This document shows, one piece after another, positions 1-32,000 of a DNA stretch of 32,000 bases. Position 1 is the stretch's first letter, and every line of letters starts with the position of its first letter. Under the pieces are notes generated by a model, which searched no databases, was not told the DNA's origin, and was given only the letters and a program-made list of their open reading frames with translations. Source of the DNA: Kiritimatiella glycovorans (GTDB taxonomy: Bacteria; Verrucomicrobiota; Kiritimatiellia; Kiritimatiellales; Kiritimatiellaceae). A program made the translations under genes and the position numbers. Location: assembly GCF_001017655.1 (NCBI RefSeq), contig NZ_CP010904.1, forward strand, positions 1,770,001 to 1,802,000, given 5' to 3'.

Positions 1-27
1 CATGGAATTCAGGCTCTATCCGTACCG

Positions 28-963
28 ATGAATGTCTGTGCCCACGAAAGAGAACGGTTCCCGGGCGGCGGGAAGGCCTTCACGCTCGTGGAGATGCTGC
101 TGGCCACGGCCATACTCTCGATTCTGCTGATGGCCCTGGTCTCCCTCTATCTGCAGACCACCGGGACGGCCGACCGCGCCCGTGCGCGGATAAAGCTGGC
201 GGTCCAGGTCAACAAGACTTTCGACCGAATGCAGGAGCATTTTTCCACCTGCATCCGGGACTGCCCGATGGGGCTGGACACACCCGGCGAGAGCGTCGCC
301 CATCTCGGAGACTATGCCGGCACGGAGTTCGCGTTTGTATGCCTCAACGGCACGGTCGACCCGCCGGCTTCCCGACTCGCGAGTTCCCAGTTCTATTACA
401 TCGACCATCAGACGGACATGGCGGGTCGTGAAGACCCGACCCGCTTCGCGCTCTACCTGCAGAATCAGAGCCGCGCCCGGACCAACCGGGCCTTCGGCGT
501 GCGGCACAAACCGATGTCCGGTTTTCTCGACCGGCGGCGCCGCGACGCCTCCGGGTCGAACGCGGGATGGCAGAGCGCGCAGCCGCTGCTGCCCAACGTC
601 GTCAGCATGTACGTCTACGTATACCGCTATCGGCCCGACGGCACTCTGGAAAACATCACGCCGGGGATGGACGGCAACCCGGACCCCCCGAAACAGTGGA
701 CTCCCTGGCCGACCGATATCCCCCCTCCGGAGGACGACCCCGGGATCCAGGCCACCTCGATCGAAGACATGCCCGACGCCGTCGCCGTCGAACTCGGGGT
801 GCTCACGCCCGAGGACGCCGACGCCCTGGCCCGCCGTATCGAATTCGGCGAAAGCGTCTCGCAGGTCATGGCGGACGATGAAGACAACATTTCGTGCCGC
901 ACCTTCCGGAGGCTGTTCGTCTTCAACCGGAGCCCCCGCACCCATCTGCAGTCGGAGAAGTAA
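28..963 (+). CDS. Prepilin-type N-terminal cleavage/methylation domain protein (T2SS/T4P pseudopilin)
   Basis: The N-terminus ...GGGKAFTLVEMLLATAILSILLMALVSL is a prepilin-peptidase-type motif followed by a hydrophobic helix. The stop lies 2 nt before the start of the GspK-like gene. Confidence 0.7.
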   Translation: MNVCAHERERFPGGGKAFTLVEMLLATAILSILLMALVSLYLQTTGTADRARARIKLAVQVNKTFDRMQEHFSTCIRDCPMGLDTPGESVAHLGDYAGTEFAFVCLNGTVDPPASRLASSQFYYIDHQTDMAGREDPTRFALYLQNQSRARTNRAFGVRHKPMSGFLDRRRRDASGSNAGWQSAQPLLPNVVSMYVYVYRYRPDGTLENITPGMDGNPDPPKQWTPWPTDIPPPEDDPGIQATSIEDMPDAVAVELGVLTPEDADALARRIEFGESVSQVMADDEDNISCRTFRRLFVFNRSPRTHLQSEK

Positions 964-965
964 TC

Positions 966-3074
966 ATGCGCACGTCTCAGGCATACGGAAACCGCGAACC
1001 GCGAGCGGGCATTGCGCTGATCGCCGTCATCGGCGTGCTTTCCGTGCTCATGTTGCTCGCCGTGTCTTTCGCGGCTTACATACGGACGGAACGCCTCATC
1101 TCACACGGCCATATCAACGACGGCAAGGCCGTGCAGCTCATGGATGCAGCCATCGCGCGAACCGCGGATTATCTATACGAGTACATGAACGAGGAGGTCG
1201 ACGGAAAGAAACGGCTCTGCACGGAGAGAGACGGCGACCGCCCCGTCGTTCTGCGCAGCGGCACGGGAGTCGACGTCCACATGTACGGAAGCAGCATCCA
1301 CGCCACGGCCCATCGATACGTCCCGCTGAATTTCACGGACCACCCCGACGACGGCGCCGGCTGGGAACCGATCCGCTACGGGGGCAGGCTGATCGGACGT
1401 TACGCGTTTCTGGCCTATGACTGCTCGGGTAAAATCGACATCTCGCACGCGGGAGGATACGACCCCGCGAGCGGAATGCGCGCCCGTTCCAACGCGGCCT
1501 CCGCCGCCGAACTGCAGCTCAGCGCGTCCGTGATCGCGGATATCGACGATGCCGAGGCCTATCTCAGCGACCGGCGGCAGTATCTGCGCCGATTCGAATC
1601 ACCGCTCGAAACCATCATCCCGACGGGCACCGTTTCCCGCGCCGGGGACGAACTGAACTGCCGCCGCGGCCGCGCCCGCGATCTCTATCACTTTTCTTTC
1701 TACCCCGCCTGGCGGCCCGGTTCCGACTCGCCCCGATTCGACCTCGGCAAACCGCTCGAGGCCTCCGGGGCCGACGCGGTCGCGGCGATATTTCAACACC
1801 TGGAAGACGAGGATCTGCTTGATTTCGGCGGCTGCACGTTCGGGGGCGAAGAGAGGGCCTTTACGGCCCGCGACATGGCGCGCAATCTGAGGGATTATGT
1901 CGATGCGGACCGGATCCCGGGCGACCTCGCGTCCTTCTGCACGGAATCGGTGCCCATGGCCGGCGAACTCATGGTCAGCAACAGCGTGGAAAAAGCGGGC
2001 AACACGTTCCGCCTCTATCTCGAAATGGCCTACCCCTTCCCCACCAACCGCAACGATCAGAGCTTCGCGGTCGAAGTGGAGGGCCTGCGCGTAACCTGCG
2101 GCGGTCAGGTGCAGGAGTACGACTGGGATTTCAGCTACACCCCGGACACCGAATCCGTCCATGTGGAAGAGAAATCCGTGACGCACCCCTCCACGAACTT
2201 CCCCGCCCGCGTGGACCTGGACCGCATCGTCACGCGAATGGGCGGGGACATGGTCGATGTCGTCAGCAATCTCACGGGCCGGATCAGCATGGAGCAGGGC
2301 GAAGCGAAAACTGTCGCGGTCCGCGACCCGAGGATCAATTTCGCGGGCACCGACACGAACCAGTGGGAAAGCGTTTCAACCAATTCGATCGGACGTCCGA
2401 ACCACGACGATGTGGACTTCATGTACGTCGCGGACCGCCCGCTCCGCAACGTGGCCGAACTCGGATACCTCAGTCACGGCATCCCCCGCCGGACGATCCG
2501 GCTTTACGGCCCGCAGCTCTGCCCGGTAACCGATTATTTCGTCGCCTCGAGCCGTCCGCCGGAGCAGGGGCTCATCCCTATCAACACCGAAAACAGAAAC
2601 GCACTGATCACCGCCTTCCTCGGCGCCCCCGTCTACGGGCAGATCTACCACGCTTTCGGGGACGACTGGAAAAACAGACGTGAACACAAGGTGAGTGAGT
2701 CCGAGGCGGCGCAGCTCGCGGATTTCTTCACCAACCTAACCCGCACTGCGGCGTTCACAAATTCGCTCGACTGGGCGCGCAATGAGGGGTTCTTCAACGA
2801 GATCGGATACGAGTTCGAGACCGAAGAGGCGCGCGAAGCCTTTGTGGGCATGATCCAGACGCTCATCGGCACCCGGAACGCGGTCTATACCTGTCTGATC
2901 AAGGTCCAGGCGATCGACGACCTCGACCGCAGCGGATCGTATACGGAGGGCGGGGATACGATCCTCGGCGAGAAGAATGTCGCCGCGGTCATCTGGCTCG
3001 ATCCGCGCCAGACCGACCGGCGCGATCAACCCCGCCTCTTCGTCCAGATGATCGACTGGAGGGTGGGGCAATAG
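966..3074 (+). CDS. GspK-like minor pseudopilin, unusually large (702 aa)
   Basis: ATG at 966 is preceded by GGAGAAG. The N-terminus RAGIALIAVIGVLSVLMLLAVSF resembles the GspK-type non-cleaved hydrophobic segment. It sits directly after a pseudopilin gene. GC3 is high throughout. Confidence 0.5.
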   Translation: MRTSQAYGNREPRAGIALIAVIGVLSVLMLLAVSFAAYIRTERLISHGHINDGKAVQLMDAAIARTADYLYEYMNEEVDGKKRLCTERDGDRPVVLRSGTGVDVHMYGSSIHATAHRYVPLNFTDHPDDGAGWEPIRYGGRLIGRYAFLAYDCSGKIDISHAGGYDPASGMRARSNAASAAELQLSASVIADIDDAEAYLSDRRQYLRRFESPLETIIPTGTVSRAGDELNCRRGRARDLYHFSFYPAWRPGSDSPRFDLGKPLEASGADAVAAIFQHLEDEDLLDFGGCTFGGEERAFTARDMARNLRDYVDADRIPGDLASFCTESVPMAGELMVSNSVEKAGNTFRLYLEMAYPFPTNRNDQSFAVEVEGLRVTCGGQVQEYDWDFSYTPDTESVHVEEKSVTHPSTNFPARVDLDRIVTRMGGDMVDVVSNLTGRISMEQGEAKTVAVRDPRINFAGTDTNQWESVSTNSIGRPNHDDVDFMYVADRPLRNVAELGYLSHGIPRRTIRLYGPQLCPVTDYFVASSRPPEQGLIPINTENRNALITAFLGAPVYGQIYHAFGDDWKNRREHKVSESEAAQLADFFTNLTRTAAFTNSLDWARNEGFFNEIGYEFETEEAREAFVGMIQTLIGTRNAVYTCLIKVQAIDDLDRSGSYTEGGDTILGEKNVAAVIWLDPRQTDRRDQPRLFVQMIDWRVGQ

Positions 3075-4158
3075 GTTTCAGCTCAAGATCGATCCACACG
3101 AGGTAATGATCCGAAGCGTGCGGGCCGGTTATCCATGCCCTGCCCTCTTCGCCGTTCGAAGGGCGGAACACCCTGCCGGCCTTTACGCGCCACCCGGTTT
3201 TGGAGGGCAGGACGTAGTCGACCCTTAATCCCCATGCGGCGGTTTTGTCCGCGGGCTGTTTTCCGGTACTGATGCGGGGATGCTCAAGCAGCTGTTCGAT
3301 CGCGCCGGGGCGGCTTTGACCGTGATCGGGGTCGGCGTTGTAGTCTCCGAGTATGACGAACCGCGCATCTTCCGGAAGCCCACCCCGCACCCCGGCATCA
3401 TCACGGATGTATGCGGATCGGGCTGGACCGATGTAGTCGGCCCAGAAACGGATCTCGTCGTGATTGCGGCGTCCGTTGAAGTCCTCCGGCCCGTCGAACA
3501 CCGGCGGCACGGGATGGGCGCAGAGGAGATGCGCGGTCGCGCCGCCGATTCGTACCGGCACGTCCCAGTGACTCTTCGACGAGAGCCGGAATCGACTCGC
3601 AGCCTGCTCCGGAAGGGCGGCCGGCCCCAGCGCACCGGGCATGTCCGCCCACCGGAACCGGCGGAATGTGCGGACGTGCTCACGCTCGATCGGGAAGCGC
3701 GACAGGAGCGCCATCCCGTACTGTCCGGGATAGAGGCCGTAACCGAAGGCGTCCTTCGCGCCCTCGCCGCGCCGCCCGTCGCCGTTCAGATCGAAGCCGG
3801 AAGGCACGCCCGTATTGACCGCCGCCGTAAACGCGTGGGGGTACGTGATCGGGGGCGGCCCGCCATCCGGCGCTTCGAGGTAGTGGCGGCGGAACCCGTC
3901 CAGCACCCTTCCCCCGGCGTCGTAATCGAACTCGTTGAGCAGGAGTATATCCGGCCGCACGGCGCGGATGATGTGCGCGACCTTCTCCGCGCGAACGTGA
4001 CCCGGAGCGGTCAGCTTCCGGGCCATTTCCCCCGCACGCTCTCCGTGAAGTGCGACGTTAAACGTGGCGATGCGGATCGTATCCGCGGATTCCCCGGGAG
4101 ACGACGGGATCAGCATCCCGGCGTACATGGAAAAGACGATCGTCCGCGTCACAGACAT
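2989..4158 (-). CDS. Endonuclease/exonuclease/phosphatase (EEP) family protein, secreted
   Basis: Motifs IATFNV, LLLNEFDYD, ILGDYNADP and SDHYLVWIDLEL are typical of the EEP fold, and the N-terminus is signal-like. The last ~30 codons overlap the GspK-like gene and have low GC3. Confidence 0.75.
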   Translation of the reverse strand: MSVTRTIVFSMYAGMLIPSSPGESADTIRIATFNVALHGERAGEMARKLTAPGHVRAEKVAHIIRAVRPDILLLNEFDYDAGGRVLDGFRRHYLEAPDGGPPPITYPHAFTAAVNTGVPSGFDLNGDGRRGEGAKDAFGYGLYPGQYGMALLSRFPIEREHVRTFRRFRWADMPGALGPAALPEQAASRFRLSSKSHWDVPVRIGGATAHLLCAHPVPPVFDGPEDFNGRRNHDEIRFWADYIGPARSAYIRDDAGVRGGLPEDARFVILGDYNADPDHGQSRPGAIEQLLEHPRISTGKQPADKTAAWGLRVDYVLPSKTGWRVKAGRVFRPSNGEEGRAWITGPHASDHYLVWIDLELKPIAPPSSRSSGRRGGVDRAGRSGADRAR

Positions 4159-4209
4159 GAACGCGATGATGACCGGCCCTTATTCAGGGATCGTTAGGGC
4201 CGGCTGCAT

Positions 4210-5694
4210 TTACGCCGTTTCGCGGAGCGAGCGGAAGCGTTCGAGCGCTTCCCGCCAGGGGGCGGAATCGCCGGGTTCGAGCGTTTGCGTCGGGAAGGAG
4301 TTGCGCACGACTTCTCTTCCTTCGGCGATCGAGCCGATATCCCCCATCGCCTCCATCTGCGCGAGCAGGTTGCCGATGGCGGTGGCCTCGACGGGGCCGG
4401 TGACGACGGTACGGCCGAGCGCATCGGCGGCGAACTGCGGCAGCAGCGGATTCTGCGAACCGCCGCCGACGATATGAAGCGTGTCGAGCGTCCTGCCGGT
4501 AATCCGTTCGAGGTCCTCGTACAGGTGGGCGTAGAGCAGCGCCAGCCCTTCGAGCGTGGCGCGGATATACCCGCCGGGAGTCGAGGGCGGCGTCTGGCCC
4601 GTCCGCTCGCAGTAGGCGTCGATCCGCGCGGGCATATCGCCGGGCGGAAGGAAATCAGGATGGCTCGGGTCGTACACGATTTCGAACGCCGGGGCCTTGG
4701 CCGCCATTTCACCGATCTCGTCCCAGGAGTACTTCGTGCCCGCCTCGGCCCAGACGCGGCGGATCTCCTGCTGCACCCAAAGTCCGGACAGGTTCTTGAG
4801 GAAGCGGATGGTGTCGTCGACCCCCACCTCGTTGGTGAAGTTGGCTTGAAGGGCTTCGTCGGAGATCACCGGCTCGTCGAGTTCGGTTCCGAGCAGCGAC
4901 CAGGTGCCGGCGCTGAGGTAGGCGAATTCTTTCCCCGCGGCGGGGACGGCGGCGACGGCGCTGGCGGTATCGTGACAGCCCGGCAGCACGACGTTCAGCC
5001 CCTCGGCGCCGGTCTCATCGGCCACGGCTGTGAGCAGCTGACCGAGACAGGTGCCGGGATTGCGCAGTTCGGGCAGAAACGAGGACGGGAGGCCCATTTC
5101 GCGCAGCATTCCGGCGGCCCATTTCTTCTCGACGGGATTGTAGAACTGGGTGGTGCTGGCGTTGGTGCGCTCGGCCACCGCGTGGCCGGTGAGCCAGTAG
5201 TGGATGAGGTCCGGGATGGTGAGAAAGGTGCGCGCCACTTTCAGCACGGGATCGTTGGCGAGAACCAGCGAGAGCATCTGGTAGAGCGTGTTGATCTTCA
5301 TGAACTGGATGCCGGTTTCCCGGAAGATCTGTTCGCGCGGCATGCGCTGGAAGGCGGCCTCCATCATGCCGTCGGTGCGCGAATCGCGGTAGTTGACGGG
5401 ATTGGCCAGCAGGTGGCCCCGCTCATCCAGCAGACCGAAATCCACGCCCCAGGTATCCACCCCCATGCTGACGAGTTCCCCGCTCGTCTGCGCAGCCCCG
5501 GCGCGGATGCCGAGCTTGATATGGTCGAAGATCGCGAGCACGTCCCAGTGGAGCGTGTCGAGTACGCGATGCGGGCCGTTGTCGAACCGGTGCACCTCTT
5601 CGAGGCTCAATTTCGATCCGTCGTAGCGCCCGATCAGCGCGCGCCCGCTCGATGCTCCGATATCCAGTGCCAGATAAGCCCGTGTCGCCGCCAT
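4210..5694 (-). CDS. rhaB: Rhamnulokinase (FGGY carbohydrate kinase family)
   Basis: LALDIGASSGRALIGRY, GVDTWGVDFGLLD, NYRDSRT, GIQFMKINTLYQ, HDTASAVAA, LSAGTWSLLG and HIVGGGSQN are collinear with E. coli RhaB motifs. Confidence 0.85.
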   Translation of the reverse strand: MAATRAYLALDIGASSGRALIGRYDGSKLSLEEVHRFDNGPHRVLDTLHWDVLAIFDHIKLGIRAGAAQTSGELVSMGVDTWGVDFGLLDERGHLLANPVNYRDSRTDGMMEAAFQRMPREQIFRETGIQFMKINTLYQMLSLVLANDPVLKVARTFLTIPDLIHYWLTGHAVAERTNASTTQFYNPVEKKWAAGMLREMGLPSSFLPELRNPGTCLGQLLTAVADETGAEGLNVVLPGCHDTASAVAAVPAAGKEFAYLSAGTWSLLGTELDEPVISDEALQANFTNEVGVDDTIRFLKNLSGLWVQQEIRRVWAEAGTKYSWDEIGEMAAKAPAFEIVYDPSHPDFLPPGDMPARIDAYCERTGQTPPSTPGGYIRATLEGLALLYAHLYEDLERITGRTLDTLHIVGGGSQNPLLPQFAADALGRTVVTGPVEATAIGNLLAQMEAMGDIGSIAEGREVVRNSFPTQTLEPGDSAPWREALERFRSLRETA

Positions 5695-5778
5695 GTCCGC
5701 TCTCCTTCCGGTCCGTTTTAACGCAGTCGGATTGGAACTTTAGCGAAACGCGCGCCGGTCTTCAATCTCCGCGTCGGA

Positions 5779-6459
5779 TCAGGAAAACGGGAAGATCACG
5801 AACGCCATGATATCGAACACGGCATGGCTGATGACGTTGACGGTGATCGAACGGAGGGTGCGAAAGAGCAGCCCCCAGTAAAGACCGCAGACCGCCGCGG
5901 CGATCAGAAGGATCCCGTTGCCGGTCGCGAGGTGTGCGGCGGCGTACAGCCCGGTCATGACGAAAAGGCCGGTGCGGAGCCCCGTGGTCTTTTCCGCGTA
6001 GGACTGGACGAAACCGCGCCAGAAGATTTCTTCGCCCGGTCCGATCAGGAATCCGAGGATCAGCATAAGTTCGACGGGCGACCGGCCCGCGCCCCAGGTA
6101 TACACGCCGGCGATCCGCTCGACGCCTCCGCTCCAGAGCAGCGCGACGCCCCACCGCCCGGCGGCGAACACCCCGTAGAGGAGCACGCCGGCGAAGGCGC
6201 CCAGGACCACCTTGCGAAAAATCCCCTGCCTGAGATCGTCGAGCATCGCGCGCGCGTACTCCTGCCGGCGGCCCATTGCGCTCATGATCAGCAGCAGAAG
6301 CGCGGCGCTCAGGCCCCACCAGACATCGAGCAGACCCGCGCCGTGAAAGACGAAGAGCGTGTTAAAGACGGCCACACCGAGCAGGCATACGGCGGCGGGG
6401 GGGATACGCGGAAGCGTGCCGGCCGTGGAGGATATGAAGCGCTGCAGCCGTTCAGCCAC
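5779..6459 (-). CDS. CPBP (CAAX) family intramembrane glutamic endopeptidase
   Basis: Multi-TM protein with GPGEEIFWRGFVQ (EExxxR), AAAH and ISHAVFD motifs. Start chosen at GTG 6459 (GTGGCTGA overlap with the upstream stop). The ORF is open up to 6555, so the start is uncertain. Confidence 0.75.
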   Translation of the reverse strand: MAERLQRFISSTAGTLPRIPPAAVCLLGVAVFNTLFVFHGAGLLDVWWGLSAALLLLIMSAMGRRQEYARAMLDDLRQGIFRKVVLGAFAGVLLYGVFAAGRWGVALLWSGGVERIAGVYTWGAGRSPVELMLILGFLIGPGEEIFWRGFVQSYAEKTTGLRTGLFVMTGLYAAAHLATGNGILLIAAAVCGLYWGLLFRTLRSITVNVISHAVFDIMAFVIFPFS

Positions 6460-7801
6460 GTCGTCTCCGGTTCCGCAGGCGGGATTCCAGTCTGAACACG
6501 AAATCCCAGAATTTCCGTTCGCGGGCGGCGTGTCGTTCCAGCCGCTCCGCGCCACGCGCCTCGTCGCGCGCCCTGCGCGCCTGCGTCCACGCGTCCGCTT
6601 TCGACCAGGCGGCGTCTTCGATCGCGCGGAAAAGGGCCGTCATTTTCCCGAAACATCCGGCCTCCGGAGCCGCCCTGCGGGCCCGGTCGCGCATCGCGAT
6701 AAAGCCGCGTTCCATGGAAATCCAGATCGATGCCGACCCGCGCGTGTCCTCTTCCAGACTCCAGGCCGGCGGAGCCGGGATCGCCCCGTCCTCCCTGCCG
6801 ACCAGCCGCTTCACGAAACGCCTGCGCAGCAGACGCATCAGGCCGAGGCCGAACGTGGACAGCAGGACCGCCGCCGGCTCCGGTATGACCTGCCATCCCA
6901 TATCGGTCATCATCGCCCATTCGAGATCGGTGGGTTCGCGCACCAACTGCCCTGCCCCGATCTGCGGGCTCATGAGCGCGCCGGGAAAGGTGCCTTCATC
7001 CAGGTGGCTGAGCGAGGAACCCGACGAATAGGTCTCCGGCGCGTAGATCGGGACAAGCCCGCCGTAGAGATTGGTCGCCGTGTCGCCATCCCAGTAGACC
7101 GGATTTCCGAGTTCATCAAAGTTATCGGGCACCCCGTTGGTCCCGACCGCGGGCCGATTACCCGCCGAATCGACAAGGTTCACATCCCAGGCCGTAAGGC
7201 CCTCGTAGACAGGGTCTCCCATTGCGTCCCGACCGACGTACCCGAAGAAGTCCTCTTCCGAAAGGTAACTGCTGGTGACGCCGACGGAGTGGCCCAATTC
7301 ATGAGTAATGACGCTGCGGAAATCAATCTGGCCGGGACCGGGACCGTCCTCTCCGAAATTCCAGCCCACGCCCGCGGCGTCCACGTCGTACCGGATCAGC
7401 GAATCCACGTCTATTTCAATGCCGTAATTCGCCGGATCGTCCTCTTCGCGCCATATGAACTCGCCGCTCTGCCAGCGCTGCCCGCCTCCGTAGACCTGGC
7501 TGCTGCCCGAGGATCCCAGCACGCCGGAGGGGAGGTCGTCCCAGAGGAGGTGCAGCGAGATCTGGCGGCCGGCGGTGTTCTGGATGCCGGCATCCCAGGC
7601 CTGAATCGCGGATTCGACGTCGGCCATCTGTTCCGCGGTCCAGTCCTGCTGGTTCGTGGTCGTCCCGTAGACATCACCCTCTTCGTAGAAGCTGACATCG
7701 AAAGGACCGTAGGTCTCAACGACGATCGCATCGGCCGGAAGACACAGCCCCGCCAGAAGCGCAAGCGCCCCCGCCCGTGCCGTGAAGATACGCATGCTCA
7801 T
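6452..7801 (-). CDS. Secreted zinc metalloprotease with a PEP-CTERM-like anchor followed by a 120-aa tail
   Basis: Signal peptide MSMRIFTARAGALALLAGLCLPADA, zinc motif HELGHSVG, and PEP-CTERM signature IPEPAAVLLSTFGLGLMRLLRRRF. The frame then stays open for 120 more codons with high GC3. Confidence 0.75.
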   Translation of the reverse strand: MSMRIFTARAGALALLAGLCLPADAIVVETYGPFDVSFYEEGDVYGTTTNQQDWTAEQMADVESAIQAWDAGIQNTAGRQISLHLLWDDLPSGVLGSSGSSQVYGGGQRWQSGEFIWREEDDPANYGIEIDVDSLIRYDVDAAGVGWNFGEDGPGPGQIDFRSVITHELGHSVGVTSSYLSEEDFFGYVGRDAMGDPVYEGLTAWDVNLVDSAGNRPAVGTNGVPDNFDELGNPVYWDGDTATNLYGGLVPIYAPETYSSGSSLSHLDEGTFPGALMSPQIGAGQLVREPTDLEWAMMTDMGWQVIPEPAAVLLSTFGLGLMRLLRRRFVKRLVGREDGAIPAPPAWSLEEDTRGSASIWISMERGFIAMRDRARRAAPEAGCFGKMTALFRAIEDAAWSKADAWTQARRARDEARGAERLERHAARERKFWDFVFRLESRLRNRRRRG

Positions 7802-7839
7802 TTAGCTCCCCCCTCGGGTGGGAGCTTCCCATCTTGCCA

Positions 7840-8634
7840 TCACGATTCAAAGCCAAAAAACCGCCGGGCATTGCCTGACGAGGCGGAAGCTATCTTTTCA
7901 CGCGCCGAGCCGTGCAGCGAGGCCACCGAGGCCAGCACATCCGGCAGTCGGGCGGGTTCGTTGGGTTTGAGCTGCTTCTCCGCGGAGGGCGAGCAGGGAA
8001 CATGATCGGGCGCGTCGGTTTCGATCAGCAGGCGGTCGAGCGGAACCCGCGCCACAATCTGCGAGGCCCGATGGTCGTCCGGCCGCGTGACCGTGCCGGA
8101 AAAGGAGATGAATGCCCCCATCTCCAGCAGCGCCTCCAGCGCCGTCGGCGGCGCCGCGCAGCAGTGGATCATCATCCCGCCCGGAACGGATACCTCCCGC
8201 AGCACGGCGGTCAGCCTGTCCCAGGCCCCCCGGCAGTGAATGGTGACCGGCCGTCCGAGTTCGGCGGCCACGCTCAGATGGTCGCGGAACACGCTTTCCT
8301 GGTCGGCGTGGTCCGGAACCTCCTTGGTGAAATCGAGCCCGGTCTCGCCGATCCCCGCCGCCGGGTAGCGCAGCAGAAACCGGATCAGCGTCGCGCGCCA
8401 GTTTCCGGTTCGCCCGCCGCCGTGCATCGGATGGAGGCCGAACGACGGATGAACGCAGGGGTACTGATCCGCGAGCGCGGCCACACGTTCCCAGTCGCGC
8501 TCCGTCCGGCCCTTCACGGCGATGCCCGCAACGCCGGCCTCCGCCGCGGCACGCAACACGGCTTCGCGTTCCGGGTAAAGCCGGTCGTCCTGCAGGTGCG
8601 TATGCGCGTCAAAGAGCTTCATCGAACCCGACAT
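7840..8634 (-). CDS. tatD: TatD family metal-dependent hydrolase/DNase
   Basis: MSGSMKLFDAHTHLQD..., later HCR.. and ETDAPD motifs. Start set at ATG 8634 (alternative ATG 8622), because the upstream part of the track ORF is a translation of the MITE. Confidence 0.85.
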   Translation of the reverse strand: MSGSMKLFDAHTHLQDDRLYPEREAVLRAAAEAGVAGIAVKGRTERDWERVAALADQYPCVHPSFGLHPMHGGGRTGNWRATLIRFLLRYPAAGIGETGLDFTKEVPDHADQESVFRDHLSVAAELGRPVTIHCRGAWDRLTAVLREVSVPGGMMIHCCAAPPTALEALLEMGAFISFSGTVTRPDDHRASQIVARVPLDRLLIETDAPDHVPCSPSAEKQLKPNEPARLPDVLASVASLHGSAREKIASASSGNARRFFGFES

Positions 8635-8687
8635 GTATCGTCGATCAGCGGGGAGCGCAACTTCGGGATGCGCATTTCCTGAGGACG

Positions 8688-8831
8688 CAGCAGTTCTCAT
8701 TATGGCCGCATTCCGACCGCGGACGGCGTGGCAGCCGTCCCTCCCGAGTCGATATCCGACGCATTTTCGGGCACTGGGAGGGTCGGGTGCCACCCCGACC
8801 GAAAAGGGTGAAGCCATAATGAGAATCGCTG
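8688..8831 (+). mobile_element. MITE-like element, copy 1 (144 bp, complete)
   Basis: TIRs are CAGCAGTTCTCATTATGGC and GCCATAATGAGAATCGCTG. Flanked by a perfect 9-bp direct repeat CTGAGGACG (8679-8687 and 8832-8840). 143/144 identical to copy 3. Confidence 0.85.
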
Positions 8832-8903
8832 CTGAGGACGCCGGGTTCTTGCCGCGGGCGGGGCGGCGGTGATAGCCTGACCTCTCCTTCAGGGAGTGCG
8901 CTT

Positions 8904-9377
8904 ATGTTCCGGTGGCTGCTGATCGACGGATACAACCTGATGCACGCCGATCCCGATTTCCGGGACCGGCGCGGCGGCACCTTTGAATCGCGGCGCACTC
9001 AGTTCGTCTCGCATGTGGCCAAGCTGGCGCCGCTGACCGCGCACCGGGCGACGCTGGTGTTCGACGGCCGGGCGGCGGCGCAGGAACCCGCGGTTCGCGA
9101 GACGCGCGGCCCGATGGACATCCTCTACTCGTCGGGCAGCCGGAGCGCGGACGGCGAGATCGAGCGGCTGGTGCACCAGGACCCCCGGCCGGAAGGCATC
9201 GTGGTCGTGACCGACGACCTCGCCGAGCAGGACAGCGTGCGGGCCGCCGGAGCCCATGTCCTCGGCTGTGCCGCCTGGCTCGAGGAATGCCGGCAGCGGG
9301 AACGGGACGCCGTCCGCCGCTGCCGGCGCCGTAAACCCTTCCGGTCCCCGCGGCTCGGCGATCTGTTTCCCGAATGA
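8904..9377 (+). CDS. YacP-like NYN/PIN-type RNase domain protein
   Basis: The N-terminus MFRWLLIDGYNLMH and later VVFDG-like and VVTDD acidic motifs are typical of the NYN_YacP family. Confidence 0.7.
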   Translation: MFRWLLIDGYNLMHADPDFRDRRGGTFESRRTQFVSHVAKLAPLTAHRATLVFDGRAAAQEPAVRETRGPMDILYSSGSRSADGEIERLVHQDPRPEGIVVVTDDLAEQDSVRAAGAHVLGCAAWLEECRQRERDAVRRCRRRKPFRSPRLGDLFPE

Positions 9378-9401
9378 ACCGCCGGGCGGATCGGCCTGCG
9401 C

Positions 9402-10757
9402 TCACATCGTGGAAAAGATCTGAAATCCACCGTAGGCATCCATCGCGTGCTCTCCGATGTCGAGCCCCTTGAGTTCCTCTTCAAGACTCACCCGGATGCC
9501 GACGGTCTTTTTCAGGCCGTAGAAGATCAGCCACGCCATCGGGAAACAGACCACAGCATAACTGATCACGCCGAGAAACTGCGTACCGAACGAGATCGTG
9601 TAGCCGAGTTCGGTCCCCATGGCCGTGGTCGTATGGCCGTGGGCGAAGGCCCCCGCAAACAGCGTGCCCAGCACCCCGCAGACGAGGTGCACCGTGGTGG
9701 CGCCGACGGGATCGTCGAGGTGCAGATGGTCGATCCCGATCACCGAAAGCACGGCCACCACGCCGCAGGCGAGACCGATCAGGATGGCCGGCAGCACACC
9801 GACCACGTCGGCGCCGGCGGTAATGCCCACCAGCCCCGCCAGGCAGCCATTGAGCACCATCGAGACATCGGGCTTGTGCTGAACGGTCCAGGAGCAGCCG
9901 ATTGCGCCCGCAATCCCCGCGGCGGCGGCGAGCGATGTCGTAACCAGCACGTAGGACACTTCACCCGGATTCCCCGAAAGGACGGACCCGCCGTTAAATC
10001 CGAACCAGCCGAGCCAGAGGAGAAAGACGCCGATCGTCAGCAGCGGCATGTTGTGCCCCATGATCGGCTTCACCTGGCCGTTGACGTATTTTCCGGCCCG
10101 GGGACCGAGCAGCATGATGCCGGCGAGCGCGGCCCAGCCGCCGACACTGTGTACGAGAGTCGACCCCGCGAAATCGTGGAACCCGCGCTCCGCGAGCCAG
10201 CCCCCGCCCCACTTCCAGGAACCGACGGCCGGGTACACGAACATCACGTACAGAATGCTGAATATCATGAACGGCCCGAGCCTGATCCGTTCCGCCACCG
10301 CACCCGAAACGATCGTCGCCGCCGTCGCCGCGAACATCCCCTGAAAAAGAAAATCGGTCCAGTAGGTGTACCCGCCCCCCGCGTACTCTACGCCAAGACC
10401 GTTGGCGGGCATCACCAGTCCCAGCCCGCTGCACCCCAGCACCCCGTTCCAGAACCACGATTCGCCCGGATACATGAGATTGAATCCGATCACCGTGTAG
10501 GTGAGCAGCCCGATCGAGATGATCGCCGTGTTCTTGAAGAGGATGTTGACCGTGTTCTTCGCCCGCGTCAGCCCGCTCTCCACGCTCGCGAACCCGAGGT
10601 GCATCATGAACACCAGAAACGTCGATACCATCATCCATACATTGTTCGCCGTGAAGAGCGCCGCGTCCGCCGCGTCACCACCCTCCCCGGCGTGAGCCGC
10701 CGCCGCAAACGCCGTCACCAGCGCCCCGAGCCCCAGCACCCGCCTGTTCATACGCAT
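9402..10757 (-). CDS. amtB: Ammonium transporter
   Basis: Signal peptide plus about 11 TM segments, with Amt signatures FASVESG, DFAGSTLVHSVGGWAAL and VHLVCGVLGTL. Confidence 0.9.
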   Translation of the reverse strand: MRMNRRVLGLGALVTAFAAAAHAGEGGDAADAALFTANNVWMMVSTFLVFMMHLGFASVESGLTRAKNTVNILFKNTAIISIGLLTYTVIGFNLMYPGESWFWNGVLGCSGLGLVMPANGLGVEYAGGGYTYWTDFLFQGMFAATAATIVSGAVAERIRLGPFMIFSILYVMFVYPAVGSWKWGGGWLAERGFHDFAGSTLVHSVGGWAALAGIMLLGPRAGKYVNGQVKPIMGHNMPLLTIGVFLLWLGWFGFNGGSVLSGNPGEVSYVLVTTSLAAAAGIAGAIGCSWTVQHKPDVSMVLNGCLAGLVGITAGADVVGVLPAILIGLACGVVAVLSVIGIDHLHLDDPVGATTVHLVCGVLGTLFAGAFAHGHTTTAMGTELGYTISFGTQFLGVISYAVVCFPMAWLIFYGLKKTVGIRVSLEEELKGLDIGEHAMDAYGGFQIFSTM

Positions 10758-10813
10758 GTCTCCCTCCCTCTTTCCGTAAGAGTTCCGCCTTATCCGTTCG
10801 ACGGAATCCTCTT

Positions 10814-10830
10814 ATGCACGGATCGTGCCA
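10814..10830 (-). promoter_or_regulatory. Sigma54-type (-24/-12) promoter upstream of amtB
   Basis: The minus strand reads TGGCAC-GATCC-GTGCAT, with GG and GC at canonical spacing, about 57 nt upstream of the amtB ATG. Confidence 0.6.
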
Positions 10831-10978
10831 GCGGGGAGAGAGCAGGCGCTGAACCGCATGCTTGCCGTTGACCCGCAACGCCTTACGATAATTTTATCGC
10901 AGCGGAGCATGAACGCGAGGCGCATACATTTATGTTCTAGTCCGGGCCGCGCATGAACAGAGATGTAAGAAATCCGGC

Positions 10979-11314
10979 CTACATGACCAGCGCATTCACC
11001 TTGGCCGCGCAGATGAAGTCGTTCTCGGACATTCCGCCGATGGAATGGGTCGAGAACCGCGCGGTGCATTTCTTGTAGCTCACCTGCAGGTCGGGGTGAT
11101 GGTCTTCGCGGTTGGCGATCCAGGCCACGGCATTGACGAACGCGATGGTGCGATAGAAGTTCTTGAACTCGAAGGTCTTTTCGATCGCGCCGTCCCTGTA
11201 TTCCCAGCCTTCGACGCTCTTGAGCATCTCCCGGATCTGTTCCTCGGTCATCGGCTCGACGCCGCCTTCGCAGGCCCGGCATTTTTTCTGTGTGAGATCA
11301 CAGGCTTCACTCAT
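10979..11314 (-). CDS. phhB: 4a-hydroxytetrahydrobiopterin (pterin-4-alpha-carbinolamine) dehydratase
   Basis: CRACEGG...L..W......I.KTFEFKNFYRTIAFVNAVAWIANREDHHPDL is the classic PCD signature. The 111-aa size fits. Confidence 0.85.
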   Translation of the reverse strand: MSEACDLTQKKCRACEGGVEPMTEEQIREMLKSVEGWEYRDGAIEKTFEFKNFYRTIAFVNAVAWIANREDHHPDLQVSYKKCTARFSTHSIGGMSENDFICAAKVNALVM

Positions 11315-11915
11315 GGGTACCTCCTTTTGCTCTCAGTATAGTGGAACTGACGTCTTCACGAAACCCCCGCTCCGGGAGGCCGTCGAAGAGGAAGCCCCAT
11401 CCGTCCGGGATCCGGAGGTCCTCCGCGGTGTGAAACCGGTCCCGGAAGAGGCGTCCGGCGACCAGGAAACGTCCGCCGCGGCGGGCGATATCGCGCAGGA
11501 CGCCGCAGACGTCCATCCCCGGCGGGGCGTAGCGCCTGTCGAGAAGACGCGCGGCGGTGTCGAACCCGATCAGAAACATGTTTCCGGGGCAGGCGCGCGC
11601 CTTTTCGACAAAGGTCGGCGCACGGGTCAGCACGACGGGGGCCTGACCGCGCATGTCTTCGAGGCGGCGGCGAACCTCTTCGTCGCCGATCGGCGGTTTA
11701 TCGACATTGACGACCGAGAGTTCGAACCGGCCGGGGCGCCGGGTCCGCTCCTCCGCGGCCGCGAGCATCTTCAGGTGGCCTGCATGGACGGGATTGAATG
11801 AGCCGGGGAGCAGCACCTCGCCCTGCGGCGGGTCGTGGCCCTCGACCGCCCCGTCGCGCGCGAGGCGCAGGAGGCCGGCCTCACCGCGAAGGAACCTGTC
11901 CGCGCCGTGCTTCAT
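11307..11915 (-). CDS. NadD/NMNAT-like nucleotidyltransferase
   Basis: GSFNPVHAGH (HxGH motif) and C-terminal SSTILR (ISSTxxR-like). The start ATG overlaps the upstream stop (ATGA at 11912-11915). The rest of the 480-aa track ORF upstream is out-of-frame shadow. Confidence 0.65.
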   Translation of the reverse strand: MKHGADRFLRGEAGLLRLARDGAVEGHDPPQGEVLLPGSFNPVHAGHLKMLAAAEERTRRPGRFELSVVNVDKPPIGDEEVRRRLEDMRGQAPVVLTRAPTFVEKARACPGNMFLIGFDTAARLLDRRYAPPGMDVCGVLRDIARRGGRFLVAGRLFRDRFHTAEDLRIPDGWGFLFDGLPERGFREDVSSTILRAKGGTHE

Positions 11916-12391
11916 ACCCGCCCGATAAACTCCTGCCACCGGCGCAGGATGACCTCTTCCAGTTCGCGTTCCTGGGCGGCGCGGGTTGCGGATTCGAACC
12001 GGACTTCGACATGGGCTTCGCCGCGGCATCCCTTCGCCGCCAGGTGCGCGCGGTCCTCGCCGCGCCGTTCGCGTAGCGTATGCAGCGCGGCGGTGCAGCT
12101 CAATCCCAGCGGCCTGCGCTCTTCGGCGTACGACCGCGCCCGCTCGTACGCCGCCCGCGCCATCGCGCGCGCCGCCTCCTCCCCCGCGATCTGCGGCGGG
12201 AGGCTGCCGATCCAGTGTTCCAGCGCGGCGGTGCAGTACGGGATGCCGACCTCCGCCACGAAGCGGGACGCGCCGGGGCGGCTCATGAGCGCTTCGATCG
12301 CGCGGGTTCCTCCGCCGGAGACGAGGATCACCGCCGTCCGCCCCGACGTATGGATCTGCTCGACGAGCGGGTTGCGTTCCGCGGCCTTCAC
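11912..12391 (-). CDS. CinA/PncC-like (NMN deamidase-type) domain protein
   Basis: VSGGGTRAIEALMSRPGASRFVAEVGIPYCTAAL resembles the CinA C-terminal domain pattern (ESCTGG...PGSS...G.V.Y). GTG start overlaps the glgC stop (GTGA). Confidence 0.5.
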   Translation of the reverse strand: MKAAERNPLVEQIHTSGRTAVILVSGGGTRAIEALMSRPGASRFVAEVGIPYCTAALEHWIGSLPPQIAGEEAARAMARAAYERARSYAEERRPLGLSCTAALHTLRERRGEDRAHLAAKGCRGEAHVEVRFESATRAAQERELEEVILRRWQEFIGRV

Positions 12392-13632
12392 AGCACGGTA
12401 CCCTCCGGGATGATCGTATCGCGCGGGATGACGATGATCCCGTCGCGCACCCAGCAGAGATCTTCGCGCACCTCGTCCTTCCCTTCCGGCGAGATGACCA
12501 CGTTGTCGCCGATGCGCACGTTCTTATCGATGATCGCGCGTTCGATCCGGCAGTTGCGGCCGATGCCCACTGCCGGCGCGTCCGGGGGGGTGCCCCGCTC
12601 GTGCCCGTAGTAGTCCGCACCGAGCAGAATCGAATCCGAGATGCGCGTACCTTCCCGCACCACGGCACGCAGGCCGACCACCGAATGCTCGATCGAATCG
12701 GCGTCGATGATGCTCCCCTCCGCGAGCAGACAGCGCGCGACGGCCGCATGATTGATCTTGGTGGGCGGGAGAAATCGCATACGGGTATAGATGGGGGCGT
12801 TCATATCGTAGAGCGTGAACGACGGGAAATCCTCGGTCAGCGCGAGCGAGGCCTCCCAGTAGGCACGGATCGTACCGATATCCTTCCAGTAGTCCTCGAA
12901 GACATAGCTGTACACCCGACGGTTGCGGATGGCCTTCGGGATAATCTGCTTGCCGAAATCGTCACCCCGCGAATCGCTCAGCAGATCGCAGAGCGCATCC
13001 ACGTTGAAGACGTAGATCCCCATGCTCGCGAGGTAGCGCTCCTCCTCATACATCGGCGCGCGAAGCTGCGTCAGGGAATCGCCGTCGCCGGGCTTCTCGA
13101 AGAATTCGACGATGCGCTGCGACCGGTCGACCTGCATGATGCCGAGCGAGCCGGCCTCGGACCGCTCGACCGGCTTGGTGCTGACGGTCACGTCGGCCCC
13201 GGTCTCCAGATGGGTGTGTATGATATCGCGCAGATCCATACGGTAGAGGTGGTCGCCGGAGAGGATGACGACGAGATCCGGTTCGGCGCGCATGAAGTGG
13301 TGAATCGACTGGCGCACGGCGTCGGCGGTGCCCTGGAACCAGCCGTTGGAGCGCATGGTCTGTTCGGCGGCCAGCAGCCGCACGAAGCCGCGCGAAAACT
13401 GGTCGAAGTTGTACGTCGCCTGCACATGCCGGTGGAGCGAGGCGCTGCTGTACTGGGTGAGCAGGTAGATCTCGCGGATGCCGCTGTTGATACAGTTGCT
13501 GAGCGGCAGGTCGACGAGCCGGAACTTGCCCGCGATGGGCACCGCCGGCTTGGCGCGCTCCAGGGTCAGCGGCTGCATCCGGCTGCCTTCGCCGCCCCCG
13601 AGGATCACTCCGATCGTACGCGCGCCATCCAT
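12388..13632 (-). CDS. glgC: Glucose-1-phosphate adenylyltransferase
   Basis: [54 protein letters not shown] and a C-terminal left-handed beta-helix region. Confidence 0.9.
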
Positions 13633-13684
13633 AACGGCATTATAACGGCCCGTTCCGCGAAATCAATGCCCGCGGTCACCGCGG

Positions 13685-13817
13685 CAGCCGTTCTCATTAT
13701 GGCCGCATTCCGACCGCGGACGGCGTGGCAGCCGTCCCTCCCGAGTCGATATCCGACGCCTTTTCGGGCATTGGGAGGGTCGGGTGCCACCCCGACCGAA
13801 AGCGCCATCACCATCGC
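13685..13817 (+). mobile_element. MITE-like element, copy 2 (degenerate right end)
   Basis: Matches copies 1 and 3 from the left TIR through ...CCCCGACCGAAA with 2 substitutions. The right TIR is replaced or eroded (GCGCCATCACCATCGCC). No target duplication is recognisable. Confidence 0.7.
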
Positions 13818-13984
13818 CCACACAGAAAAACCGCCCGCAGACCGTATCAGGCCCCGCCGCACTGCTCGCATAATACACCCCCCGTTGAGTTCATGCAGGG
13901 AACCATAAGGATCGGGATTTTGTTCGAAAAGTTTTTACTTCCAAACTCTCGTGACCGCGGCAACCTCCGTGATTCATCCGCCGT

Positions 13985-16000
13985 TCAGTCACCGAGACCG
14001 ATACGCTCGACGTCGACGGGGCAGTCGGGCAGCGAGCGCAGGAAGAGTTTGCCGTAGTTTTTGGCGATCACGCGCCGGTCGAGCACGACGATGGTACCCT
14101 CGTCCGTGCCGGTGCGGATGAGGCGTCCGACGCCCTGCCGGAACTTGAGTACGGCCTCGGGCAGCGAGTAGTCGCGGAACGGCGAACCGCCCTGCTCGCG
14201 GATGCGGTCGAACCGCGCCTGCAAAAGCGGCCGGTCCGGCACGGCAAACGGCAGACGGGTGATGATGACGTTGCTCAGCGACGCGCCGCGGACGTCGACG
14301 CCCATCCAGTAGCGGTCGACGCCGAGCAGCACGCCGGCGCCGTGTTCGCGGAACCGGTTCAGCATCACGCGGTCGGTCCACTCCCCGCCCTGGATGAACA
14401 GCCCGTAGCCGCGCTCGTCGCAGAATTCCCGCAGCTGTTCCCCCACCCGCCGCATCATCGACGCGTTGGTGAACAGGACGAACGCGCGGCCGCCCCCGGT
14501 CTCGATGTAGTGCTTCACGGCGCCGGTCAGGCGCTCCTCGTACGCGTCGTCCGCCGGCAGGGGCATGTCGTCGGGAATGCGGATCCGCATCTGGCGCGCG
14601 AAGTCGAACGGCGAACCCACGGCCAGCCCGCGCGCGGACTGCGCACCGACGCGCGACTGGAAGTAGTCCAGCTTCCCGCCCACGGCCAGCGTCGCGCTGG
14701 TCATTACCACGCAGCCATGGGTGTCAAAGAGCATCTCGCTCAGTGCGCCGGAGACCTCCACGGGCGCCGAGTGGAGCACCGTGCTGCGTCGGCGTCCCTC
14801 CAGCGCGGTCCAGTATACGTGGTCCTCGAGGCTCTGATCGCCAAACGCGGCGAGTTCTTCCTCCAGCGCCGCCCCCTGCATCCGCGCCCAGGTGAATTCC
14901 GCGCGCAGGTCCTCGTTGTCCTTTGCCCCTTTCTCCGTCTCGGTGATGCGCGAGAGGAGCGCGGGCAGCGAGTCGTGGATCGGGCACGGGAGGTTGAGCG
15001 GTTCCTGCAGGCGGCATTCCGACTGGTTCGGGCCGAGGGCGCAGGCGCGCCTGACCGATTCGTAGTAGGCGTCGACCGCCTCGCCGACGCGCACCACGGC
15101 CTGCTGGCCGTCGTAGTCCTTCTGCGCGGCGAGCAGGCCCTTCTGCTGTTCGGGGCGGTAGAGGCGGTTGAGCCAGTAGCGCCAGGCCTGCTCGGAGAGG
15201 CGCAGACCGAGGTGGTCGGAGGCGACGGACTCGACCTGGTGGGCCTCGTCGAAGACGACGGCGGCGCAGTCGGGCAGGAGCGAGGAGCCGCGGGCGCGGA
15301 TGGCGAGGTCGGAGAAGAAGAGGTGGTGATTGAGGATCAGCAGGTGCGCGCGGTGCGCCCGCTGGCGCGCGCGCTGGAGAAAGCAGCGGCCCTCATATTC
15401 GCACTGGCGTCCGAGGCAGTTGCCGTGCTCGGCGCAGACCGCGCTCCAGACGTCGCCCGGAGGCTGCTCGTCGAGATCCTGCAGGCTGCCCTCGTCGGAC
15501 TGCTGCGCCCACTCGCGGATGCGTTCCAGCTCCGCGGCGCGCGACGGGCGGAAGAGATCGCCGCCCATCCCCGCCGCGAGACGAAGCCGCCGGAGGCAGA
15601 GGTAGTTGGTGCGGCCCTTGAGGACCTCCGCGCGGAAATCGCGGCCCAGGTAGCGGCGCACGAGCGGGATGTCCTTGTGCATAAGCTGCTCCTGCAGCGC
15701 GATCGTATAGCTGGCGATCGCGGTGCGCGTGTCGTGTTCGATCGACGCGAGCACGGCGGGTACGAGGTAGGCGAACGACTTGCCCACGCCGGTGCCGGCC
15801 TCGACCACGAGGTGATGCCCCCCGGTGAACGCTTCGGCGACCGCGCAGGCCATTTCCTCCTGCTGGGGGCGGTGTTCGTAGGCCAGCTCGGAGTCGAGGC
15901 CCTGCTGCTCAAGCCGTCCGCCCGGACGGAAAAAGGCCTCCGTCTCCAGGCGCGCGGAAAGCGGGTGTTCAGGGGTGTCGGGATTTCGCGGTGCGATCAT
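13985..16000 (-). CDS. dinG: DinG/Rad3-family ATP-dependent DNA helicase
   Basis: Walker A VEAGTGVGKSFAYLVP, DEAH box VVFDEAHQ, a Cys cluster CAEHGNCLGRQCEYEGRC (Fe-S type), and C-terminal helicase motifs GVDVRG and QGVGRLIR. Start set at ATG 16000. Confidence 0.85.
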   Translation of the reverse strand: MIAPRNPDTPEHPLSARLETEAFFRPGGRLEQQGLDSELAYEHRPQQEEMACAVAEAFTGGHHLVVEAGTGVGKSFAYLVPAVLASIEHDTRTAIASYTIALQEQLMHKDIPLVRRYLGRDFRAEVLKGRTNYLCLRRLRLAAGMGGDLFRPSRAAELERIREWAQQSDEGSLQDLDEQPPGDVWSAVCAEHGNCLGRQCEYEGRCFLQRARQRAHRAHLLILNHHLFFSDLAIRARGSSLLPDCAAVVFDEAHQVESVASDHLGLRLSEQAWRYWLNRLYRPEQQKGLLAAQKDYDGQQAVVRVGEAVDAYYESVRRACALGPNQSECRLQEPLNLPCPIHDSLPALLSRITETEKGAKDNEDLRAEFTWARMQGAALEEELAAFGDQSLEDHVYWTALEGRRRSTVLHSAPVEVSGALSEMLFDTHGCVVMTSATLAVGGKLDYFQSRVGAQSARGLAVGSPFDFARQMRIRIPDDMPLPADDAYEERLTGAVKHYIETGGGRAFVLFTNASMMRRVGEQLREFCDERGYGLFIQGGEWTDRVMLNRFREHGAGVLLGVDRYWMGVDVRGASLSNVIITRLPFAVPDRPLLQARFDRIREQGGSPFRDYSLPEAVLKFRQGVGRLIRTGTDEGTIVVLDRRVIAKNYGKLFLRSLPDCPVDVERIGLGD

Positions 16001-16189
16001 CCCGCCCAGCTTACGGCGCGGAAGGGGCGGGAGCAAATGGAAAGAGAGAAGAAGCGAAATCGGTCCCCTCCACGAAGTGGGGACGGCCATGAAGGTTGAT
16101 CCGACAGGGGGGGACAACCACGGCTGCGCCCTCAGAATCGGGATCGAAATCGGGTTTCACCGCAGCGAACACAGAGTCAGGGGCCGGGC

Positions 16190-17335
16190 CTACCGGCTGA
16201 TCCGCCGCGACCACACGGTGTTCCACGCATGCTCGGCGCGCAGGAGGACGTCGCCCAGCACGTCGCGAGACGAGCCTCCCGCCCGCTCATCCGCCCCGCT
16301 CCGGAATCGGATCCGCGTCCGGTCGTCAAACCGCAGAAGCAGGGAGCCGAGCACGTCGCCACGGGCGGGACGCACGGCACTGCGAGCGACCGGGGCGCTC
16401 GCCCGTTCCGGCGCGCGGTACGGAAGACCGCATTCCCCGGCGGGCAGCCGCCTCCCGCGCCGTCTGCGCACGATTACCCCCGCCGCCAGCGCGGCGAGCG
16501 TCAGCACGCCGGTGGCGGGCTCGGGAATCGCAAAAACCCCGTAGGTGGAGGCATGATCGATATTCGCCCAGACGAGATTGTGTTCGGTATCCACGCCGTA
16601 GTCCCCGGTCACATCGGTCGGCGCTCCGAGCACCAGTTGCCCTCCGGGCGATACGTTGCTGTCCGGCCCGGCCTTCACCCAGGTGCTGTTGTCCTCGTCA
16701 TACCAGTAGAGCCGGAGATCGTCTTCGGAAAGCCCGGCCTCCGCGACATCGGCCTCTTCATACGGCAGCCTCAATGTCGCGTTATTGGTAAGGAGCGAAA
16801 AATTCTCCAGCGCGATGGTCTGTCCAAGGCTGATGGCTCCGGAAGGAAGTCCGGCGACACCGAACTCGAGTTCGCTGTATCCCTCCGCGTTGAAGGTGCC
16901 GTCCGCGAGCGCGCCCTCGAGGATCGCCCCGGGCTTGAGCAGGAATCCCTTCTGGTCCGAGGTGGCGTTCTCCCTCGCCTGGCCGACGATCGCCCCGCGG
17001 TCGTTGATGTCGTAAGCCACTTCGAGCGTCAACCCCGCGTTTGTGGCGGCGGGGGCCAGCGAGTTCAGGTCGATCATCCCCGTCAATCCGCTGTACACGT
17101 AGGCGCGCGAGGACCCGTCGGCGGTATTGGCGGTGCCGACGACCACGTTCGCCTCATTGATGCCGAAGGCGTCGCTCTCCGCGCCGCCGAGCGTGCCCAG
17201 ATCGGTCAGCGTGCCGCTCTGCCAGATGAAGGCGTGGCCCTGATCCTCCGCCACGGTGGAATCGCCGACCACCACCCCGCTGCTGTTGATATCGCGCCGC
17301 GTGGTCAGCGCATGGACCACCTCTTCGCCGGGAAG
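16190..17335 (-). pseudogene. HAF-repeat PEP-CTERM protein, 5'-truncated by the IS256-family element
   Basis: HAF-family repeats (GHAFIWQSGTLTDLGTLGG, AFGINEANVVVG, YDINDRGAIVG) and PEP-CTERM signature IPEPATGVLTLAALAAGVIVRRRRGRR, followed by an 84-aa tail. No signal peptide. The upstream part of the track ORF runs antisense through the IS. Confidence 0.7.
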
Positions 17336-17422
17336 TGTCCCGTTGACTGTTGAAACTTGAAGGCGGTCTCCTGAGCGTCCATGTTGGACGCTCGGGGCAA
17401 ACCAACCCGAAAGGAGACCGCC

Positions 17423-18970
17423 ATGAGTGACAATAGCGTCCTTGAAGCCCTTGGACAAGTTGAACCGTCTGCAGCAGGAGATGTTTTCCGTGACTGGCTG
17501 CGTGGTGAAATGCGAACCCTGATCGCCGATATTCTGGCTGAAGAGGTCACAGAACTGTGTGGTCCGGCCTACAAGCCGGCAGGGGACAGAGGCTGCCGAC
17601 GTGCCGGCGGAACCCGCGTAGGACTTCGAATTGACGGTATTGATGAGGAGATCCGCAAGCCGCGTGTACGTCGCCATGAGGCAGACACATCGAAGGAGGT
17701 CAGGCTTAAAAGTTACGACGCGGTCAACAGGGCCGACGACCTTCGTGACCGTATCTTGCGTGCCACAGCTGCCGGAGTCAGTTCACGTGATCAGAAAACC
17801 TTGTATCCCGATTCAGCGCCCGGACGCAGCAGGGTTTCCCGCGCCTGGATTGTCGAGGGCCGACAGCGCATACAGAAGCTCCGTGACCGCGACCTGAAGT
17901 CCGAGAGGTTCTTCTGCATGCTGCTGGACGGCATTGTACTGTCCGAGGATCTCAGCGCCATTGTGGGGCTGGGCATTACGCTGGACGGCCGCAAAGTTAT
18001 GCTGGATTTTGAAATAGGCGCACAGGAATCGACAGAAGTGTGTGACGCATTGCTCGACCGCAGCCGTTCTCATTATGGCCGCATTCCGACCGCGGACGGC
18101 GTGGCAGCCGTCCCTCCCGAGTCGATATCCGACGCATTTTCGGGCACTGGGAGGGTCGGGTGCCACCCCGACCGAAAAGGGTGAAGCCATAATGAGAATC
18201 GCTGGCTCGACCGGCTTGTCCACCGCGGTCTTGAGTTCGAGGGCGATCCGTTGGCGGTTCTCGACGGTTCTCGGGCACTTCATAACAGCGTCTTGAAGCA
18301 TTTTCCGCGAGCGCGCATTCAACGATGCCTGGTGCATAAGGAACGAAATATTAAGCGTTGTCTCTCCAGGCGTCATCACGGCAGCGTGAGCGACGTTTTC
18401 AAGCGTCTCCGCTCCGTGGAAGGCGAAGAAGCCGGACGTGAAGCACTCGCCGATCTGGAACGCTTTCTGAGCCGGCACAGCCACAAGGCCCTGGAATCCC
18501 TGCACGAGGCCGGTGAGGAGCTCATTACGGTTCACAAGCTGAATGCGCCGTCCACTCTACACACCACGTTGACGAACACAAACTGCATCGAGAACCCGTT
18601 CCGAAACACACGCGCAAAAATCGGGCGGGTGAAGCGTTGGCGCGCAGAGACGGATCAGGCGGAACGCTGGCTGGCCTATTCGCTTCTGAGGGCCGAGAAA
18701 GGGTTCCGTCGAATCAAAGGCTATCGTCAGATCCCGGTGCTTTTGAAATCCCTGGGCTGGCCATCGGAAGCTGTTGAGGCGTCGCTCCGCTCCGCCCTTG
18801 GCCCTCCGGGCCATCCCGCCTCCGGCGGGAACGGGCTCCACTCCACGACGCCTCACCCCCAGGCAGAGAGCGAAGCGAACTGCCGAACAGGGACTGGACA
18901 AGTGAATGACAAGGAACTACATCGAAATGAAGACCGAGACCGCCAACGAGTTTCAACAGGATTCGGGACA
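17423..18970 (+). pseudogene. IS256-family (mutator-type) transposase, interrupted by the MITE
   Basis: ATG 17423 follows AAGGAGA. Hallmarks are LDG...GI..DG.K..L, ES...., and after the insert RGLEF..., VLDGS.AL, FPRARIQRCLVHKERN and NCIENPF. An in-frame TGA at 18182 lies inside the MITE. The downstream frame stays open to 19078, beyond the right IR. Confidence 0.8.
18061..18204 (+). mobile_element. MITE-like element, copy 3 (144 bp, complete, nested in the transposase gene)
   Basis: Same TIRs as copy 1, flanked by a perfect 9-bp direct repeat GCTCGACCG (18052-18060 and 18205-18213). Removing the element plus one repeat restores ...CDALLDRLVHRGLEFEGDPLAVLDGS... in frame. Confidence 0.9.
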
Positions 18971-19063
18971 TCCCCCGACGCGCGCGCGAAGCGAATGCGT
19001 CCAGAGCACGAGCAGATAGACCGCGATCGCTTCGACCAAAAGTATGACTACACTGTGATTCAT
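18955..19063 (-). pseudogene. 5' fragment of a membrane-protein gene cut off by the IS256-family element
   Basis: ATG 19063 follows GAAGGGG. It encodes the hydrophobic MNHSVVILLVEAIAVYLLVLWTHSLRARVG..., and the frame terminates inside the IS right IR. Confidence 0.3.
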
Positions 19064-19147
19064 AGCCCCTTCGGTTAAACAGGATCATTGTACTCGGGTT
19101 TTTCGGGTCCGGCAACAGCAATGAGACACCGCACCGGACCGCCCGGA

Positions 19148-19825
19148 TCACGCCAGCAGCGCGGCCAGCAGGCCGGAGATGACGATGCCGTCGAACGTCC
19201 CCGCCCCGCCGATGCTGGCGAACCCGGTGCTGACGCGGCCGATCTCCCGCAGGTGCAGCAGGTCGGCGCCGATCAGCGGACCGAGCACGCCCGCGGTAAA
19301 GGCGACGGCGGGCGCAGCCTCCGGCGCGAAGAGCAGCGCGTAGGCCGCGGCGACCAGGCCCGGCACGAAGGCGGGCATGGCGATCCCGATGCCGGAGACG
19401 GGGCGGGCGAGGTAGTAGCACACCGCGGTATTGAGCGCGATGCCGACCAGACCGGTCATCAGAACGCCGCCCGGGAGTCCCGCCAGCCGCAGCAGTTCAT
19501 AGGCGGCGATCAGTACGGGAATGACGCACCCGCCCACATTGACGGCGATGAGGGTATAGGGGCGCAGCGCGGCCGAGTGATGAAAGAGGCGGTCGAGGCC
19601 GAGCAGGCCGGAGGGATTGATTTCATAGACCTCGTCACGCGGGATCTTCTTCACGGGGATATTCATCATCCCGCCGACGAAGATGCCCACCACCAGCAGC
19701 AGCGAGGTGCGCGGACTCAGTCCCAGCCGCATCAGGGCGGTCGACATGATATCGGCCAGAAAGAGCGGGAACAGCAGGATAAGCACGAAAAACAGGATCA
19801 GCGACAGGCAGCCCAGTCGAACCAT
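19148..19825 (-). CDS. DUF1614-like integral membrane protein
   Basis: About six hydrophobic segments and a C-terminal GGAGTFDGIVISGLLA motif, as I recall for DUF1614. No other recognisable domain. Confidence 0.55.
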   Translation of the reverse strand: MVRLGCLSLILFFVLILLFPLFLADIMSTALMRLGLSPRTSLLLVVGIFVGGMMNIPVKKIPRDEVYEINPSGLLGLDRLFHHSAALRPYTLIAVNVGGCVIPVLIAAYELLRLAGLPGGVLMTGLVGIALNTAVCYYLARPVSGIGIAMPAFVPGLVAAAYALLFAPEAAPAVAFTAGVLGPLIGADLLHLREIGRVSTGFASIGGAGTFDGIVISGLLAALLA

Positions 19826-20021
19826 GATATCTTCATCCTCCGGTTGATGCTATTACACCCCTATGCTTCGAGCCCTCGCAGCCGACGGACGTTCATTATC
19901 CGCGCGGCACCCCGGTTTCGCAAACTCCGCGATGAAGCTTCTCTTCAGCTTTGATCCGGTTTAGGGTGGCACCGTTGCATGGTGCCGCACAAGCGCGCCT
20001 CACACCGAAAGGAGCCCGGAG

Positions 20022-21686
20022 ATGAAAAAGCTGATTCCCATTATCATAATCATCGCGGTTGCCATCTTTGTCGCGGAGTTCGCGGTGCGCCGGATGGCCG
20101 GGCCCGCGCTGCCTCCCGGCAGAACGCTATACGCGCCGAATACCTTCTACTATTTCGGCATGCAGAACGCTCCCGGCATGGGAGCTTACCTCGCGATGAC
20201 CGATCAGGGTGAAGGACTGAGCGAGACCTTCGACATGGACACCGCGGAGGCGGAGGCCTGGGAAAGCTGGATCGACCGGATTCGCGGCGTGCATTTCGGT
20301 GTGGAATCGTTCGCTGTCGCGCCCGTGGCGGTACATGCGGCGCTGGTGCTGGACGGCAGCTTTGAGACCTCCCCCGTGCCGCTGCTCCCCGAAGAGGCTG
20401 CCGAAAAACTGAAGCCGCTCGAGCCCTACCGCGAAGTCGGCATCACCTCGGTGGATATGCCCGCCGATGCGCCCGGGGAACTGGGGATATTCATCACCGA
20501 ACCGCACCAAAACCGGGTGGTCGTCGGCCTGAGCCTCGAGACCGTGAAGGGAATCATCGACCGCATGGAGGACGGCGGACCGTCGCTCGCCGACAGCGAG
20601 GCCCTGCAACGTCTCTACCGCGAGGTCGGCGCCGGGAAGGCCGACATGGTCCAGTACGTCGATACGCAGCGCTACATTGACGAACTCTTCGCCGCGCTCA
20701 CCGCCCTGCCCTTCCCCACCGGCCAGCAGGGGCTCGGCTTCATGAACAAGACGCTGCGCGAGCAGGGTCTGTCGATCATCCGCGACATCTTCCGGCTGGA
20801 AGACTTCGGTCCGGGGATATCGGTAAGTGACGCCCCGTTCCACCAGGTGACCTCCTGCAGCGAAGTCGATCCCGACAATCCCTTCTACCGCCTGCTCGAG
20901 CCCGACGGGACGATCGAGCTTCCGCGCGTACCGGCCTCGGCTTACCGCGTGCAGTTCTGGCGTCTTTCGGACCCCGTACTGGCCCGGGAAAAACTGGAGG
21001 GACTCGTCCGGGAGGCCTTCCGCAGGATGCGCGAAATCGCCGGACCGCAGACCAAGATCCCGGGTGCGCCGGTGGCCGCGTTCGAGGCGCTGGCCGGGTT
21101 CAGGCTTGCGGACCTGGATGCCCTCTGGAACGGCGAAATCGGACTGTGGCAGGGCACCAACCCCGCGAATCTCCAACAGCCCAGAATGTGTTTCGTCCTC
21201 GGGCTCAAGGATCCCCCCGCGATGCAAGATTTCCTGCGCCATCTTCCGGCGCTCAAAAACGCGGAGCTGACCGAACGCGGGGGCATCACCTCGTTCGGCC
21301 AGGCGGTCCACTGGCATTACACCGGCGGCGACCGTCTCCTGATCTCGGCCGACCGGGCGTTCCTCGCGGAGAGCATCGATGCCTCCGCGCAGGTGCTCAA
21401 CGACCGCGAGTGGTTCCGGAAAAAACGGGCCGCGCTTCCGGATGAGAGCACCCTGATCCAGTACACCGACTACGGCGCGATGCTCTCGCCGGCCTTCGCC
21501 CGGGCCGCCACGACAACAGCGCCTCTCCGGGATCTCTTCTCCGCGATGGAGGACTTCCGCGTCATGGCCGGGACCCACGCCGCCGACGGGCTCCTGAAGA
21601 CGCGCACCTGGAGCAGCTTTGAGTTCGACGCCGACCGCTTCCGTCGCGCGCTCGAAAAGCTGGCCGCGGAACGTTCCGGGGAATGA
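20022..21686 (+). CDS. Hypothetical membrane-anchored/secreted protein (554 aa)
   Basis: ATG follows AAGGAGCCCGGAG. N-terminal anchor MKKLIPIIIIIAVAIFVAEFAV. High GC3. No motif I can name. Confidence 0.6.
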   Translation: MKKLIPIIIIIAVAIFVAEFAVRRMAGPALPPGRTLYAPNTFYYFGMQNAPGMGAYLAMTDQGEGLSETFDMDTAEAEAWESWIDRIRGVHFGVESFAVAPVAVHAALVLDGSFETSPVPLLPEEAAEKLKPLEPYREVGITSVDMPADAPGELGIFITEPHQNRVVVGLSLETVKGIIDRMEDGGPSLADSEALQRLYREVGAGKADMVQYVDTQRYIDELFAALTALPFPTGQQGLGFMNKTLREQGLSIIRDIFRLEDFGPGISVSDAPFHQVTSCSEVDPDNPFYRLLEPDGTIELPRVPASAYRVQFWRLSDPVLAREKLEGLVREAFRRMREIAGPQTKIPGAPVAAFEALAGFRLADLDALWNGEIGLWQGTNPANLQQPRMCFVLGLKDPPAMQDFLRHLPALKNAELTERGGITSFGQAVHWHYTGGDRLLISADRAFLAESIDASAQVLNDREWFRKKRAALPDESTLIQYTDYGAMLSPAFARAATTTAPLRDLFSAMEDFRVMAGTHAADGLLKTRTWSSFEFDADRFRRALEKLAAERSGE

Positions 21687-21690
21687 ACAA
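21662..21690. repeat. Left copy of the 29-bp direct repeat bracketing the TA/IS30 islet
   Basis: GGCCGCGGAACGTTCCGGGGAATGAACAA covers the last codons and TGA of CDS 20022-21686. It recurs at 24849-24877 with 2 mismatches. Confidence 0.8.
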
Positions 21691-21838
21691 AACTAAACAG
21701 AAAACAATCAATGATCCCTTCCAATCGCCAGTCATGCATTAGGCGGACCCCTTTACTGTCTGGGGAACGACCCGCCTGAGCCTCGCCGGTGGAGCGCAGC
21801 GGAACCGGCGTAGCGCTCCAGGCGGATGTTCGGCGCCC

Positions 21839-22183
21839 TCATCGCCCGAGAATGACGTCAATTCCGTTGATGACGGCAGTCACATGCCGGGGCGCCAGTT
21901 TCCCAACTCGCTCTGCGATTTGGCTGCGGTCTAAGGCAACGATCAAGGAGACCTTCGCAACGGAGTCCTTCGGGAGCCCCGTCGCCGACGACTTCAGCAA
22001 CACATTGCCGGGAGCTGAGGCCCATTTGGTGTCGCTTGTGAGGGGGACGCAGACAACCGTGCCGATTCGGCTTCGATTGATGGCATCGCATTGGACCACC
22101 AAGACCGGGCGGCTGAAACCCGGGCCTGAGCCCGTTGGCTCGTCCAGTTCTGCCCAGCACACATCGCCTTGGCTGACTACCAT
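21839..22183 (-). CDS. mazF: Type II toxin, MazF/PemK family endoribonuclease
   Basis: GDVCWAELDEPTGSGPGFSRPVLVVQCDAIN...VVCVPLTS...GLPKDSVAKVSLIVALD matches the PemK pattern. Overlaps the antitoxin gene by 7 nt. Confidence 0.85.
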   Translation of the reverse strand: MVVSQGDVCWAELDEPTGSGPGFSRPVLVVQCDAINRSRIGTVVCVPLTSDTKWASAPGNVLLKSSATGLPKDSVAKVSLIVALDRSQIAERVGKLAPRHVTAVINGIDVILGR

Positions 22184-22413
22184 TCGGAACGCCGCAACGT
22201 CTGCCGTGCGGCCCTCCGGGTGAATTCGTCAGGTTCTGCCCCGACCTCCTCCAGAACGGTGTTCATGGAGGAGGTGATTTTGTCGTCCTCGTGCTGGACG
22301 ACGAAATCGGCCAGCGCTCGCGCGTACAACTGACTGCGCGACGTGTGCAGGCGGCGGGCAAGCCGCTCTCCCTGCTCGAATACGTCATCCGGAATAGATA
22401 CTGCGGCTTTCAT
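22177..22413 (-). CDS. mazE: Type II antitoxin, ribbon-helix-helix (CopG/MazE-like)
   Basis: MKAAVSIPDDVFEQGERLARRLHTSRSQLYARALADFV is an RHH fold signature. Its position is directly upstream of mazF. Confidence 0.7.
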   Translation of the reverse strand: MKAAVSIPDDVFEQGERLARRLHTSRSQLYARALADFVVQHEDDKITSSMNTVLEEVGAEPDEFTRRAARQTLRRSEW

Positions 22414-22420
22414 ACCCGTA

Positions 22421-22448
22421 GTATTACCTCTGAATGCGATGGCGTCAA
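22421..22448 (-). promoter_or_regulatory. Candidate sigma70-type promoter of mazEF
   Basis: The minus strand reads TTGACG-N16-TAATAC, ending 7 nt before the mazE ATG. This would imply a nearly leaderless mRNA. Confidence 0.3.
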
Positions 22449-22667
22449 CTCGCTTTCCTGCCGCCGAACGGCCGCGTCGCAATCAACGCGGCCATTCCCC
22501 GGACGCTGGCGTCCGGGGAACGCTTCACCTAACGGGAAGAGAGGGTTATCAGCCCGCACATTGCGTCATTTTATCCCTGGATGTGCAGGTTTTTTAGAGG
22601 GCGGCAATCCTCACGGATCAGGAGGCCAGGTGAGCGAAAAGGGACCAGGGTGAATATGATTCGCCTT

Positions 22668-22761
22668 CGTACTCGTACGCATACTCGGAGCGTCGAAGAC
22701 GCGATCCTTTTTCCAACTCAAGAGATCGAGCACGAGTACCGCTTCGCTGAGTACGAGTACG
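22668..22761. repeat. Long imperfect inverted repeat built from GAGTAC-type hexamers
   Basis: CGTACTCGTAC (22668-22678) pairs perfectly with GTACGAGTACG (22751-22761). GGAGCG/CGCUUC adds 6 more pairs (one G-U). The loop is about 47 nt. Confidence 0.6.
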
Positions 22762-22965
22762 ATGTGACGCGAGCGGACTTGCCGCCGCTCACCATAAAAA
22801 TCCACGAATAACCTTTTTTACGTTATTCCCCCCGCACATCACATGATACACCACACCTCACCGCTCATGACGACTCCTCGACCTTGACATGGGAGAAAGC
22901 TATCACCGGAACGAAAAACTTTTCGTCATTCCAAATGACGCAATGTGCGGGCCTTTCTCTTTCTG

Positions 22966-23280
22966 CTACTTCTCCCGGTTTCTCTGATCGAGCAGGTACG
23001 TCCGGAGCAACCGTTCTGATCGCATAACGCACAGAATGTACACGGCATCTCCCTCGATACGGTAGAACACGCGGCACGGCGGGACGACGACTTCCCGGTA
23101 AGGCGAGCGTGGCAGCTCAGGTGGTCGCTTCCCCGATTTCTGGTGGGCTTCGAGTCGTTCGACGCGATCAAATACTCTCTGGACGTATCGGGATGCGGCA
23201 AGAGGATCGTCGAGCGCAATGTACTCGGCGATCTCCTCAAGATCCAGCAACGCGGGTTCGGTCCAGATCAACCGAGCCAT
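22966..23280 (-). CDS. parE: Type II toxin, ParE/RelE family
   Basis: MARLIWTEPALLDLEEIAEYIA.D.P.AA.R....F......L......G....EL......REVVV.PCRVFYRIEGDAVYILCVMRSER is the ParE pattern. Overlaps phd by 13 nt. Confidence 0.85.
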   Translation of the reverse strand: MARLIWTEPALLDLEEIAEYIALDDPLAASRYVQRVFDRVERLEAHQKSGKRPPELPRSPYREVVVPPCRVFYRIEGDAVYILCVMRSERLLRTYLLDQRNREK

Positions 23281-23525
23281 TTCTTCATCTTTCGTCTAGC
23301 CTCGGCATGCGAGAAGGTGCGCTTTTCCAGCATCGCGCGCTCTCCGCGCGCGATGCCCTCAAGAATGCGCATCCGATCCTGCATGAACTCGTATGAATCC
23401 ACGTCAACCAGATAGGCCGAGGGTTTCCCGTGTTCCGTGATGAGCACCGGTTCACCCGTGTCATGGAGGTCCGACAAAACGCGAGTCGCTTGGCGCTTGA
23501 GCGTTGTGACAAGTTCTGTTTTCAT
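23268..23525 (-). CDS. phd: Type II antitoxin, Phd/YefM family
   Basis: LKRQATRVLSDLHDTGEPVLITEHGKPSAYLVDVDSYE is the Phd/YefM N-terminal signature. Confidence 0.85.
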   Translation of the reverse strand: MKTELVTTLKRQATRVLSDLHDTGEPVLITEHGKPSAYLVDVDSYEFMQDRMRILEGIARGERAMLEKRTFSHAEARRKMKKWLG

Positions 23526-23530
23526 AATGA

Positions 23531-23550
23531 AGTGATACTATAGTGACACT
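23531..23550. promoter_or_regulatory. Candidate operator palindrome of phd-parE
   Basis: AGTGATACTATAGTGACACT is a 16/20 self-complementary palindrome 5 nt upstream of the phd ATG. It contains TATAGT on the coding strand. Confidence 0.4.
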
Positions 23551-23586
23551 TTTGCGTCAAGTCTTTCTCTCGCTTCCAACGCAGCG

Positions 23587-24794
23587 TGAGAAGTGTAATG
23601 TGAAATGCCGCAGGTATAGGAGAGAGCGTTCCATGCCGTGGTTCGCTATCCTTTGTGGTCTTACAACAGGACAACAGAGGAAGGAGACGGCATGGAACAG
23701 AATCAGAATAGCAGGAAGGGCAAGCACTTGACGAGGGTGGAGCGCATGGTGATTGAGCGGATGTCCCGTGGGGGGATCCCCCCACGGGACATCGCGGCCG
23801 CCTTGGAGCGTCACCCGCGTACGATCCAGCGTGAGCTCAAGCGCGGGACGGTGACCCACCGGGACTCGGAGTGGCGGGAATACCGGACCTACAGCAGCGA
23901 TCGCGGCCAGGACCTCCATGATTACCACGCCACCGCAAGGGGGCCCGGTCTGAGGCTGGGCCGCAACTATGCGCTGGCCGAATTCATCCGTTGCCGCATT
24001 GTGGAACATAAGGAATCGCCCGATGTAGTCGCCTTTCGGATGCGTCAGGCCGGTCTGGAGGAGGTGGTGTGCACCAAGACGATCTATAACTACATCGATA
24101 AAGGCGTCATTTTCGGGCTCAGCAACGAGTCACTGTGGGAGAAGCGTAAGCGAGCCAAGCGGCGCAAACGCGGCGCTCGGCGGTTGGCGAAGCGGATTTC
24201 CAAAGGCAAAAGCATCGACCAGCGTCCCGAAGGAGCCGAGACGCGCGAGGAGTTCGGACACTGGGAGATGGACCTGGTGACCGGCCCCACGCGCGGGTCC
24301 AATGCCGCCCTATTGACCCTGGTGGAACGCAGACATCGGATCACGATCATTCGCAAGCTGCCTGATAAGAGCCAAGCCAGCGTGCTCAAAGTTCTCAGAG
24401 GGCTCGAGCGTGAACATGGCTCCCGCTGCTTCCGTCAGATCTTCAAGACCATCACGGTCGACAACGGCAGCGAGTTCCTGGACTTCGAAGCCTTAGAAGC
24501 CTCTTCCTTCTCGAAGCAACAGCGAACCCAGATCTTCTACGCCCACCCATACTCATCCTGGGAACGCGGATCGAACGAGAACGGCAACAGGATGATCAGA
24601 CGGTTCGTGGCCAAGGGCCGGGATATCGCGCGCTTTACCAAGCAGAAAATCCGCGACATCGAGCTATGGATCAATAACTACCCGCGCCGGATCCTCGACT
24701 TCATGACCCCTCACGAACTCTTCACGAACGAACTCAAAACGATCTCATAAATGAAACAAGACCACTACATGCGGCATTTGGGTTTACAACCTAC
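23587..24794 (+). mobile_element. IS30-family insertion sequence (1208 bp)
   Basis: Imperfect IRs share ...GT(G)TAA...AAATGCCGCA at both ends. Bounded by an identical 16-bp direct repeat CGCTTCCAACGCAGCG (23571-23586 and 24795-24810). Confidence 0.8.
23692..24750 (+). CDS. IS30-family transposase (intact)
   Basis: ATG follows AGGAAGGAGA. N-terminal HTH region HLTRVERMVIERMSRGGIPPRDIAAALERHPRTIQRELKRG. DDE region HWEMDLV..., TVDNGSEF, SWERGSNENGNRMIRRF. Confidence 0.9.
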   Translation: MEQNQNSRKGKHLTRVERMVIERMSRGGIPPRDIAAALERHPRTIQRELKRGTVTHRDSEWREYRTYSSDRGQDLHDYHATARGPGLRLGRNYALAEFIRCRIVEHKESPDVVAFRMRQAGLEEVVCTKTIYNYIDKGVIFGLSNESLWEKRKRAKRRKRGARRLAKRISKGKSIDQRPEGAETREEFGHWEMDLVTGPTRGSNAALLTLVERRHRITIIRKLPDKSQASVLKVLRGLEREHGSRCFRQIFKTITVDNGSEFLDFEALEASSFSKQQRTQIFYAHPYSSWERGSNENGNRMIRRFVAKGRDIARFTKQKIRDIELWINNYPRRILDFMTPHELFTNELKTIS

Positions 24795-24848
24795 CGCTTC
24801 CAACGCAGCGCATGAGGCTCAAAATGGAAGAGAGGGTCCCCCATTAGA

Positions 24849-24877
24849 GGCCGCGGAACATTCCGGGGAATGAGCAA
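24849..24877. repeat. Right copy of the 29-bp direct repeat bracketing the TA/IS30 islet
   Basis: GGCCGCGGAACATTCCGGGGAATGAGCAA matches 27/29 with 21662-21690 and keeps the same reading frame and TGA. Confidence 0.8.
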
Positions 24878-24913
24878 CAAAAAGAGGCGCAGGATCGCCT
24901 GATCCTGCGCCTC
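24875..24913 (-). terminator. Rho-independent terminator downstream of pckG
   Basis: Perfect stem GAGGCGCAGGATC / GATCCTGCGCCTC with a 4-nt loop, followed on the minus strand by TTTTTGTTG. It begins 26 nt after the pckG stop. Confidence 0.7.
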
Positions 24914-24938
24914 CGGCGTTCCCGGACGGGAGGAGCGT

Positions 24939-26834
24939 TCAGCCCTTGTAGGCCCCGGGTTCGATCATCGCGCCGTACTGTGCCTTCGCCGCTTCGATCC
25001 GCCCGATCGCGGCGTTCCAGCGGTCGTAGACATGCTGCGGGCAGTCCGGCACGTTCGCCTTATAGTAGTCGATCGCGCGGTTCAGTTTCGCCATCCACGC
25101 GTCGCAGCGGAAGGTGAACTGGTACCGGTAGTCCTCTTCCGTGTACGTCTCGCCGATCAGCGATTCGAACAGCGGCTTGAGGTCCTCGTACTTCGGGATA
25201 CGGCCCGTGGGGGTCTCGTACACGTCCACCTCGCCGTGAACCCGCTTCTCGGCCCAGTGCAGCCAGACCTTTTTCGCGAGCTTGCTCGTCGCGATATTAC
25301 CTTCCGCATCGCGCAGAAAGTAGTTCGTCGCGAAGATGCTCGGCGCCGCCTTCATATCCTTGACGAAATCCAGGTTGTTCTGGATGTAGCGTCCGAGCGG
25401 GTAGCTGACGAAGTCGAGGTTCGCCATCGGCTGCGGCTTGCGCACCCCCTCCTGTCCCAGCGTCGCCGACGTAGTCTCCGACTCCAGGGTGCAGGCCTTC
25501 ATGACGACCCCGTCCTCCCAGTCGAAGGACTCCTCGACCGGCACGGAGGTATCTGAATCACGTCCGCCGTAGAGCACACCGCCGACGGGCACGCCGCTGC
25601 GGTCGTTCCAGGCGGGATCGAGATTGTCCAGGTACTGCATACGGATCGTGTAGCGCGCGTTGCCGTGCGAGAGCGGAATCTCGTTCCCCTTCTGGTCCTT
25701 TTTGCCCTCGAACCATTCGCCGGAGTGGTTGAAGCCCTCTTTGGGCGTCTCCACGTCCATGCCCTGCCAGTACGGCAGGTTGTCGGGACCGGTGAGGACG
25801 TTCGAGAAGATCATCTCGCGCGGCATCTGCAGCGTATTAAAGATCACCGGATCGTCCTTGGCGTTGACATCGCGGATGATTCCGAAGATGCCCCGTTCCA
25901 CGTTCGCCGCGCGGAACTCGCCGTCGATGTTCCGAAAGTAGGCGATGTCGTCGCCGACGATCGTCTCGCCCGGGATCATGGCCGTGGACGTCTTGCCGCA
26001 GGCGGAGGGATACGCGCCGACGAAGTAGGTGGTGCGATCGGTGTTGGCGTTGCGGCAGCCCATGATGAACATGTGTTCGCAGAGCCAGCCCTCCTGCCCG
26101 GACTTCTTGATCGCCAGGCGCATGGAGTGCTTTTTCAGCCCGACCGAATTCCCGGCGTACTGGGCGTTCATCGAGTAGACGATGTTGTGGTCGAGGTCCT
26201 GGTAGATGCGTCGCTGGTCGAGGTTGACCGAGCATCCGCGCTCATCCAGTTCGCCCGCGCTGTGGCAGAAGCGGAAGAAGTCGTCCTTCTCGTCGTCCTT
26301 CATATTCATGAAGTGCTCGTAGCCGCGGCGGTAGAGGATATCCTCGGAATGCGCCACGTAGCACGAGTCGGTGATCTGCGCGCAGCCGATCGAGAACGGG
26401 CTCATCGTCGGGCACTCGCAGAAGAGTTTCACGATGACCTGCTTGCCCTTCATGATCCCCTTCGCGATGTCGCGGATCTCGGCGATGCCTTCCTCGTATT
26501 CGACGCAGTTGAGATTGCCCATGTCGCCCAGCGTCTCGCGGCTCACCATGAACTTCGTATTGGCCTTGTCGCGCGCCTGGTCGCCGTAGCCGTCGTAGTG
26601 AATCGTCTGTCCGTCGCGGGCGAGTTTCGACTCCTCGCCGATCTCCAGCGACCGCTGACGCACGTACTCCGCGTCCTCGTCGCTGTCGTCGCACATGTAG
26701 ACCGAATCGGGTTCGCACAATTCCACGTACTCACCGATGAAATTGAAGAGTTTCTCGTTCTCCAGCGCGGTGAGTTTTCGATAACTGTCTTCGCTCATTT
26801 TGCTTTTGAGCAGGTCTGCGTGTGTTGGCTCCAT
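24939..26834 (-). CDS. pckG: Phosphoenolpyruvate carboxykinase (GTP)
   Basis: GAYPSACGKTSTAM (GTP-PEPCK kinase-1a loop), GDDIAYF, NPRFT-like regions and a size of about 630 aa. Start set at ATG 26834 (MEPTHADLL). Confidence 0.9.
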   Translation of the reverse strand: MEPTHADLLKSKMSEDSYRKLTALENEKLFNFIGEYVELCEPDSVYMCDDSDEDAEYVRQRSLEIGEESKLARDGQTIHYDGYGDQARDKANTKFMVSRETLGDMGNLNCVEYEEGIAEIRDIAKGIMKGKQVIVKLFCECPTMSPFSIGCAQITDSCYVAHSEDILYRRGYEHFMNMKDDEKDDFFRFCHSAGELDERGCSVNLDQRRIYQDLDHNIVYSMNAQYAGNSVGLKKHSMRLAIKKSGQEGWLCEHMFIMGCRNANTDRTTYFVGAYPSACGKTSTAMIPGETIVGDDIAYFRNIDGEFRAANVERGIFGIIRDVNAKDDPVIFNTLQMPREMIFSNVLTGPDNLPYWQGMDVETPKEGFNHSGEWFEGKKDQKGNEIPLSHGNARYTIRMQYLDNLDPAWNDRSGVPVGGVLYGGRDSDTSVPVEESFDWEDGVVMKACTLESETTSATLGQEGVRKPQPMANLDFVSYPLGRYIQNNLDFVKDMKAAPSIFATNYFLRDAEGNIATSKLAKKVWLHWAEKRVHGEVDVYETPTGRIPKYEDLKPLFESLIGETYTEEDYRYQFTFRCDAWMAKLNRAIDYYKANVPDCPQHVYDRWNAAIGRIEAAKAQYGAMIEPGAYKG

Positions 26835-27061
26835 CTGGCGCTCCTTCTGCGTTGCGTTTCCGTGATCCCGTGCGATGCCGCGGGGCGGATACACCCGTGC
26901 GCGACCCCCCGAAATTTGCGCGTGCTTTTGTCATAAGCAGCGTGTCAACGCAAACACGAAATGGAAGAAAATACTGGAACGGCGCTCATCAATTCGACAC
27001 ACTCCTCCGGAATCGCAGTCGGCGGAGCGCGTACTGCTCCGTCGTCGGACGAGGAGGAGTC

Positions 27062-27973
27062 ATGGCGAAACAACCACGCGGACTGGGCCGCGGCCTCAGT
27101 TCTCTGATGCAGGACGAACCGGAGGCCTCCGGGGGCGGCGCCGTGACGGCGCGGGGCGCGGAGGCGGTCGCCGTAGCCGCGATCCGGGCCAACCCGTCCC
27201 AGCCCCGAAGCGTCTTCGGCGAGGAGGCCATGCAGGATCTCGTCCGCTCGGTCCACGAGCACGGCGTGCTCCAGCCGCTGATCGTGCGGCCGCTCGACGA
27301 CGGATACGAACTCGTCGCCGGCGAGCGCCGCCTGCGCGCCGCCCGGATGTGCGGGCTCGAAGAGGTGCCCTGTCTCGTACGCGCATCGACGTCGGCGCAG
27401 GATTCGCTCGAGATCGCCCTGATCGAGAATCTGCAGCGCGAGGATCTCAACCCCGTCGAAGAGGCGGAGGGCTATCGCCGTCTCATCGACGCCTTCGAGC
27501 TGACGCAGGAAGAGGCCGCGCGCCGGGTGGGCCGCTCGCGCGCGGCGGTGACCAACGCCCTGCGACTGCTCGACCTGCCCGACGGCGTAAAACGGATGCT
27601 CGCTGAAGGGCGAATCTCCGAGGGGCATGCCAAGCTCCTGCTGGGACTCGAGGCCGATCAGGAGCGGGAACACATGGCCGCCCGGGTCGTGCGCGAGGGG
27701 TTGTCGGTACGCGCGCTGGAGAAGATCCTGCGCCGCGGCCGCGCAGCCCCGCGGCGGCGCAAGCCCCCGGCCGGAGAAACCGATCTCCCGGAAGAACACG
27801 CGCGCGACCTCTCCGACCGTCTGCATCGCCATTTCGGCACCCGCGTGCGGCTCACGCCCAGCCGCACCCTGCCCGGCGGACGCAAGCAGAGCGGCCGCAT
27901 CGAGATCGAGTTCTACGGCAATGACGACCTGCACCGGCTGCTGCAGACGTTCGGAATGGCCGAGGACGTATGA
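27062..27973 (+). CDS. parB: ParB/Spo0J-family partition protein
   Basis: RGLGRGLSSLM, IRANPSQPR, LVRSVHEHGVLQPLIVR, ELVAGERRLRAA and the HTH LTQEEAARRVGRSRAAVTNALRLLDLP. Confidence 0.9.
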   Translation: MAKQPRGLGRGLSSLMQDEPEASGGGAVTARGAEAVAVAAIRANPSQPRSVFGEEAMQDLVRSVHEHGVLQPLIVRPLDDGYELVAGERRLRAARMCGLEEVPCLVRASTSAQDSLEIALIENLQREDLNPVEEAEGYRRLIDAFELTQEEAARRVGRSRAAVTNALRLLDLPDGVKRMLAEGRISEGHAKLLLGLEADQEREHMAARVVREGLSVRALEKILRRGRAAPRRRKPPAGETDLPEEHARDLSDRLHRHFGTRVRLTPSRTLPGGRKQSGRIEIEFYGNDDLHRLLQTFGMAEDV

Positions 27974-29100
27974 CGCAGGAGCATCCCCAGCCGGCCGATC
28001 CGGAAAAGGCGCGCCAGTACGAGCGCATGCAGCACACGCTGTTCGCGGTCAAGATCATCGCAGGCGCCGCGCTGCTCGCCGCCTACCAGTTAAGCGGCAT
28101 GTCGGAAACGCTCGCGGCCGGCCTCCGGCTCCGTTTCGGCGCGTGGCCGGTGGTCAACGGCGCCTACATCCTCATCTCGGTTTTCGGCATGGCGGCGATC
28201 CTCTTCCCGCTCTCCTACTACGGCGATTTCGTGCTCGAACACCAGTTCGGGATGTCGCGGCAGCGATTCAGTTCGTGGATGACGGACTACCTGAAGTCGC
28301 TGGCGATCGATCTCGTCTTCGCGCTGGTGTTTTTCGAGATCCTCTACGCCCTGCTGCGCTGGACTCCAGAACTCTGGTGGGTGTGGGCGACGGCGGTCTA
28401 CGTGGCCTTCAGCGTCGTCCTCACCGCCGTGGCGCCCGCACTGATCCTCCCGCTTTTCTACAAGTACGAACCGCTGGACCGGCCGGAGCTGAACCGGAAG
28501 ATCGAGGCGATGATGGCCGCGGAGGGGCTGGATGTGATCGGCGTCTACACCTGGGGTCTGGCGGAGAAGACGCGGGCCGCGAACGCCGCACTGGCGGGAC
28601 TCGGCCGCTCGCGCCGGATCATCCTCGGCGACACGCTGCTGGAGCACTACGACGAGGACGAGATCCTCGCGATCCTGGCCCATGAGCTGGGCCACTACCG
28701 GGGCCGCGACACCACGCGCCTGATCGCGGCGGGCACGGTGCTGGCCGCGGCGGGGTTCTACCTCGCCGACCTCGCGCTGAGTTACCTGCTCGAACAGCTC
28801 GCCATCGGCGCCGTGTACGATATCGCCGGGCTGCCCGTCCTGCTCTTCTGCCTGCTGCTCTTCTCGGTGGTCTCCATGCCCCTGTCGAACGCCTACTCGC
28901 GGAAGCGCGAGTTCGCCGCCGACGCCTTCGCGGCCCGCAGGACGGAGAACGGCGAGGCGCTGGCGCGCGCGCTCGACAAGCTCGCCGACCAGAATCTCGC
29001 CGACCGCGAGCCGCCGCGCTGGATCGAGTTCCTGCTGCATTCGCATCCGTCGATCGGACGGCGGATCGCCGCGATCCGCCCGCCCGACGCGCGAAACTGA
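27970..29100 (+). CDS. M48-family (Ste24/HtpX-like) zinc metallopeptidase
   Basis: Multi-TM N-terminal half, ILAHELGHYRGRD (HExxH) and a downstream EFAADAFA glutamate. ATGA overlap with the parB stop. Confidence 0.85.
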   Translation: MTQEHPQPADPEKARQYERMQHTLFAVKIIAGAALLAAYQLSGMSETLAAGLRLRFGAWPVVNGAYILISVFGMAAILFPLSYYGDFVLEHQFGMSRQRFSSWMTDYLKSLAIDLVFALVFFEILYALLRWTPELWWVWATAVYVAFSVVLTAVAPALILPLFYKYEPLDRPELNRKIEAMMAAEGLDVIGVYTWGLAEKTRAANAALAGLGRSRRIILGDTLLEHYDEDEILAILAHELGHYRGRDTTRLIAAGTVLAAAGFYLADLALSYLLEQLAIGAVYDIAGLPVLLFCLLLFSVVSMPLSNAYSRKREFAADAFAARRTENGEALARALDKLADQNLADREPPRWIEFLLHSHPSIGRRIAAIRPPDARN

Positions 29101-29113
29101 CGGTCGGGAAAGG

Positions 29114-29197
29114 GAGTCGGAATCAGAGTTTGAATCAGAATCAGAATCAGAATCAGAGTCAGAGTCAGAGTCAGAGTAAGAGTAAGAGGGAGTGGGA
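29114..29197. repeat. Degenerate hexanucleotide tandem array (14 units, GARTCA type)
   Basis: GAGTCG GAATCA GAGTTT (GAATCA)x4 (GAGTCA)x3 (GAGTAA)x2 GAGGGA GTGGGA, followed by CTGAGAC-type repeats up to about 29223. Confidence 0.9.
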
Positions 29198-29325
29198 AAC
29201 CTGAGACTTGAGACCTGAGTAAGATGCTGTCTGGATCGAACTACACCTGACTTCAACATGGCCCGAAAACGGCGGACGGCTTTCTGCTGTCCAGCAGAAT
29301 CCCTACCCTCACGCGCGGGAAACGG

Positions 29326-29355
29326 GGCCGGCCCTCCCGGACAGGAGGACCGGCC
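29326..29355 (-). terminator. GC-rich hairpin downstream of glnA (candidate terminator)
   Basis: GGCCGGCCCTCC / GGAGGACCGGCC form a 12-bp stem with 1 mismatch and a 6-nt loop, 9 nt after the glnA stop. Only a weak T tract (CCGTTTCCC) follows on the minus strand. Confidence 0.45.
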
Positions 29356-29363
29356 GATTGCGA

Positions 29364-30779
29364 TCAGATGTCGTAGTACAGCGCGAATTCCCACGGATGG
29401 GGACGGAGGGCCAGTGCCTGAACCTCGTTCTCCATCTTGTACTCGATCCACGTGTCGATCACGTCCTGCGTAAAGACATCGCCCTTGAGCAGGAATTCGT
29501 GGTCCGCCTTGAGCGCCATGAGCGCCGCGTGCAGCGATTCCGGCGTCTTGTCGACCTTCGCCATCTCCTCCGGCGGGAGGTCGTAGATGTCCTTGTCGAG
29601 CGCTTCGCCCGGATCGATCTTGTTGACGATCCCGTCCGCGGCGGCCATCAGCATGGCCGAGAACGCGAGGTACGGGTTGCAGCTCGGGTCCGGACAGCGG
29701 AACTCGAACCGCTTCGCCTTGGGCGAATTCGAGTACATCGGGATCCGCACCGCCGCACTGCGGTTACGGCTCGAGTAGGCCAGGTTCACCGGCGCTTCGA
29801 ACCCGGGGACCAGGCGCTTGTAGCTGTTGGTCGTCGGATTGGTAAACGCCAGCAGCGCCGGGGCGTGTTTGAGCACCCCGCCGATCGCGTACATCGCCTG
29901 CTCGGACATCCCGGCGTAACCGTCGCCCGCGAACAGATTCTCCCCGTCGCGCCACAGCGACAGGTGGACGTGCATGCCCGTGCCGTTGTCGTTCCAGAGC
30001 GGCTTCGGCATGAACGTCACCGTCTTACCGTGCTTCTTGGCGACGTTTTTGATGACGTACTTATACTTCAGCATCTTGTCGGACATCTCGACCAGCGGGG
30101 CGAAACGCATATCGATCTCCGCCTGACCGCCGGAGGCCACTTCGTGGTGCTGACACTCGATGTCGATGCCCAGATCCTCCATCGTCAGCATCATCTCCGT
30201 CCGGATGTCCTGCATGCTGTCGGTCGGCGGGACCGGGAAATAGCCCTCCTTGTAGCGCGGCTTGTACCCGAGATTCGGGTCCTCCTGCCGGCCCGTGTTC
30301 CAGCGCCCCTCCACCGAATCGATGAAGTAGTAGCCCGACTGCACGTTCTGATCGAACCGGATGTCGTCGAAGATGAAGAATTCCGCCTCCGGACCGAAGA
30401 ACGCCGTGTCGGCAATCCCCGACCCCTGAACGAACGCCTCCGCCTTCCGCGCGATGTTGCGGGGATCGCGCGTGTATTCCTCGCCCGTGATCGGATCGCA
30501 GATGTTGCAGATCATCACCAGCGTCTTTTCCGCAAAGAACGGATCGACAAACGCCGTCTCCGCCACCGGCTTCACCAGCATATCCGACTCGTTGATCGCC
30601 TGCCAGCCGCGGATGCTCGATCCGTCAAACCCCAGCCCCTCCTCGAACGCGTCCTCGTCGATCTCGTGCGCGGGCACCGAAAAGTGCTGCCACAACCCGG
30701 GAAAATCCATGAACCGAAGATCGATGACCCGTATGTTCTCCTTGTTCACAAACTCCAGTACGTCTCTCGGCGTCTTCAT
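29364..30779 (-). CDS. glnA: Glutamine synthetase, type I
   Basis: 471 aa. [56 protein letters not shown], and [16 protein letters not shown]. Confidence 0.95.
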
Positions 30780-30887
30780 TGTCCTTCCTCCATTCCGCTT
30801 GGCTTCATTTCACCGGCGTCCGCCGCAGGATGCTCCACCCCCGGCACATCATCCGCCGACCTTCCGTTCTTCATTGGCAAAGAGCTA

Positions 30888-30903
30888 AGCAATGCCCATG
30901 CCA
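30888..30903 (-). promoter_or_regulatory. Sigma54-type (-24/-12) promoter upstream of glnA
   Basis: The minus strand reads TGGCAT-GGGCA-TTGCT at canonical spacing, about 110 nt upstream of the glnA ATG (which follows GGAGGAAGG). Confidence 0.65.
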
Positions 30904-30981
30904 CTCCAACATCGATCATTCACAAGTACCTTTCCTGCAAAGATATAAAAAATTAATCCCCATTTCCTCCAAATCATTATA

Positions 30982-30995
30982 ATACATTAATGTAT
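30982..30995. promoter_or_regulatory. Perfect 14-bp palindrome ATACATTAATGTAT (candidate activator site)
   Basis: Perfect dyad about 100 bp upstream of the glnA sigma54 promoter. An 11/14 match, ACATAAATGTAT, sits at a similar distance upstream of the amtB promoter (10923-10934). Confidence 0.4.
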
Positions 30996-31025
30996 ATGTA
31001 AGCCCCATCATGATACATATTTGTT

Positions 31026-32000
31026 TTAGCTATAGATATGTCTTTGATACGATTCCGTAACTCTGTGTCTGATTCGGTTCAGCTCGCGGATCAGGTCTTC
31101 GACGGCGGCGTCCGCACCCAGCAGGCAGCGCGCGAAAGAGGCCAGCTGGTCTCTGTTTTCGGGGAGGCGGTGGATCTGGCGATCCTCGAGGATCTGGAGG
31201 TAGTGTTCGGCGCGGCGGAGGAAGGCGTAGTCGGACTGCAGGGTGGCGGCTTCGTTCCGGTCGAGCAGACCGTGGGCGGCCAGTTTTTCGAGGGCGTTGC
31301 GCGTATTGCCGTCGGGGAGGTCGGGGCAGTCGGGGGCGTGGACGAGCTGCAGGCCCTGGGCGAGAAATTCGATATCGCGTATACCTCCCCTGCCCTGTTT
31401 GATATCGAACCCGTCTTCATCCTCGGACGTACGGGGGCCGCGCATCTTTTCGATTTCCGCGAACACCCGTTCTTTCTCCGCGACGGGTTCGAGCAGGATG
31501 TCGCGGACGGCCGCTTCCACCTCGCGGCCGAGCGCCGCGGAGCCGGCGACGCAGCGAAGCTTGAGCAGCGACTGCCGCTCCCACAGCGCGGCGGCGTTCC
31601 GGTAGTACTGCAGCAGTCCGTCGCGGGTCGGCACCACGGGTCCCGAACGCCCGTGGGGGCGGAGGCGCAGGTCGACCCGGTAGACGTATCCGCAACCGGG
31701 GTGCGCACCGAGCTTCGCGCGCAGACGGGTCAGGATCTTTTCATATTCACCCGGTTCGCGGGATTCCGCGCCGGGGCGCGAGGGGTCGCAGACGGCGAGC
31801 AGGTCGATATCGGAGCTGTAGTTCAGCTCGCGTCCGCCCAGTTTTCCCAGCGCGAACACCGCGAAGTCCTCGCCGGCCCGGTCCTCTTCTTCGAGCGCCG
31901 TCCGGATGACCGCATCGGCGAGCATGGACAGGTCGCGGGTCACGTCCTTGACGGGCACGCCGAGAATCATGTCGCGGGTTCCGATGCGGAGAATCTCGCG
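31026..32000 (-). CDS. glnE: Glutamine synthetase adenylyltransferase GlnE, C-terminal part (gene continues beyond the window)
   Basis: FALGKLGGRELNYSSDIDLLAV, YRVDLRLRP and GRGGIRDIEFLAQ are GlnE nucleotidyltransferase-domain motifs. The frame is open to position 32000. Confidence 0.85.
   Translation of the reverse strand, partial: REILRIGTRDMILGVPVKDVTRDLSMLADAVIRTALEEEDRAGEDFAVFALGKLGGRELNYSSDIDLLAVCDPSRPGAESREPGEYEKILTRLRAKLGAHPGCGYVYRVDLRLRPHGRSGPVVPTRDGLLQYYRNAAALWERQSLLKLRCVAGSAALGREVEAAVRDILLEPVAEKERVFAEIEKMRGPRTSEDEDGFDIKQGRGGIRDIEFLAQGLQLVHAPDCPDLPDGNTRNALEKLAAHGLLDRNEAATLQSDYAFLRRAEHYLQILEDRQIHRLPENRDQLASFARCLLGADAAVEDLIRELNRIRHRVTESYQRHIYS

What the first reader, a model, noticed from the sequence alone, without database searches (positions are those of the whole stretch)
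18052..18213. A 144-bp MITE is inserted in frame inside an IS256-family transposase gene with a perfect 9-bp target duplication
The transposase reading frame breaks between ...CDALLDR and LVHRGLEF.... The intervening 144 bp has 19-bp terminal inverted repeats (CAGCCGTTCTCATTATGGC / GCCATAATGAGAATCGCTG, 17/19). It is flanked by GCTCGACCG on both sides. Deleting the element plus one repeat (153 bp, a multiple of 3) restores a continuous IS256-type sequence. As it stands, a TGA at 18182 inside the element kills the transposase. This is direct evidence of a mobile element parasitising another mobile element. The TIRs do not resemble the ends of either IS in this window, so the autonomous partner lies elsewhere. 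A 9-bp duplication is compatible with IS4-, IS1- or IS256-type transposases.
Basis: seen in the sequence. Interest (0 to 1): 0.7.

Follow-up and report, generated by a model that had tools for sequence, protein, structure and literature searches.

The report
MITE nested inside an IS256-type transposase gene
A 144-bp non-coding mobile element has jumped into, and knocked out, the transposase gene of another mobile element in a Kiritimatiella genome; it is a correct but ordinary case of one transposon parasitising another, and its likely driver is a very widespread, poorly classified transposase family.

Summary
The element is 144 bp (18061-18204), with 19-bp terminal inverted repeats (17/19) and a perfect 9-bp duplication, GCTCGACCG. 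It interrupts an IS256-family transposase gene, and an in-frame TGA at 18182 truncates the protein.

- The window holds two more copies. One is complete (8688-8831), 143/144 identical, with its own perfect 9-bp duplication CTGAGGACG. One is truncated (13685-13801).
- An intact, essentially identical transposase from the same genome (most likely Kiritimatiella glycovorans) lacks the segment.
- Three related intact IS copies from other sources also lack it. Their DNA shows one clean 153-bp gap with a single copy of the target.

I also identified the probable partner family. Elements of 1437-1453 bp encode a ~430-aa DDE transposase that RefSeq labels "ISNCY family" and that is only distantly IS4-like. 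They carry the same terminus (CAGCAATTCTCATT...) and make exactly 9-bp duplications.

That terminus bounds many unrelated short elements (70-533 bp) across numerous bacterial phyla.

I could not test whether K. glycovorans itself carries the partner.

Verdict: a real, recently active MITE, and a new member of a known kind. Interest is modest.

The parts
18061..18204 (+). MITE copy A (144 bp), the element of the finding
   Evidence: Read directly. It is 143/144 identical to copy B. It is about 70% self-complementary over its whole length. The single-strand DNA fold is -43.2 kcal/mol, z = -6.7. No Rfam family matches.
18052..18060 (.). Left copy of the 9-bp target-site duplication, GCTCGACCG
18205..18213 (.). 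Right copy of the 9-bp target-site duplication, GCTCGACCG
   Evidence: Related intact IS copies carry a single GCTGGACCG or GCTGGGGCG at this place.
18061..18079 (+). Left terminal inverted repeat, CAGCCGTTCTCATTATGGC
   Evidence: It matches 14-18 of 19 positions of the termini of full-length IS copies that were retrieved by protein homology alone.
18186..18204 (-). Right terminal inverted repeat (reads CAGCGATTCTCATTATGGC on the - strand)
18093..18174 (.). Internal imperfect hairpin (26-nt arms, 85% complementary) that forms the lineage-specific core
   Evidence: (I2). The core has no similarity to any fetched locus.
18182..18184 (+). In-frame TGA inside the MITE that truncates the transposase after 254 of its codons
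17331..18975 (+). Host IS256-family insertion sequence (1645 bp with the insert, 1492 bp without)
   Evidence: The ends were set by DNA alignment to three related IS copies and by the inverted repeat I1. The transposase matches NF033543 at 175.5 bits.
17423..18060 (+). 5' part of the IS256-family transposase gene, upstream of the insertion
   Evidence: Its sequence matches P0001 of K. glycovorans.
18214..19078 (+). 3' part of the IS256-family transposase gene, downstream of the insertion (the frame runs past the IS end at 18975)
8688..8831 (+). MITE copy B (144 bp, complete). It is intergenic, between a TatD-type gene (- strand, start 8622) and a YacP/NYN gene (+ strand, start 8904).
8679..8687 (.). 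Left 9-bp duplication of copy B, CTGAGGACG
8832..8840 (.). Right 9-bp duplication of copy B, CTGAGGACG
13685..13801 (+). MITE copy C. It consists of the left 117 bp with 2 mismatches, and the right end is missing. It is intergenic, 52 bp upstream of a glgC-type gene (- strand, start 13632).

Best explanation
The 144-bp segment is a non-autonomous DDE-type transposon (a MITE). It has no gene of its own. Its two 19-bp ends are binding and cleavage sites for a transposase supplied in trans, and integration at a 9-bp staggered cut produced the flanking GCTCGACCG repeats (inferred from the anatomy and from what is known of DDE transposition). Here it landed in the middle of an IS256-family transposase gene, between the first and second catalytic aspartate regions. 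It brings an in-frame TGA, so this IS copy can no longer make its transposase. The most likely mobilising enzyme belongs to a large family of ~430-aa DDE transposases carried by 1.44-1.45-kb insertion sequences. RefSeq labels these 'ISNCY family', and they are only distantly related to IS4. They carry the same terminus and also make 9-bp duplications. The near identity of copies A and B (143/144), and of the broken and intact host transposases, shows that the movement was recent. Shown: the element's anatomy, the extra copies, the empty sites, and a transposase family with the same ends and the same duplication length. Inferred: that this family mobilised these copies, and that a partner was recently present in this genome.
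For: Anatomy and duplication. Extra copies, one with its own perfect 9-bp duplication. Empty sites: the intact P0001 from the same 2,949,723-bp genome reads ...CDALLDRLVHRGLEF..., and three related IS copies show a single 153-bp gap with one copy of the target. Partner: L018 6436-7888 is a 1453-bp element with these ends and a 434-aa ORF. Homologues retrieved by protein alone sit in 1437-1444-bp elements ending CAGCA[AG]TTCTCATT..., with perfect 9-bp duplications in 6 of 8 copies in one genome plus L130, L131 and L134. Copy B's left end is 19/19 identical to the L122 right end. Across the family, 18 of 50 MITE-sized and 9 of 17 IS-sized pairs have perfect 9-mers; at 8 bp none match and at 10 bp only one (an IS-sized pair); 31 of 50 have at most 1 mismatch against 0 of 50 in a shifted control. 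Catalytic residues D127, D216/D217 and E336 are invariant in the partner alignment. DDE_Tnp_1 is hit by 16 of 23 members.
Against: No autonomous copy is in the window. The MITE core has no similarity to any sampled full-length IS, so it is not a simple deletion derivative of those. L018 itself lacks a matching duplication. Transposition has not been demonstrated experimentally for any member of this family that I could find.
Confidence: 0.88

Rival explanations
1. The element is a MITE, but it is mobilised by one of the transposases visible in the window: the IS256-family enzyme (which also makes 8-9-bp duplications) or the IS30-type enzyme.
For: IS256-family elements are known to make 8-9-bp duplications (established knowledge). 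At least three copies of this IS exist in the genome.
Against: The host IS ends (GGAAGTGTCCC.../...GGGACATCCCC) and the IS30-type ends (TGTAATGTGAAATGCC...) bear no resemblance to CAGCCGTTCTCATTATGGC. An unrelated transposase family carries exactly this terminus.
Confidence: 0.04
2. The 153 bp are a native, variable part of this transposase gene (a lineage-specific insertion or linker), not a mobile element.
For: The insert length is a multiple of three.
Against: It contains an in-frame stop. The same 144 bp occur in two intergenic places. An intact sister copy and three related IS copies lack it exactly.
Confidence: 0.01
3. The repeat is a structured RNA gene or a REP-like regulatory palindrome spread by recombination or by a RAYT-type enzyme, rather than a DDE-mobilised element.
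For: It has strong self-complementarity and a stable fold (z = -6.7). Copies B and C lie just upstream of genes.
Against: No Rfam family matches. No promoter-like or terminator-like sites were found. Perfect 9-bp duplications of different sequence at each complete copy, and termini shared with a DDE transposon family, are the signature of transposition. A secondary regulatory effect is not excluded.
Confidence: 0.04
4. The element is a MITE of this superfamily but is now stranded: K. glycovorans has no functional partner, and the copies were mobilised by a transposase that has since been lost or was only transiently present.
For: No partner is in the window. This MITE subfamily was not found by exact match in the metagenome collection. 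The core is unrelated to sampled IS copies.
Against: The 143/144 identity between copies, and the undecayed host gene, argue for very recent activity. The genome is reported to carry 75 transposase genes (PMC5148204), which were not examined here.
Confidence: 0.25

Closest known systems
Prokaryotic MITEs in general (e.g. Correia, RUP, MaeMITEs, QMITE2; reviews PMC3184786, PMC10969869)
   Same: Small size and no coding capacity. Terminal inverted repeats shared with an autonomous IS. Fixed-length target duplication. Foldback structure. Multiple copies, including truncated ones. Mostly intergenic, with occasional insertions into genes.
   Different: The terminus, the lineage-specific core and the host phylum (Kiritimatiellota) differ. 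I found no description of this terminus in the searchable literature.
Chunjie MITE of Geobacter uraniireducens Rf4 (Chen et al. 2008, as summarised in PMC3184786 and PMC6042816)
   Same: It has 9-bp direct repeats (example ACGACCGGT), TIRs of about 21 bp, a size of 178-235 bp, a stable foldback, and partial copies that lack an end.
   Different: Chunjie is described as A+T-rich, whereas this element is 62.5% G+C. I could not obtain Chunjie's TIR sequence, so whether it belongs to the same terminus superfamily is untested.
IS4-family elements IS10 and IS50 (Tn10/Tn5), DDE_Tnp_1 superfamily
   Same: 9-bp target duplication (established knowledge). A terminus that starts with C. A single DDE transposase. 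The partner family gives weak DDE_Tnp_1 and NF033591 matches centred on the R-x3-E region.
   Different: The partner transposase scores far below the curated IS4 cut-off (at most about 9.6e-9 in E-value, against a 152-bit threshold). It carries a conserved CxxC motif after the first aspartate. A profile search finds no sequence-detectable relative in the PDB. RefSeq files it as ISNCY, meaning 'not classified yet'.
Nezha MITE / ISNpu3 of Nostocales (Zhou et al. 2008, summarised in PMC3184786)
   Same: It is a cyanobacterial MITE of 130-170 bp whose TIRs match an IS from Nostoc punctiforme. A distant homologue of the partner transposase in N. punctiforme pNPUN02 has a left end CAGCAATTCTCATCATG.
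   Different: The cited Nezha direct repeat is 10 bp (CATTATCTAC, PMC6042816), not 9. I could not check Nezha's TIR sequence or the identity of ISNpu3. This link comes from memory and is not a tested relationship.

Membership tests
MITE (non-autonomous DDE-type transposon) | Short (under about 600 bp) and without a transposase gene | tested here: met
   It is 144 bp. No ORF of its own was listed, and the host gene's frame meets a stop (TGA at 18182) inside it.
MITE (non-autonomous DDE-type transposon) | Terminal inverted repeats | tested here: met
   19 bp, 17/19 complementary.
MITE (non-autonomous DDE-type transposon) | Target-site duplication of fixed length at independent copies | tested here: met
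   GCTCGACCG at copy A and CTGAGGACG at copy B, both perfect 9-mers. The family-wide length is 9 bp.
MITE (non-autonomous DDE-type transposon) | Multiple copies in the genome, and an empty site without the element | tested here: met
   Three copies in 32 kb. Empty sites are seen in P0001 from the same genome and in three related IS copies at the DNA level. The genome-wide copy number was not obtainable.
MITE (non-autonomous DDE-type transposon) | Termini shared with an autonomous element that encodes a transposase | tested here: met
   1437-1453-bp IS copies in other genomes carry the same terminus and make 9-bp duplications.
MITE (non-autonomous DDE-type transposon) | The autonomous partner is present in the same genome | not testable with these tools
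   None is in the window. The K. glycovorans genome could not be reached.
IS256 family (the host element) | Transposase above the curated family threshold | tested here: met
   NF033543 at 175.5 bits against a cut-off of 150. Pfam Transposase_mut at 103.8 bits against 21.
IS256 family (the host element) | Terminal inverted repeats bounding an element of about 1.3-1.5 kb | tested here: met
   A 45-nt imperfect inverted repeat (I1). The ends are conserved in three related copies. The element is 1492 bp without the MITE.
IS256 family (the host element) | 8-9-bp target duplication flanking the element | tested here: not met
   The flanks TCTTCGCCG (17322-17330) and CGACGCGCG (18976-18984) do not match (read using the boundaries). 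This may reflect rearrangement between copies.
IS4 family (for the partner transposase) | Score above the curated NCBIfam IS4 thresholds | tested here: not met
   NF033591 is hit by 22 of 23 members, but the best E-value is 9.6e-9 and L018 scores 24.5 bits against a 152-bit cut-off.
IS4 family (for the partner transposase) | DDE_Tnp_1 catalytic domain with a D, D, E triad and a Y-R-E-K signature | tested here: inconclusive
   D127, D216/D217, E336, R332 and K344 are invariant. PF01609 is matched by 16 of 23 members (best 4e-8), but L018 itself is below the gathering score (18.7 against 23 bits). No conserved Y lies three residues before R332, and the K sits at E+8 (read from the consensus).
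IS4 family (for the partner transposase) | 9-bp target duplication, as in IS10 and IS50 | tested here: met
Chunjie MITE family | The same TIR sequence and the same partner IS | not testable with these tools
   Only the size, the TIR length and the 9-bp direct repeat are available from secondary sources. The original paper is not held.

The most novel reading that the evidence does not exclude
The 19-bp terminus CAGCAATTCTCATTATGGC defines a superfamily of MITEs that has not been described as such. Its members have unrelated cores and lengths of 70-533 bp. They occur in many bacterial phyla (Kiritimatiellota, Lentisphaerota, Verrucomicrobiota, Planctomycetota, Proteobacteria, Cyanobacteriota, Chloroflexota, Omnitrophota and others). 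All would be serviced by one highly conserved, still unclassified ('ISNCY') transposase family with at least 7,900 members. The K. glycovorans subfamily would be a private, recently active branch that may lack a resident partner.
Probability: 0.3. Interest if true: 0.45.

Novelty: new member of a known kind. Interest (0 to 1): 0.3.

Why it matters
For this genome, the finding documents recent transposon-on-transposon warfare. One copy of an actively spreading IS256-type element was silenced by a MITE. Two further MITE copies sit directly upstream of housekeeping genes (a TatD/YacP divergent pair and glgC), where they could alter expression. More broadly, this IS and MITE family seems to fragment metagenome assemblies: many termini lie at contig ends, and the transposase mostly sits on 1.4-1.6-kb orphan contigs. 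Knowing its signature (terminus plus 9-bp duplication) would help annotation and binning. It would also give ISfinder-style curation a handle on a large 'not classified yet' group. None of this overturns current understanding of MITEs.

Tried and rejected
- I tried to reach the rest of the K. glycovorans genome through the look-up of encoding contigs with P0001, P0039 and three window ORFs. None was on record, so no genome-wide copy count or partner search was possible.
- Two exact-match metagenome scans for MITE-specific sequence (a 33-mer from the core and a 21-mer at the TIR/core junction) both returned 0 hits.
- L032's pair of ends 2,720 bp apart looked like an autonomous element. It encloses a multihaem cytochrome gene and a substrate-binding-protein gene, and it resolves into two ~100-bp MITEs.
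- Rfam gave no match.
- Promoter and terminator scans around copies A and B found nothing.
- A PDB profile search with the partner transposase alignment gave no hit.
- A literature search for the terminus sequence returned only an unrelated primer match.
- The ISMae2 and ISNpu3/Nezha leads, recalled from memory, could not be verified from the papers held. The Chunjie paper is not held.
- The supplement of the K. glycovorans genome paper is not held.
- No clear target-sequence preference emerged from 27 perfect duplications.

Full report
**Observation**

- GCTCGACCG occurs at 18052-18060 and again at 18205-18213.
- Between the two copies lie 144 bp (18061-18204).
- The ends are CAGCCGTTCTCATTATGGC and, on the other strand, CAGCGATTCTCATTATGGC. 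They match at 17 of 19 positions (I4).
- The upstream reading frame (17381-18184) ends at a TGA at 18182-18184, inside the element.
- Removing 18061-18213 (153 bp) restores one continuous frame reading ...CDALLDRLVHRGLEFEGDPLAVLDGS....
- The restored 500-residue product is a clear IS256-family transposase. It scores 175.5 bits on NCBIfam NF033543 (cut-off 150) and E=1.3e-29 on Pfam Transposase_mut.

**More copies in the same window**

Searching the window for the terminus with up to 3 mismatches gave five ends, where shuffles predict none.
- Copy B is a complete second copy at 8688-8831. It is 143/144 identical to copy A, and the single difference lies in the terminus. It has its own perfect 9-bp duplication, CTGAGGACG, at 8679-8687 and 8832-8840. 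It sits between a divergent TatD-type gene and a YacP/NYN gene.
- Copy C starts at 13685 and keeps 117 bp with 2 mismatches. It has lost its right end. It lies 52 bp upstream of a glgC-type gene.
- A self-comparison shows this is the only dispersed repeat family in the window. The element is about 70% self-complementary along its whole length.
- As single-stranded DNA it folds to -43.2 kcal/mol (z = -6.7).
- It matches no Rfam family. No promoter-like or terminator-like sites appear around copies A and B.

**Empty sites**

A protein search with the restored transposase returned P0001, 'IS256 family transposase [Kiritimatiella glycovorans]'. It lies on a contig of 2,949,723 bp and is reported as 100% identical over 94% of the query.
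- The contig length equals the published chromosome length of K. glycovorans L21-Fru-AB. The published G+C of 63.31% fits the window's 63.7% (PMC5148204). The window is therefore most likely from that genome.
- P0001 reads straight through the site...CDALLDRLVHRGLEF....
- By eye I saw one substitution (V for L in ...SDVFKRL...) before the two proteins diverge at the IS end. The broken copy has not decayed since the insertion.
- P0002 (89% identical) and P0004 (83%, from a Lentisphaeria MAG) also lack the segment.
- At the DNA level, three related IS copies (L139, L140, L141) align along the whole element. They show a single gap of exactly 153 bp. A single GCTGGACCG or GCTGGGGCG sits where the window has GCTCGACCG twice.
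- The same alignment places the host IS ends at 17331 (GGAAGTGTCCC...) and 18975 (...GGGACATCCCC). That gives 1492 bp without the MITE.

**The partner**

- A 17-base pattern should give about 69 chance hits in the whole collection. However, 93 of the 130 ends have AA at the two free positions, where chance would give about 6%. In addition, 35 ends run into the end of the stored stretch within 150 nt, often a contig end. The hits are therefore overwhelmingly genuine.
- They come from Kiritimatiellia, Victivallales/Lentisphaerae, Verrucomicrobiota, Planctomycetota, Alpha-, Gamma- and Deltaproteobacteria, Cyanobacteriota, Anaerolineae, Omnitrophota, Desantisbacteria and others.
- Pairing ends gave 50 MITE-sized elements of 70-533 bp whose interiors are unrelated between lineages.
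- One 1453-bp element, L018 6436-7888 in a Thermohalobaculum MAG, is filled by a 434-aa ORF.
- That protein has at least 7,923 homologues. They are typically about 430 aa, at least 59% identical among the best 120, and mostly on contigs of 1.4-1.6 kb.
- Homologues retrieved by protein identity alone sit in 1437-1444-bp elements ending CAGCA[AG]TTCTCATT.... Six of eight copies in one genome have perfect 9-bp duplications, and so do L130, L131 and L134.
- Copy B's left end is 19/19 identical to the right end of the L122 element.
- Over all pairs, the flanks match perfectly as 9-mers in 18 of 50 MITE-sized and 9 of 17 IS-sized elements. At 8 bp none match, and at 10 bp only one (an IS-sized pair). 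31 of 50 MITE-sized pairs have at most one mismatch, against 0 of 50 in a shifted control.
- So the MITE in the window shares both its terminus and its duplication length with this IS family.

**What the partner is**

- The only names that sources give are 'ISNCY family transposase' (P0131; RefSeq plasmid annotations in Nostoc, Gloeothece and Acaryochloris at about 40-43% identity).
- An alignment of 23 members has invariant D127, D216/D217 and E336, a conserved CxxC after the first aspartate, and R332-x3-E336.
- 16 of 23 members hit Pfam DDE_Tnp_1, and 4 hit DDE_Tnp_1_assoc.
- 22 of 23 weakly hit the NCBI IS4 model, far below its cut-off.
- A profile search of the PDB found nothing.
- It is therefore a distant IS4-superfamily DDE transposase without a curated family. 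It works like IS10 and IS50 in making 9-bp duplications (established knowledge), but it fails the IS4 membership thresholds.
- Even the distant Nostoc punctiforme copy keeps CAGCAATTCTCAT at its left end.

**Mechanism**

Shown:
- a short, non-coding, foldback element with conserved ends;
- two independent insertions with different perfect 9-bp duplications;
- empty sites;
- a transposase family whose own elements have the same ends and the same duplication length.

Inferred:
- That transposase binds the 19-bp ends in trans, excises or copies the element, and integrates it at a 9-bp staggered cut.
- The copy at 18061 destroyed one IS256-type transposase gene by introducing a premature stop before the second catalytic region.

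The core (18080-18185) has no similarity to any sampled IS or MITE; similarity stops 21-22 nt from each end. This subfamily is therefore lineage-specific, and it is not a deletion derivative of the sampled elements. It was not found in the metagenome collection by exact match at two sites.

**Limits**

- I could not search the remainder of the K. glycovorans genome, which is reported to hold 75 transposase genes (PMC5148204). The copy number and the presence of a resident partner remain open.
- I had no access to ISfinder.
- The Chunjie MITE of Geobacter has the same format (178-235 bp, 21-bp TIRs, 9-bp repeats).
- Nezha's cited repeat is 10 bp.

**Verdict**

The finding is correct and complete as far as it went. 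Its interpretation is supported and now extended with sister copies, empty sites and a probable partner family. MITEs inserted into other mobile elements are an expected consequence of transposition, so this is a new member of a known kind with modest interest. The most novel reading still open is that this nearly invariant terminus marks a cross-phylum MITE superfamily that has not yet been described as such, tied to a very large unclassified transposase family.

Noticed in passing
window 18900-19078; P0001, P0039, P0002, P0004; L139-L141: In K. glycovorans the IS256-type transposase frame has no stop codon inside the element. It reads through the right end (...STGFGTSP at about 18975) into whatever flanks it, so three copies have three different C-terminal tails. 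Related elements elsewhere stop about 60 bp before the end (...NDKE*).
   Followed up: partly
window 17322-17330 and 18976-18984; flanks 16190-17330 (-) and 18976-19051 (-): The host IS256-type element has no matching 8-9-bp duplication. Its left flank is a truncated PEP-CTERM gene with repeats that I read by eye as HAF-type, and its right flank looks like the start of a different gene. This suggests an IS-mediated rearrangement or deletion rather than a simple insertion.
   Followed up: no
window 21662-21690 and 24849-24877: A 29-bp direct repeat (27/29) duplicates the 3' end and stop codon of the gene ending at 21686. It brackets about 3.2 kb of lower third-position G+C that contains the IS30-type element (23594-24788). 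This may be a small integrated island with att-like ends.
   Followed up: partly
window 22552-22571 and 22933-22952: A perfect 20-nt inverted repeat pair (GCCCGCACATTGCGTCATTT / its complement) encloses 361 bp inside that same 3.2-kb stretch. Its nature is unknown; it may be another small non-autonomous element.
   Followed up: no
window 23760-23793: A perfect 34-bp palindrome (GATGTCCCGTGGGGGGA|TCCCCCCACGGGACATC) lies inside the IS30-type transposase gene.
   Followed up: no
window 13676-13684 and 13952-13960: The left flank of truncated copy C (TCACCGCGG) recurs at 8/9 (TGACCGCGG) 267 bp downstream. By my rough estimate the chance of this is about 0.03. The MITE's last 27 bp may have been replaced by about 150 bp of unrelated, more A+T-rich DNA, rather than simply deleted.
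   Followed up: partly
L062 9-81 and L103 4693-4765 (Victivallales MAG CAZKRK01): A minimal 73-bp member of the superfamily consists of two 19-bp termini around a short G+C hairpin and is almost a perfect palindrome. At L103 it has a perfect 9-bp duplication (CATCGGCGG). Many contigs of this MAG end in the same element.
   Followed up: partly
L032 3589-6308 (MAG JAFGSM010000266): Two ~100-bp MITEs of the superfamily, with their outer ends in inverted orientation, bracket 2.5 kb that carries a multihaem cytochrome gene and a substrate-binding-protein gene. The layout resembles a composite transposon, but the outer flanks do not match.
   Followed up: partly
35 of the 130 retrieved termini run into the end of the stored stretch within 150 nt, often a contig end, and the partner transposase is mostly found on orphan contigs of 1.4-1.6 kb. 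This IS and MITE family appears to be a frequent cause of assembly breaks, and the IS is probably under-represented in binned genomes.
   Followed up: no
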